A stretch of DNA of 63,950 nt, filler included, from Thraustochytrium aureum (taxonomy: Eukaryota), in the NCBI GenBank assembly GCA_012862495.1. It is 5 parts of 5 records of this genome, joined end to end, with 100 filler letters (N's around TTAATTAATTAA, not from the genome) between each part and the next. Parts side by side here need not be neighbours in the genome. Positions count along the whole stretch, not along the records: positions 24,740 to 48,157 come from BLSG01000416.1; 4 more parts are not named here. The stretch is one strand, 5' to 3'. Below the pieces are notes generated by a model. The model searched no databases and was not told the DNA's origin. It saw nothing but the letters and a program-made list of their open reading frames with translations. Of the stretch, positions 1 to 63,950 are shown piece after piece (the first letter of the stretch is position 1; every line of letters begins with the position of its first letter). The position numbers and the translations under genes were made by a program.

Positions 1-61
1 AAGGGAAAAATCAGCGCGCGTTCATCCAGCCCGAAAGGCGTGGCGTCCATTGCGACCTCAC

Positions 62-196
62 CTCCACGTGCTCGGCGGCTGAGATAGCCGTCTGCGAGCA
101 GCCGGCCTCGAAGATCCGCTTTGGTCTCGGCGGCCTGTTGCGCACTCCTGCGGATTGATTGTTGCGAGCAACTTGAGACCCACTGCGCTCCGTCAT
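62..196 (-). CDS. Possible first exon of a gene running off the left window edge
   Basis: ATG at 196 (MTERSGSQVARNN...AEHVE) is followed by a GAG|GTGAGG donor-like site at 61, then a GCTGAT branch-like motif and pyrimidine tract near the edge. No homology recognised. Confidence 0.35.
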
Positions 197-282
197 CTCC
201 GCGCCAGCCAGCCCACAACGTTGGCGGGCAAAACGTCTTGCTGCATCGAGAACGAAAGTGAGAGGCCTTGCCTTGCCCGTCT

Positions 283-597
283 CGAACGGCCTCGCCTGCA
301 TCCGAACGGCCATGTAATCGAACGGCCTCGCCTGCATCCGAACGGCCATAACCTCGCTTGCATCCGCCGAACGGCCATGGCCTCTCCTGCATCCGAACGG
401 CCATGGCCTGGCCTCCATCTGTTTTCTGGATGGCCATGTCCCCGAGCGACCTCTCCAGCATCCGAACGGCCATGACCTCGCCTGCATCCGAACAACCATG
501 GCCTCGCCTCCATCTGGATGGCCATGTCCTCGAACGACCTCGCCTGCATCCGCATGGCTGGCCACGTCCTCGAGGGTGGCCGAGCATCGTCGGATGC
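283..597. repeat. Degenerate minisatellite, core CCTCGCCTGCATCCGAACGGCCATG
   Basis: About ten imperfect copies of the ~25-nt core with short variable linkers, plus partly inverted pieces (GGATGGCCAT, CGGATGC). Confidence 0.85.
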
Positions 598-1002
598 GTC
601 AAACACGAGCTTCGTTCTTGAGCAAGTCTCGCGAATACAGCGCGTACCGAGGAGTCCTCGACGCAGGTGACGAACAAAACATTGGCAAAAACGCGCCGAG
701 GACGCCAGCGAAGGCCGTCGGTCCACGAAGGCGTCGCTCGCTGGCCGGCTGGTGAGCTCTCGATTGCGTCTCGCGGACCTCGGTGGCGCCGGGTCCAGGC
801 CCTGGAGCTGACCCGGGGCTTGTTCTGCCGTCAGAAAAGGCGCGCGCGGACTCGGTCTGTTGTGGAGCCGACGGCGCTCGACTGGCCGCGCTCGGCTTGG
901 TGGTCGGTCGCCTGTCGAACGCGCGCGCTTGCGGTCGTGCCTGCGCTGAGACGGGCAGCAGCGGTGCCGCTGGACCGAGCTGCTGGTGAACGGCGAGCCG
1001 AG

Positions 1003-2373
1003 ATGAGGCCCACGAGTGTCAAGAAGCGCGCCCCGCTCCCGTACGCGTCGGTGAGCAAGGCGGCAGGCAGCGCCGACAGGGGGTGGAAGCCGCGCCGCGG
1101 CGAGGCTCTCGCGGCGATGGTGTTGCTGTTCATGTTCCTGGTCACGTTCGCGAGCCGGCCGCTCGCGCGCGATGAGACCGCCGTGCCGGTCTCGTCGTTG
1201 GCTGCGGGCGGCATGGAAACCGGCGACGTCGCCGACAACGAGTATCCCGTGCAAGACGACGAGGAGTCGCTTGCAGAGGGCAAAGACGTCGCGCTAGAGC
1301 CCAAGCAGCAGAAGGAGCTCATCGAGCACAAGAAGGAGCTGGAGAAAAAGTCAATCGAAGTGATGGAAGACGTGCTGACTGGCAAGGAGAAGGTCACAGT
1401 GGGCGCCTTCAGCATACGCGTGGCCGCTCTGGGCAACCTCCTGTTCAAAGACGGCGCGCAGTACGAGGCCTCCCCAGACATCGTGATCCCATCTGCGCAC
1501 ACGCTTACTGACCGCGACTACAAGCGCATGTGGTACCTCCAGAAGCTGCACGACGAGTTTTTCGAGCGCAACACGCACAAGCGGTACATTCCGCGGCTTG
1601 ATCAGCCCATCTCGCTCAAGCAGTTTCATGAGGTGTTCCGCCAAACCTCGACGCCGGTGGTCATTCCCTTTGAGCAGATGCGCAACCTCGGTGTGCTGAC
1701 CAAGGGCTGGACCATCAAGGAATTGCGCGAAAAGTTCCCGTTCGAGCCAGCCGCGGGCTCCAAGAAGCTCAACTACGACGCGCGCGCCGGCCTGGGCGAC
1801 AAGCCGCTCGACCTCGGCCCTGCGCTCTACGAGCTCGAGCAGAACGCAAAGCTCGTCCGTGGCGCCAAGGGGACCACGCTGCGCAACTTCCCGCGCAACC
1901 TCATGATCAAGCCAAAGTACCTCAGCTTGTTGGACGTGACGCTGCCGCCCTTCTTGCCCAAGAGCCGGTTCCAGGTCCCGACGCTCTGGATGGGCACCAC
2001 TGAGGCGGACACAAAGTTGCACCATGACTGCTGCGACAACTTTGTTTTCCAGATCGCGGGCGTCAAGCGCTGGTTCATCGCGCCGCCGCCGGACGCCCGC
2101 ATGCTGCGCCCCGTCGTCTGCTCGGGCAAGCACCAGAGCCTGTGCTGGGCTGCGCTCAAGTACCCAAACAAGCCGGACCTCGCTCCGCGCGAGAAGGCGA
2201 TGCGCGACTCGCTGCAATACATCATGATCGACCTGCAGCCTGGAGAGATGCTCTTCCTTCCTGCTGGCTGGTACCACCATATCGAGAACCTCGAGCCTAC
2301 GGTGATGGTCAACGTTTGGACGCGCGGGTGCCAGAACTCGGCCGTCGCGCTCGACAACGACCCGAACAGGAGC
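1003..2373 (+). CDS. JmjC/cupin-8 family Fe(II)/2-oxoglutarate oxygenase with N-terminal signal anchor; 3' end in gap
   Basis: LWMG..TKLHHDCCDNFVFQIAGVKRW (HxD motif and 2OG-binding Lys) and LQPGEMLFLPAGWYHHIEN (distal His). Hydrophobic anchor AAMVLLFMFLVTFAS. First ATG at 1003. Confidence 0.88.
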
Positions 2374-3268
2374 NNNNNNNNNNNNNNNNNNNNNNNNNNN
2401 NNNNNNNNNNNNNNNNNNNNNNNNNNNNNNNNNNNNNNNNNNNNNNNNNNNNNNNNNNNNNNNNNNNNNNNNNNNNNNNNNNNNNNNNNNNNNNNNNNNN
2501 NNNNNNNNNNNNNNNNNNNNNNNNNNNNNNNNNNNNNNNNNNNNNNNNNNNNNNNNNNNNNNNNNNNNNNNNNNNNNNNNNNNNNNNNNNNNNNNNNNNN
2601 NNNNNNNNNNNNNNNNNNNNNNNNNNNNNNNNNNNNNNNNNNNNNNNNNNNNNNNNNNNNNNNNNNNNNNNNNNNNNNNNNNNNNNNNNNNNNNNNNNNN
2701 NNNNNNNNNNNNNNNNNNNNNNNNNNNNNNNNNNNNNNNNNNNNNNNNNNNNNNNNNNNNNNNNNNNNNNNNNNNNNNNNNNNNNNNNNNNNNNNNNNNN
2801 NNNNNNNNNNNNNNNNNNNNNNNNNNNNNNNNNNNNNNNNNNNNNNNNNNNNNNNNNNNNNNNNNNNNNNNNNNNNNNNNNNNNNNNNNNNNNNNNNNNN
2901 NNNNNNNNNNNNNNNNNNNNNNNNNNNNNNNNNNNNNNNNNNNNNNNNNNNNNNNNNNNNNNNNNNNNNNNNNNNNNNNNNNNNNNNNNNNNNNNNNNNN
3001 NNNNNNNNNNNNNNNNNNNNNNNNNNNNNNNNNNNNNNNNNNNNNNNNNNNNNNNNNNNNNNNNNNNNNNNNNNNNNNNNNNNNNNNNNNNNNNNNNNNN
3101 NNNNNNNNNNNNNNNNNNNNNNNNNNNNNNNNNNNNNNNNNNNNNNNNNNNNNNNNNNNNNNNNNNNNNNNNNNNNNNNNNNNNNNNNNNNNNNNNNNAA
3201 AAACAAATGCTTTTGATTTCAAATGAGAACTGACCGTGGCAAGGACGGGCCACTCGGCCATTCAAGGA

Positions 3269-5947
3269 CTACAAGGACGGCAAACGACGCGGGCTCGGTC
3301 TGCTTGGACCTTGATCGTCCAGCAGCCGCTCTTCGCGCTGAGCAACAGCAGCGAGTTCGACTCCGCTGCTGGCTGCGTCGCCTACCCTGCTGCGTCGAAC
3401 CTCGTCTTTCTTCGTGGCATCCGCGTCGGTCTCGGGCTGGTCGTCCGCGAGCTCCGGCGGACAGTTTCTACTCACATCGATCGTGTACACGACGGCGGTT
3501 CCGCGCAAACCCTGAATGTTGCCGTCCCGATGAACAAAGACGTGCTGCACGCTTGGATTCCTCCCAAGAGCGAGCGCAAGCGCCCTCGCGCCTGCCGCCG
3601 ACAACAAGTTTCCTGAGAGGTCGACACTTACAGACGGGGAGCGAAATGGGGCTTTTATGAGCTGCGCAAGCCCATCGCCGACGTGGACGTCGGCGAACCC
3701 GTTGTTGGCCAAGTTGAGCCGCAGCGGGGCATCACGCGCGTCACTTTCTTCGAGCATCGTAGCCAGGTGGCCCGCCACTTTGGCCACTACCGCTCGCTGC
3801 TGCTTGCGGTCATAGAACAAGGTTGAACCGAGCTTGCACCCGTCCAGCGCGAGCGTGTACGCCCCATTCTCAAGGACAAAGCAGGAAGCATCGACAAAGT
3901 CAAGAAGCCGCTCCAAGCGGCTCTCTTGAGAGGCTTTGGCTTCGCCAAGCTGGGCCTCCAAGCTTGCGCAGCGCTGCTCGAGGGCCGCCACCTGGTTCAC
4001 CTGGCGCTGAAAATTAGCGTTGGTCGCCGCGGCAAGCTTGAGGTTTTCCGCTCGCAGAGCGTCAAGCTGTTCCTGCAACGTGCGCTGCTCGAGCTCCACC
4101 TTCATTCGGCGCTTGCCCTGCAGCGTCCCCTCCTTGGCCATTCGGCGCCTGAGCTGTACCAACTCGTCCTTATTGGCATCGACTGCCGCCTTTGCTTCCA
4201 CCGCTTCCTCGATTGCGTCGCGCTGCTTGTCGACGGCTTTCAGCACCGTCCCTGACATCTCATGGAGCTGCAGCGTCAGCGCCTTGCGCTGCTCCTCGAG
4301 CGAAAGGATCTGGCCCTTGGCGGCGCGCAGGTCGTCCTCAAGCCGAAGGCGCTTGTCTCGCTCTTGCGCTGCCTGGGCTTGTACCCATCGCTGGGCCTCG
4401 ATGAGGCGCGAGTCAAGTTCCCTGTTCTGGGCGGTGATCTGATCTACCTCGTCGCGCGCCTGCACAACCCTGTCTTCCGCCGCGCGCACGGCGGCTTCTG
4501 CTTGCTGCAGCCGCGATAGCATCGCATAGTGCTTCTCGCGCCTGGACCGGAGCTCCTCGCGCTGCTTCTCAATCGTCAACGAGGTCTCTCGCTCTGTGCG
4601 GTCCAAGCGCTGGCGCAAGGTCTTTTCCTCCGTCGCCCACGTGCTGCGTACGCCAAGGAGCTCCTTTGTGAGGTTCAAAACGCTCTGCCGCTCTGTCGTG
4701 GCTTGGACTTCAAACTCGGCGCATCGAGCCATGGTTGTCTTGTGTTTGCTCCGAAGCCCTTGCAGCTCGTCCTCAAGCTCCGTGTTGCGCTGCTCGAGCT
4801 CCTGGTTGAGGGACTCCTGGTGCTGCAGCAGCTGCAGTAGCTGCGAGTTTTGCTTTGTGGCCACCTCCATGGCAGACTCTTGGCCCGCTTTCACTTGGAC
4901 GGCGCGCTCGAGCTCACTGATGCGGTCCTGCGCGGCGCGCAACTCGTTGCGCAGCCGGCTCGCGTCGCGGTCCTTGCCGATCATTTCGACCTGCACGCGC
5001 TCCATCTCGTTCTCCAGGTGCTCTATGCCTTGCTGCAGGGAGAGGTTGTTCTCGTTCACGAGAGCGATCTGGGAGTCCTTCACCCCGAGCGCTTCGTCGC
5101 GCAGTCCAATCAGTTCGTTTTCGCTAAAAGACCTCGCGCTCAAGCACACATCTTCCTTCTCCACGCGGGCTGCAGCAGTCTTGCGTCGGCTGATCACCGC
5201 GAGCCTGTCGACTTCGTCCTCGAGGCGGCTGATCTGCGCCTTGAGGTCAAAGATCTCGCTGCTCTTGGCGTTCGTGAGCTTGTCCTTTTCTTCGACGGCC
5301 TCGCTCAGCATTTCAAACTCCTCTTCGCTGGCCTGAAGCTGCGACTCGAGCTCGCTCATTGCCTGCTTGCGCCGCTCGAGAGCGCCCTCGAGCTCAGCCA
5401 CCTGCTCGCCCTGGACCCGCAGCATCTCAACCAGCTCGCTCTTCTCGGTCTGCAGGTCGCTTCCTGCGTCTGCTCGCGCACCAAGCTGCATCTTGAGCGC
5501 ATCGATTTCCCTCTGCATCGCCCCAACCTGCGTTCGGTGTTGGTCCTTGAGCGCCTTGAGCCCTCCGCGCCTCTTGCGCCGCGCCCACTCCAGCAGCCCT
5601 CCCAAGCATTGCTCCTCCGTAGCGCGACCCTCGCTGGCTTGGCGCCCCGCCAGCCACCTCGTCGCTTGCAGCTATGGCCAAGCCGCCGTCACCCTCGAGG
5701 CCACCGCCCTCGCTTTCACTTTTGCGCTCGACGCATGGCCATCGACGGCATCCGTGACATAGCCGCGAGCGCCATCATCAGCAGCCTCATCACCGGCATC
5801 CTTGGCATTGCCACGAGCGCCATCATCTTCATTCCCATCGCCGGCATCCTCGACATCGCCGCCAGCGCCAGGATCGGCAGCCTCGTTGGCAACCTTGCCA
5901 AGGCCTTCGCCGTGGCCAGCATCCACGCCCTCCTCTCCATCGGCCAT
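3269..5947 (-). CDS. Long coiled-coil protein with C-terminal RNI-like leucine-rich repeats; 5' part interrupted by a probable error or intron near 5610-5700
   Basis: 778-aa ORF rich in E/Q/R/L heptads. LRR motifs LRLNLANNGF and VDLSGNLLSAAGARALALAL. An acidic upstream ORF (MADGEEG..., ATG 5947) is in the same frame but separated by a TAG. Confidence 0.7.
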
Positions 5948-6102
5948 CACAAGCCGCGAAGCGCGCCAGTATTATCCACGACCACAGAAAGCATCACCGC
6001 ATTCACGACCGCCCAGCAGCGCAGGCCCTGGTGCGCCTGGCGCGATGCGGGACTGCGGGCATCACCACCACGACCTCGACCTCGGCCTCCACCTGCGCCC
6101 AC

Positions 6103-6199
6103 TTACCGGTCTTCTCCAACGGACCTATGTCCCTCTATTTACTGAATGGCTATATATTTATGCACGAATGAGGACCTATAGAGGGCAAACGACCGGTAA
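6103..6199. promoter_or_regulatory. Candidate bidirectional promoter: AT-rich core within nested inverted repeats
   Basis: TATATATTTA at 6151 lies between divergent genes. Inverted pairs TTACCGGTC (6103)/GACCGGTAA (6191) and CCCTCTAT (6131)/ATAGAGGG (6178). Confidence 0.4.
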
Positions 6200-6455
6200 C
6201 ATTTCGCCTTGTTGTTCGATGAACGCTGCGGCGGCAGTCCCAGAAACGCAGAGCCCGCGCGGGGCCAGTCCGTGCGTGCTGCAGGGCGTTGCGCGGGCGG
6301 AGCGTGACCGCTGGCTCCCGCGTGCGCGCCCCGCGCGCAGGCCGCGGACCGCGGGCTTGACTGACGGCGATTGGGAGCGGGCTGTCGAGATTGCGAGCTG
6401 CCGCCACCCAACCGTGCCGCTCGACGAGCCGGCGGTGTAGTGGAGCTGGGGCACG

Positions 6456-9400
6456 ATGGACAAGCCCCCGCCGAGGCCCAGAGGGCCGCCGCCAAAGCCA
6501 GCTGGGGCGCCGCCAGCAAGACCGCCGCCCGTGGCTGCACCAAGACCCCTCGGGCCTGGCGGACCTCGGAGCCCGCCCCCGAGGGGGCCGGTTGGGCCAG
6601 CGAATCCTGCAAAGCCGCCACCGGGCATGCCGCCGCCCAAGAGTCAGGTACTCGCGCCGCCTGGGGCGAAGACGAAACCGACGAGCCCGCCACCTTCATT
6701 GCCGCCCGGCCCGAGGCCAGCCGGGGCACCGCCAAAGGGTTTGCCGCCACGACCCGTCGGCGGGCCGCCTCTTCCTGCTGGCCGACCGCCCATTCCAACT
6801 GGCGGGCCGCCACTTCCTGTTGGTCGGCCGCCTGTTCCAAGCGGCGGACCACCACGTCCAGCCGGAGGGCCTCCAGTCCCGGGCGGGACTCCGCCGCTCC
6901 CAGCCGGAGGCCCACCTCGCCCTTCAGGACGGCCTCCTNNNNNNNNNNNNNNNNNNNNNNNNNNNNNNNNNNNNNNNNNNNNNNNNNNNNNNNNNNNNNN
7001 NNNNNNNNNNNNNNNNNNNNNNNNNNNNNNNNNNNNNNNNNNNNNNNNNNNNNNNNNNNNNNNNNNNNNNNNNNNNNNNNNNNNNNNNNNNNNNNNNNNN
7101 NNNNNNNNNNNNNNNNNNNNNNNNNNNNNNNNNNNNNNNNNNNNNNNNNNNNNNNNNNNNNNNNNNNNNNNNNNNNNNNNNNNNNNNNNNNNNNNNNNNN
7201 NNNNNNNNNNNNNNNNNNNNNNNNNNNNNNNNNNNNNNNNNNNNNNNNNNNNNNNNNNNNNNNNNNNNNNNNNNNNNNNNCGCCGCCAGCAAGCCCCCCT
7301 CCGCCCGAAGGCAAGTCGAGGAGCCCGTTGCGCCGCCTCCCGAGCCCCAAGACGATGTCGACGAGGAAGCCCCTCCTGCGCTCGAGGAGGACACCTCGCG
7401 CAACGCAATGCAGCAGGAGCTCCCCAGGCTGGTGCCAGGCAGGTTTATTATTGAGGTCGTGGAGGGCGTGGGCCTCACCAAGCACGACGCCGCCGCGGCG
7501 ATCACGGCGACGAAAATCGACCCGTACCTCAAGGCGACGCTCGGGGTCCACAAGAAGGCCCCCACGTTCAAGGGCCACGTGCACAAGAACCAAGGCAAGA
7601 ACGTCAAGTTTCAGGAGACCATGGTGCTGAGCATGGTTGACCCCGAGGAGTTTGTCGCGGAGAATGACATTCAGCTCTGCTTGACCGTGATGAACAGCAA
7701 CATTCTCTCGGACGCCGTGCTTGGCCAGGCGGAGGTGTCGATGCTGCCCTTGCTCGTCGACTTTGAGCGCGAGATCACCGTGCCGCTGTACTATCGCAAG
7801 CGCAAGGGCGACCCAAAGGAGAAAGCAGGCGGGCTTCAGCTGCGCGTGCGGTTCCGGCCCGCAAAGTCTGGCTACCTCGTCGTCAAGGTATGCGAGGGCA
7901 GGAAAATGAAAAACATGGAGCTGATGGGCAAGCAGGACCCGTACTGCAAGTTCGAGCTGGGCAAGCAAAAGCCAAGGCGCACCAAGACGATCAAGAACGG
8001 CGGCACCGACTGCTCGTTTGGCGAGGAGCGCGTAATTTTGTGGGTCGACACCAACACGTGGGTGGAGAACCTCAAGTTTTCTGTCTTTGACGAGGACATT
8101 GGCACCGATGACTTGATCGGGGCACGCTCCTTCGACATTTTGGACTTTGTCAGCGACGCTCGCAACGCGGACGAGCTCATGGCGGAGGGCATGGGCCGTG
8201 AGCATGACGAGTGGTACGAGATCTTCCAGGGGAAGAAGCTGGACAAACTCAGCGGCGAGATCCGCCTCAAGGTGCAGTTTTACCCTGCAGGGCGGCTGAC
8301 GATCAACACGATCGAGGCCCGCCACCTGGTCGACAAGGACACCATGGGCAAGCAGGACCCATTTGTGGTTTACATGACCACGTCTGACCACGACATCGCC
8401 AACCTTCGGTTGCGCACGAAGACTGACCGCGACGGCGGCACGGACCCTCGCTGGGACGAAACGTCTGTGTTCCACGTGGTCGACCACCACGAACTGACCA
8501 TGGAGGTCTACGACGAGGACACAATCGGGTCGAACGACCTCATTGGCAAGGCGACGTTTTCCCTCCTCCCGCTGTACCGCAAGGGCGTGATCGACACTTG
8601 GGTCACGCTCAAGAACAAGGACAACTGGGGCCGGGTCACAAAGTGCGGCGAGGTGCACCTGCACCTCGAATTTGAGGGGCCGCCCGCGGTCGCATACCCG
8701 CTCTTGCAGCCAGACATGGACTCGTTCGACGACTCGGGGCGCGAGAATCGCCGCATCTCGCCAGAGGAGGCGGCAGCCGCAGAAGCAGCCAAACAGGCGC
8801 AGGCCGGCTCTGACCGCCCCCCAAACCTGAGCAATGAGTTCACGGGTAAGTTTTGCGCGTGCTTTGCGCTTGCCAGGCGAACGCTTTCGCTTGTCCACGA
8901 TTTGCGTGACTTGGAACGGCTGGTTTTGCTGACGCTCTGATGGGCGCGCGCGCAGACGAGGAGATTGAGCAGTCGTTTCGATTCATCGACCTGAACAAGA
9001 ACAACTTTATCGGCGCGAGCGAGCTGCGGCACCTACTGATCTGCATGGGCGAGCTCATCACGTAAGTCGGCGCGCAATAAGGGGACAATCGGAGGGCCGC
9101 CAACAGAACGCTAACCTGGTTGTTTTACGCCGCGCCAGGGACGAGGAGATCGACGAAATGATTAGGATGGTAGACGGGGATGGCGACGGCCAGGTCTCGT
9201 TCGAAGAGTACGCCGCCCTCATGCTCCACCCAGATCCGGCTTCGCCCTCGTTCAACCCAGCAAAGGTGCTCGAAGCAAAGGGCGGCCATGTCGTCTTGGG
9301 CCTCGACGCCAAGGAGCAGGCCGAGAAGCGTGACGCGGAGGCGGCGGCCAAGCGCGAGAAGATGCTGCTGATGAAGCTTTTCGTGGAGGAGAACGCGGTC

Positions 9401-9871
9401 AAGATGCCGTTTTTGCAGCGCGCCTTCCAAAAGTACCGACTGGTCGACCGCGCGCAAGGCGGCGAGATGGGGCCGGTGGACTTTTCTTCGATGTGCGACC
9501 TTCTGCAAGTGGAGCCCATCGGGGAGTACAAGAAGCTGTTCAAGGTCCTCGACTATGGCGACGAAGGTCGCATCGACATGCGCGAGCTTTTGCTTGGGTT
9601 TTCCAACTTTGTGGGCGGCACGCTGGAAGCGCGCTGCAATCTCTGCTTTGTGATGTTTGACGAGGACGGAAGCGGGACGCTGGACCGCGAGGAGCTCACA
9701 GATATCGTCAAAGCGATCCACCTCGCCTCGGACAAGTCCGTCGTAAAGCGCAAGGTGGACACAATTTTGAAACAGTGCGACGACGACGGCAGTGGGACGA
9801 TCGACCGCGAGGAGTTTGTTGTGGTGGCGCGCCGATTCCCCAACCTCTTGTTCAACACGAACGGCGTGTGA
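6456..9871 (+). CDS. Proline-rich, 3x C2-domain, multi-EF-hand calcium-binding protein (introns 8846-8955, 9062-9138; N gap in Pro-rich part)
   Basis: C2 motifs IDPYLK, GKQDPYCKF..VFDEDIGTDDLIG and GKQDPFV..VYDEDTIGSNDLIG. Splicing at GTAAG..CAG restores the calmodulin-like FTDEEIEQSFRFIDLNKNNFIGASELR..ITDEEIDEMIRMVDGDGDGQVSFEE. Further EF loops DEDGSGTLDREE and DDDGSGTIDREE. Confidence 0.9.
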
Positions 9872-9912
9872 GCAAGGACAGGTTGCGGCGTGTGAGCAAG
9901 GACAGGGTGCGG

Positions 9913-10013
9913 AGGGCGGCTTGGCGACCGCAGGGCGGCTTGGCGACCGCAGGGCGGCTTGGCGACCGCAGGGCGGCTTGGCGACCGCAGGGCGGCTTGG
10001 CGACCGCAGGGCG
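9913..10013. repeat. Perfect 19-nt tandem repeat AGGGCGGCTTGGCGACCGC, five copies plus a partial
   Basis: Directly visible. It is preceded by two copies of GCGTGTGAGCAAGGACAGG, the first overlapping the stop codon of the C2/EF-hand gene. Confidence 0.95.
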
Positions 10014-10254
10014 CTTTCGCTTCCCACCACAAGCATAGCATAGCTCTCTCTCTTGAGGCCAGCTGTTTTAAATCGAATTTGCGGTTTCCTCTCTCTCATC
10101 CTCTCGCGCGTTCCCGCAGGGCCCAGGCGGCATCTGGCAAGGCGCCGCCCGAGCTGCCCACCCTACAATGAACGTCGCCGATGTGAGCCAAGAAAGGTAC
10201 CCTATCCTATTACGTCGCAAGGGCTCAATCGGCCGGTCAGGCGCCAGAGAGAAA

Positions 10255-12111
10255 CTACAAATCGTCGCCGCCGTGAAGAATGCGGTCGATCTGCTCGTCC
10301 GAGGCAAGCGGCAGCTGGATGAGCTGGTACAGCATAGCCGAGACGCCGCCCAACAGCGCGCCCACAGGATACGTGTACGCGGTCTCCTGCTGCAGTGCGA
10401 GCGCGACTCGGTACTGCGACTCCTCCTCAATTCGCAGAGTTCCAAACATAAAGCCGAAAAAGGTTCCCGAGAGGATCGAAGCCGCCGCAAGCAAGGCAAT
10501 GCGCGCCTGCGAGGTGATGATGCTGGAGCGCGGGCGCCCGCCCGCCTTGGCCTCAAAGCTCGAAGCGATAGTCGGGCTGCTGCTGCCATCGCAGCGGTGG
10601 CCGATCTCGGTGGCGATTTCTGCGAGAGAGAAAACGAGACAAAAGTTGAGCGTGGCCCCGAGCACGGTGTAGAAGAGCACCTTGGGGCCCTCCGGGAGCC
10701 AGTGGATGAAGCGCCGATCCAGCAAGAAGCAAGCGAGGGCAGCGAGCAAGACGCACAGGTCGCACACGAGCAGCAAGACGACGTGAGGGTTCAAGACGCC
10801 CCTTCGCGGCACCTCTTCCTTTACCACATGCGCGCCGATGACCACGAACTGGAAGAGGAAGAAGAGGCCATACGCGATGGCGAAGAAAGGCGTCTCGCTG
10901 ATCTCCACGAGCGACACGGAGATCACGAACGAGATGAGCATCCCGCTCAGCGATCCGCCCACGAAGGCGACGAGGAGCGAGATGGCCCGAAACGACTGGC
11001 GCACAGGGAGCATCTTGTACAGCACAAAGCCGAACACCAAGACCACGATAAGCGCCAAGCCGAACATGTAGAGCCATATGCGCGAGAATCCGGCAGAGCA
11101 GGCGAGCGGCTCGAGCGCCATCGAGCTGCACTCCTTGAGGTGCTCGACAGTGCCCACAACGCATTTGTCTGGCCCACCGGAGACCGAGCACCACGCGCAG
11201 TTGTAGACGTCTTCGACGCACACGTTGCAGGCCCCGCGGCGCGGGCACTCGCGCTCTGCCACCTCGTTCGTGATCGCGCAGTCGGCACCCTCAAATCCTT
11301 GCGAGCACACCCTGTCGTGGCGGGTTGCGGCGGCGTCGCCGGCGCTCGAGCACTGAAACTTCCAGCTCCCGACCGCGTACCGGGCGAACGAGACCCCCGT
11401 GGATGCCGTGAACCCGACGTAAAAGGTCCCGCGTATGGCGCCCACGGGCGCGCTGTCGACAACGCGCTTTGTCTCAAATGCCCCTTGCTTGTTATGATGC
11501 GAGATGCGCACCGATATCGTTCCGCGGCTCGGCTCGTACTCGACGGTGGCCGTGCGGCGCCTCTCGAGCTTGCTGTTCGCGGGGTCCTCGTCGTAGGTAG
11601 CCAGGTCCTCGACGACGCCAGTCATCCTCGGGTCTTTTTCGTGGGTGTCCAGGTTGCCTTCGTACAAGCTGTTGTGAATGGTCACGTGGGGCTTGTCGAG
11701 GTCGCCCCTCTCTGGGGTCGGCTCGACGTCGAACTCGACTGCAAGGCCGCGGCCGAGTCCCGCAAACCCAAATCCGTGGTCTCCTTCGCCGATCGAGTAA
11801 GGTCCGGTGGACTGGAGCACAAAGGCAAACCCTTCGCCTCCGCCGTTCTGCACGTCGGTGATGGTGAAGGAGAACGTGGAGATGAAGCCATTCTCCACGT
11901 CAACGCCCGTTTCAAACCAGACGGCGCCCACCTGGTGTGGCTCTGGCGTCGTCAGCACGATATCCCCAATTTCGCCGTGCGCGTCCCCGTTCAAGTTTAG
12001 CCTGGGTCTGTTCTGAAAGTTCGGGAACCAAAACCGCTCATTGCCCTCGGCCCTACCAGCGCCGGCAGCGAGGACCGCTCCCCACACAACCGCGGCAGCG
12101 GCGCCCTTCAT
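10255..12111 (-). CDS. Signal peptide + legume (L-type) lectin + EGF-like + PSI domain + ~7 TM helices; putative receptor
   Basis: LNGDA..IVLT..QVGAVWF..FISTFSF..GGEGFAFVLQ..GLAVEFD..FYVGFTASTG (L-lectin), CSQGFEGADC (EGF-like), CNVCVEDVYNCAWCS (PSI), then seven hydrophobic segments. Confidence 0.85.
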   Translation of the reverse strand: MKGAAAAVVWGAVLAAGAGRAEGNERFWFPNFQNRPRLNLNGDAHGEIGDIVLTTPEPHQVGAVWFETGVDVENGFISTFSFTITDVQNGGGEGFAFVLQSTGPYSIGEGDHGFGFAGLGRGLAVEFDVEPTPERGDLDKPHVTIHNSLYEGNLDTHEKDPRMTGVVEDLATYDEDPANSKLERRRTATVEYEPSRGTISVRISHHNKQGAFETKRVVDSAPVGAIRGTFYVGFTASTGVSFARYAVGSWKFQCSSAGDAAATRHDRVCSQGFEGADCAITNEVAERECPRRGACNVCVEDVYNCAWCSVSGGPDKCVVGTVEHLKECSSMALEPLACSAGFSRIWLYMFGLALIVVLVFGFVLYKMLPVRQSFRAISLLVAFVGGSLSGMLISFVISVSLVEISETPFFAIAYGLFFLFQFVVIGAHVVKEEVPRRGVLNPHVVLLLVCDLCVLLAALACFLLDRRFIHWLPEGPKVLFYTVLGATLNFCLVFSLAEIATEIGHRCDGSSSPTIASSFEAKAGGRPRSSIITSQARIALLAAASILSGTFFGFMFGTLRIEEESQYRVALALQQETAYTYPVGALLGGVSAMLYQLIQLPLASDEQIDRILHGGDDL

Positions 12112-12478
12112 CGCGCGCCCGCCTTGGCCCAACGCCTATCGCAAGCCGAGGGAAGAAAAAACGCACGCGAGCGACGCGATACCTGGTGTGCCGGCCAGCA
12201 AGCCGCTGTGCCTCGGCCGCGAGTAACTCGTCCGGGGTCTGCGCGTCCCGCTGGAGGAACGCTCGCAGCGCGCCAAGGCGACTGCGGGTCTGGAGCACAA
12301 CGCGCTGAATAACGTTGCACTCAGCCGCGATGCTCTTCAGTCAGCTCGTTCGGGCTCTGCACGTCCCGCCAGCAGCGATAACCGCAGCGAGCCAAGGGGA
12401 CAGAGCTCTACCACGACGCGCTGGACCACGACGCGCTGGACCACGCTGCGCTAGAGCTCGTACAGGTCTTCTTCTCCT

Positions 12479-12733
12479 TCACCGCCACTCCAGCACGACG
12501 CGGTGGACCACAAGGTGCTGGATCACGACACGCTCGACCACGATGCGCTGTAGCTCGTTCGGGCTCAGAGCGTACCGCCAGCAGCCGTTTCCGAAGCGCG
12601 CCAAGACCGTGATGCGCTGGGACGCGATGCGCGCGGCCACGGTGCGCTGCAGCTCGTTGGGGGTCTGTCTGCTCGAGCGCGTCCTGCTATCGAACTTGCC
12701 ACCAACGAACAATACGAACAGCGCGAAGATCAT
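12479..12733 (-). pseudogene. Small ORF or gene relic with a repeated PNELQR motif
   Basis: 84-aa ORF containing TPNELQRTV and SPNELQRIV. A third nucleotide copy (CCCGAACGAGCTGA) lies near 12340. Function unknown. Confidence 0.25.
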
Positions 12734-14755
12734 GCGCGCGTTAACGTTTGTGTGGTGTTTTCGAAATTATCGCTCCAGTGATTCCTCCGGTGGCGCAGGT
12801 AAGGCCGGCTACGCGATTCGGTAGGAGTGTTCGTTTTCAGGAACCGGGACTCGTTTGCGCGTGACAATCACGACTTGCTGTCAGGCTATGAGCCTAATAC
12901 CCTCCATGCTTGCGTTCGTTGGCTGGATGATCATCAGGCTGTTGCTTCTGCTGCGTTCGTTGAGTGCCATCAGGCTGTTGCTTCTGCTGCTTGCTTGATT
13001 GATTGAAGGCTCAGCTTGATGTGTGCCGGTGCTGCTGCTCCTGCTGCTGGCTTTCATTGAATGCTCAGGCTGTTGCTTCTGCCCCAGCGGCTGCTTGATT
13101 TCTACTGCGCCCGCTGCTGTACAACGCGCGGGGATTGAATGCCTTGCGTTGTGCCTGCCGCAAGTTGCCGGCCAACCTCTTTCCTGATTTCAAGAACAAA
13201 GTCATTCGCGATGGTTTTGTTCATGAAATGTGGAGTTGTGACTCCTGAGGCTGAGTACCACCGTGGTATGATCATAACTTGGCGAGACTCTACCGGTGGC
13301 GAGACCGCATCGGTCCGACACCGTCGGCCATTCGGCTCTGCTGTAGCGCTTCGCCGGCGCAGCGGCGCACTGGTCGACCTGCACGCGAGCCACTCGACTG
13401 GCCCGGCCGATGCCACATCAGTCTGTGCGCAAAGNNNNNNNNNNNNNNNNNNNNNNNNNNNNNNNNNNNNNNNNNNNNNNNNNNNNNNNNNNNNNNNNNN
13501 NNNNNNNNNNNNNNNNNNNNNNNNNNNNNNNNNNNNNNNNNNNNNNNNNNNNNNNNNNNNNNNNNNNNNNNNNNNNNNNNNNNNNNNNNNNNNNNNNNNN
13601 NNNNNNNNNNNNNNNNNNNNNNNNNNNNNNNNNNNNNNNNNNNNNNNNNNNNNNNNNNNNNNNNNNNNNNNNNNNNNNNNNNNNNNNNNNNNNNNNNNNN
13701 NNNNNNNNNNNNNNNNNNNNNNNNNNNNNNNNNNNNNNNNNNNNNNNNNNNNNNNNNNNNNNNNNNNNNNNNNNNNNNNNNNNNNNNNNNNNNNNNNNNN
13801 NNNNNNNNNNNNNNNNNNNNNNNNNNNNNNNNNNNNNNNNNNNNNNNNNNNNNNNNNNNNNNNNNNNNNNNNNNNNNNNNNNNNNNNNNNNNNNNNNNNN
13901 NNNNNNNNNNNNNNNNNNNNNNNNNNNNNNNNNNNNNNNNNNNNNNNNNNNNNNNNNNNNNNNNNNNNNNNNNNNNNNNNNNNNNNNNNNNNNNNNNNNN
14001 NNNNNNNNNNNNNNNNNNNNNNNNNNNNNNNNNNNNNNNNNNNNNNNNNNNNNNNNNNNNNNNNNNNNNNNNNNNNNNNNNNNNNNNNNNNNNNNNNNNN
14101 NNNNNNNNNNNNNNNNNNNNNNNNNNNNNNNNNNNNNNNNNNNNNNNNNNNNNNNNNNNNNNNNNNNNNNNNNNNNNNNNNNNNNNNNNNNNNNNNNNNN
14201 NNNNNNNNNNNNNNNNNNNNNNNNNNNNNNNNNNNNNNNNNNNNNNNNNNNNNNNNNNNNNNNNNNNNNNNNNNNNNNNNNNNNNNNNNNNNNNNNNNNN
14301 NNNNNNNNNNNNNNNNNNNNNNNNNNNNNNNNNNNNNNNNNNNNNNNNNNNNNNNNNNNNNNNNNNNNNNNNNNNNNNNNNNNNNNNNNNNNNNNNNNNN
14401 CGCCCCTGCCCCAGACAGCGCGCCAGCGGGGACCTAAACGAATGCTTTTGCGCGATCGGGCCAGACTCGCGCAACAAACCGAAAGCCCCCCAAGCACCGT
14501 TGGCGGGTCTCGAGAGTGGCGCAGCTGTGACCCCGCACCGGGGCCCGCGCCCACTGCGGCGATATTTCGGAAGCCGTTGCCGGCAGTGGCCCAGGAGTGG
14601 GCGAGGCGCCAGCTCTTGCGCCGCGTTGCCCATGGGCACGCTTGCGCAGCTCGCCACAGGGGAATTGAATAGTGGCTCCCCAAACGAGGATGCTGCAAGG
14701 AAGGAAACCGATATTCATGATAATGCAATTCGCCCACAGCTCTCAGCACGAAAAT

Positions 14756-16509
14756 TCAGTTCATCTGCGCTGCGGCCGCGCCCTCATGCCGTTCACTTGC
14801 GCCCCCGACTCGCCGAGAGCCCTCTTGCGCTCGGCCGCGACAAGACGTTCAATAACGCAAAGGCGCGCATAGCTTGCGACTTGCTGAAAAAGACCACGCT
14901 GTCAAGCTCCACAGAGCCGCGCACGATCGGCACAAAAAAGGGACCCGCGCGTCTCGCACGAGGTTTCGCAAAAACGGCAAGCGGCGCGTATCGCCCACCA
15001 AAAAGGTGGCGTCGATGCGCTCTGCAAACGACACGCAGGTCAAGAAGGCGTGGCGGGACTCTGGCGAGTCGTTGACGAGCAAGAGCACGAGCAAGCGGTC
15101 GCGCCGCGCTGCCATACTGACGAGCGACTCAAGGTGGTCGCGGCCCGTGACCAGGACGGGCTCTGGCTTGTTCAGCTCGAGGCACTCGCGGGCCGCCTCG
15201 ACCTGCTCCTCAAAGTCCTCGCGCCGAGTATTGCCGAGTATCTTGTGGACGATGATTTGCGAGGCAGCAAAAGAGACGAGCATCGGCGGGAGGAGGGAGA
15301 CCATGGTTCCCATTCCCCAGAGAAATCCGCCAACGCCGCGCGAGGCGTAGAGCTCCGTGCAGCCCCGAACAAAGCCGGTCGGGTTGGGGTAGACGCCGTC
15401 CGGGTTTGAGCAGACGATCCGCTCGCGCACGGCCAGCAGCGGGACGGCAGCAGCAAACCGCACAACCAGCATGCCGATCCAGGGAGCGATCACCGCAGCG
15501 TCGTCTTGCGCGTCCCCGACGACCTGCTCGAAAGCCCAGTTTATCCCGACCTCAACTAGATCGTGCACTGCGAAGGCGGAAAACCCGTTCCAAAGCGCTG
15601 GCACGACGTGCTGCAGAGTCAGCCGCCAAGGCTGGCCCAACGCCAGGTGCCGGCCGAAGGCGACCTCGATGGGGTAGGCGAGCGCGAGCTTGAGCCCGTA
15701 CTGGGCCGCCCTGAGCGCCGCGCGCAACCCCCGTTTCCAGAGGGAGCTCCCGCGCGGCGCGACGAGCAGCTCCGAGTCGGTCACCAGGTCCACGAGGGCG
15801 GCGCCTACGCAGAGCGGGGCGGTGTCGACCACCAGCGTCCGAAAGGGCGCATTCGGCAGCCGAGGCAGTCTGAGGCTGGCCCGTCTGCAGATGGCCTCAA
15901 ACGGTGCGATGCTCAGCCTGCTCGCCATGCGATANNNNNNNNNNNNNNNNNNNNNNNNNNNNNNNNNNNNNNNNNNNNNNNNNNNNNNNNNNNNNNNNNN
16001 NNNNNNNNNNNNNNNNNNNNNNNNNNNNNNNNNNNNNNNNNNNNNNNNNNNNNNNNNNNNNNNNNNNNNNNNNNNNNNNNNNNNNNNNNNNNNNNNNNNN
16101 NNNNNNNNNNNNNNNNNNNNNNNNNNNNNNNNNNNNNNNNNNNNNNNNNNNNNNNNNNNNNNNNNNNNNNNNNNNNNNNNNNNNNNNNNNNNNNNNNNNN
16201 NNNNNNNNNNNNNNNNNNNNNNNNNNNNNNNNNNNNNNNNNNNNNNNNNNNNNNNNNNNNNNNNNNNNNNNNNNNNNNNNNNNNNNNNNNNNNNNNNNNN
16301 NNNNNNNNNNNNNNNNNNNNNNNNNNNNNNNNNNCATCATCGGCTTGCTCGTCCTCCTCATCCTCCTCGCTCTCCTCGCCGTCCGTCGCGGAGAGCGCGC
16401 CGTCGTTGAGGCCAAGCACGGGGGCCTCTTGGTCCTCAAACCCGACGTCGAGTCCCAGCAACCGCGCCGACAAGTGCTTGTTCATCCGCTGGAACTCGCT
16501 GAACCCCAT
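14756..16509 (-). CDS. Divergent mitochondrial carrier (SLC25-like) with C-terminal thioredoxin-like fold; N gap and a 1-nt frameshift at a T-run near 14935
   Basis: Degenerate PX[DE]XX[KR] carrier motifs (APFEAICRR, YPIEVAFGR, VPLLAVRER) and carrier-type linker GFVRGCTELYASRGVGGFLWG. One extra T gives VPFFVPIVRGSVELDSVV...QMN* ending at 14756. An acidic N-terminal segment precedes the gap. Confidence 0.6.
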
Positions 16510-17230
16510 CGTGAACACCTCCACGCGCTACCCGCGCGCCCCGCTCGACCCGTTGGCGCTCCAGCGCGTGGTGGGGCGTCGAGAGTGGCGCGGGCTGCCA
16601 AATCAATGTTCTCTGACCGCCTCTTCATGTCCTGACTCATGACAGTGTTCGTTCGTTTCGCTCTTCGACGTTGTGTCGCCAGTCCATGCTCGCGCTGCCC
16701 GCCACCCTGCGGCTCGTGATTCTCCTTGCTGCGAGCGGCGACCTGCTCTGCCAGAGCTCGGAGGCCTGCTCGAGGGCAAGAATCCGTGACTCGAGCTTGC
16801 CTTGCGTCCGTCGGAGCCCAGGACGCGGAGGACGCAGGACCTGCGCAACGCTCTAGTCGACGACTCGTGCCAGTGGAGTTCCCTTCGCAAGGGCTCCTTG
16901 ATGAGGGCGTGGGTTGCATCGTGGCGAGGCTGAAACCAGGCCCAGGTGACCCAGCCCAGCCCAGCCCAATCGATCGATAGAGACCGGCCCTGGGTGTAGA
17001 GTGGTACGTACTTTCTGGCCAAGATAGAGAGATGCCTTTTGCAGCCCGCGCCGCGGCTCGTGCAAAGACGGGAACGCAGTGGGGCGAGCACGACGGCGGA
17101 CGCGCAGCCGAGGGGCATGAAGCCATCCCCGAGGATGCCGGCTTCGAGCTGGGAAGACGAAGCCAGCAGGGAGGGCCAAGGAGAAGCAGCGCGGAACTCG
17201 ATGCAATCCCGGCCAGCTCTAGAGCTACCC

Positions 17231-17285
17231 AAAGGCAGCGCGAAAAGGCAGCGCGAAAAGGCAGCGCGAAAAAGCAGCGCGAAAA
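17231..17285. repeat. 13-nt tandem repeat GGCAGCGCGAAAA, about four copies
   Basis: Directly visible. Confidence 0.85.
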
Positions 17286-17579
17286 CGGTGGTGTCAACGA
17301 TAAGAAAGGCTACGCTGGCACTTGCCCGGAAACGCCGCTGACCCAACTGCAAACACAGAGCAAGGCGCGAGTTCCGTTCGCTTCGACAAGGCGCGCTCTG
17401 CCGCCGCAAAGCCACATGATCGTGCTCCAACCGCACTCTAGCTAGCGAGTCACTCGCGACGGGCAAGGGACGGAACGCGCACGGTTGATTCGCTATCTTA
17501 TCAGATGAGCGTGGGGAATCGGCTTTCTAACCTGCAACCGACTTGGTCTCTCTGGTTGCCGGTTCGCTCCTGGGCCGCC

Positions 17580-19423
17580 TCAGACCCCCTTACACGTCGA
17601 GTATAGCCCATTGAGCACCATCGTGATCTCGCTGCGAAGGATGTTTTCTTTCATCCAGCCGACAGGGTCGGCCGCCTTTTTGGCGACGGTCTGACGGTCC
17701 GGGTGGTAGCGCAGCACAGCGAGGCGCAAGTGATTTCTCATGTCGTCGGCGTTGAGAGACTTTTCGTCGACGGGCTTGTCGTATCCGGGAACGGGGTGTG
17801 CGCCGGAGATGTGCGCCAAGAACGCCTGCCAGGATTTGCTTTGGGCGGCCTTGAGGCCCTCTAGCTCTGCCCGGAGCAACTCGCGCACAGGGGCCTCGTC
17901 GCGCTCGCGAGTTTGAACTTCCTGGCGGACAGTCTCGTCTTGTTGTCGTTTGACGATCGCCAAGGCGGCGTTGAACCAGTCCGTGTTGAATCGGCGCGGC
18001 TCGCAGCTGTGGGCTAGGAATACTGCCTCGTTTGCGCGAGACTTGGACAGCGAAGGAATGCACAGCACCTTATCGTAGATGACGGCGGCCTGCGCGTACG
18101 CCTCGGCGCGCAGCTCAATCGGGTAGCTTTGCTCGGCGGCGACGGAAAGGAGCAGGTCAACCGCATGCCAGACAGAATCGGGACGAAGCATTTCGCTCTC
18201 GAAGACCGCGGCGCGGATGCTTGCTGTTGCCTGGTCAATCTGCAGCTTGGCCTTGCAAAATGACGACTCGAGCTCGCATGCCGCGGCATCCCAACCGAGG
18301 ACTCCCAGCGCGCTCGACGCGCCAGGCAGCGTGAGAGCCCCGCGAAAGCGCTGCAACCCGCGCTCAAAGCAGCCGAGCGCACGGATAAACTCGCTCGCCT
18401 CGCGGAACCGCACCCCGGCTTGAAACTCGATCTCGGCGGCCTTGGCCATAAGACCCGGGCGCAAGGGCGACCCTTCGGGTATCAGCCCCGCATGCTTGAC
18501 GAGCTCACCGACGCCAAGGACCTCGGCCGCCCAAGCACCGGTGCAGTGCGCCCAATCTGACCCTGGAGGGTGACATTCGAGCAGCTTGTCCCACGCCTCA
18601 GCGTGGGCGATCTGCTCGGCAAGGCGCANNNNNNNNNNNNNNNNNNNNNNNNNNNNNNNNNNNNNNNNNNNNNNNNNNNNNNNNNNNNNNNNNNNNNNNN
18701 NNNNNNNNNNNNNNNNNNNNNNNNNNNNNNNNNNNNNNNNNNNNNNNNNNNNNNNNNNNNNNNNNNNNNNNNNNNNNNNNCTCGGCAAGGCGCAGCACAC
18801 CGGGAGACGCAGAATTCGCGCAGACGCGCGTCGCCATTTGTAATTGCAACCTGGCCCATGAGGGCGCGTTTCTGCAGGTCTAGTGCTTCCACCTGGCACG
18901 CAAATGTGGCCTTGTCGAGCGCCAGAGTGCTGGCTCGGGCAGCAACTCGGCCAAGTCTTGCGCTGCACCCCGCTGCAGCACGCAGCTCTGCTTGGAGCTC
19001 GCCAATCTCGCGGGAGATGGTGTTGGTTGCCAACTCGCAGACCGCCCTTCGCTTGGCCGCGGCGGCCATGAACCGGGAGTCTAGGTTGTCCAGCTCAATG
19101 AGACACACGACCGCGCAGGCCTCGTCGAACCGCTTCACTTTTATGAGCACGTGCGCGAGTTTTGCGGCTGCGAGAGCGCGAGCCGTCGTGCTTTGGGCTT
19201 GAAGGAGCGTCCTTGCGCAGTTGGCCACCAGGTCTCGCGCGACGCGCACGTCGGCCATGGGTGTGTCGGTCTCGCCCTCCTCATTGCCCCGCATGGCCTG
19301 CTCCAGCTGGACAATCTGTCCAACCTGCGAGGCCACGCGCGCCTTCCAACTCTCCTGCTCCTTCTCAGCCGGTCGGCGCGGGCTGCCTCGCACCAAGCGA
19401 AGCAACCATCGGAGAAAGGCCAT
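17580..19423 (-). CDS. Helical-repeat (TPR-like) protein with C-terminal J-domain-like HPD module
   Basis: C-terminus MRNHLRLAVLRYHPDRQ...EITMVLNGLYS. The gap 18629-18780 is flanked on both sides by CTCGGCAAGGCGCA (false gap). Removing one A near 18837 joins the two ORFs. Confidence 0.7.
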
Positions 19424-19896
19424 CCTGATCGGGTTCTGTCTTGCTCGATTCGCGATCAGAACAGCCGCGAGGCCATGTCATTTGCCCTTTGTCGACTACG
19501 CCACGCACGCCTTTGGGCGCAACGCGAACGCTGATCTCCGATGAAACACTGTGGGAACAACATGCATGTCGGGTCACAACTAGGCAACTTTTGAAGGCGG
19601 CTCTTCGCTCCGTTGCGGAGCGCGCTCAATGTGACCCTGCCAGTCAAGGTCGCGGTAGGAGTACTCTCTAGCTAGCTAGTAGAGAGAGAGTACCTGCCTA
19701 CTACTAGTACAGACAGGCACATGACCAGCACGGGTTCAGCGCGCAGCGCGCCGCAGTAGTCGTTGGCAGTTGTCACGTGTCAGCGGCAAGAACGACTCTC
19801 CTCAACGCCTGCCCAGCGCGAGCGCCATCCGCCGCTGAGGGCTGGTGGACGCAAGCGGGCGACGCTACTCCGGTTGGTTGTTGCTGTTGTTGACGT

Positions 19897-19900
<4 letters not shown>

Positions 19901-19934
<34 letters not shown>
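19901..19934. repeat. (GCT)n microsatellite
   Basis: About 11 GCT units. Confidence 0.9.
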
Positions 19935-19935
<1 letters not shown>

Positions 19936-20665
19936 CGAGCCGCTCACCCACCCGCAAACCCACTGGCGCCGCCTCAATCGCCGAGCACGTAGCCATCCAT
20001 CATCCGTCCATCCAAGGCCCAAGCAAGACGAGCACGTCCATCGGGGCCGGCCGCCCGCACGCCCTCGATGGCCTCGAGCCCGCACGCCCTCGAGATGGCC
20101 CCGAGCAGGAAAGTAAGTACGTAAGTGAGTAGGTACCGGTACTCCTGCGCGTCGTTTCGNNNNNNNNNNNNNNNNNNNNNNNNNNNNNNNNNNNNNNNNN
20201 NNNNNNNNNNNNNNNNNNNNNNNNNNNNNNNNNNNNNNNNNNNNNNNNNNNNNNNNNNNNNNNNNNNNNNNNNNNNNNNNNNNNNNNNNNNNNNNNNNNN
20301 NNNNNNNNNNNNNNNNNNNNNNNNNNNNNNNNNNNNNNNNNNNNNNNNNNNNNNNNNNNNNNNNNNNNNNNNNNNNNNNNNNNNNNNNNNNNNNNNNNNN
20401 NNNNNNNNNNNNNNNNNNNNNNNNNNNNNNNNNNNNNNNNNNNNNNNNNNNNNNNNNNNNNNNNNNNNNNNNNNNNNNNNNNNNNNNNNNNNNNNNNNNN
20501 NNNNNNNNNNNNNNNNNNNNNNNNNNNNNNNNNNNNNNNNNNNNNNNNNNNNNNNNNNNNNNNNNNNNNNNNNNNNNNNNNNNNNNNNNNNNNNNNNNNN
20601 NNNNNNNNNNNNNNNNNNNNNNNNNNNNNNNNNNNNNNNNNNNNNNNNNNNNNNNNNNNNNNNNC

Positions 20666-23600
20666 GGCAGCGCCGATGACGCCGAGTCAAGGCCACGCGG
20701 GACGACCGCGGGCAGCTTGGACGACGGCGCCGCGCCCGCGCTCCACCCCGGCAGTTTCACTGGCGGCGTCGGCGCAAGGAAAGCGCGCGAGCTGCCCTCC
20801 GCAGTGCCGCGACTGAGCGTGTTGGTCCCCTTCTCTGCGGACCAGGAGGCGAGCCTGGCGGCCGCAGACGCAGAGGCGAGGCAGACTGACGAGGCGGCTG
20901 CGGCGGGCGACGAGTCGTCGAGCGCGGACCGCGAGTCCGTCCGGCGCACAAATGTACAGACACGCATCAACTCGACCGTACGCAAGCAGCTGGCCGACCT
21001 CATGGTGCGGCAGAACGCGCGGCTCCTAGACCGCAGAGCAGCTGGCGCAGCCGCGGGCGCGGCCCCCGGTGCGGCCCCGTCCTCGGAGCGCAAGAAGCGG
21101 CCCTCGCTGCAGCGCGTCAAAGGTCCTCGGCCGTCCATCCCGGCTGCGCTCAAGTTTCGCGCGCAAAAGGTGAGCGCACAGACTGGCGAGGCCGCCGCTG
21201 GCGAGTCGAACGCCTCCACGAGTGAAAGCGTGGGCGCTCGGCGTCCCTCCGCATTGGGGGCGGCGCAAGAACCCCTGCCTCGCGAGTCTGCCAAGTCGAA
21301 CTCGGGCAAACCTGCGGCGCTCTCTGAATCGGACGCGCCGGCGGACGGACCAAACGGCGCCCAGAACGACAGCCTGCGAGGTGCGGATCTGGGGGCGCTG
21401 AACGCTCGCGCAGCGCCGCCACGGGCGCCGCCCAGAGACCGCAGCAAGCCAGCGTCGTCAATGTGCGCCAGCGAAACGAGCGACTCTGAGGAGTCGCCAA
21501 TAGCCCTCACCGCACAGCTGGAACGGGACCTGGACGGCGACGGGTCAGAGCGGAGCAGCGCCGACTTGGAGGGCAAACGGCCGCAGCAGAGCAGCAGCCG
21601 CATGACCTCGTTCATGGCGAACGTGTCGCGGCTTCTCACGGCGTACCAGAAAAAGTCGGTCAAGGAAAAGGACCAGCGAAGCCTGCGCAAGCAGCGCAAG
21701 CGGCAGCAACGGCAGTCGCTGCGGCTTGGCGACCTGATCCACTACCTCCCGCGGGGCGGCGTGTACGTGATGACGAGCATCGGGCCGGTCCAGTTCGGCA
21801 TGCCGCCCGAGACGGTCAAAGACAGCATGGAGATGGGCCTCCGCGTGCCATCCGTCTACGTCGTCCCGCGCGAGCGGTTCAACCTGAGCGCTGGCGTCAA
21901 CGTGTGCGAGATCGAGTTCCCGGCGTTCTTCAACTTCTTCGTGCTGATGAAGCCAACAACGCTCGTGACGCACCGCGACACGTACGAAGACCTTTTGACG
22001 ATTATGAATGAGGCGCTGAACGGGCCGCAGCCGCACTTGCTGTTTGCCGAGCGGGAGTACTCGGCCTTTTGCCCAGAGTCGGTGCGCGCCGCTTGCCCAA
22101 ACCATGCGGCTGAGATATACCACTTTCGCGCCCCGAACCGCAAGCCGGGGGCCAAGCCGAGCATGCTCGACGTGGACATGCTCCTGGACGTGCGGTTCTT
22201 CGACGACGACGGGGTCTGCGACCTCGGCGAGGGTGTGCGGGTCTACGACGACGAGGAGAACTCGCGGTTCGAGCTCCTCGACACCAAGATGCACAATCGC
22301 ATGAGCGTCCGCAAGCGCACCGAGGCCGCCGCAGAGACCTTGACGCAGTCCTCGCTGACGACCGAGGACGAGGACGGCATACTCGTCCCGTACCGCGAAG
22401 CGGAGTCGTGCACGGTGCCCATTAGCGCGGGGCTCGTCCCGGAGCTCGATTTCGCCGACCCAAACGAGGACCCCACNNNNNNNNNNNNNNNNNNNNNNNN
22501 NNNNNNNNNNNNNNNNNNNNNNNNNNNNNNNNNNNNNNNNNNNNNNNNNNNNNNNNNNNNNNNNNNNNNNNNNNNNNNNNNNNNNNNNNNNNNNNNNNNN
22601 NNNNNNNNNNNNNNNNNNNNNNNNNNNNNNNNNNNNNNNNNNNNNNNNNNNNNNNNNNNNNNNNNNNNNNNNNNNNNNNNNNNNNNNNNNNNNNNNNNNN
22701 NNNNNNNNNNNNNNNNNNNNNNNNNNNNNNNNNNNNNNNNNNNNNNNNNNNNNNNNNNNNNNNNNNNNNNNNNNNNNNNNNNNNNNNNNNNNNNNNNNNN
22801 NNNNNNNNNNNNNNNNNNNNNNNNNNNNNNNNNNNNNNNNNNNNNNNNNNNNNNNNNNNNNNNNNNNNNNNNNNNNNNNNNNNNNNNNNNNNNNNNNNNN
22901 NNNNNNNNNNNNNNNNNNNNNNNNNNNNNNNNNNNNNNNNNNNNNNNNNNNNNNNNNNNNNNNNNNNNNNNNNNNNNNNNNNNNNNNNNNNNNNNNNGGT
23001 CGGGCAATCGCGAGAGCGCCGCTTTCCAGATCCCAAAGTTTGGCATCACGGTCCTCGGCAACTCTCACGGGTTCGACCCCGCTGGGTCGACCTCCGGGTT
23101 TGTGCTCTGGGTGAACGGGCAGGGCGTGATGGTGGACCCTCCGCCGCACAGCACTGCGCTCCTGCTCGATGCTGGCATTCCGCCCAACTCGATCACGGCC
23201 ATCATCCTGACGCACTGCCACGCCGACCACGATGCAGGAACCTTTCAAAAGATGATCACCGAGAACAAGGTGACGCTGATGACGACGTCGACCATCTTCG
23301 AGAGCTTCAAGCGCAAGTACGCCGCTGTCTCTGGGCTCAAGCCAGAGTTTATTCAGCAACTCGTCAGCTTCCGCCCCATGTTCCTGGAGGAGCCCAACTA
23401 TTGGAACGGGGCCAGCCTGCGGTTCTTCTACTCGCTGCACAGCATCCCCTGCGTGGGGTTCCAGGTCTCGTTCGGCGGCAAGGACATTGTGTACTCGGGT
23501 GACACGTTTTACGACCCGCCAGCGCTGCGCCGCATGCACGAGGACGGGACCCTCAGCGCGGCGCGGCTCAAGGCCCTGCTCGATTTCCCCTGGCACTGCG

Positions 23601-24639
23601 ACATTGTGCTGCACGAGGCTGGTGTGCCGCCCATCCACACCCCCATCGAAGCCCTGGCCGACCTCCCCAAGGCCTGCAAGAAAAACATCCACCTGATCCA
23701 CATTGACAAGCGCGCTGCGAGCCGGGCCGAGAAGTTTGGCTTTCGGATCGCGAAGGCGGGCGTGGAGAACACGATGGTGCTCATCCCGCGCGGGGAGGAC
23801 CAGCAGATGCTAAAGTTTCTGCAGCTCGTGAGCTCGATGGAGATCTTTCGCCACTTCAAGGTGGCCCAGGCCCTGGACCTGATGCTCATGTCGCGCGAGG
23901 CCTCGTACCCGAAGGGGGCGCTCATCTTGCGAAAGGGGACCACGTACGACCGCTTCATGATCATCCTGCAGGGCCGCGCCTCGGTCCAGTTTGAAGACGT
24001 CAAGAAGTTTTTTCGCGCCGGAGACTATCTCGGCGAGCTAGCTGCGTGGAGCGAGGGCGCGCCCGACTCGGCGAAGGCGGACGAGGCAGGCGCGGACCCC
24101 CGAGTCAAGGAGACGGTGCTCGCAGAGACGGACGTCAAGGTCATGGAGATCGACAAGTACGCGCTCAACTATCTGCTCATGAAGGACCCCGCTTTGCGCT
24201 CGAGGCTGGAGACGATGATCCACGCTCGCGTGGACGGCTCTTGGGAAGCCATTTCCAGCAACTCGCGCCTGCGCCTGCTGAGCTCGATGCAAAAGACCGA
24301 GCTTCAGGCTCTGCTGGTCACCCGGCGGCTTTCGCGCGGCGATATTGTCTGGGCTCGCGGCGATCCGGTCTCCATCGCGGTGCTCATCTCGCGCGGCGAG
24401 CTCGTCTTCGAGGAGGTGCACGGCCCCGTGCTGCGCGAGATCTCCGCAAAGGCCAAGGCTCTCCTAGAGGGGGGCCCCGCGGACGAGGAGCGTGTCGCGG
24501 CGAGGCGGCGCGCCCGCTCCACGGCTGCCAAGGGCGGCCGGAGGCTAACGGTGGGCGATCCGGACTGGGCTTTGCCCGACGTGGACGAAGAGGCGTTGCA
24601 CGAGTTCTCCGACCGCGACCTTGAGGGACAAGACCCCTC
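20666..24639 (+). CDS. Metallo-beta-lactamase-fold cyclic nucleotide phosphodiesterase with cNMP-binding domains (Dictyostelium PdeD/PdeE, GbpA/GbpB type); both ends truncated
   Basis: LGNSHGFDP..TSGFVLWVNGQGVMVDPP, THCHADHDAG (HxHxDH), LHSIPCVGF, YSGDT and HEAGVPPIHT, followed by cNMP domains (GALILRKG..FMIILQG..GDYLGE; GDIVWARGD..LISRGEL). N-terminal QFGMPPETVKD. Confidence 0.88.
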
Positions 24640-24739
24640 NNNNNNNNNNNNNNNNNNNNNNNNNNNNNNNNNNNNNNNNNNNNTTAATTAATTAANNNNN
24701 NNNNNNNNNNNNNNNNNNNNNNNNNNNNNNNNNNNNNNN
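24640..24739. other. Artificial scaffold linker N44-TTAATTAATTAA-N44
   Basis: Identical 100-nt structure occurs four times. The 12-mer gives stops in all six frames. Confidence 0.97.
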
Positions 24740-24840
24740 GGCAATGCTGCTTGGCGTCTGCCTGGCTGCCTGCGCGCGTTGGCGTGCGCTGCTCGGAGCT
24801 GGTCATGCGCGTGTCGCAGTGGCGCGAGGGGCTCTGGAGA

Positions 24841-26282
24841 ATGGCGACCCAGGGGCAAGCTAGCCCAGCTCGATCCGGCAGGGGGCCTCGAGGCCGGCCT
24901 CCTTGCCGCCAAGAGCAAACCGCCTCCAGACAAGGCGCCGCCCCACAAGAAGGGCGCCGTGGACTTTTGGGGACGTGGCGTCTGGGTTGTTGGGCTGTAC
25001 CTGTTCCAGGGCGTCTTCGCGGAGGACGTTGTCCTCGCCATGGTAAGTCGGCCGCAGGCGCCCTTCCCTGCTGTGCGTTGTCGCGCCTCGAGACGCGGCA
25101 GACGGCTGACGCGATCGACTCAGAACGCGCAAGGAGAAAATCTCAGCTGGTTCATAAGCCTGCTCACCGTAGCCAGCCAGTTTTCCGTCGCGTATCTTTC
25201 GATTATGCTGCGGCACAAGCACGACAGTCACGACGGCGGTGCGGTGCCCGTCAACCGCAGGTTTACGTTGGCGTACTTCGTGTCCCGGTATCGCTGGGAG
25301 TATGGCATGTCTGGATTGAGCACTGTCCTCTACGCTGTAATGAGCAACCGGGCGACCATCTTTCTCAATTTCAACACGGTGCAGCTGTTCAAGACAAGTA
25401 AGATTGCCTACGTCATGGCGCAGAGCTGGGTGCTTCTTCACCACGCGTATTCGCTGTAAGTTTCTCTCTCACTTGGCAAGCTTGGTCATGCTTGGGAGCT
25501 GGCGCAAACACGTCGCCGTCGCTGACGGGACTCGCGCGGGGCGCGCTCGGCGCCTCATTAGTCGTGCCACTATGTACTCTATCTCACTCTGCGCCGGGCT
25601 CTACGTGCTCTCGCGCGCTGATGTGGAATCGACAAGGAAAGCTCACGTCTCAGACGTAAACGCAACGGAGCAGCTCGCCACTCTTGTCCAGGGCTTTTCC
25701 CTCATGTTCGTCTCGATGCTCTTCATTGCTCTGAGTAACGTGCTCCAAGAAGCAGTGTTGCGCCAGCACGTCTGGTCGTGGCCGTGGAGGCGGAACAACG
25801 AGAAGACTCTGTCGGACGTTGTGCCGCTCAACAAGCGCAAAGCGCACCAGGTCAAAGACGAGCTCATTTTCTTTTGCAACCTGGTCACGAGCGTCGTCCT
25901 CTTCGCGGGAGCGGTGTACCATGGCGAACTTGTGCGCGGGTTTGCGTTCTTCCGGCGCAACTCTGCGCGCCTAGTTTTCGAGCAAGCGGTCATTCTTTGT
26001 ATCAACGCTTTCGGCCAGCGCCTCATGCTCGACTTGTCGCACCTGTATGGCTCGACAAGCGCGACAATCGTCGTCACGGTGCGCAAGACAATCACATTTG
26101 CGCTCTCGGTGTTGTTTTTTCCCAAGCCCTTCAGCGTTACGCATGGGGTAGCCCTTATCGTGGTGAGTGTGGCTGCTTGCCTCCTGCAGCTGCAGATCAT
26201 GGCGGATGAACGCCGCCCGCGCAAGACTCGCGCCAAGGAGCCGCCTCCGAGCGATGGCGGCATAGGAATCGTGCTTGTCTAG
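24841..26282 (+). CDS. UAA-family nucleotide-sugar/PAPS transporter (SLC35B-like); introns 25043-25123 and 25456-25561; 1-nt frameshift in G-run near 24852
   Basis: MSNRATIFLNFNTVQLFKTSKIAYVM, SNVLQE, TVRKTITFALSVLFFPKPFS and multiple TM helices. GTAAG donors with CTGAC branch points restore the frame. Confidence 0.85.
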
Positions 26283-26581
26283 TAGAGCCCTGCTGCGCGA
26301 GAGAGCGTTGGCACTCCGTGGCTCGCATTTCTGTTCCCGTTTCGGGCGGGTACGGGAATCAAGGTAGAGTTTTTCGAAATGAGATGGGCCAAAGTTTCCA
26401 AATGGAAGCTCAAGCTTGGCATGCTCACCTCCGAGCAGGCACAGCAATAGGCGGAAGCGGGGCTCGATTACCGCAACGACAACCTCAATACCGGTTCGTC
26501 CCCTGAAAAAAATTCTACAGCAACACGTGTCATGTTCAATTTCCCTCCAACGCCGTTGGCCAAGCAGCTTCGCGACCCGCT

Positions 26582-27328
26582 TCAGCACCAGCCCCCTGCA
26601 AATGGGATCACCTGGCCAGTGATATAGTCTGCCTTGTCAGAAGCCAGAAAGGCGACAAGTTCGGCGGGCTCCTCCGGGCGGCCGAGTCGGTGGAGTGGAA
26701 TCCGCTTGACGATCTTGGCCCGTGTCGCAGCGTCGGCCAAGAGCTCCTCCGGAAAGTACGTCGGGCTCTCGATGAAATTTGGCGCGACGGCGTTGACTTG
26801 GATGTTGTGCTGGGCGAGCTCTTGCGCGAGCGTGACAGCCATCGCGTTTGTAGCCCCACGTGCTACCACGTACGCGCTGTAGTTGGGCAGGCCCCGAAAC
26901 GGCGTCGCAGAGGTGATGAAAATGACCTTGCCGCTCCGACGCGACTGCATGGACGGGACAACCTTGCTCGTCAGTTCAAAAGGAAATATGGTGAGCGCTG
27001 CAAGCGTCTCGGCCAACTCCTTTGCGCTCACATCGGTGCAAGCATTGCGACGCGCAGGGAACGCGTCGTTGTTAACGAGGACGTCCACGTGATTCTCCAC
27101 TGCCGCGGCGACCTCGCTCGCCGAGCTAGCCTTGATGAAGAGCACTCTCTCGCGACTTGACTCGTCCAAGCGAGCGCGAAAGTCGTTTACCGCGCTCGGC
27201 TCCTTGAATGCCGAGTCCTGGCAAAACAGCGTCCCCTCTGGGTTGGCCGCTGCCAGGGCCCGCGTCACGGCGACACCTAAAAACTCAGTCACGTTCGTGA
27301 CGAGGAGCCGGCGGGCTGGCGTCCCCAT
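26582..27328 (-). CDS. hhe: Halohydrin dehalogenase (haloalcohol dehalogenase/epoxidase; SDR fold), 248 aa, intronless
   Basis: T-X4-F-X-G (TNVTEFLG) replaces the SDR TGxxxGxG cofactor motif. Catalytic S-X12-Y-X3-R (SATPFRGLPNYSAYVVAR) replaces YxxxK. Also DVLVNND, halide-loop APNFIESPTYFP and terminal GQVIPFAGGW. Confidence 0.88.
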   Translation of the reverse strand: MGTPARRLLVTNVTEFLGVAVTRALAAANPEGTLFCQDSAFKEPSAVNDFRARLDESSRERVLFIKASSASEVAAAVENHVDVLVNNDAFPARRNACTDVSAKELAETLAALTIFPFELTSKVVPSMQSRRSGKVIFITSATPFRGLPNYSAYVVARGATNAMAVTLAQELAQHNIQVNAVAPNFIESPTYFPEELLADAATRAKIVKRIPLHRLGRPEEPAELVAFLASDKADYITGQVIPFAGGWC

Positions 27329-27342
27329 ATTGGCAGCGAGGC

Positions 27343-27359
27343 AGGCAGGCTGGCTTGCG

Positions 27360-27399
<40 letters not shown>
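27343..27399. repeat. (GGCT)n microsatellite running into a gap
   Basis: Directly visible just upstream of the dehalogenase ATG. Confidence 0.9.
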
Positions 27400-27823
27400 N
27401 NNNNNNNNNNNNNNNNNNNNNNNNNNNNNNNNNNNNNNNNNNNNNNNNNNNNNNNNNNNNNNNNNNNNNNNNNNNNNNNNNNNNNNNNNNNNNNNNNNNN
27501 NNNNNNNNNNNNNNNNNNNNNNNNNNNNNNNNNNNNNNNNNNNNNNNNNNNNNCCCCCGTTGCATTGGAGGGAGCAAGATCCAGCCAGCTTCCGCAGAAC
27601 AGGCGCCGCTGATTTGCGTGCGAACGGATCTTTTATGACCAGAGTCCAGCCGAGGCTGTTCCCCTTTCCGTCAACGCTTCGCTTCGCATTTGCTGCGCCC
27701 CCACGCGCGCCGTCCAGCAGCAACGACGACGCGCAGCAGCATCGACGCCGTAGAGCGGCAGCAACGCTAACAGCGCCCTACTTACCAGTAAAGGTGGCCG
27801 ACGGCTCCGACGAGTTCAAACAC

Positions 27824-29044
27824 ATGGGCCATGACTCGGACCGCACAACGTCCAGTCGCCGTCAGCGTCGCCGCAAGGGAAACGCCCCACGGCTTGTCTG
27901 GCACGACTGCGATGACGAGCGAGATCGCAGTGATATCCGTGTGGAAATCCTTCGAGACGGTGGCGCAGCGTCTCGGAACAAGACCAGTTGGACGGGAAGG
28001 GACCAGTTCGTGTACGACACGACCAACGCGAGGTCTATAGAGGATATTGCGCGATGCGTGGACCAGCTCGCCCGAGCCAGCTTTGACGAGTGGGATCCAT
28101 CGATGGAGCTGGCGTGCCCGTGCTGCATCGACAGAAAGCTTCCACACGGTACGAGTTTGGAAACGATGCTGGAAAGCCTGGGAAGGTTTGCTCGCGAATT
28201 CGCAGGCAAAGCAGATATCGTTGGCCCTGACTCGGCCATTGCAGATTCGTTGTGGCGTGCATTTGCGGCTGTGGACTGCACGGCATCAGGGACTGGGTTT
28301 TGCTCTGTAACCGCGTCGTGCGCTGGCGGGCTCGGCGCTCAGAGCTTGCGAGGGCCGTGGGAGCGCTCGCACAAGAGGGCTTGCTGCGCAAGCGCCAAGT
28401 ACTCTAAGGGACACTTTATGGACGAGCACCTGAATACGAGAGCGCCTGCGAGCCTCAGCAGGATCCAGTTTGCCGAAGCTGTCTCGCAAGTACTTGGCGT
28501 GCGTGCCTCGTGGCTAACGCTCCGCCTCATCACGGATGCGCTTGTCGAGGATCGCAGCGATCGCGTTTCCAAACGACTCTTCTTGGAGCGCGTGATTCGG
28601 TTGCCTTTGCCCGCAAGTGAGCACGCTCAGTACGGGCGCTTCGCACACAAGCTCTGCCGCTTCCTTGTGGCGGAAAGCATGGACGCGACGGCAGCATTGC
28701 AGTGGGTCGCAGAGGGGCAGGGGCCAGGAAAGCCAAGCAGGGCGATTTCGCTCGCGGCCTTTGCACGCGCCTTACGCAAGGATGTCGACATAGACCTGGA
28801 GTGGGACCTTGCTCGAGCTCTTGCCAGGTCATACGGGACAGCATCAGGAGTGGGTTTCGCGGCGAAGGGCTTTTGGGACATGCTTGTGGACCTCTTCTTG
28901 CTGCGGGCCGCCGAGCTCGAGCGGCGCCTTTCCGTTTCTCCTTGCGGCTCGCGCCAAGCTCGCGCGCTCCAGCGCAGGCTTGGGGAGTGCGAGCGGTTCT
29001 TGGCCTCTGCCTACGCAAAGCGGGAGCACGACCCATCAATCTGA
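27824..29044 (+). CDS. Hypothetical protein, possibly with degenerate EF-hands; start uncertain (alternative ATG 27635)
   Basis: Long ORF with EF-like segments LWRAFAAVDCTASGTG and EDRSDRVSKRLF. No firm family assignment. Confidence 0.55.
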   Translation: MGHDSDRTTSSRRQRRRKGNAPRLVWHDCDDERDRSDIRVEILRDGGAASRNKTSWTGRDQFVYDTTNARSIEDIARCVDQLARASFDEWDPSMELACPCCIDRKLPHGTSLETMLESLGRFAREFAGKADIVGPDSAIADSLWRAFAAVDCTASGTGFCSVTASCAGGLGAQSLRGPWERSHKRACCASAKYSKGHFMDEHLNTRAPASLSRIQFAEAVSQVLGVRASWLTLRLITDALVEDRSDRVSKRLFLERVIRLPLPASEHAQYGRFAHKLCRFLVAESMDATAALQWVAEGQGPGKPSRAISLAAFARALRKDVDIDLEWDLARALARSYGTASGVGFAAKGFWDMLVDLFLLRAAELERRLSVSPCGSRQARALQRRLGECERFLASAYAKREHDPSI

Positions 29045-29272
29045 ATTGTGATGGCGCCGTAGGTACCGAACAGCGCGCTGCTCGCCAACGGCACCAACGG
29101 ATAAGCCCCAGCAAGCAAGCCGAACGCACGCCGCGAAAGCAGACGTCCGCGCCAAGTGCGTACGCACCAGCCGTGGCAGATAGACGACTTTCAGCACGCG
29201 CGCAGGCCTGCAAGGCGGCCGACAAGGCGGTAGGCAGACTGGAGCCGGAACCAACGTGTTGCCCAGCCTCCA

Positions 29273-30999
29273 ATGGACGACGCAGCTGACCACAGCGGTC
29301 GCGCGCGAGGCCCAGCACGGAGCAAGGGCCTGCCGGAGGTCGGGTTTTGGCGTGGGGGCAACCTCTCGATTCCTACGCCTGGCGCGAAGGCTGGCGGAAG
29401 CGCGTTTTTCAACGCAAGGCAGCAGCGTTGGGAGCACCGCCACCAGCTTAAGACGCACTACCAAAAGCTCGCCAGTGTGAAGAGCAGCATCCCCCCAGTG
29501 CAGCCGCGTGGCGGGGCGCGGCCCAGTAGACCTGTACACCGGGCAGCTCAATCACGCAGTGCTCGCTTGCCTGCAGTGAAACAGGCCAACGTTGCGAGTC
29601 GCACCTCGTGGCAGGCCAGCGGGCATCAAAGAAAGAACGCCAACAACAACAACAACAACAACAGAGAAGACAGCGCCAGCGACAGCAGTGAGTCGTGGCG
29701 TGAGGGCGCCAGTAGACACAAGGGCGCGAAGAGCATCCAGCTGAACCGCGGGGCAAAGTCACTGAGCCCGAAGCGCCAGAAAGACCACGGCGCTGCGGCC
29801 AAGCTTCCACCCGTCAACCTTGATGTGGCTCGCCAGCGCCGCCAGAACAATATTCTGAGCGTGCTTGAGCAGGAAGAAAAGAAGATCTTGCACGCCAAGC
29901 CCGTCAAGCCCGTCGTGATCGCCTCGCGGTGCGGGCTCGCGAGCGGCTCGAGGAGCGCCAACTCGCGGAGGCGCTCCAGCGCAAGGAGGAAGAAAAGCAA
30001 GCGCGGCGCGAGGAGCGAAAGCGAGCGAAAGCGGAGCGGGCACGAGAGCGTGAGCGTCTCCAAGCCGAGCGAGAGCGGGCGAAAGTGGCCAGTGTCAAAG
30101 CAACAGCGGCTGTGGACTTCCGTGAGGAGGCTCCACTCTCAGCCAGCGCAACGCAGAAAGTTTGTCACGCGCAACCCGCGACAAATTGCGAGCCCGCAGG
30201 AGGCCGTTCTCGAATTCCGCGCCCTCCTCGCGGCCTTAGTTCCGATGCCCAAGGAAGCAAGGCGGTCGAGCGGAGTGCTTCAGAGGATGTCCTGCGTGGC
30301 TTTGACCATGCAAGCCGTGGCTCAAGCGCCGGCGCCTCGATCAGTCAGTTCTGGACGCGCGACACAGCCTCGGCTCAAGGGTCAGCAGGAATCGCTCGGC
30401 TATGCGAAAGGGGCGAGTCTGCTGAACGGTCCAAGTGCGTCTCAACCCCGCTGAATGTCCCATACCCCAGCGACGACGAGGCCGGTGGAAGTGGGAGCGA
30501 ATGCGACACAGCAGAGCAAGGCGAGCAGAGCTCGTGCGGTGCTTCGCATTCGCCTGCTGGAGCCCAAGGCTGTCGCGTTCAACCTGCTAATCGGTCCACC
30601 TCGACCTCGAACTCGGATGCGCTGCTGAACATGTCAGACACGAGCGGGATGTTTCCGTCAAGCCTTGACGTCCTCGAGCGCGTGCAGGACGACAAGCGGC
30701 CAAGCCCTGGAGGTGATTCTGATGCAAGGGATTCGTTGTCCGCGCCCGGGGTGGGTGCACACGATTCGAGCTTGAGACGTGACGCCATCGAGAGTGGGCT
30801 TGTTTCTGGCTCCGGGTCTCATGGGCCTGTTTCTGAGAAATGTGATGGCGATGAGGCCTCTTCGCAAATGGGGGTTGAGAGCGACGGCGAGGACTCCTAC
30901 GTCGACGAGGATTCGCTCGGTTCTATCATTGACGCCGCGGCCCTCATCGAGAGGAGTTTGTGTCAGCTCGAGCAAGAACAGGAACGTGAAGACTCATGA
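29273..30999 (+). CDS. Hypothetical low-complexity/coiled-coil protein; 1-nt frameshift near 29890
   Basis: Adding one G at TTG^CACG joins ORF 29273 to the E/R/K-rich ORF ending at 30999 (LARQARQARRDRLAVRARERLEE). Contains an (AAC)n poly-Asn run. Confidence 0.6.
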
Positions 31000-31704
31000 T
31001 GCGATGCGAACTTTTCTGTCGAAGGTAGCCGTCGTCCCGAGTCGAATACCGGTGTACGAGTACGAGTTGTTCCGTGCTGAGTAGGGTGGGTTTTAATTAA
31101 GGTAGGTAGTACCTCTACGGTACTCGAGGACCACTCCAAACATTGATGATAGACTCGTTTCTTTCACTTTTTCTTTTTTGTCGCGTGGAAGGTGGTAAGG
31201 GTAACATCGAACCGCATGGAATCGGTTGTCACTTCTGCTCATCAATCGTCGAGCCTCCAACCACTGGCAAGTTGTCACGCAACCTCCAACCCCAACCAAG
31301 TGTCTCCAAGCAAAGAGGGTCCTCCTTGCTCTCTGAACCATCCGTTTCCTGGACAGAGCCGAGCTCATCGTCGGATCCTCCTCCTTGCTCTGCGTTGCTG
31401 GTTTGTGACGTTTTGCCAGCCTCGATGAACACTGCTGGGTCGGATCGCGCGGCGCTGGCAGCTTGTCTAATGATCCCGTGGAAAAGGGAGATGGAGGTGG
31501 ACGAGAAAGCAGCACGGGATCCAAGCCGTCATTTCTCCGGTATCCTTCTGACCCCTAATGGGATCGGACAGAGCGACAGACATGATGTTGGCGATGGTTT
31601 CCCGACAGACACCCTTCTTGCAGCAGTACTCGCGAGCCCGCACGTCTACCCAGCCGAACCAGCCGAACCGCCAACCGCAGGAGAGCACATACCGCGCCGC
31701 CACA

Positions 31705-33446
<1,742 letters not shown>

Positions 33447-33657
33447 TCCCTTGTCTCGAGTGGCCGGCCGATCGCCCCATCACCCGGGGTGGAAGGTCCG
33501 CGCTTGGGTTGCGCGTGGCCTCGCACCGCAGTGCCTCGCTTGCGCAAGCGCCTCCCATTATTTGCCGCAAATGCGCACATCGCGAAGTTTTTCACAAACC
33601 CCAACCATCCAGCCCGCCCTGCCCGCCCTGGCAACGAAAAAAAAGAGGTTTTTGCAG

Positions 33658-34586
33658 TTACGCCGTAGCTCCCTTGCGTTGCGCCACAAAGCAACGCAAT
33701 ATCCGCTCGTCCGCCAAGTGGCGTGTCTCGCAGAGCAGCACTTGAAAGCTCGTTGAAGGGAAGCTCTGCTCGAGAGTAGCAAGGTCCAAGAGCCGGCCCT
33801 GGTTTCTTGGCGTCTTAGCCACGGCATCGGGCCCACCGCCCTCGGCAGCAAAGGTTTCCCACAACACAAATCCGGCGGGCGCGACCAGCTCGGCTGCGCG
33901 GGGCATGAATGCCTTTTGCAAGAACCGGACACCGAGCACAAGGTCAAAGGTGCCAGCAAGGGGCCCCGTGTCGCCTTGCAGGGAGCCGTCGCCTCGCACT
34001 CGACAGAGCGCCGTCCTAACCTGGTCTGAAACCCGGTGGGTTTGGGCCATCCGCGCTACTCTGTCCAGGGCAACAGGTAGCGCGTCGACGGCGACGACAC
34101 GCCACCCGCGCGACGCAAGGAAGATCGCATCGCGCCCTGCCCCCGCACCCAAGGCCCACGCACTCGGGGGGCGTCCTGGCCCGCCGACCCTACGCAGCTC
34201 TCGATGTGCGGGATCCAATCCACGACGCTCTGCGAGGGGCGGAACAGTATTGGCGGCTTGAGCGTCGCAGAAACCGGGCCGCCTTGCACGCGGTTCGCGA
34301 GCTCCGCAGGTCGCCACAGCGTGAGATCGTCGTCCTCGAGCACCGTAGCCATCGCCCAGCCCCGCGCGTGCAGAAGCGCCTGTACGGCCTGCTTTTCTGC
34401 GCCGGGGCGCGCCAGGACGAAGACGGGTTCGTGCTTGGGCGGCAGCTCGAACACGCTGGACTCGAGCGCTCCGAGCGGCACGTTGAGCGAAGGGACCAAG
34501 CGGCGCAGGGCGAAGGCAGCCGCGGGCCGCGCGTCCAGACAGGGCAGGCCGCTCTCCAGCCAGGCCGCCACGCCCTCCGACTCCAT
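33658..34586 (-). CDS. Rhodanese-like domain fused to TehB/TPMT-like SAM-dependent methyltransferase; frameshift near 34155
   Basis: N-terminal LDARPAAAFALRRLVPSLNVP..ELPP (rhodanese fold). C-terminal LGAGAGRDAIFLASRGWRVVAVD (motif I), FDLVLGVRFL and LVAPAGFVLWETF. Confidence 0.8.
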
Positions 34587-34773
34587 CGCAGGCGCGCGCT
34601 GGGCGGCGAACGCTGGATTTGTTCGGGTCGCGCGTGCAAGCAACGGCCGCCCAGCAGTGCGGACGCGAAAGGCCAAGCGCTGTCGCTGCTCGGGAAGCTG
34701 CTGCTGCTGCTGCTGCTTGTGCGCGCGCAGACCGGACAGGGCGGAAGGGGCACGGGCCGCGCGTGGGGGCGGG

Positions 34774-36070
34774 ATGGCGGCTGCGCCAGAGCTTGCGAGC
34801 GCGGAGGCTGCGTCGTTGGTGCACCTTGCCGACTTTTTCAACGCTTTCTCGCTGGTGCTGCTCGTGGGCTACTCGCGGATGAGCGAGCGCAGGGCTCGGC
34901 TCCCTGGCCTCTTCTTGGTCCTCCTCTGCCTGGAAGGCCTCAGCGCTTCCGCCGGGCTGCTCTACCCCGGGTCACACCATGTCAACGTCGTCGTTGACGC
35001 CGTTCGAGGCGTGTCGCCGCAAGCGCGCAGCTCGCCTTTCATGCTGGCGGCCTACTTGGTGCGCAACCTCAAGGCCGCTTACGAGATCACTGTGGCCCTC
35101 GGGACGCTCCTCGTGGCCCTCTCGATGGGAATGCACGCGGTGCAAACGTTGGTTGCCATGCTCTTCTTTGGCCGGAGTGAAGAAGCCGACAAGCTAGAGG
35201 AGCGCATCCGCGAGGTAGAGCGCCAAAAACGCGAGCAAGCCGAGCAAGAAAAGGCGGCCACGCTGTCCAAGAAAGACGCCAAGGGCTCGGCTGCGCCGGG
35301 GGAAGAAGGGGAAGAAAGCAGCGGCCTCTGGCTCGTCTCGTGGCGAGGGTGGCGACGGCGCCCAAACCAGCGCAGCGACTGCTCCCACCGACACCGACGA
35401 ACCTGTCGGCGGCGCCGTGTCGCTAGTCCTCTTTGCCGTGGGCGTGCTCGCCATCGCAGCGACGGGCAGGTCGTGGCTCAGCCTCCCCAAGGCGGCAAAG
35501 CCGTCGACGCTGACGCACGTGCTTCAGCTCTTCCCCAAGTGCCTTCCGGCGCGTCACGGCCTTCTCAGCCTCCTCGGAACTATCGTGCTCGCGCGGCGCC
35601 GAGGAGTGTGGCTCGAGACCAAAGCTGATGGCTCCCGCAAGGCGACTGCCGCCGGCCACGCGCTCTTGTTCCGGTTGCTTTCGTTGCTCTGCTTTGCAAG
35701 CGCCTGGGTATTTGACTGCAACGGTGACTTTGTCGACTACTTTGATCGATCCTCCGTGCCCAAGCAGACGCACATGATCGTTGTCGCCCTGCATTTGGTG
35801 GCCATGTCGGTGGGGTACTGTGTTGCGTTTGCGAGCTGGCACCCGCTGCTGTTCTTTTCCATGTTTAACGTCTTCCCAGTGCTGCTCTCGCTCGTTGCCA
35901 ACCCGCTGTGGGCTGGCCTCAAGCTCAGCGATGTTAACAGCTACCTTGCTCTGCTTACTGCAACGACGCTGGCGATGAGTATGTTCTTCGGGGGGCCGAC
36001 GTCGGTGGCCGTTACGGTGATAACGGCGTCGGCCCTCACTCAACTGCACGGCGAACTATTGCTGCGCTAG
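34774..36070 (+). CDS. Hypothetical multi-pass membrane protein; 1-nt frameshift in G-run near 35299
   Basis: Three N-terminal hydrophobic segments, a charged coiled loop, then several TM segments. Deleting one G fuses the two ORFs (PGKKGKKAAASG...GAVSLVLFAV). Confidence 0.65.
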
Positions 36071-36261
36071 AGCGCTCACGGTCCTGGACAGTCGTTCGGG
36101 ATCAGGTTGCAACGCGAGGCACGCCCGCATCAGAGCAGCATGTGTGGCGTTCAACTTCGGCTCTTCTTGACCAAGAAAGGAGGAGTAAATCACCTTCTGT
36201 GCGCGTGCGCGCTCAAGGTAGTTATGCAAAACCCAAATCATATAAAGCTATCGCGTCGCTC

Positions 36262-37587
36262 TCACTGTGGCAGTAGGTCTCCGAGAAGCCGCATCGCGTT
36301 TCCACCCATGGCAAGCGCAATGCTGCTCCGGTTCCATCCGTCCACAAGAAGCGCCTCGGTAATCACGCCGAGCCCGCTGGCGTCGAACGGCGTCGTGACT
36401 GTCCCGTCAAAATCAGAACCGAGCCCCACGTGTCGGATGCCCACAAGGTCGCGGACATATCGCATTGCGGCAACCACGTGGTCGACAGATCGGCCGCATA
36501 TCGCGCCCTCGAAAAACGCTATGGAAATGAGACCACCCGTAGCAGCAATGCCCCGAATGTGCTCGTCACTCAGATTGCGCGGCCCTGGGCACGTGCCCCT
36601 CACGCCAGTGTGAGAGGTCAGAACGGGCCGCGTGGCCAGAGCCAAGATGTCGTCAATGAGCGGCTCCGAGCTGTGCGCCACGTCGACGATCATCTCCAGG
36701 CGCTCCATCTCGCGCAAAACCTGCTTGCCAAACGAGGTAAGACCATACCGGCCCACGCCATGAGCGCTGCCACCGAGCTCGTTGTCGAAAAAATGCACAG
36801 GGGCCATCATGCGGATCCCAGCGCGAAAGAGCAGCGCGACGTTCTCGAGTCGCCCGTGCAGGCAGTGCATCCCCTCAACGCCAAGAAGGCCGCCGATCGA
36901 AGGCCGTGCGGAAGCGACTGCGCCGTCTCGTCGATTTCGTTGCCTCGCGCGCCTGTCGGCCAGGTCTCTCAGGTCGCCCTTCGACTTGATAACAATGAGC
37001 GCCCCGTTCGACTCTGACGCAACCTTGTGCAGCCTGCGAGCCTGCAGAAGGGCGCGTGACAGGAGGTTCTCCTGACCCAGCACGGCGTCCATGCCCCAGC
37101 CCTGCGCCGCGCCGAGAGCGAGGATCATGTCAGTATTGTTCTTGTTGTTTTGGAACGTCATGAACACTGGCGCCTTGGTCACGATCGTGAAAGCCTGAAG
37201 AGCTACGTTGCCTTCGTGGAGACGCACGAGGTCGACGTGCCCTCGCTCGCCGCGGAGGAGCAAGTTCCTCTTCGTCCAAAGTAGCGAGTCGGCGTGCATG
37301 TCAACAACTTGAAGATCGGCGTGAAGCGCGATGGCCTCGGGGTTGACGGCCTTTTGCCTGTTCGCGCCAGCCGCGTCTGGCTGGTGCACGCGGTTCAGCG
37401 CGAGGTCCACAACGTCAGGCACGCGGCTCAGGCAGGCTGCGAAGACCACCAGGGCCGTCGCGATGGCAGCTGCCCTGGTCTGCGCGCTGTAGCCCACTGC
37501 TCGAACCCCGAGGGCCAGGAGGCACCCGACCGTGACGAGCAGACCGCAGGCCGCGCCCAAGAGGGCCACCTGCATGTAAAGGTCCAT
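36262..37587 (-). CDS. Membrane dipeptidase (peptidase M19) with N-terminal TM helices
   Basis: VDMHADSL, GHVDLVRL, LLGVEGMH, GLTSFG..MERLEMIVDVAHSS, SHTG, RNLSDE, HVGLGSDFDG, MGGNAMRLL. Confidence 0.92.
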   Translation of the reverse strand: MDLYMQVALLGAACGLLVTVGCLLALGVRAVGYSAQTRAAAIATALVVFAACLSRVPDVVDLALNRVHQPDAAGANRQKAVNPEAIALHADLQVVDMHADSLLWTKRNLLLRGERGHVDLVRLHEGNVALQAFTIVTKAPVFMTFQNNKNNTDMILALGAAQGWGMDAVLGQENLLSRALLQARRLHKVASESNGALIVIKSKGDLRDLADRRARQRNRRDGAVASARPSIGGLLGVEGMHCLHGRLENVALLFRAGIRMMAPVHFFDNELGGSAHGVGRYGLTSFGKQVLREMERLEMIVDVAHSSEPLIDDILALATRPVLTSHTGVRGTCPGPRNLSDEHIRGIAATGGLISIAFFEGAICGRSVDHVVAAMRYVRDLVGIRHVGLGSDFDGTVTTPFDASGLGVITEALLVDGWNRSSIALAMGGNAMRLLGDLLPQ

Positions 37588-37984
37588 CTTCGGGCTGGGC
37601 AAGTGAACCTCCTCGTCGAGCACGGCAAGGACGCTCCTCGATGCCTCTGCGCAGTGGGCTGTCGTGACGTGCGAGCGATCCTGCGTCAGTCCGTTGGTGA
37701 GTGAGCGAGCATCGACTGGAAGAGCGTCGATCGAGGGCGGGGCAGAGCCATCGAGGACAGCAGCGGACTCTGTGCGCATGCCAAGGTGCGGAATAGTGCC
37801 GTTGACGAGCTCCAGGACGGATGGTGCCAGAGCGCGAAGGCGAACGCGGACACTGGGCGAAACGGGAGCGCCGCAGGCCGAGTTGAAAAGCAAGAGCTCG
37901 TGCGCGCGCGAAGAAGGAAGGCCTCCGCACCGGGCGCATCGGCGCCGCGCGGCGCGGCGAAGATTGTGGAGGGTGTTGGCGAGG

Positions 37985-39208
37985 ATGGCCTGCGAGCTCG
38001 AGTGCTCGCTGCCAAACTATGCATTCTTGCTTGTTGCAGTAGTGCTGTTGCTTAGTGCGGTGAGCGGCCTGGCGGTGGGCATAAAAGACAAGAAGAAAAT
38101 TCGCCTGGAAGAGCGTCTGCTGGACGCGAAGCGCCGCCAAGTAGGCAGCACTAACAACAACAACAACAACAACAACAACAGTGCGTTTACAGATTCTGGA
38201 GGCTTCGAGGGCAACAGCCCCAAGTTCAGGTCGAACGGAAGCATTTCAAGCGCTTCGGTCACGCAGCCCTGGGAAATCGAGTTTTCAGAAATCAAGCTCG
38301 GCAAGTGTGTCGCAGAGGGCAGCAGCGGACGAGTCTTCAAGGGGGTCTGGCTTGACACAGTCGTGGCAGTCAAGGTGCCGCATCCACACCTCCCGCAACA
38401 CCTCAAAGTCAAGTTTGCGGAGGAAGCGGTCCTCATGTCCAAACTGCACCACCCAAATATCGTCATGTTCCTCGCCGCTTGCCTCAACCCGGACCACCTC
38501 GCGCTGGTGCTCGAGTTTTTGGCACGGGGCAGCATGCACGACTTTCTCAAAGACAGCAACTCCAAGATCTCGACGTCGCTTATGCATCGCTTTGCGGTTG
38601 ACATTGCTCGTGGCATGAAGTACCTTCACACCCGCTGCTCGATCATCCAGCGCGACCTCAAGCCGCGCAACCTCTTGATTGACGCAGCCTACAACGTCAA
38701 GGTCTGCGACTTTGGGCTTAGCAAGAGTATCAACGACAGCAACGACGAAAATGGGATGACAGCCTGTGGCACGCCTTACTGGACTGCGCCCGAAGTTATC
38801 CGCAACGAAGGGTACAACGGCAAAGCGGATGTTTTCAGCTTTGCGATTATCCTCTTCGAGCTGATAGCGCGGGAGGAGCCGTACAAGGGCTTGCCTGGCC
38901 TCGAAGTGGCAATTAAAGTCGCACACTCTGACTTACGGCCAAAGCTGCCAAGTTTTTGCCCAGGACCGTACCGGGACCTCATTGAAGCTTGCTGGCATGC
39001 AGACCCAGACCTCCGGCCGACGTTTGCAGAGATCCTCGAAAGGCTCAACGAGATCAAGAAGGAGGTGGCGCGAGATTTCGCAGAGGCAATGGTCATTACG
39101 ATGGGCGGATCCAACACAAGACTTGACACCCGGTATGCAAGTGAGAAACTCAGCAGCATCGGGCCCAAGGATGCGGCGAGCTCGCGAGCTCCGGAGTCGG
39201 CACGGTAG
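37985..39208 (+). CDS. TKL-group protein kinase with N-terminal TM anchor
   Basis: WEIEFSEI, AEGSSGRVF, VAVK, HHPNIV, QRDLKPRN, DFG, CGTPYWTAPE, DVFSF, CW..DP..RPTF. TM segment YAFLLVAVVLLLSAVSGLAVGI and poly-Asn linker. Confidence 0.93.
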   Translation: MACELECSLPNYAFLLVAVVLLLSAVSGLAVGIKDKKKIRLEERLLDAKRRQVGSTNNNNNNNNNSAFTDSGGFEGNSPKFRSNGSISSASVTQPWEIEFSEIKLGKCVAEGSSGRVFKGVWLDTVVAVKVPHPHLPQHLKVKFAEEAVLMSKLHHPNIVMFLAACLNPDHLALVLEFLARGSMHDFLKDSNSKISTSLMHRFAVDIARGMKYLHTRCSIIQRDLKPRNLLIDAAYNVKVCDFGLSKSINDSNDENGMTACGTPYWTAPEVIRNEGYNGKADVFSFAIILFELIAREEPYKGLPGLEVAIKVAHSDLRPKLPSFCPGPYRDLIEACWHADPDLRPTFAEILERLNEIKKEVARDFAEAMVITMGGSNTRLDTRYASEKLSSIGPKDAASSRAPESAR

Positions 39209-39471
39209 CGGGACGGCCGCTCCGCCTCAACAACACGTAGATTCATCTGTTCCATGCAATGTCCCTTTGTCGTGAGCCGAGCCAGGGAATTCTCACAAGC
39301 TCTCTCTAGTAGCTAGAGCGGTAGCTCTGTCCTACTATTCTCGGATCTGTTTAAAAAAAGAGGCTGGGCTCCCCGTTTCGCAGATCGTGCAGCCCTCCAA
39401 CGAAGGACCACCAAGCGGCGCCGCTTGGTACGGCTGGCCCCCCTACCCCCCCCTGAAAAAAGTCATCCAAG

Positions 39472-40851
39472 CTAATCGTCGGTGAGGTCTATCAAGGCAG
39501 CCACCTGGGCCACGGCCTGTGGTCTCGCCCGTGAGGATGACGATCCAGAGTGCTGTCCAGATTGCGCAGGCCCATGGCGCGGCTCAATGGGGAGGGAGTC
39601 ATGCGCCAAGCCCGTTGAGCGAGAAGACAACGTCGTGGCCACAAAGCCGATCGCAGGGTTGCGTCGACACGTCGACGCCTCTCCCATTGACGAGATCGAA
39701 GTGCCAATCGCAGAGGCACCCGAAGCGCTGGAGGAAGTCGCCGAAGTTGGCGTTGGCCTGCTGGAAGAGGCGAGTGGCGAGTGGCCGAGTCGTCGCTTCT
39801 TTGCATTTGCAAGGGCGATCCGCGTCTTCAGTTTGCCGTTTTTGCGCAGCACGGGCCGCGCCACTACTATCGTCCCATCTGAGTGCGCGGCCCGGTCCGC
39901 CAGTGAATAGTCGAGCGCTCCAGTTTCTGGCGTCTCATACTTGAGCCGTGGCGCAACGGCAGGCGCAGTCGCCGTAGGCGCTCCAGTTCCCTGCCTTTCA
40001 CGCTTGCTTTGAAATAGGACAGAATGCGCCGCCGGCGCAGCAGCTCCAGTTTGCTGTACCTCGCGCTTGAGCAGAGCAGCAATTTCGCTGACAAGAAAGC
40101 AATGCCTCGTCTTGGTAACACCGACCATTTTCCTGCAAACAACACATTCAGCCTTTGCCTTCGCTTTGGACCGCTTGCTGGAGGTGGGTTTCTGCACCCA
40201 GCCCGCCCAACACTTGGAGCAGATTGAGTGGCCGCACTCGAGCACGAGAGGGTTTTCTAACAGCTCCATGCAGACCGGGCACTCGAGCAAACGCTCGAGG
40301 CTTTGCAAAACTGTGGCCGACTCGCTGGGAGCTGGTGGCTGGGCCTGAGCACCAGAACTGCTTGCGGCACTAAGGAGCCTGTCCTGTCTGGGTCCGCCTC
40401 GCTTGGCGAACGGGGCACTGCATCGCGCAAATACACGGAAAGCGCATGTTGCGTTCATGTTGTTGACGAGTCTGCCTGGCGGGGTCGCTGCGCACGCGCC
40501 AAACACCAGGAGATCGTTGTCCGTAAGTGGCACCGGCTTCGCGGGTTTGATGCGAATGCCATTCAGAGCGATGCCGCCCACGCTATAATGGTCTTCGAGG
40601 GTGTACGTTCCGGTCTCGTCGTATGCGATTCGTGCGACGAAGCTCGCGTTTGGCACCAGTCGATCGGCAGTCCTCGCGCGAGGAACGAGCCTGATATCGG
40701 TCCTGTCCGCTGTGTCGCTGAGCACACAGACATCTACGGCGCTGTTCGGCACTTGCGGGAGCGAGTGGACCTTTCCGTTCGGGTCCGAGTTGGCGGGCAC
40801 CAGCACCCAACCCGGGACGGCGTCAGCGCTGCGGTTGGCCCTCCTCGCCAT
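39472..40851 (-). CDS. FHA + RING finger protein (CHFR/RNF8-like E3 ubiquitin ligase architecture)
   Basis: FHA-like ARIAY..YTLED..SVGGIALNGIRI..LTDNDLLVFG and C3HC4 RING CPVC..LECGHSICSKC..CVVCR, followed by a Ser-rich tail. Confidence 0.85.
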   Translation of the reverse strand: MARRANRSADAVPGWVLVPANSDPNGKVHSLPQVPNSAVDVCVLSDTADRTDIRLVPRARTADRLVPNASFVARIAYDETGTYTLEDHYSVGGIALNGIRIKPAKPVPLTDNDLLVFGACAATPPGRLVNNMNATCAFRVFARCSAPFAKRGGPRQDRLLSAASSSGAQAQPPAPSESATVLQSLERLLECPVCMELLENPLVLECGHSICSKCWAGWVQKPTSSKRSKAKAKAECVVCRKMVGVTKTRHCFLVSEIAALLKREVQQTGAAAPAAHSVLFQSKRERQGTGAPTATAPAVAPRLKYETPETGALDYSLADRAAHSDGTIVVARPVLRKNGKLKTRIALANAKKRRLGHSPLASSSRPTPTSATSSSASGASAIGTSISSMGEASTCRRNPAIGFVATTLSSRSTGLAHDSLPIEPRHGPAQSGQHSGSSSSRARPQAVAQVAALIDLTDD

Positions 40852-41560
40852 TCGTCCAACTGCCTTTGGCCGCGTGGAGGAGGGACTCTGCAGGCACGCC
40901 TTGGTCGTATGCTGGAGTTCGCCTCTCTGCCTCGCGGAGGGGGGCGCCCTCGTCAGGGGCAGAGAGAGGGCGGCGGGCCTGCCTCGGCGACGGCGCTCGC
41001 GCAGCAGTCGAGCAGCTAGCGCCCTGGCAGATGGGATTCNNNNNNNNNNNNNNNNNNNNNNNNNNNNNNNNNNNNNNNNNNNNNNNNNNNNNNNNNNNNN
41101 NNNNNNNNNNNNNNNNNNNNNNCTGAGGCGGAGGCTGTCTTGCCGCGACGAGACTGGTCAGGTGAGTGACTGCCAGCACGAAACAGAAAGCACCAGGCCC
41201 TGGGATTCAGGCTGGAAGGCTGGCCCGACTCTTGCGGTGTTGCGGAGGTTGCGCCGCGAATGGCAACGAGTGGCCGCGATACACCTGTGCGTTGTGCGAA
41301 ATAGGGGAATTGCTCTTCGGTTTGTTCATGAATGGAGAACAAGCTGCGCGACAGCGATCCACAATGGGCATGTGCAAGCGCAGCTCCGCCGGACTCGTTT
41401 CGCGGTAGGTAGGTACTCGAGTACCGGTACCGCGCTGTCAGTAACGAAACCAACTTGACGAAACAAAATAGGTGGAGGTACTCAATTACTAGTCGCTGGT
41501 GCTGCTCGCTGGCGCCCTCAAAGCCAGCCATGTGCCCAGATTGCGGCCACCGCAACCGAG

Positions 41561-44188
41561 CTAAACCACGGAGGAGCCGGAGTGCGAGTCGTGAAATAGG
41601 CTCTCTGCGCGCGAGGTTGGATTCCCAGGTGCGAGCGATGAAGGCACAAACGTCATGGCCGTCTGAATGACGCCCCGGTTCCCAAATTCCTTGCCGGCGT
41701 TGGGCTGTGTTGACCCCATCGTCTTTGTGGAGCCCTCAGCCGACTTTTTGTCTGAGCGGAAACCCTCGAAAAGCTCGCCGCCCTCGCCAGAAGTGTCATA
41801 AACATTGAAGTGAACGCCAAGAATCTTGGGCCCGAAGAGGAAGAGCAGGAGCGTAAAGTCGTTGAGGAACACGATCGCGCCCTTGACAAACATGAGCGTT
41901 TCCGAGTTTTCGCTGACGATAATCATGACCGGGATGCCAAGGGCGAGGACCTGCACATACGACCACATGGCAAGGGCGACGTGGCGCGCCTCGGCAAAGG
42001 TGCTGTTGATCTTGCGGCATGTCCAGGAGATGTAGTTGCCGCCCGCAAGGATTGCAAAGTGGAAGACTCCCAAGATGAGCAGAAAGGTGAGCGACGAGTC
42101 GCTGCTGCAGGTGGCGACACTCTCCGTAACGTTGTCGAACTCGTCGGCACTGATCCTATTTCGAGTAAATGTCAGGGGATCTAGCAGTGTCCAGCAGGCC
42201 AGCACCGTGACGTCGATTGCAAGCAGGGTGGCGATAATCATGAAGAGGTGCCAGTTTGGGACGATGACGCGGCGGAAGGCAGCTCTCGTTACGAACAACA
42301 ACCGAATTCGCCAGATCCGTGCGAAGAGCGCGCCGAAGGCGATCGTGAACCCCACGCTGTAAAACCAGATCGAGCCCATGCACGCGGTGTTGGCCGTGGC
42401 GTATGCTGAATCGTAGCTCAATTGCACTTCTTGGCCCTCTTCGGCGACGTCGTCGACGGCAATGAAAAAGATTGACGACGACGAGACCATGACACCGACG
42501 GCAATGCAGACCAAGAAAACGACTTGGGATGCTCGGATGATGATGTGATTGCGCTTGGCCACGGTCCAGAGCGCCAGTGAGAAGGCGAAAACCACGTTAC
42601 AGGCTCCCATCGCGTTCACGACATGGCGCAGGATAACAGAGTGGTTCCGATCCTCATCTGGGACGACCACGTCGTTGGGGCGCGAAGTGGTGCCGCCAGT
42701 GTAGACGAGCTGGCTTTCAAACGTCCAAGTGCCATTCTCGAAGAGGCCGACCCGTTTAGCCGTGAATATTGCGCCGTCGTCGCCGGCCGACCCGGCGCCC
42801 GCCGCATCTGAATAGATGATATTGTACATGGCGGCCCCTGCAGTCTCCGCATCGCGGTCCCCGGTCTCGTCAAAACGAACCGTCCCAGTGAGGCCCTCGA
42901 AGGAGAGGCCGAGTTCCGACTTTGCCAGGAATTTGAAGAACTCTTCGCCAAAGTCGGCGTCGTTGATTTGCGTGTCCTGTAACAAGCACGCGCCGAGCCC
43001 AGCCGCGATCACGGCGTCGTAGAAGAACGCTCCAACGTCACTGATCTCGGCCGAATCTTGACCAACGCTTGCAAAAACGTTGCCGTAGCCCTTCCAGACC
43101 TCCGGCCAAGCAGCCTGCACACCGGGGAGCGCAGACGCGTTCAGGTCCTTGAGCGAGAGCATGTCCCACGGTGTAGGGGGCGAACCCTGCCGTCCTGCCT
43201 TGGCGCCGAGGTTGGCGATGCGCAGCGTTCCGTTGAGCGCCGCGCGGTGCTCCAGTTCAACGCCAGCAAAGTCGGCGGAGGAGATACCGTCCGAGACAAG
43301 CCACATCGAGTCTTTAAAGAGACCCAATTCGCTACCTTCGCGCACAACGGTTGGCAAAATCCCGTCAAGCGAAACGAGCAAGAAAATGCGGATCTTGGAT
43401 TGCTCGAGCCTCTTGAGCTGCGCAGACAGTTGAGCGGATGCCGCTGCACTCTTCTCTCCTGAGAAGGGGAGGGTTAGGACCGTGATATCGGGGCTGCAAA
43501 AGGCGACGATGGCTTCCTTGTATGCCTCGCCATACCCATCGTTCACGTACAGCATTGCTGTGTGATTGTAGCCGCTGTCCCGCCAGAACGCGCAGGTGGT
43601 CTTGGCGACGTCGGCGTCAGTAGGGATGGTGCGCAAAAACCGCTTGTACTTGGTCTCGCTGAGCTCGGTAGAAGTGGCCCAGTACGAGATTTGCGGCACA
43701 TCCCTGGCTCCGAGGATGAGCGAGGTGGGAATCGACGATGCCGAGGTCGCCGGTCCGATGACAACATTGGTTTTGAATGACGTGTCGGTGATGACATCGA
43801 TTGTTTCGCTCACGGCGACGTCGGCGGAGAAGCTCGTGTCGCGCTCGCGTGCGACGAGGTTGAGGTCGCCGCACGCGGTGTCCACCATCTCCAACTCCTT
43901 CACGATCGTTGCATTTCGCGTGTTGAAGTGCTCGACTGCGAGGTGGCCCATGGCGCTCAGCGCGGCGAACTTGGTGCCGTAGAAGCATTTGTTCGAGCCC
44001 CACACCCCGCCGATCTCGCGGGCGGTGCAACTCGCTTCGTTTTGAATGCCTGCAATGGTTTGGGCGTTGAGGAAGGTCAAGTTGAGAGTCACGGCCTGCG
44101 CCTCATTGCCAGCAAAGCCCACGGCTGCGTAAGCGCCCAGAGCTGCGAGCGCCAGCGCGCGCTTGGGGCTGAATGGAGGCATCATCAT
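41561..44188 (-). CDS. Class C (GABA-B-like) G-protein-coupled receptor: Venus flytrap domain + 7TM
   Basis: Signal peptide, VVIGPATS, VPQISYWATSTELS..FLRTIPTD, FFYDAV, FEGLTGTVRFDETGDR. 7tm_3 motifs IRASQVVFL, GFTIAFGALFARIWRI, WTLLDPL, FAEARHV and LFGPK. Confidence 0.93.
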   Translation of the reverse strand: MMMPPFSPKRALALAALGAYAAVGFAGNEAQAVTLNLTFLNAQTIAGIQNEASCTAREIGGVWGSNKCFYGTKFAALSAMGHLAVEHFNTRNATIVKELEMVDTACGDLNLVARERDTSFSADVAVSETIDVITDTSFKTNVVIGPATSASSIPTSLILGARDVPQISYWATSTELSETKYKRFLRTIPTDADVAKTTCAFWRDSGYNHTAMLYVNDGYGEAYKEAIVAFCSPDITVLTLPFSGEKSAAASAQLSAQLKRLEQSKIRIFLLVSLDGILPTVVREGSELGLFKDSMWLVSDGISSADFAGVELEHRAALNGTLRIANLGAKAGRQGSPPTPWDMLSLKDLNASALPGVQAAWPEVWKGYGNVFASVGQDSAEISDVGAFFYDAVIAAGLGACLLQDTQINDADFGEEFFKFLAKSELGLSFEGLTGTVRFDETGDRDAETAGAAMYNIIYSDAAGAGSAGDDGAIFTAKRVGLFENGTWTFESQLVYTGGTTSRPNDVVVPDEDRNHSVILRHVVNAMGACNVVFAFSLALWTVAKRNHIIIRASQVVFLVCIAVGVMVSSSSIFFIAVDDVAEEGQEVQLSYDSAYATANTACMGSIWFYSVGFTIAFGALFARIWRIRLLFVTRAAFRRVIVPNWHLFMIIATLLAIDVTVLACWTLLDPLTFTRNRISADEFDNVTESVATCSSDSSLTFLLILGVFHFAILAGGNYISWTCRKINSTFAEARHVALAMWSYVQVLALGIPVMIIVSENSETLMFVKGAIVFLNDFTLLLFLFGPKILGVHFNVYDTSGEGGELFEGFRSDKKSAEGSTKTMGSTQPNAGKEFGNRGVIQTAMTFVPSSLAPGNPTSRAESLFHDSHSGSSVV

Positions 44189-45629
44189 TGTTGGTCGTTC
44201 GCGCGGTCGCAGCTGTCGACAGCAGAATCAGCTGTTGATGACGCTGTCTCGTGGCGTTGGAGGTCTGTTGTGGTCCAGTCCAGTCTGTGTGTTGCGTGCG
44301 TGTGTTGTTTGTGTGAGCCCCGTTTTGATGAGCAAGTCGGATCCTTGCCCTTGCAAATTCCGAGTCCGAGCAGAGCACGAACAGACTGGTACACAAATAC
44401 AGAGTGCTCCTGAGCGCAGGTCGATCACAAGCAAGTAGGTACTTCCTCCTCGACCGGACATCATGAGTCGGTGACATGACCAGTGGAGCGAGGGGCGAGG
44501 GACACGAGTCGCGGGTCTGAGACTCGATCACGTCGTGCCGGACAAGGCGCGGACAAGACTACCTGCTCTACACTCTACTTCGAGAACCTACTCGTCGGGG
44601 CTCGACTTGGGTTTTGGTGGGCCTCACATGCTGCGAAGTGAGTGAGGCCCGTGCAGAGAGAGAGCATCCGAACGAGCCGGCTCGGAGTCGCTGGTGCAAG
44701 CCAGCCGGACAGACAGAGGCCGTTGACCCAGCTCGTCGTCCTTCGCCTTGAAAAGTTGGTCCAAAACCACGAAGAGCCATCCATCCAGCTGACCAATTCC
44801 GAACCCGCCTGCCCGCCGCGGCGGGCCAACCCGAGCAGATTTGATTTTCATCAGAGGGTGATGCCACTGTTGAATGCACACATCGCCCCTGCCACTGGCA
44901 GACCACCGGCAGACAGCACGCACTGGCAGCACACGGCAAGCGCCGCGGCGAGCTCGCTAGCTCTCTAGCTAGTAGAGAGAGAGTGTGTAGGACTGATGAG
45001 TAGCGGTGCGGTTCGTTTTTGTTGTGAGGCAAAGCCTGTCCTGTTTCTCGTTCGCTCCGTTGCACTTTGCACCGAGCAGCGCCCCTCTCAGGGCGCGTGG
45101 CAAGGCGAGTTGGGACAGCGCCGCAGGAAGCAGGGGCCTCCTCAGGCTGCGAGCAAGGAGGATCCGACTGCGAGTTAGGTGGGATGAGAACTCTCGCAGC
45201 GGCGCAGCAGCGGAGGCCCGTGCCCTCCGTGCCTCATCATGGACAGTGTCTGTCTCCCACTCGCTCGAACTCCTCGCTCTGCCCACCGGAACGAAACGAA
45301 CGTTCTTTCGAGCGCGGCCATCGGACAGAGGCCAGCGACTCTGCCAGCGATCAGCGCGCTTTTCGCTGGAAGAACAACCAGGTGCTCGTCGCCCTTCGAT
45401 GGATCTGGCGGCTTTCACTGATGATCAAGAAAGGTCAACTGGCAGTGGCAGGCAGGCGAGCCAAGCCGACAGCGCGCGGCGGCAGGCGCAGCGAGCGCGA
45501 CAGAGCGGTGTGCGCTGGTTGCGGCCGGCGGCATTCCACAGGGCGCCGAGCCATACAGCGGCGTCGCGCACGGGCTTTGTGGGCGGGTTTTGAGGCTGGG
45601 GCCCGGACCTCAAGAACGGTGGAGGACGC

Positions 45630-48000
45630 ATGGCGCTGGACGACGAGGACGGCGAGCTGCACATGATCCGCTCCCTCCTGCGGGCAGAGAGCACGAAAGA
45701 CTCGTCGCAGATTCGACAAGCACACGAGCGCATCCTGCGGCGAAGCCAAGCGTCCGAAGCCCCCGCGACGCCCAGCAAAGGGAGCGCGAGCGTGGCAAGC
45801 AGCGGGAGCAGGCCCATGGCGCGCCGCAAGGCAAAGTCGTCCACGCCCGTGGCAAGGCTCCTGCGCCACGACAAACAGCTCCACCCAGTCATCGTTTCGG
45901 AGGACACACCCGTGCGCCAGGTCGCGGCACTTTTGAGCACCAAACGGCAGAGCGCTGCCCTGGTGCTTCGCAAGACCGCATCAGGGAGGGAGATGCTCAG
46001 CGGGATCTGCTCCGAGGTGGACATTTGTCGCCGGCTCGTCGGCACAGGGCTGCGACCGGACGTTCCTGTGAGTGAGATCATGACCAAGGACCCCCTCTGC
46101 GTGAGCCCGGACGAAGATTTCAGCGTCGTGCTGCAAATCATGGTCAAGCACCGGTTTCGGCACCTTCCAGTGGTCCTGGAGGACTGGATGGAAGCTAGCA
46201 ATGGCGAAGCGGCAGCGGGGGAAGCAGGCGCCGCCACCACCGCTACCGCTGCTGGCTATGACGAGGGAGCGGCCGGCCGCTCCGCCAGCGCGACGGGCGA
46301 GGACTCGTCGTCGCTGCAGGCGAAAAACCCGGCGGGCATCTGCGGCCTTGTCGACATCACACAGTGCCTGTACGATGCGATCCATAAAATCGAACGCTTG
46401 CAGGCCAACCAGGCAGATTTCTTCCAAGCTGTCCAGCGCGCGCAGGCTTCGGCAACGGGCGAAAACAGCCTGGACGCCGCCGAGTCGTCTGCTCTCGCCC
46501 AGCGAACGCTGCAAGCGCTCATGGACTCAATCTCGCCGCCTGTGGGGACGATCGTACAGCGCAAGAGCTTGCTCAAGCTCGACGTTTCCGCCACTGTTGT
46601 TGAGGCTGCGCTCGCTATGAAGGAGGCGCGCATGACCGCTGTCCTGGTTTTCGAAGGACTCGGTGATCAGCGCCTGCCCTTTTCACACAAGGCGCTCCAA
46701 CTGGAGGCGCATCAACGTTTTGTGGGAATTTTGACCTGCAAGGACGTCATGTCGCGCGTCGTGGCAAAGGGCCTTGACCCAGCCAACGCCAAGGTCGGGG
46801 ACTGGATGACGCCAAACCCGGACACGGTGCGCCGTGACAGCTCGGTGCTCGACGCGCTGCACATCATGCAGACCGAACGGTACCTGCACCTGCCCGTCGT
46901 GGATGGCGAGGCAGAGGAAGATGGCGAGGCAGACGGAGCAAGCGGGTCCGTCGCGCAGGATGCGCGTGCGCCGCCGGCAACGGCCGAGGGCGGGCGCGCC
47001 GCAGCTGAAACGGGGTCGGCAGGTCCCGGGCAGCCGCGGGCCGTCAGTGTGTGTGGGATATTGAGTGTGCTGGACTGTGCAGTCCACACGTTTGCGAGCT
47101 CGTCGGGCACTGCTGCTCAAGTCCTCGGCGCAGGCTCGGGGCACGCATTCCACACGCCTGCACCGCGTTCCAAACCGCCCTTGTACCACCCCTACTCCTG
47201 TGCACGGGCATGCAAGCGCTTGGGCGTCGGGTAGGTCGGGGTCTATGCACTCTGCCAACACGCCTGCCGCGACGTACTCGCACCAGCAGTGGCGCGATCC
47301 GGACTCGATCAGCGCGTTCAGTGAGGTCCGGAGCGCTAGAAAGAGTGCCGGCTTTGACGACTCGGATGACCGCGAAAACGTCTCGCTCGTTGGGGAAGCG
47401 ATTGGCGGCGAGGCCTCGCCAGTGCCGTCGCTGCTCGACGACTCGGGGCAACCTGCTGTTGGGCCGCCAGTCGTCAAGGTATGTTCAGGAGCCGTGGATT
47501 CGGAAGGCGCGGGCGCGAGCGGGGCGAGGGCCTCGGATCTTGGGTCGGCTCGTGCAGAGATGGGCGCGCTGGTACTCAAGGTGAAGGATCGCCGGGACGG
47601 AAAAGTCTATCGGCTCTCGGACGCATCGGTGCAGACCCTCGGCGATCTCGTCGCGCAGCTTGAACGCGCGACGGGGCGCGACCGAGCCGACATGCACCTC
47701 GTGTACTTGGACGAAGACAAGGACCAGGTCCAGCTCGCCAACGACGTCGCCTTTCGAGAGGCGCGCAGCCTGGCGTCGCAACAGCGCTGGAAGAAGCTCG
47801 ACTTGCTCCTCTTGCCCGGTTCGAGTAGAGCGACTGGCCTCGCAAGTCGCAAGTTCGCGCCGCGTGGTTTGGATGACCCTGTTCTTGTTGGCGCAATTGT
47901 TGTAGGTGGCCTCGCAATTTTGACTGCGCTAGGTCTCGTTTTGTTCTCGGGGCCCTCGCAGGCGCACCATTCGGGATACTCGAGGGCGCGCTACCGCTGA
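45630..48000 (+). CDS. CBS-CBS-PB1 protein with C-terminal TM anchor; 1-nt frameshift near 47196
   Basis: Two CBS pairs (VSEIMTKDP..FRHLPVV; VGDWMTPNP..YLHLPVV), PB1 domain (LKVKD..HLVYLDEDKDQVQLAND) and tail anchor VLVGAIVVGGLAILTALGLVLF. Confidence 0.9.
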
Positions 48001-48157
48001 TGATGAGCCTGAGCTCGCTTGAACATAGTTCGATGGAATGGATTTGCTCAATCCTTGAAGCTTCTTCAAAGCCCAAAGCGTGAAAGGCGCTCGCAAGGGC
48101 GGAAGGGCGCTTGACGTTGCTCTTCGACTTGCTGTTGCAGGCCACGGGGTTGACGGG

Positions 48158-48257
48158 NNNNNNNNNNNNNNNNNNNNNNNNNNNNNNNNNNNNNNNNNNN
48201 NTTAATTAATTAANNNNNNNNNNNNNNNNNNNNNNNNNNNNNNNNNNNNNNNNNNNN
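48158..48257. other. Artificial scaffold linker
   Basis: N44-TTAATTAATTAA-N44. Confidence 0.97.
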
Positions 48258-48572
48258 CTCTGCAGGGTCGGCCGCCGCGCGTTGCTCGCTCTCGAGCTTC
48301 CTCGCTCTGCCGCCGGTGGGCGTCCTGGCTGCGGCGGCGCCTCCTGCGTCGCGCGACTGCTGCTGCTGCTGCTGCTGCTGTCTCGTTGTAGGTATGCAGG
48401 TGTATTTGTTTTGATTTTTGAATTGTGTCGCTTCCATGAACAACGGGAAATATGGCCCTCTATAGATGCGGAAGACGGTAGGTACTTTGCGTTGGATTTC
48501 AAACAACTGCGGGGTTGGGTCGCGCGACCTGCTTTTGTCGTGTTTCGCAAAACCGTGATGGAGGGGATCGCA

Positions 48573-48690
48573 CGGCCTGTGGCAGTGCAGCAGCGGCCTG
48601 TGGCAGTGCAGCAGCTTTAGCAACCCAAACCAGCGACATCACAAAACCAGCTTCAGCAACCCAAACCAGCTTCAGCAACCCAAACCAGCG
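48573..48690. repeat. Short tandem duplications (CGGCCTGTGGCAGTGCAGCAG x2; AGCAACCCAAACCAGC x3)
   Basis: Directly visible. Confidence 0.8.
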
Positions 48691-48921
48691 ACTGCAACAA
48701 CCACAAGAACAGCAACCGCGCCAAAACCACAAGAACAGCTCTTTTTGGTTGATTGAATTGTTTGATGTGGTCTCCTTGGCGAAGGCGAACTTCAATAAGG
48801 GAACCGCTGCGGCGCGGACAAGTCAGGGAACATGAGGAGAGGCAAGGGAGCAGTGGCGGCGGCATTCGAAGCAAGCGCAGTTGAAGCACGACATCCCGGA
48901 GCCTGCGCATTCTACGCAAAG

Positions 48922-50307
48922 CTAGTTGACACCCTTCTGTGAGGCCTCAAGAAGGGCGTCGCGGCGCTGGTCATAGGCTCGCTTGAGCTCCTGGATGTCC
49001 TGCTGGAACTGCGCGTCGAGGTTCTGCAGCTTGTGCGTCAACTCTTGCATCTCCGTCGAATTGGCGGGGATAATCCACTCGTCGTCCTTGTCCACAGGAG
49101 CCTCCTTGGCAAATGTGTTCTTGGACTGAAAATAGCGCATAAAGGCCGGGGTCGCCCCTGTCCCAGCCGGGCCCTTAAACTTGGTCGTTCCTTGCGTCGG
49201 CGTGAAAATGGAGGTTTTGTTCCCACTGTTGTTGTGAACCATTGTGCTGCTGCCAGTCTGCAGCGTGCTCCCCTTGATCATGGTGTTGCCGGTCGTGCCC
49301 TGCGCCAGGAAGGCAGTGTTGCCATGCGTTGCGGAGCTCGAGCTGGTGCGCTCCGTGGGGACGGTCCGGCCCTCGGCCTCGGCCTTGCGAGCCTCGTCGA
49401 TCTCCTCCAAGTTGCGGTGGACCAGCGCTTGCAAGATCGGAGACACGCCGCGGCGAGACGAACGGTCCAGTCTTTCCACGGCCGCCTTGACCCAGGGGTC
49501 GCTCACGGGCTCTGCAGCCGTCGGGCGCTGGTCAGGGTTTTTCTGCAGGCACTTTGCGAGGAACGCGTTCATCTCGGGCGACCAGTCGTCGGGAAGCTGC
49601 AGCTTGGGCGGCGGCCTGCTCGGGATCATGAAGATGGCGCGCATCGGGTGGATGTTCGAGTAAGGGGGCTCTGTCTCGGCCATTTCGATGATAGTGATAC
49701 CGAGGGACCACACGTCGGCCTTGCCGTCGTACGAGCTTTCGCTGATGACTTCAGGGGCCATCCAAAACGGCGTCCCGATGACCGTCCGGCGCTTGGTCTG
49801 GTCCGAGCTCAGTTGCGCCGAGACGCCAAAGTCGGCCAGCTTGGCATTGCCGTCCTTTGTGAGCAAAATGTTGCCGGCCTTCACGTCGCGATGAATCATC
49901 TTGTTGTCGTGCAAGTAGGTGAGGCCCAGCAGCACGGAGGCGACCACCTCGCGGATCTCCTCCTCTTCCAGGTTGGTGCGACAGATGTGGATCAGGTCGT
50001 TGACTGAGCCAGCCTCGCACAGCTCCATCACGATCCAAATGCGATTCTTCTCTTCGTCGTGGTAGCTGCCGACGTACTGCACCACGAACTCGTCGCGTGT
50101 GTTTTTTAGAATTTCGATCTCCTTCTCGAGCTCGGACATCTCCTCGTCGATGGGGATGATCTTGATCGCTACGCTGTCCTCGCGCGATTCGTCCTTGAAC
50201 CGCGCCTTGAACACTTCGCCATAGCTCCCTTCACCAAGCGACTCCTCCAAGATGAACAAGTCGTTGGGGTCCCCAGACTTGATGCCTTTCACCGGCGTTT
50301 TGGCCAT
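48922..50307 (-). CDS. STE20 family MST1/2 (Hippo/KrsA)-like kinase with C-terminal SARAH-like helix
   Basis: GEGSYGEV, HRDVKAGN, DFGVS, KRRTVIGTPFWMAPEVI, DVWSLGIT, PPYSNIHPMRAIFMIP. Tail ELTHKLQNLDAQFQQDIQELKRAYDQRRDALLEA. Confidence 0.93.
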   Translation of the reverse strand: MAKTPVKGIKSGDPNDLFILEESLGEGSYGEVFKARFKDESREDSVAIKIIPIDEEMSELEKEIEILKNTRDEFVVQYVGSYHDEEKNRIWIVMELCEAGSVNDLIHICRTNLEEEEIREVVASVLLGLTYLHDNKMIHRDVKAGNILLTKDGNAKLADFGVSAQLSSDQTKRRTVIGTPFWMAPEVISESSYDGKADVWSLGITIIEMAETEPPYSNIHPMRAIFMIPSRPPPKLQLPDDWSPEMNAFLAKCLQKNPDQRPTAAEPVSDPWVKAAVERLDRSSRRGVSPILQALVHRNLEEIDEARKAEAEGRTVPTERTSSSSATHGNTAFLAQGTTGNTMIKGSTLQTGSSTMVHNNSGNKTSIFTPTQGTTKFKGPAGTGATPAFMRYFQSKNTFAKEAPVDKDDEWIIPANSTEMQELTHKLQNLDAQFQQDIQELKRAYDQRRDALLEASQKGVN

Positions 50308-50915
50308 CTTGCCTCAACCCAGCGCTCCTGCGCGCCGAGACCGCCGCGCCCCGCAGCGTCAATCAACGCGCGCCGTACCCCCACCCACCGTGTCCGCTCC
50401 GCCGCAGCTCCCCGNNNNNNNNNNNNNNNNNNNNNNNNNNNNNNNNNNNNNNNNNNNNNNNNNNNNNNNNNNNNNNNNNNNNNNNNNNNNNNNNNNNNNN
50501 NNNNNNNNNNNNNNNNNNNNNNNNNNNNNNNNNNNNNNNNNNNNNNNNNNNNNNNNNNNNNNNNNNNNNNNNNNNNNNNNNNNNNNNNNNNNNNNNNNNN
50601 NNNNNNNNNNNNNNNNNNNNNNNNNNNNNNNNNNNNNNNNNNNNNNNNNNNNNNNNNNNNNNNNNNNNNNNNNNNNNNNNNNNNNNNNNNNNNNNNNNNN
50701 NNNNNNNNNNNNNNNNNNNNNNNNNNNNNNNNNNNNNNNNNNNNNNNNNNNNNNNNNNNNNNNNNNNNNNNNNNNNNNNNNNNNNNNNNNNNNNNNNNNN
50801 NNNNNNNNNNNNNNNNNNNNNNNNNNNNCACGCAAGAAACCGAAAACCTGCGAGAATCAGCCGAATAGTTCACGAACAAGTAGAGGGGGGCGGATCAAGA
50901 GCCCCCGCCTGCGGT

Positions 50916-53427
50916 GTGAGGCGGGACACCGCGCGCCCTGACAACCTGCCCGTGCGCGATTTTGCAGGGAGGGGACAGCGCCCTCTGGCTCCGCAGCGCT
51001 GCCCTCTCAGCGAGTTGCAGAGGGCCGGCCGAGTACTGATCGTCCAGGCTCCGCTCGCCCTCAGCGAACTCCAGAGGGCGGCGAAGGCAGAGTACGCCGT
51101 GTACTTCCCGCCCTCTCTGCGCCGGTGTACGCAGCAAAGCAAGGCGCGCTCGAGGCGCTTGCGAAGTTGTGCAAAAGGAACAGTTCTCTCCTTCGCGAGC
51201 AAAGAGCTGATCGGTGTGCGCGCAACGGATCTATTGATCGATGTGGAGGGCGGCAGGGGCTCGGCGGACGAGCAAGTGCGATCGGCCCATGCGGCGCCGC
51301 CCGTCGAGAGCGCGCGCGCCTGTGGACCGTGTCGCCGCGACGGGAGAGCATCGGAATACGAACGGAACATTTTGAAGAAAACTAAGCTCTCCCGCGAGCT
51401 CGCCGCGGGAGAGTGGCCACAGGACGAGGGCTGGGCTGCCTGCCTGTCGGTGACGGCCTCGCCCGAGCTGGCGAGGCTCGGCAGCGCGATCGACTCTGCG
51501 GCTCGGCGCACGCGGTAGGTAAAGGGGGTTCGCGATGTGGCGCCTGGAGCGAGCGGTGCGGCTGGCGGGCGAAGAGCTTGACCGACACAGCGAAGAGCGC
51601 GCAAGGCTTGGCAAGGGCGAGCTGCGCGAGGATGGGGACGAGGCGATGCTGGAGACGCCTCGGACGAGGCAAGAACGCAACACATATTTCACGGCGACGG
51701 AAAGAGAGGGGAGGAGGCGAGGGAAGCGAGCCGAAGTATACGCCAGAATCGAAGGTGACGAATTGAAAGCGCGCACCCGGCTCGAGAAGGCAAAACTTGG
51801 AATCCAGAAGAAAGCCAAACTCCCCGCCTTGCACATGGAGGCACTGCGGCGACCTGGCCACGACTCAGATGAGCGGCTGGCTCTTTTGGAGCGCAACCCG
51901 AACGGCAAAGGGCCCTACGCGTTTCGGGTGCTTCACCTTGCAGTTGCACAAGGCGACGAGGCCCTCGTGCGGCAGCTGGTTCGGCACCCAGAGTGCCAAC
52001 TGGATGCTGAAGACTCGGCGGGGTACACTGCGTTACACCTCGCACTTGCAGACCCGAAACGGCACGGCATAGCCCAGATCCTCACGGACGCAGGTGCAGA
52101 GCTCACAGCGCGCAACAGGGAGGGGCTCAACCCGATCGAAGTTGCGCTGGCCCTTGGCCACTACAACGCCACAAGCAGGTTTCTTGCGCGGTTTAGCGTC
52201 TGGAGCCTGGCTCGCGCGTACGCCAGGCGGTTTTTCCTCGACTACTTTTCCGGGTCACCCGAGTTTCACCACTACAAAAGGCTGAACTACGAGCACGCCG
52301 TGTTGATGGCCTATGTGGTCGTCATGCGGCCAAATCTCCTCGTGCGCGAACTCCCCGCACGGATTGCGTTTCGTCGCGCAAGAGGCAAGCAGCAGCACAC
52401 CCTCAACAACACCGAGAGGTTCTTCCACGACACGACCGGGCGCCACGTTTTCGACCGCAACTACGACGGCCGCTTTGAGCTCCGCACAATCAAGCCGCGC
52501 AAGCTGCTGTTTGCATCCTTGGGCCGCGCCGTCCGCTCGCGCTTTGAGACGAAACCGAGCGACATGCCGCCAGGGGGCCGAGACGGCGACGAAGAAATCG
52601 CCACGGCCCCGGCGGCGGACGACGCCGTGGTAGAGAACGACACGTGCGCGCTACCTGGCCTCTTCCGCGAGTTTAGCGCCAAGCGCGTCCTAAAGTGGCG
52701 TGAAGATGCCCTCAAGTGGCGCTTTGACAAGGGCAGCCTGTTCGCGGCCCGGATCGCCGAGCGTGCCTTCGAGAGCCGCCTGACAGCCGCGCAGGTCACA
52801 GAAAAGCTCCGCGAGGGGAGGGAGCGGTTTAACGTGTGGCGTGGCGCCAACAAGGACTTGCTGCGGGAAGACGAATCCAGGAGGCTGCGCGAGGTGGCAG
52901 ATGCAGTCCGCTTGCGGCGCGTCCGCCAGGAGCGCGAGCGCCGTCGAGAGGAAAAGCTCGCTGCGGAGGAGGCGGCTCGGCTCGACCGAGCCAAGCGCGG
53001 GCTTGACCGCATCGACAAGGATGCGCGAATCGTCGCGAGCTCGGAAAAGCTGTTTTACAGCGTCGATGAGGGAGAGGCCATGGAGTACACCATCGAGCTG
53101 GGGACGAGGCCTAGAGCCCCGGTGCTCGTCAAGTTTTCGGTTGTTCCGATTGGCACGGCCGGGTCAGCACACGACGAGTCGCAATTCGTCATAGCGCCAA
53201 GCCTCGCCACATTCACGCCACAAAATTGGGATGAGCCGCGTGTTGTGGAGGTCAAGCCGGCCAACGACGACGCGATCGTGCGCCTCAAGCGCCGCGTGAC
53301 GCAAGGTGAGCGCGGAGTGTGCGACCATCGCGTCGTCCAGGCTGTGCAGTCCACCACCGATCTGAGCTACCGCAACCCCAACCTGCTTTGGACACCCGGC
53401 AAGGAGATTCGAATCGAGGTTCGGTAA
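50916..53427 (+). CDS. Ankyrin-repeat protein with coiled coil and C-terminal Calx-beta/Ig-like domain; 5' part frameshifted, possible extra exon 53593-53932
   Basis: Ankyrin motifs VLHLAVAQGDEALVRQLV, GYTALHLAL and GLNPIEVAL. C-terminal SVDEGEAMEYTIELGTRPRAPV..ATFTPQNWDEPRVVEV. The ORF is clean from 51535; the upstream part is uncertain. Confidence 0.72.
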
Positions 53428-53746
53428 GAGTGATGACGCGGAGGTAGGTGTTTGACATCATTCATGATCTCTGATGCGACCTCTGGCAAGCGAAAGAGTG
53501 TGATTCATTGCACACTGTCACGTGTCACGGTCACGGTAGGAAAACACGTTCGGCGGCCCGGCCTCCCTTTGGATTACCTACTTATTTTTCAGGACGTCCG
53601 ACACACAATTGGAGCTCGGCGCGGTCAACTTTCTCGTGCAAAACACGCTCCTTTGGCTGGACACTGTGTGGGTAGGATCGGCGCTCATTTACGCTGGGAA
53701 TGTTGCGTTCCACTTCTGGGGAAAGTGCTGCAGGACGGTGGATCCC

Positions 53747-53874
53747 ACGAACTCCATGGATCACCAAACGAACTCCCTGGATCACCAAACGAACACCATG
53801 GATCACGAAAAGAACTCCCTGGATCACCAAACGAACTCCATCGATCACCAAACAAACTCCATGGGTCACCAAAC
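53747..53874. repeat. 21-nt tandem repeat ACGAACTCCATGGATCACCAA x6 (encodes TNSMDHQ in one frame)
   Basis: Directly visible, with substitutions but no indels. Confidence 0.92.
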
Positions 53875-54782
53875 TGAAGCTGACGATGGCTCAGTGCACT
53901 CCGAACAGTCTGGTTCAACCCCGACACTGTAGAGTCGGCTGCCTCCTTCAATCTAACAGATCCCGCGTGCTGAAAAGCCGGCAGAGGGAAAGGGCCGCTA
54001 CCAATAGCACGTTCCGAAAAGTGGCAAAGAAATGGACGAATGATGGATGGCTTTCTGGTTTTGACGTCCGTGACAAACGTGTTGACGGCTACCTAGCCGC
54101 GGTCAGTTGCGCGCCAAGGACCAACCCTCTTGACCAATGATACGCAGCCCCCTGGGGTCCGTTGGTCGGAGAGCGACGTGCTCGCTACTCTGCTTGTTTT
54201 GACTTGATGATCAGGCACCGCTGCGCTGCGCTACGTGACGTGCCCTCTCGTCTGGGGAATGTGCATCGCCCTTGTAGAGTCTGCAGTGACGCGAAACGTC
54301 GCCATGCCAGCGCCCGCAATGCGCGGAGTTGGCGTGCAATGCAATTCGTGACGCGAGAAGGTGTGTTCTGAGGAGGTACGGTAACGTCCTCGAACCAAGA
54401 GAGTCAGTCACATGGCGTTCTCAAGGCGACAAGGTGACGAACAAACGGAAACGGTTTCGCGCATGGCGCAAGTTGTTGCGCACAAGGTGACAGGCGTGAC
54501 AAGGTGAAAAAAGCCCACCTCTGCTGACTCGTCGCCTCATTGCGGCGCTGCTCACGTGACAGCGACAACCCCCACTGCCCGGACTGTTGGACACTGCTGC
54601 TGCGCTTCATGAGATTGTTGTTAGCCCGTCTCCGTCTCCAGCGCGCCGCCGAGCTCCGGCTCGACAGATCCCGATCAATCGGCCAAACACATCGCAGACA
54701 GGTAGAACTCTACAACGCAGGGCGCGAAAGAACAGACCACAACCAACCCACGCGGCAGATCCCTGCTCTAGCTCAGCGCAAA

Positions 54783-55046
54783 ATGTCCTCTTTCGTTGAC
54801 GAGAAAGGGTGCCTTGGCGTAGGCGATAAAACGTCAATGTACTCGCACCACGCAACCTACTCTTGGGGCAGCGTCTACTCTGTGCTCTCTGCCTCATGCG
54901 TGAATTGCATCGTTGGGTTCCTCAGTGTCAACGCCATGTTTAGCTTTCTGAGCGTGAACTCCTTCGCGAGCATCATGTCTCTGAACAGCGCTTTCGCGAT
55001 CGGGTGCGTGGGCGAGAACTTTAAGATTTGCCTCGGCTCTTCGTAG
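54783..55046 (+). CDS. Small 87-aa Ser/hydrophobic repeat protein
   Basis: ATG in AAAATG context. Periodic S-x-x pattern (GSVYSVLSAS, FLSVNAMFSFLSVNSFASIMSLNSAFAIG) ending in CVGENFKIC. Confidence 0.65.
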   Translation: MSSFVDEKGCLGVGDKTSMYSHHATYSWGSVYSVLSASCVNCIVGFLSVNAMFSFLSVNSFASIMSLNSAFAIGCVGENFKICLGSS

Positions 55047-55289
55047 AGCCAGTGGCCGCTGTCTAATCAAGCAGGATTCTCTCTTCTGTTTTTCATGAAC
55101 AAAGACGACAAATTCGCGCGAGTTGGGCAGGCTCCGCGCACCTGCTTCGCTTCAATTCGAGTGCTAAAACAAAACCCGCCTCCCGTACGTATTCCTTCTT
55201 CGTTTTTTTCCCCAAAAGTGCTCGCTCTCTGCAGTGCCAGAGCAATAGAGCAGGCCGTCGCTTCTCGGACTCGGATGCGCTGCTTGTAA

Positions 55290-57763
55290 TTACGCAAAGA
55301 GATCAAAATCCTCGTCGCTCTGGCTCAAAAAGTCTAGCATCGCGTCGCAAAAGGCGTATCCCATGCCCTCAAAGTGGGAGTAGCTGAGGTGGTTGCCGCG
55401 AAGAGGCCCGATGTCCACGCCACCAAGCGACGCCTCGAGCGTGTAGCTGAGGATGCTGCCACGGAACTGGCGATGTACGCAAACACGACCCGCGGACTCT
55501 TTGTACTTTTGGATCTTAAAGTTGCAGTCCTCGAAGGAAAACACCTGGGATGCTTGGCCGAGTAGCCTCGGAAGGAGCCGGACGCGATGCGCCAGCCGAA
55601 GCGCCTCGGAAAGTCGGTCTTGGCGCTCCTTTGCGCTGGACCTCCGCTTGCTTTTGCGCCGTGCGCTTCCAGGGATGGCTCNNNNNNNNNNNNNNNNNNN
55701 NNNNNNNNNNNNNNNNNNNNNNNNNNNNNNNNNNNNNNNNNNNNNNNNNNNNNNNNNNNNNNNNNNGGCTTGCTCGAAGCGCGCCGCATTTTCGTCTTCG
55801 GCGCTGCATCTCCGCTTTCGATGGACGGCTTTGTGCGCCCAGAGCCCTTGAGCTCGCGTGTGCCCGCCGTCGCCTTTCCGATGCGGAGGCGCCGAATTCC
55901 CTGTCGCTTTTCAGAGCCGCTTTCGCCGGGTTCAGCGCAGCCACTCTTGGCTTCGTACGCACTTGCTCTCGTACAAAGTGCACCAGTTTCGGGCTCGATG
56001 AAACTGTCGTTGTTGTCTGCGGTACCGCAGCCCTGGTCGTCCTCTTCGGGTTGGTCTTCGTCCTCGAGATCTTCGTCGTCGTTTACATCTTCGCCCTCGT
56101 TTCCCGCGGCGCCTTCCTCGTCTTCCTCGTCGTCGTCGGGGTCATCGTCCTCCTCGTCGAGGTCCTCCTCCTCGTCGTCGTCGTCTTCGTCGTTGAGAAC
56201 ATCGTCCAGGTCGCCCACGTCGTCCTGCACGATACCCTCGCACGCTTGCCGCGTCACGCGGGCCGGTATGCCTCGTGCTGGTTCGCTCCAACAACCATCT
56301 GTCGAGTTGGGAAGGTGCTCGGTGCGCTCCTTGGACGAATCTTGCCAGGGAGAATCTGCGGGTTGGGCAACAGGCTCAATCCTGCACGCTGCAGGCCAGC
56401 GCTCATCCGAAGGTTTCCGCTTGCCGGCGACCTTGCCCAGGGAGCCGCGTGCGCTGTTTCGGATCGCTTGGCGGTGCCGGCGCTCCTCGCAACCGTAGAC
56501 GAAAATGTTGTGACGGCGCGAGTGACCGTGAAAGTCGCAAAAGAGGAGCACCTTCCTTTCCTCAGCAAACTGGGCCAACAGCGTCTTGAGATGCCAAATC
56601 GTGGGCAGCGTCTTGCGGTCCGGATCTGTGTACATTCGGTTGAGGTCTACTCCAGCAAGCGAGCAGCGCGAGTTGCCCGCAGCGACGCCATCTGGGTTGA
56701 GCATCGGCACGATCTTGAACACGAAGTTGTCGCGCAAAATTTTGGCGTCCAAGCTCGGCCCCGTCAGAAAATCCAGCACGCCCTGCATCATCCAGCTCGC
56801 GTTGGTCTCGCTCGGATGCACCCGCGCTGTCAGCACCACGCCGCGGCGGCTCGCCATGGGCGGCTGCCCTGCCGGCCCCGATGTGGTGCCGAAAGAGGTC
56901 ACTGTTATCAGGTCGCAGCGGTTCCCGGCCAGAGTGCGGCAGAGGACGCGCCGGCGCATGCGCATCCGGCGCACTGGGTCCGCTTCGAGCTGGCCCAGGA
57001 AGCGCTGCAGGTCAGAGTAGAGGTATGGGTAGCATGGACACAAATAGCACAGATCGCCGGGCGCCACCTCGTCCTCCTCCGTGATCTCCACGGCGAAGCG
57101 AAGCACAAAGCTCTGCGCGTCCGTGGCGTTCGAAGTGTACGTCACGTCACACCCAACGCGCCGCCAGCCCCGCCTGTCGCTGTACATGAGTGGACGACAG
57201 CCGCCGGGGTCCCCAAAAAGCGAGTCTCCTTTGGTAAACTCGAGGATGTTGAACGTGTACCGACGACCTGGCCTCAAGTTGCCCACAGAGAAATAAAACC
57301 ATTGCGCGTGGGGCTTGTCCGCACATGGGTCGCGCTCGAGGAAGAGCTCGTATTCATCCTGGCCAACAAGGACACTGCGCTGCAAATTGCCTCCTTCAAA
57401 GCGCGAGTCGAAATGGAGAACCGAAGAATCGCCAGCCTGGACCAAGGCGGGACTCGGCGGCTCGGAGGCAGGGCTGGCTCGATCGTACACCACATAAATA
57501 TCACTCTGAGCGGGCTCATAAGGGGCTGGCTTCGGCTTCGAGGGGTCGACCTTCAGCAGCGGTTCCAGTGCGGGATCGGTCGGGTAGGTGTGGGTCGGCG
57601 GAGGCCTGGCAAAGCGGTCCTCCGGGATACACCTTGCCGCCTCGGGCGGCCCGCCAGCTGCTGAGGATATCGTGAGCAAAGGGGAGGGGAGAGGGGCACG
57701 GCACTGGTTTGGGCAAGCGTGTTCGCCCTCCGGTGCCTCCTCGAGTCCGCCGCGCGAGCTCAC
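55290..57763 (-). CDS. Cytosolic carboxypeptidase (M14D; CCP/Nna1/AGBL tubulin deglutamylase); 5' end probably truncated by the scaffold end
   Basis: FDSRFEGGNL, QWFYF, YPYLYSDL, ARVHPSETNASW, PMLNPDGV..GNSRCSLAGVDLNR, DFHGHS and SYTLEAS. The frame change coincides with the N gap at 55682-55766. Confidence 0.93.
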
Positions 57764-57786
57764 CCTGTGTTCGGTTCGACTCTCTG

Positions 57787-57886
57787 NNNNNNNNNNNNNN
57801 NNNNNNNNNNNNNNNNNNNNNNNNNNNNNNTTAATTAATTAANNNNNNNNNNNNNNNNNNNNNNNNNNNNNNNNNNNNNNNNNNNN
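57787..57886. other. Artificial scaffold linker
   Basis: N44-TTAATTAATTAA-N44. Confidence 0.97.
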
Positions 57887-58525
57887 GGGAGTGGATTGAG
57901 CGGGCGGGCGGGCGGGCGGGCGGGGCAAGGACGATCGGGTCTTGAGGCTGCGGCTGAGAAGCGGCGCGAGACTCTTGATCGCGCGCGCGGCGCTCGGCCA
58001 GCCGCGCTGGGGAGCAGAGCTCGACCCGCGCGCTGCGGCTGCAAGGAGGGCTGAGGCTGCGCCGGAAGAGGCCTCGCAGGGACGCGGCAGTCACCTGAGC
58101 TCGGGGTGATCGGAAGGGAAGGGCAAAGAGCGCCCGGCGACGCCGCGCGAGGGGAGCTCGAGTCGCCAACCGCAGCAGCAACACGGAGAAGCGAGCCGCG
58201 GGCGAACAGATCGGGGCATCAGGCGCCAGTTAGGTCATTGAGTAACGCTCGAAGCGTGTGACGGGGAGCCCAGCCGAGCCCGAGCCCAGCCCGAGCCCAA
58301 GCCCAAGCCCTCGCGGCAGGCGTGCCGCTCAAGCAGGAGGCCCGAGAGCAACCGCCGTTGCCGCTCTGCCCGCACGGGCGCGCGCGCGCGCAGAGAGAGC
58401 CGCCGAGCGGAGGATGCGAGTGGGGACGAAGGAGCTTGCAACGTAATCGCATAGCATACCCCAAAGACAAGCGTCGGGCCGGAACAGGCCCCCCGCGCTA
58501 CACCAGGGACGCGGAACGGTGTGGT

Positions 58526-60097
58526 ATGGACCCCAACCGCAGCGGTTTTCAGCACTGGGCCCTCAACCACGGACGATCAACCCCGGGATCAAACCAGCTT
58601 TCAGAGCAAGTACGCCAGTCGCTCGAGATCCCAGCGCCTGGCCAGATCAACAGCCCGCGCCAGAACGGGCAAACTGCAGCTTCGGCTGAGTATGCTGGAC
58701 AGGGCCACCCTGTTCTATCAAGCTTTCGAAACGACCAAGCCCGCCAACTGCCCATGATGGACTCGCACTCGCGCCACATGCAGCAACAGCACCAGTCGGT
58801 GAACCAGCAGGCGGCCTTTGCTGCCGCTCAACAGCACAGCGCGCAGCAACCCACGGGGCCCTCCATGGCGCAATTCAGCGCCATGGGCCACGCCAACCAA
58901 GGCGGCGCCTTCGGCAGCTCCCAATTCACGGGCTCGCACGGCGCCTCGAGCCAGAACCCCAGCAACATGCACGTGCTCGCCATGAGCGGCGGCTCCCACG
59001 GTATCGACGCGCCTGGCCATGACCAGGCAAACGGCCAGCTCAAGGGCATGTCCTCGCAGCACGCGGCCATGCCGTTTCTCGGCGACGGGTCGATGGCGCA
59101 CCACTTCCAGGCCCACTCGAACCCGTTCGCCATGCCGCACGCCTACATGATGCCGAGCTCTGTTGCCACCTCTGCGGGGGCAGCGGGGGGCCTTCACGGC
59201 AGCATCGGCCACTCCTACCCGGGGTACATGGTCGGGGACGCCGCCTCTGCAGCTGCAGCCGCGGCCGCGGCCTTTGCCTCCAACCCGCACGCCCTGTCGT
59301 ACGGCGCCTTCCACCCAAACATGATGCCTGGCTTNNNNNNNNNNNNNNNNNNNNNNNNNNNNNNNNNNNNNNNNNNNNNNNNNNNNNNNNNNNNNNNNNN
59401 NNNNNNNNNNNNNNNNNNNNNNNNNNNNNNNNNNNNNNNNNNNNNNNNNNNNNNNNNNNNNCCGGTCGGCGGCGCTACGCTCGAGAAGCGCGAGTCCGAG
59501 TCTGCCAACCCCAACCCAGCAAAGCGCAAGCGGCGCCGGGTGCGCTCCAAGTCTAGCTCGTCGCGCGGCGCCCCCGGGTCCGGCCGCGGCCTCACCTCCC
59601 TGCAGATCTTCGACAAGTACGTCAAGCGAGGCGAGAGCGACCAAGGCGTCAAGCTGGTCGACGCCGCGGGGATCCTCTCTCGGGCCTGTTTCGAGGAGTG
59701 GGTTGACTCGCGCAAGATTCGCCCAGGCAACCCAGAGGAAGCCTTTCGCAAGGCGCTCATCAGCTACATCACCGTCGCGGACGGCGCGTCGCGGCCTTTC
59801 CCGCCCGAGATCGAAAAATGCCTGCTAGTTCTGCTCCGTCGGAAGGAGGTATGGCCCTGCTTCCGCGGCCGCTGCCATGAAGGTTCGAGCAAGGAGATCC
59901 TCATCGGCTCGAATGGCATTCGTGCCAGCGGCTACCATGAGCGCCGCGTCGCAGCGGGGACTGAGCCGGCACCGCTCGCGCTGCCAGCCATCCTCTCTGA
60001 CGATTCCGGCTACGAAGTGGGCGATGACCTCATCGACGGGCGTGCCTTTGGCGTCGACCCGGCCGCCGCCGATGAGGACGATGCAAGCGGCCCGTAG
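58526..60097 (+). CDS. Putative transcription factor: Q/H/A/M-rich low-complexity region, basic NLS, unassigned ~120-aa domain
   Basis: MDPNRSGF..., Gln/His/Ala tracts, KRKRRRVR, then LSRACFEEWVDSRK..NPEEAFRKAL..RPFPPEIE..WPCF..IGSNG..GYHE, which is shared with the paralog at 62085-62772. Confidence 0.75.
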   Translation: MDPNRSGFQHWALNHGRSTPGSNQLSEQVRQSLEIPAPGQINSPRQNGQTAASAEYAGQGHPVLSSFRNDQARQLPMMDSHSRHMQQQHQSVNQQAAFAAAQQHSAQQPTGPSMAQFSAMGHANQGGAFGSSQFTGSHGASSQNPSNMHVLAMSGGSHGIDAPGHDQANGQLKGMSSQHAAMPFLGDGSMAHHFQAHSNPFAMPHAYMMPSSVATSAGAAGGLHGSIGHSYPGYMVGDAASAAAAAAAAFASNPHALSYGAFHPNMMPGXXXXXXXXXXXXXXXXXXXXXXXXXXXXXXXXXXXXXXXXXXXPVGGATLEKRESESANPNPAKRKRRRVRSKSSSSRGAPGSGRGLTSLQIFDKYVKRGESDQGVKLVDAAGILSRACFEEWVDSRKIRPGNPEEAFRKALISYITVADGASRPFPPEIEKCLLVLLRRKEVWPCFRGRCHEGSSKEILIGSNGIRASGYHERRVAAGTEPAPLALPAILSDDSGYEVGDDLIDGRAFGVDPAAADEDDASGP

Positions 60098-60773
60098 CTG
60101 CTCGCGACTTTGCCGAGACAACGTGAGCGAGCGAGCGAGCGGCTTTTGCGGGCGCATTTCAAAGCCCACTCTGCGGCATTCACTAACGACCGCGACACCG
60201 GACACTGACAACAAATCAACGCAACATCGCTCATTGGTTGACCTCGTAGTATTACCGACCGTCTTCGAGCTCGAGCGCGGTAGGCGCTACGCAGGTATTG
60301 GACGGGTGAATGGATGGATGGATGGATGGTCGGGGTCGCGGTGCTGGCGCCCTTGCGCTGCAACGTGGGTCGGGAGACGGGCAAACCGTTTCAAGGATTT
60401 TGAACTTGTTCGCCCTTGCTCACCCTGATGAGCCGCTGCCTGCAGAGAGGCGCCATGGCAAGCGGGCGGGAGGGGAGTGAGGTCGGCAGGCGCACTGGGC
60501 TTCCGGTGGCCTTTGGAGAGGTCCAGTACCAAGTACATTTTCGTTTCATTTTCGTTTCATTTTTCCTTCCTCGCCTCCTTACATCCGTCCAGCCCACAGC
60601 CAGAGTCCAGGGCCAGGGAGCTAGCTGCAGAACTCGAGAGCAGGTCAGCGGGAAGCCGCGGCATCGCACCCAGTCTGCACCTGCCAGAGTGCCCCGCGCG
60701 GCGAAGGAGGCGCCGCTGGCCGGCGCGCGAAAAGGCGATGCGAAGCACCTGCTACATCGTGGCCTCGCACTCG

Positions 60774-61523
60774 CTACTCGGCTTTGAGCTTGCCAAAGTG
60801 CGCCGTCGTTGCACTGCGGTAAAACAGGATCTGCCAAAAGATGACCACGTTCAGGGCCATCGGCAACAGCTCTCCAACGACCGCAAACACGTCGTCCACC
60901 TCTTGGATGACTGTCAGCAAGCGAACCGCTGCGCCAGCCACCGCCGCACCGAGCGTCACGCCCGAGAGCACGCCGGTGTGCCCGTTCGAAAAGTTGACTG
61001 CGATTTGAGGCAGCCTCGACGCGCAGGCGCCCACCGTGCTGTAGACGACAAGCCAATGGCGCGCCTCGGCCGGCACACTGCACATGGCTGCGATCGCCCC
61101 CGCGAGCGCCAAGGCAGACACAACGCGAAACGCCCACCCCTTACGGCCAAACCTCCAAATCAACACAGAGATCAGGATGTTTTGCGCCAGCAGGACGTAC
61201 TTCTCCCCGTACGTGCTGAACGGGCTCCCCAAGAAGTAGTGGTACACCAGCATCGCGGCGTACATGGTCGTTTCCAGGTACACCGAGGAGGTGGACAGCC
61301 CGTCCACGCTGCCGGACCGCGCGATGTTGACAATCAGCGGCACCTTGAGCACGCTGGAGAAGGCCACAATCGCATACCCAGCCACCTTGCTCAGCGTCTG
61401 CTTCAAGCACTCGACGTGCAGCAGGTTCAGCTCCAGCACCAGCACGTCGAAGCATTCGTCCGTGATCAGCAGCGGGCTCACGAGCGGCCGCGTCAGGTTT
61501 AGCGCGCCCCGGACGGCGTCCAT
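60774..61523 (-). CDS. MPDU1: Mannose-P-dolichol utilization defect 1 (Lec35) PQ-loop protein
   Basis: ECF..L..L.CLKQTLSKVAGYAIVAFSSVLKVP, SVDGLS, PFSTYGE, SRLPQIAVNFSNGHTGVLS, RLLTVIQEVDD and LNVVIFWQILFY. Confidence 0.92.
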   Translation of the reverse strand: MDAVRGALNLTRPLVSPLLITDECFDVLVLELNLLHVECLKQTLSKVAGYAIVAFSSVLKVPLIVNIARSGSVDGLSTSSVYLETTMYAAMLVYHYFLGSPFSTYGEKYVLLAQNILISVLIWRFGRKGWAFRVVSALALAGAIAAMCSVPAEARHWLVVYSTVGACASRLPQIAVNFSNGHTGVLSGVTLGAAVAGAAVRLLTVIQEVDDVFAVVGELLPMALNVVIFWQILFYRSATTAHFGKLKAE

Positions 61524-62084
61524 CCTCGCTTGCGCCCGCTGCCCTGCCCACTTCAAAGCCTTCCTTCGCCTCTGTCGCCGCTGCCGCCGCCGCAGTGTTC
61601 GCTCCCAGTCCACGGCGCACGCGCGACGTTGGCCGAATGGATGGACACGTGGATGGATGGACGGATGGTAACAGACGGGGAAGGCACGGCAGTGTGTCTT
61701 GCGGCCTCGCGGGGGCAGGCGCGGCAGGCAGGCTGGCTGGCGCTCGAGCGATGGTGGCGCGCTTGCGGCTCGGCGCGGGCTTGGCCGTGGGCTGGACCGC
61801 TTTGTGGCGCGAGGGGTGGATGCATCGTATGCGCGGCCCGCGGCTCGAACAAGGTGGCCGCCCGCCGCGAGCGTCGACGGCGGGAGGCAGGGTGCGGGCG
61901 CGGGCAGAGAAGAGCAGAGCAGAGCATATAGCGTGCGTAGAGGCTGTTGCTTGGAAGGAAAGCGATGAAGAACGGTTGGTGAGCTGCTACTTGGAGACGC
62001 ACGGGGTGGCTCCGCCTTGGCAAAAGAAAAAGTATTCTCCCTGTAGAGAGCTGCAGAGCAAGTCAGGGGGGGGCAGGCGCTGGG

Positions 62085-62772
62085 CTAGGCGGGGCTCGGG
62101 TGAGCGCTGCCCTCGTCCGCCGGCGGTTTGGGTGAGTCGGACGCAGCCGCGGCCTCCGGCAACTCGGTCTCCTCGTTGGGCTCTCCCTCCTTTGAGCCGG
62201 CCAAGAGAAGCTGCTCGGCATCGTCTCGCTTGGACAAGCTGCGGCGGGCGCGCTTGTGGCGCACACGCTTGCGGCCCACCCTCTGGTCCTCGGGAAGCGC
62301 CTCGTCCAGCTTTTGTTGCTCGTGGTAACCGCGGCAACGCACGCCGTTCGACCCGATCAGCACCGGCTTGCCATCCGCGTAAAACTTGCCAGCAAAGCAC
62401 GGCCAGATCTCGCGCCGTCGCAAGTGCTTGAGAAGGTTGGCCTCCACCTCGGGCGCGAACGGTCGCGAAGCGCCGTCCGCGACGGTAATGTATGAAACCA
62501 CGGCCTTGCGAAACGCCTCCTCGGGATTGCGCAGCACATTCTTGCGCGACTTCACCCAGGCGTCAAAGCATGCGCGCGAGAGGACGCGCGAGGCGTCGTA
62601 CGTTTTTCTGCCTGCAGAGTCAACCGTGACTTTGACAAAGGACTCGAACACCTCAAGCGACGTCGCCCCGCGCTGCAACCTGCGCTTGTAGGTCTGTGCT
62701 ACCGGCTGTTGTACTTGGGCGGCAGGAGCGCCCGGCACGGGCAGTCCGCCACCTGCTGCTCCAGGGTACATG
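62085..62772 (-). CDS. Paralog of the 58526-60097 putative transcription factor; 5' end truncated
   Basis: Same domain (LSRACFDAWVKSRK..NPEEAFRKAV..RPFAPEVE..WPCF..IGSNG..GYHE) followed by basic RKRVRHKRARR. Confidence 0.78.
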
Positions 62773-62872
62773 NNNNNNNNNNNNNNNNNNNNNNNNNNNN
62801 NNNNNNNNNNNNNNNNTTAATTAATTAANNNNNNNNNNNNNNNNNNNNNNNNNNNNNNNNNNNNNNNNNNNN
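62773..62872. other. Artificial scaffold linker
   Basis: N44-TTAATTAATTAA-N44. Confidence 0.97.
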
Positions 62873-63950
62873 TTCCGTCATGAGAGTCTCGAAAGCAAAG
62901 TCGCCTGGGCCGAGACTGCTGGCCCCATCTGGATAGTTGTCTGTTTCACCCGTGTGCCTGTACCACAATTGCCCAGTCGGTATCTCAGTGGCGTACCCGA
63001 ACGAAAGAGTGTAGGTCTGACCTTTCTCGAGGAATCTGGCAAGATTCAGATGGAAAGGGATGCCGAACGACCGGGTGATAATGTGAGCGAAGGTATCGGA
63101 ACACACCGAATTCGCCGCCCAGCTTCCCAAAGAAGGCAACGACAGGCCCTCGCCAGGATGCAAGCTGAAAAGGATGGTGTTCGAGCCCGATCTTGTTCCG
63201 CAACTCAGTGCCAGCCTTACGCCCGTGAGTCGCCCGCTCTTTGTCGGTTTGAAGGACTGCCAGTGAGTTGGAAAAGCGCCGCCTTGGTTTCCATCGGAGC
63301 CTCCGGTCTGTCTTACGTCAACAGTTGTCGGACTCTCCACAAGGAGCCCCGTCGAGCATTTACAGTTGCTGGTGCTAGCATCGAAAACCAGCTGCAGCTC
63401 GGGCAGCGCTGCGCAGGTGCAGGACGATTGGTCTGCGCCAGCCGAACGTCCTGCGAAGCTGCCGCACTGCTTGCAAATGCCAGTGTCACTCAAATGCTCG
63501 TTCTCACTGCAGGTCACGCAAGTGGTCTCTGACATGGCCGTTACGAAAGCAAATTTGTCTGTGCCTCCAAGACTGCTGACACCGGCGGAGTGGCCAGCAA
63601 AGTTATAACCATACGACAGTTCGTCGTCCGAGTTGAGGCCAAACGCGATCGTGTAGTCCTCCCCCGCGAAAAGCATAAGCTTCGGCCCCTCTTGCACGAG
63701 GATTCCATCAGAAACTAGAAAGGTTCGCCAGTCAAAAGATTGACACTGATCGTCGCTAGTAGTCGAAGAGGTCCACAGCACCGGCCCCGCGGTCCCTATG
63801 CCAGCATGTAACGATAGAGTCAACTCAGTTCCCGCTGGGCTGCAACCGAGCATGAGCCTCACGTCGATGAGTTGCCCGTTAAACGTGGGTGAGAAGCTCT
63901 GCCATTTCGCGCCATTGGAAGTCCCCTGATATCGGTTTAGAGCGTACGGA
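62873..63950 (-). CDS. Internal fragment of a large extracellular protein: repeated beta-sandwich-like modules separated by Cys-rich linkers
   Basis: Frame open across the whole fragment. Two copies of WQSF.PT..G.L..VRL.L.C...SLH.G.G...G..YT..FG.....G.SSLG...FAF.T, with a CVTC..C..C..C.C..C.C linker between them. Confidence 0.75.

Follow-up and report, generated by a model that had tools for sequence, protein, structure and literature searches.

A predicted A-type halohydrin dehalogenase gene in the nuclear genome of Thraustochytrium aureum

The dehalogenase locus and its genomic setting

The features of the locus are listed in Table 1. The window is the whole stretch of DNA analysed here, 63,950 nucleotides (filler included) that join five parts of five records of the Thraustochytrium aureum assembly GCA_012862495.1. 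The focal open reading frame (P0001) translates into 248 amino acids with zero stops and zero introns, and it converges on a nucleotide-sugar transporter gene whose stop at 26282 lies 299 bp from its own. Both genes are contained in one N-free stretch (24740-27399), and both transporter introns are absent from the contigs of two sequencing runs (X1 and X3). The gap-free, tail-to-tail join to an intron-containing SLC35B gene that the preliminary description of this DNA had claimed is thereby borne out.

Table 1. Features of the predicted dehalogenase gene and of the neighbouring transporter gene; positions refer to the window
Feature	Position	Strand	Basis and remarks
Predicted A-type halohydrin dehalogenase, SDR fold (P0001)	26582..27328	-	Intronless ORF, 248 aa
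HHDH motif 1, T11-X4-F16-X-G18, anion pocket	27275..27298	-	Motif search; replaces NAD(P)-binding glycine motif
Asp88, aligned to HheC D80 (SND Asp)	27065..27067	-	Alignment
Triad motif S140-X12-Y153-X3-R157, catalytic by analogy	26858..26911	-	Motif search; contig-covered codons
P183-N184-F185...Y191-F192-P193 loop, aligned to HheC halide-binding segment N176-Y187	26750..26782	-	Alignment
UAA/SLC35B-type nucleotide-sugar transporter gene	24938..26282	+	PF08449, E 7.5e-15; 5' end approximate
Transporter introns, GT-AG	25043-25123, 25456-25561	+	Contigs skip both

Contigs of four runs (X1-X4) out of eight were compared with the locus. X2 is of the DNA type; X1, X3 and X4 act as RNA, since, besides the transporter introns in X1 and X3, three introns of a gene for a Cys/Met enzyme are missing from all three runs, and since they leave the stretch 27560-31454 mostly bare, yet 30/30 of its bins are covered in X2. 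Over the ORF, RNA-type contigs extend across 26672-26931 and 26969-27140 (X1) and across 26609-26776 and 26972-27136 (X4), and one X2 contig with a single synonymous difference spans 26513-26958; the coverage leaves out the F16 codon, positions 26489-26512 and, in X3, the ORF, and these gaps carry no weight as evidence. The triad codons S140, Y153 and R157 are covered by X2 and by the first X1 contig, so that the Arg codon, whose possible misreading had been raised as an objection, is matched twice. Three differences were found in the ORF, namely two synonymous ones and a T202A exchange in a contig of depth 2.7. The RNA-type contigs stem from a single study, have a depth of 2.7-5 and are possibly not independent of the window sequence. 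The similar depth of the X2 contigs across transporter and ORF (3.3-5.8) speaks against a chimeric join, but a contig bridging the two genes was not found among those of X1-X4.

The ORF also resembles its surroundings in composition. Its GC3 of 0.74 compares with 0.73 in the last exon of the transporter, and a host-type (CCAG)n microsatellite is located upstream of it. A Pfam scan of 45 ORF stretches (39 + 6), hand-picked from 120 frames with a minimum of 200 aa and a handful of shorter frames, shows the window to be plainly eukaryotic, with a class C GPCR, a RING-FHA protein, kinases, and C2 and EF-hand proteins. The ORF is native to the nuclear genome of the host and not a contaminant.

Several further observations concern the window as such. 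In the X2 contig one base is missing at 24828 (site within 24805-24830); without it an ATG at 24805 is in frame with transporter exon 1 (hand count), which may reflect an error of the window or an allele. A large protein with a metallo-beta-lactamase fold and a cyclic-nucleotide-binding domain (20717-24637, plus strand) runs across an assembly gap, and the 12-base A/T spacer at 24684-24695, with 44 N on either side, has the look of an assembly linker rather than genomic sequence. Two long ORFs of 494 and 393 aa (27560-30454, plus strand) have no Pfam match and almost no RNA-type contigs. The class C GPCR (41564-44227, minus strand) combines ANF receptor and 7tm_3 domains in one long frame, and a protein kinase (48925-50313, minus strand) has an Mst1 SARAH domain at its C-terminus (24.9 bits against a Pfam cut-off of 23.1); should the host be a stramenopile, this Hippo/MST-like kinase would be noteworthy.

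Motifs, fold and family assignment

The two motifs named in the preliminary description, T-X4-F-X-G and S-X12-Y-X3-R, were recovered by translation and motif search, the first as TNVTEFLG at residues 11-18, together with NND at 86-88, PNF at 183-185 and TYFP at 190-193. The same motifs are the published discriminators between halohydrin dehalogenases (HHDHs) and SDRs, as had been stated: according to the available text of PMC4989007 they served to identify 37 genes, and 19 enzymes selected among those found by motif were confirmed to be active, and the accessible part of PMC11976700 gives identical definitions. Neither the glycine motif T-G-X3-[AG]-X-G nor Y-X3-K was found anywhere in the 248 residues by motif search, and Arg157 occupies the position of the Lys. 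Since motif 1 has a second, chance match at residues 139-146, it is weak evidence when taken alone.

An alignment with 330 relatives places the motif residues of P0001 in the canonical columns, which are conserved: T/S11 in 330/330, F16 in 327/330, G18 in 330/330, S140 and Y153 in 329/330 each, and R157 in 330/330. Every catalytic and pocket residue checked is retained in P0001. The column of Asp88 holds Asp in 325/330 relatives and Thr in four, namely the thraustochytrid-type orthologues P0002-P0005, which read NNT or HNT in place of NND. In HheC the equivalent D80 is essential for proton delivery and is limited to subtype A, other subtypes having Leu at this position, according to the portion of PMC13434774 at hand, which also names the halide-binding segment N176-Y187. 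As judged from its D80-equivalent Asp, P0001 is of the A-subtype kind. It begins directly at the first strand, and the protein is therefore probably cytosolic.

Structural comparisons lead to the same family. The best sequence match of P0001 in the PDB is entry 6A41, titled 'dehalogenase' (E 4e-55), followed by entries of HheC, HheD, HheA and HheB ahead of any reductase, and a profile of seven protist-type sequences retrieved 12 PDB sequences at E<=1e-35, each of them a dehalogenase according to its name or the title of its entry. The AlphaFold (AF2) model, computed from a 28-row alignment, has a pLDDT of 93.8. A Foldseek search with this model places 6A41 and HheC variants first; among the rows listed there is nothing but dehalogenases down to rank 16, and the first FabG appears at rank 17. 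In the trees described below, 89 HHDH-like rows are split from ten YxxxK SDRs with SH 100, which is the grouping that the preliminary description had predicted. On the level of sequence and modelled fold, P0001 belongs to the HHDH family, and dehalogenase activity is predicted. Among the relatives, a neighbouring HHDH-like group (P0166, P0170, P0191, P0194, P0198, P0225, P0234 and P0235) has motif 1 and is devoid of the S-X12-Y-X3-R spacing, for example by lacking Tyr at the triad position.

Database labels tell a different story. Pfam assigns P0001 to adh_short families only, and the 25 NCBIfam models among the matches listed are all SDR reductase models with scores far below their cut-offs (e.g., TIGR01830, 123 bits versus 297.75), so that annotation pipelines default to generic names. 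The mislabelling as 3-oxoacyl-ACP reductase that had been anticipated is a reality in its relatives: P0002 and P0003 are named '3-oxoacyl-[ACP] reductase' in UniRef and 'DHRS4' in NCBI, and a reductase is named in every UniRef or NCBI label seen for the orthologues.

Protist clade, bacterial relatives and origin

A search for relatives with P0001 scored 7997 candidates, 433 of them at E<=1e-30, and both HHDH motifs are present in 112 of the best 120 of these 433. The top matches are labelled as eukaryotic, first CAK9064823 from an assembly of Durusdinium trenchii (59%), then the Hondaea fermentalgiana protein GBG24028 (56%) and proteins from MMETSP; the orthologues in Hondaea and in the MMETSP protist transcriptomes are 51-58% identical to P0001. 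One member of an MMETSP cluster bears the label MMETSP0958 and the taxon number 87120, a fungus in NCBI, which we read as a slip for 87102, Aurantiochytrium limacinum; MMETSP0958 is presumably this species. CAK9064823 (P0002) nests among thraustochytrid rows (100/90), and we suspect a co-cultured thraustochytrid contaminant in the D. trenchii assembly as its source. Below the protist matches follow bacterial proteins at about 50-55% identity, and the identities of the best bacterium (55%) and the best protist orthologue (58%) are nearly equal.

The phylogenetic set of 99 rows comprised 13 eukaryote-side rows, 47 representatives drawn from 276 near relatives by clustering at 68%, a further 29 distant HHDH-like rows and ten YxxxK SDRs; two rows were trimmed at frameshifted tails. 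The eukaryote-side rows are the query, six eukaryote-labelled proteins and an unlabelled remainder that had been picked by sequence likeness before the trees were computed. HheA, HheA3, HheA5, HheB, HheC and HheG are represented in the trees only through the proxies L058 and P0183 (6A41-like). The query falls into a clade of eight protist-type rows with SH 91 and 93 in the 99-row trees and 87/94 in a 54-row tree, whose bootstraps had not settled (0.982). The enclosing clade of nine to ten rows, which adds two further unlabelled ones, is supported with 96-98 and 99/95, respectively; in a quick PMSF tree the long-branched P0153 stands outside. A check across other labyrinthulomycete sequences, which had been proposed at the outset, thus yielded orthologues in Hondaea and the MMETSP transcriptomes that form one supported clade.

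A two-residue insertion between G18 and D38 is present in the eight rows of this clade, in P0153 and in a protein of the diplonemid Artemidia motanka, and in 0/317 other rows; P0150 has five extra residues at the same site. The Artemidia protein and another one of the nucleariid Parvularia atlantis, both motif-bearing, were added by a representative search (EukProt), and a second profile search revealed no new named eukaryote in the best 120 of 614 matches. Both proteins, P0154 and P0158, carry N-terminal extensions of ~25-35 residues rich in Ala, Arg and Ser, which are candidate targeting peptides.

The linkage with the transporter looks old. Its best homologue is the MMETSP protein 'Transcript_1879/g.3236' (P0352, 53%), and the HHDH orthologue P0130 is 'Transcript_1879/g.3237' (54%). 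A convergent gene pair merged in one unstranded assembly would be expected to look like this; the sample identifier is cut off from these names, so the linkage is strongly suggested by them rather than read directly. If it is right, the two genes have stayed together across roughly 45% protein divergence. A metagenome scan with the protist alignment gave 79 loci; the protist insertion is absent from all full-length ones that were aligned, and a second eukaryotic locus for direct synteny was therefore not obtained.

The bacterial affinity of the gene, as initially proposed, is supported. The protist clade is nested among motif-bearing proteins of marine Alphaproteobacteria, and 77 of the 80 GTDB loci kept (out of 132 confirmed) are titled Alphaproteobacteria. 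The family of genome G001 has a match in 46/73 genomes. The query falls into the same weakly resolved radiation as the protein of Sneathiella glossodoripedis and the 6A41-like row in three trees. Strain JCM 23214 of this species has a single match at E<=1e-30, 48% identical to P0001; S. glossodoripedis is listed as the source of HheA7 in Table S1 of PMC4989007, and we infer that this match is HheA7. A protein of Alphaproteobacteria bacterium 46_93_T64, which we take to be the strain of Xue et al. 2019, is 49% identical. Since the bacterial backbone of the trees is unresolved, we name no donor lineage. A plasmid collection contained no match to P0001 at E<=1e-25. When 1473 ORFs of the 80 GTDB loci were clustered, the top 40 clusters viewed held neighbours at the level of single lineages only, such as genes of 16 Sneathiella-type loci that look purE/purK-like on visual inspection of the first 70 residues; a neighbour common to several lineages was not found among the largest clusters. 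One locus, L047, is titled as a Pseudomonas marincola MAG, yet its gene order and protein match the Sneathiella-type loci, and it is probably a misbinned contig.

Taken together, we consider it likely, with a probability of roughly 0.8, that this nuclear gene encodes a predicted cofactor-free A-type HHDH derived from one ancient acquisition from marine Alphaproteobacteria and inherited since. The preliminary notion of a horizontal acquisition holds with respect to the bacterial affinity, and it is refined with respect to age: the protist HHDH is probably old, common to the protist clade and kept beside the same transporter gene, not the product of a recent transfer. The eukaryotic copies might alternatively trace back to one much older acquisition, by an early eukaryote or the mitochondrial ancestor, or result from later spread between protists. 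We regard this as unlikely, although the motif-bearing relatives in Artemidia and Parvularia speak for it, along with the shared insertion of the former and the alphaproteobacterial identity of the nearest bacteria. Because AU tests reject neither a single clade that unites the 13 eukaryote-side rows (p 0.27) nor the union of Artemidia with the clade (p 0.31), a single older eukaryotic origin retains some probability. Against it, both proteins branch outside the supported clade in all three trees, the distribution is very patchy, and both are known as transcriptome proteins whose host origin is taken from their labels. The Parvularia protein has no insertion, and its identity to bacterial proteins (57%) exceeds that to the clade (38-44%); both points favour a gain of its own in this lineage.

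Predicted function and comparison with known systems

The ancient A-type HHDH of our preferred reading would work as follows, by analogy with HheC and HheA. A vicinal halohydrin would be held at its hydroxyl by Ser140 and deprotonated by Tyr153, whose pKa Arg157 would lower, and Asp88 would relay the proton to the solvent. The resulting alkoxide would expel the adjacent halide into the pocket that motif 1 and the 183-193 loop make up, leaving an epoxide; the reaction would be reversible with small anions and use no NAD(P). The scheme described for HheC in the available text of PMC4989007 is the same, with Ser binding the hydroxyl, Arg activating the Tyr base, Asp relaying the proton, and a reversible, cofactor-free reaction.

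The task of the enzyme in the cell is a more tentative matter. Saprotrophs on algal detritus meet haloperoxidase products, and for this reason we rank the detoxification of halohydrins first and the opening of epoxides with chloride second. Removal of halide from bromo- and chlorohydrins of decaying algae, or from those arising through hypohalous acid, with a separate epoxide hydrolase completing the route, is a plausible proposal to which we give somewhat less than even odds. No epoxide hydrolase domain was found in the 45 window ORF stretches scanned with Pfam, and given the absence of a bacterial neighbour shared between lineages, the detoxification role is without contextual support. The same enzyme could run in reverse, using chloride or a different small anion to open reactive lipid-derived, isoprenoid-derived or dietary epoxides. 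It would then scavenge epoxides or serve in halogenation on a minor scale in a salt-rich habitat, which we hold to be doubtful in either form. The reversibility of the reaction would allow it, as would the common occurrence in marine Alphaproteobacteria (46/73 genomes in the family of G001) without a conserved degradative neighbour; PMC4989007 counts only two HHDH genes that share an operon with an epoxide hydrolase and allows for other physiological functions. The substrate range speaks against it. A-type HHDHs are known mostly for small terminal epoxides, not for lipid epoxides.

A quite improbable alternative is that the protist branch has drifted to epoxide hydrolysis, hydrolytic dehalogenation via an Asp-Arg pair or a different lyase reaction. 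The Thr of four orthologues, set against Asp in 325/330 relatives, would fit such a change, and the exchange L142A confers hydrolytic activity on HheC through D80-R149, but P0001 itself keeps all catalytic and pocket residues checked, and subtypes other than A are canonical HHDHs despite lacking this Asp (PMC13434774, available portion). A bacterial contaminant, a chimeric join or an ordinary NAD(P)-dependent reductase, to which the intronless ORF, the 50-55% identity to bacterial proteins, the nearby gaps (24640-24739, 27400-27553) and the reductase identity of every listed NCBIfam match might point, is largely refuted and extremely improbable given the protist nearest relatives, host-like GC3, (CCAG)n microsatellite, RNA-type contigs, apparently conserved linkage, the 25 NCBIfam scores far below cut-off, Arg in place of Lys and the missing glycine motif.

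The HHDH family apparently gains a conserved, mislabelled and first eukaryotic branch. The accessible text of an SDR review (PMC2792337) calls HHDHs prokaryotic, and the sources given for all 69 entries of Table S1 in PMC4989007 are bacteria or metagenomes (hand count), in agreement with the earlier remark that the characterised members are bacterial. No report of a eukaryotic HHDH was found in the literature searched, a provisional result since catalysis journals are thinly covered there, and the available parts of PMC13345962 and PMC12660952 mention none. The underlying chemistry is probably not new. Transfer of genes from bacteria to protists is common.

Marine saprotrophic protists at large may run halohydrin and epoxide chemistry with an ancient alphaproteobacterial HHDH that is conserved across labyrinthulomycetes in a stable genomic position, with separate gain or spread in the diplonemid and the nucleariid and an Asp-less thraustochytrid sub-branch of altered activity or selectivity, a composite picture that we place just short of an even chance. 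If it is true, disrupting the gene in a thraustochytrid amenable to genetics would show what HHDHs act on in nature. The natural role of these enzymes is admitted to be open in the consulted parts of PMC4989007 and PMC11976700, and thraustochytrids can be knocked out (PMC10016063, in the part available), which makes the question testable in a eukaryote. The Asp/Thr contrast among the orthologues offers a ready-made comparison for the A-type proton relay, and the position concerned has lately been linked to an unusual hydrolytic activity (PMC13434774, available text). HHDHs are valued biocatalysts and industrial enzymes, and the protist branch provides scaffolds that are 50-55% identical to the bacterial ones. 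A eukaryotic branch hidden under 'reductase' labels also adds marine protists to natural organohalogen cycling.

The closest parallels among known enzymes include A-subtype HHDHs of Alphaproteobacteria. Of those listed in Table S1 of PMC4989007, HheA3 (Parvibaculum lavamentivorans), HheA5 (Tistrella mobilis) and HheA7, the last without a verified mark, share with P0001 both motifs, the D80-type Asp and a similar length. Unlike these A-types, the clade of P0001 has a eukaryotic nuclear gene, the two-residue insertion after helix 1, clade-specific indels and, in one protist sub-branch, Thr for Asp. The structure 6A41, for which no paper was found in the literature searched, resembles P0001 (TM 0.88, 39% identity in Foldseek) with the same NND and triad spacing, and it differs in its halide loop, which reads SNY versus PNF. 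HheC of Agrobacterium radiobacter AD1 (1PWX; TM 0.84, 34% identity in Foldseek) aligns with T7/F12/G14 and S132/Y145/R149 to T11/F16/G18 and S140/Y153/R157, and with D80 and the P175-N176 loop to D88 and P183-N184. P0001 is devoid of the C-terminal extension of HheC with Trp249 and has Leu147 at the place of Trp139 (numbering counted from the alignment), and an HheC-like enantioselectivity is therefore not expected; the differences suggest that the selectivity of the predicted enzyme would be modest. Within thraustochytrids, crtIBY belongs to another pathway and P0001 shows no fusion, yet crtIBY is a horizontally moved metabolic gene patchily shared with unrelated protists (PMC10016063, available text), as the gene of P0001 probably is.

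Follow-up and report, generated by a model that had tools for sequence, protein, structure and literature searches.

Gene content of the locus

The locus lies on a 4.9 kb contig (57887–62772) of Thraustochytrium aureum, which carries two genes, here called gene A and gene B, with an MPDU1-like gene between them. This contig is part of the window, the whole stretch of 63,950 nucleotides that was analysed, in which several unlinked contigs are chained by linkers of the form N44-TTAATTAATTAA-N44. The N-run table and the sequence placed such artificial linkers on both sides of the locus, at 57787–57886 and, without strand, at 62773–62872. According to the ORF list, gene A is on the plus strand (58526–60097, counted from its first in-frame ATG through the stop codon), while the MPDU1-like gene (60774–61613) and gene B (62085–62772) are both on the minus strand. 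Genes A and B therefore form a convergent pair that flanks the central gene, as the initial annotation had described.

The central ORF serves as context and is outside the domain family. It matched the PQ-loop family PF04193 (E = 2.1e-15; hmmscan, Pfam-A) and showed 60% identity to a Hondaea fermentalgiana protein annotated as 'Mannose-P-dolichol utilization defect 1 protein'. Homologs are 249–262 aa long and span 86–90% of the ORF in the window, and the real start of this gene is probably inside 60774–61613.

The coding sequence of gene A is interrupted by an assembly gap of 127 N (59335–59461, plus strand). In record 5 of the public run X1 (1942 letters), which is collinear with 58510–59334 and 59462–60533 and has no further joint, 49 letters take the place of this gap. 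As the two lengths, 49 and 127, differ by a multiple of 3, the frame of gene A is kept across the gap, and with a gap of 49 nt the product would comprise ~497 aa. The region upstream of the gap (58526–59334, plus strand) encodes 269 low-complexity residues, with 16.4% A, 13% S, 11.5% G, 10.4% Q, 7.8% H and 6.3% M, and gave no Pfam match at E ≤ 5. This composition bears out the Q/H/A/M-rich region previously noted in the first gene. Directly upstream of the domain, the translated sequence contains a patch of 10 residues of which 8 are K or R (59522–59551, plus strand). The domain itself, copy A, was located at 59585–59947 (plus strand) by BLASTP against copy B, and the family HMM covers residues 43–162 of the post-gap product.

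The window holds the 3′ part of gene B only, with the linker following directly after 62772. The reading frame is open up to this contig end, and contigs from four public runs (X1, X3, X4 and X2) reach 62772 and extend beyond it. Base 62772 corresponds to record positions 743, 635, 1131 and 1112 in the contigs of the four runs, which, on our reading of the minus-strand record table, add 634 to 1130 letters. As these contigs continue past 62772, the ATG at 62771 is probably not the real start of gene B, the real 5′ part of which is beyond the contig end and outside the window. Domain copy B (62310–62681, minus strand) was delimited with the family HMM, which covers residues 31–154, and it was used as the query for the family search and for the AlphaFold2 model. 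In this gene, a translated patch in which K or R makes up 8 of 12 residues is found downstream of the domain (62241–62276, minus strand). Each domain copy is thus adjoined by a basic patch, in line with the initial annotation, and by their sequence these patches look like nuclear localisation signals.

None of the runs listed with matching contigs is recorded as RNA. In three runs of one study that were guessed to be RNA, collinear contigs were obtained over gene A, the MPDU1-like gene and gene B each. Their cover was scant or absent at 61473–61961, a stretch that is covered by the DNA-like run X2. Contigs from guessed-RNA runs are not proof that the genes in the window are transcribed. For the next contig of the window (62873–63950), the runs yielded no more than a 33-base piece from X1 and two ~35-base pieces from X2, which fits with contigs that are not neighbours and proves nothing.

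The shared domain and its family

BLASTP aligned 59585–59947 with 62313–62672 at 71 identities over 121 positions (59%), with 74% positives and one gap (E = 2e-49). Outside the domain, no other similar segment was found between the products of genes A and B (next E = 1.3), substantiating the earlier description of a shared compact domain, roughly 60% identical, between unrelated flanks. At the DNA level, the alignment of A and B extended over 151 nt only (74%), and a tblastn search of the whole window with domain B revealed no third copy beyond A and B.

To place the domain, an exhaustive search of 1.84 billion representative proteins with domain B was performed, and it returned 532 matches at E ≤ 1e-3, 304 at E ≤ 1e-10 and 14 at E ≤ 1e-30. 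These counts are upper bounds, because two of the top 150 proteins, P0002 and P0012, are low-complexity repeat proteins without a match to the domain HMM. A word-indexed homolog search with the full gene B gave no match, and the family emerged from the exhaustive search. A domain HMM matched 161 of 163 sequences, namely 159 of 161 database proteins and both copies in the window. In total 169 domains were found, with eight proteins carrying two tandem copies; P0001 is a tandem-domain member. Both copies in the window match the HMM, which was derived from alignment A1, over 120–124 residues, and both carry W45, F60-R61, P77-F78, E83, R91, W96-P-C-F and G-Y-H-E. Across the family, the invariant or nearly invariant positions are C41, W45, R49, F60, R61, P77, F78, E83, L87, R91, W96, C98, F99, G113, G116, G121 and E124.

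All members that carry a species name are from labyrinthulomycetes. Their annotations read hypothetical or uncharacterised, except for a single fused gene model that is named for its GTPase part. Several members derive from MMETSP transcriptome assemblies, which speaks for transcription of the family; the entry TAXON_ID=87120 in an MMETSP header belongs, in today's taxonomy, to a basidiomycete and was disregarded.

As the initial annotation had stated, the domain could be assigned to no named family. With hmmscan against Pfam-A, neither copy A nor copy B matched a family at E ≤ 1, four relatives gave no match at E ≤ 5, and 79 relatives had no match over the domain itself at E ≤ 1e-3. Likewise, no NCBIfam match at E ≤ 1 was obtained for five proteins, no PDB sequence matched the domain, and a search of the ESM Atlas with domain B returned no usable match. 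A TIR-like assignment of P0103 in the ESM Atlas was set aside as noise, its rows (0.83–0.86) being below the trust level of the tool and its structure rows reaching TM ≤ 0.32. Literature searches, which included the accession numbers of three members, gave listings without a report on the domain; as a nameless domain is hard to search for, a printed description may exist. PMC11267843 proved to be an unrelated reference. On the sequence evidence, we regard the domain as defining a real, large, lineage-restricted and previously unnamed family, so far known from labyrinthulomycetes only, and the uncharacterised family postulated from the locus itself has in this sense been recovered.

It had further been suggested that this family was expanded by local duplication. 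This is only partly right. A and B are paralogs, and a clade of A and B was not rejected in a tree test (p-AU 0.17). However, the 59% identity between A and B is on a par with that of the two copies to proteins elsewhere (59–62% for P0005 and 54–58% for P0007), and A groups with P0009 and P0010, not with B, in the best tree. From these comparisons the duplication is judged to be old, not recent. For the arrangement as a whole, scanning metagenomes with the MPDU1 protein gave no match, and the MPDU1-homolog alignment A2 as query gave two loci. At the related MPDU1 locus L001 (53% identity, GC 42%) no family domain was present within 6 kb, although a single distant relative cannot settle the age of the A/MPDU1/B arrangement.

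Predicted fold, charge and protein architecture

With 71 sequences, AlphaFold2 modelled domain B with a pLDDT of 95.4 and a pTM of 0.87 (pLDDT 94.2–95.4 over five models); the single-sequence model was poor (pLDDT 51.2) and was left out. The model is ordered as a helix (11–17), a hairpin (20–23/29–32), three helices (34–48, 56–69 and 80–90) and an ordered C-terminal segment, which has little regular secondary structure, yet a pLDDT of 97–98. Foldseek returned no match at E ≤ 1e-3 in PDB or BFVD. The structure search gave many weak rows that we, and not the tool, labelled as winged-helix, with Z ≤ 3.5 throughout. Together, the helix/hairpin/helix/helix order and these weak rows make a helix-turn-helix-like core possible but unproven. 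The model describes a fold that is predicted very confidently and is without a solved counterpart.

A link to IRF domains, which the initial annotation had drawn from a motif resemblance, found no backing. No IRF, ETS or HSF Pfam model matched the copies at E ≤ 1 or the 79 relatives at E ≤ 1e-3, which includes the IRF profile PF00605 (hmmscan), and the proposed AlphaFold/Foldseek comparison produced no significant match, with no IRF chain among the 50 structure matches listed. Compared with winged-helix and helix-turn-helix domains that have an N-terminal helix and a hairpin (ETS, HSF, IRF and the globular domain of linker histones), for which neither Pfam matches nor Z values above 3.5 were obtained, the model shows no beta wing past the third helix. 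Instead, a fourth helix follows, and then an irregular segment that bears W-P-C-F and G-x-x-G-x-x-x-x-G-Y-H-E. The five-tryptophan repeat is typical of IRF, whereas W45 and W96 are the only conserved tryptophans in the family alignment. Membership of the IRF family is not supported. A likeness to residues ~392–529 of the primase-polymerase of African swine fever virus (AsfvPrimPol) was dismissed as a chance arrangement in view of 8–10% identity, a Z far under the level that the tool takes as meaningful and no sequence match.

The domain is basic: its net charge is +6.8 on average (from −1 to +18, n = 156), and K or R occupies positions 39, 49, 61, 62, 91 and 118 in at least 75% of the members. 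The acidic positions D32, E58, D72, E83 and E124 are conserved to an equal degree. Of 161 proteins, 91 have a K/R cluster at most 45 aa from the domain, and among these 161 the domain is placed N-terminally in 89, C-terminally in 37 and in the middle in 24. No Pfam family was detected at E ≤ 1e-3 in 76 of the 79 members of at least 300 aa, and the flanks of the inspected members are mostly of low complexity. Additional domains were observed in P0033 and its near-identical MMETSP transcript P0152, where DWNN (E = 1.3e-21) and a U-box (E = 5.1e-07) precede the domain N-terminally, an architecture known from RBBP6/Mpe1-type mRNA 3′-end processing factors. Furthermore, P0054 has an SR-25 match below threshold (20.1 bits, cut-off 40), and P0038, annotated as 'Guanine nucleotide-binding protein-like 1', is fused to an MMR_HSR1 GTPase. 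P0103, P0140, P0077, P0117 and P0085 have in common a second unnamed region at the C-terminal side, which might be a PAS-like sensor. Family members are intronless, host-like genes of high GC3 (0.77–0.80) that adjoin housekeeping genes. By sequence, the proteins look like nuclear regulators, combining a basic domain with K/R patches and stretches of low complexity.

Proposed function and comparison with known systems

We tentatively propose, rating the chance as just short of even, that A and B are paralogs of old origin, both with a single ~120-residue basic alpha/beta domain of a large labyrinthulomycete family, and that this domain has the predicted role of binding nucleic acid in nuclear regulators, DNA being the likeliest target. 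The observed basis consists of the paralogy, the family size, the lack of a named sequence family, the very confidently predicted fold that has no solved counterpart, the basic charge and the protein architectures. DNA would be contacted by a helix-turn-helix-like pair formed by the predicted helices 39–48 and 56–69, of which helix 56–69 bears the near-invariant F60, R61 and R/K62. The K/R patches beside the domain may direct nuclear entry, the regions of low complexity (rich in A/S/G/Q/H/M in gene A, with acidic tails in both genes) could act as effectors, and proteins with two tandem copies may read two adjacent sites. A more specific version, in which this undescribed fold provides sequence-specific DNA binding to the main labyrinthulomycete-specific transcription factor family, with hundreds of single or tandem members and a subset with a second unnamed C-terminal domain as a possible sensor, is held to be somewhat less likely.

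Several findings count against DNA binding and bear on other readings. The domain has no significant similarity to any DNA-binding family, and as the acidic positions 32, 58, 72, 83 and 124 are conserved like the basic ones, the conserved arginines may sit buried in salt bridges, not free for DNA. A presumed recognition helix that is so highly conserved is, moreover, unusual for transcription factor families with diversified specificity. The same observations would be met by a module that is purely structural or mediates protein-protein interaction, for instance one docking to a conserved nuclear partner with its Arg and Glu residues in internal salt bridges: acidic residues are about as numerous as basic ones among the conserved positions, and a near-invariant helix is expected of a shared partner, not of varied DNA motifs. 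We nevertheless consider this reading unlikely, given that a mean charge of +6.8 over ~120 residues is high for a plain docking module, and that adjoining K/R patches and tandem duplication are more typical of nucleic-acid binders. Basic charge fits RNA just as it fits DNA, and the existing fusions (DWNN with U-box, GTPase and the sub-threshold SR-25) lean towards RNA processing, so that the domain could instead serve nuclear proteins as an adaptor module that binds RNA or takes part in its processing. That possibility we hold to be as unlikely as docking, as such domains occur in 3 of 79 long members only, the GTPase fusion of P0038 is a draft-genome gene model that could have merged neighbouring genes, and the structure searches found no similarity to RNA-binding folds.

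Quite improbable, in our judgement, is a small metal-binding and possibly catalytic domain that uses C41, H67, C98 and H123 together with E83 and E124. Of the 164 domain instances, 104 have C-H-C-H at positions 41/67/98/123, conservation is 90% or more for C41 and C98 and 99% for E83 and E124, and an irregular but confidently modelled C-terminal segment is often seen where metal stabilises it. However, one or more of the four residues are missing from 60 of the 164 instances, both copies in the window read C-Y-C-H with Y at position 67, and among the substitutes are W, A, Q, R, K and I, none of which can bind zinc. By our calculation from the counts, joint loss at 67 and 123 is near chance (3 observed, ~3.7 expected). 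Hardly credible is an origin from a mobile element or virus, whose spread would account for the family size. The family is indeed large and diverse, and the top, though insignificant, fold rows fall in the viral primase-polymerase region. Against this, transposase, integrase, reverse transcriptase and capsid Pfam domains occur in none of the 79 long members, the viral database BFVD gave no match at E ≤ 1e-3, and the members are intronless host-like genes beside housekeeping genes.

Labyrinthulomycetes are major marine decomposers and include the DHA producers Aurantiochytrium and Schizochytrium as well as the clam parasite Mucochytrium quahogii. To our knowledge, very little is known about their gene regulation, and a family of several hundred proteins that share one compact domain, which folds confidently in prediction and has no database name, offers a concrete handle on it. 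If the domain binds DNA, it would represent a new DNA-binding fold and the group's own transcription factor family, to be mapped or engineered, with lipid production as one possible aim. Otherwise, it would still be a well-defined new domain, possibly with a new fold, that makes its structure worthwhile. A close parallel is ApiAP2 of apicomplexans, a lineage-specific family of protist transcription factors that was found via its own DNA-binding domain. ApiAP2 is recognisable as AP2 by sequence, whereas the labyrinthulomycete domain is without a recognisable relative and its DNA binding is predicted only. Like ApiAP2, however, the family described here is a large lineage-restricted expansion in which each protein has one or two small basic domains, at variable positions, in an otherwise low-complexity sequence.

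The A and B locus and its surroundings

Genes A and B, each of which encodes one copy of an unnamed domain of ~120 residues, reside together with an MPDU1-like PQ-loop gene on one 4.9-kb contig (57887–62772). According to the ORF list and the sequence, gene A runs on the plus strand from the first in-frame ATG at 58526 to the stop at 60097, while the listed ORF of gene B occupies 62085–62771 on the minus strand. The PQ-loop gene is located at 60774–61613 on the minus strand (PF04193, E 2.1e-15). These coordinates and strands bear out the convergent arrangement of A and B around MPDU1 that was described in the initial annotation. The PQ-loop product was 60% identical to the 'Mannose-P-dolichol utilization defect 1 protein' of Hondaea fermentalgiana and shared 56–65% identity with seven further proteins, which are unnamed or from MMETSP; identity to fungal homologs was at most 37%. 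These values assign the contig to a thraustochytrid-like labyrinthulomycete. The GC content at the locus (~0.63) and the GC3 (0.77–0.80) fit a compact, GC-rich protist genome.

The N-run table and the sequence revealed the 12-mer TTAATTAATTAA with a 44-base N-run on each side at four sites (24640–24739, 48158–48257, 57787–57886 and 62773–62872). This N44-TTAATTAATTAA-N44 arrangement is the signature of an artificial six-frame-stop linker joining contigs. The window is therefore a chain of unlinked contigs, and neighbors across linkers are not genomic neighbors. The contig preceding that of A and B carries a cytosolic carboxypeptidase-like gene (55334–57763, minus strand; Peptidase_M14, E 6.4e-11; cytosolic carboxypeptidase N-terminal domain, E 3.9e-08), whose product contains a lengthy acidic insert rich in D/E. 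For the following contig (62873–63950), the ORF list shows a frame of 359 aa or more (62873–63949, minus strand) that is truncated at both ends. Its product is cysteine-rich and internally repetitive, with '...W Q S F x P T x x G x L ... V R L ...' occurring twice, and gave no Pfam match at E≤0.01. From the runs covering the A/B contig, only three pieces of ~33–37 bases aligned to this following contig.

The gene models were checked by aligning contigs from public sequencing runs to the A/B contig. One 1942-letter contig of run X1 covered gene A collinearly (58510–60533), and the 127-N gap in gene A corresponded to 49 letters, with the reading frame kept. Besides this gap, the run contigs showed no joint within A or B, and both genes thus appear to be without introns. 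Records of four runs reached and overran the contig end at 62772, so the window lacks the 5′ end of gene B, in which the ATG at 62771 is probably an internal codon. The window's last base lies at positions 743, 635, 1131 and 1112 of these records, which we read as another 634–1130 letters on the upstream side of gene B. For three of these runs, the assignment to RNA is a guess, and they were not counted as proof of expression. Upstream of gene A (58227–58400), the run contigs occurred in two variant forms of 168 versus 174 letters, with small indels at ~58282–58306 over a GC-rich repeat with GAGCCC-like units. Such a pattern suggests that alleles differ in length 5′ of gene A.

The shared domain and its family

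BLASTP aligned the A and B products over the domain with 71/121 identities (59%, E 2e-49) and found no other similar segment, in agreement with the proposal of a common domain, ~60% identical, between unrelated flanks. At the DNA level, the alignable stretch was only 151 nt (74%), indicating that the duplication is old, and tblastn with domain B found no third copy in the window. A K/R patch adjoins each domain as reported, upstream of domain A (59522–59551, plus strand) and downstream of domain B (62241–62276, minus strand). Likewise, the claimed Q/H/A/M-rich region of gene A was recovered as an N-terminal stretch rich in A/S/G/Q/H/M by composition.

The idea of local duplication was upheld only in part: the paralogs lie 2 kb apart, but the best tree joins A to the database proteins P0010 and P0009 rather than to B. 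This grouping with sharers of A's architecture is weak (91/68) and falls within a nine-member subclade that includes both A and B (support 95/98). A clade of A plus B was not rejected (p-AU 0.17). At one distant MPDU1 locus, no copy of the family domain was present nearby.

An exhaustive phmmer search of 1.84 billion representative proteins with domain B yielded 532 proteins at E≤1e-3, of which 304 reached ≤1e-10 and 14 reached ≤1e-30; two of 150 listed matches were low-complexity false positives. The domain HMM matched 161 of 163 collected sequences, with 169 domains in all and a tandem pair in eight proteins. Among the 161 proteins, the domain was N-terminal in 89, C-terminal in 37 and internal in 24, and a K/R patch adjoined it in 91. 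Names were looked up for 30 members, five of which belong to species-named clusters, all Labyrinthulomycetes: Hondaea fermentalgiana (2), Mucochytrium quahogii (2) and Aplanochytrium minuta (1). The other members were either of environmental origin or transcripts from MMETSP. Among named members the annotation is 'hypothetical', and the one UniRef name found was 'Uncharacterized protein, Tax=Sar'.

The Pfam scan of the family covered the 79 members of at least 300 aa, leaving out 69 shorter ones, and 76 of the 79 matched no family at E≤1e-3. P0033 carries DWNN plus U-box, P0038 an MMR_HSR1 GTPase, and P0054 an SR-25 match under its cut-off. P0033/P0152 and P0038 share the same C-terminal segment, domain included, attached to different partners: one thraustochytrid transcript joins it to DWNN plus U-box, and a Hondaea gene model named GNL1 joins it to a GNL1-type GTPase. 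At least one of these may be a merged gene model. In addition, P0103, P0140, P0077, P0117 and P0085 possess a second conserved region in their C-terminal 110–195 residues (phmmer E 8e-35 to 4e-4 against P0103 residues 151–344), likewise without a Pfam match, which may be a sensor or dimerization domain. The C-termini of P0003, P0004 and P0157 resemble it as judged by eye.

Predicted fold and candidate functions

Without an alignment, AlphaFold2 gave a poor model (pLDDT 51.2); with 71 sequences, pLDDT rose to 95.4 and pTM to 0.87, the five models being concordant (94.2–95.4). The model comprises helix 11–17, a hairpin (20–23/29–32) and helices 34–48, 56–69 and 80–90; the C-terminal segment that follows is ordered and closes with a short helix at G-Y-H-E. 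Positions C41, W45, R49, F60, R61, P77, F78, E83, L87, R91, W96, C98, F99, G113, G116, G121 and E124 are invariant or nearly so. At least 75% of 156 domains have K or R at positions 39, 49, 61, 62, 91 and 118, and D or E at 32, 58, 72, 83 and 124; the mean net charge is +6.8. Membership in the IRF family, to whose domains a resemblance had been suggested, was not supported by the tests run: no IRF profile matched, and just two conserved tryptophans were found. The structure search had no IRF chain among the matches listed.

A basic compact domain, K/R patches, surroundings that are low-complexity, Q-rich or acidic in the members inspected and in both window genes, and a large, apparently lineage-restricted family form the pattern of nuclear nucleic-acid-binding regulators. 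Tentatively, we therefore favor lineage-specific regulators of this kind, most likely DNA-binding transcription factors. The domain is present once or twice per protein, and its helices 39–48 and 56–69 would serve as a candidate helix-turn-helix for DNA binding. An RNA-processing adaptor, to which the DWNN/U-box and GTPase fusions would point, seems unlikely, and we give equally little credit to a protein-docking module in which the conserved charges form internal salt bridges. A metal-binding or catalytic role is less probable still. The pattern C-H-C-H at positions 41/67/98/123 is present in 104 of 164 instances, and some family members may have a structural zinc site; as a general feature it is not supported by the sequences, where single-position losses are frequent and seemingly independent, and domains A and B both read C-Y-C-H. 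An origin from mobile elements is very improbable.

Relation to known domains

The Pfam search gave no match at E≤1 for the A and B products, consistent with the earlier failure to assign the domain to a named family. Foldseek detected no match among 350,542 PDB chains (best E 0.83) or in BFVD (best E 0.023), and neither did PDB sequence-profile searches (best E 0.76–0.92). Neither Pfam nor NCBIfam names the family, no relative with a solved structure was detected, and the literature searches yielded no account of it; this is a new domain family and possibly a new fold. What it provides, rather than a proven mechanism, is a solid and testable entry point to how genes are regulated in labyrinthulomycetes, a group of ecologically and industrially important, poorly studied protists.
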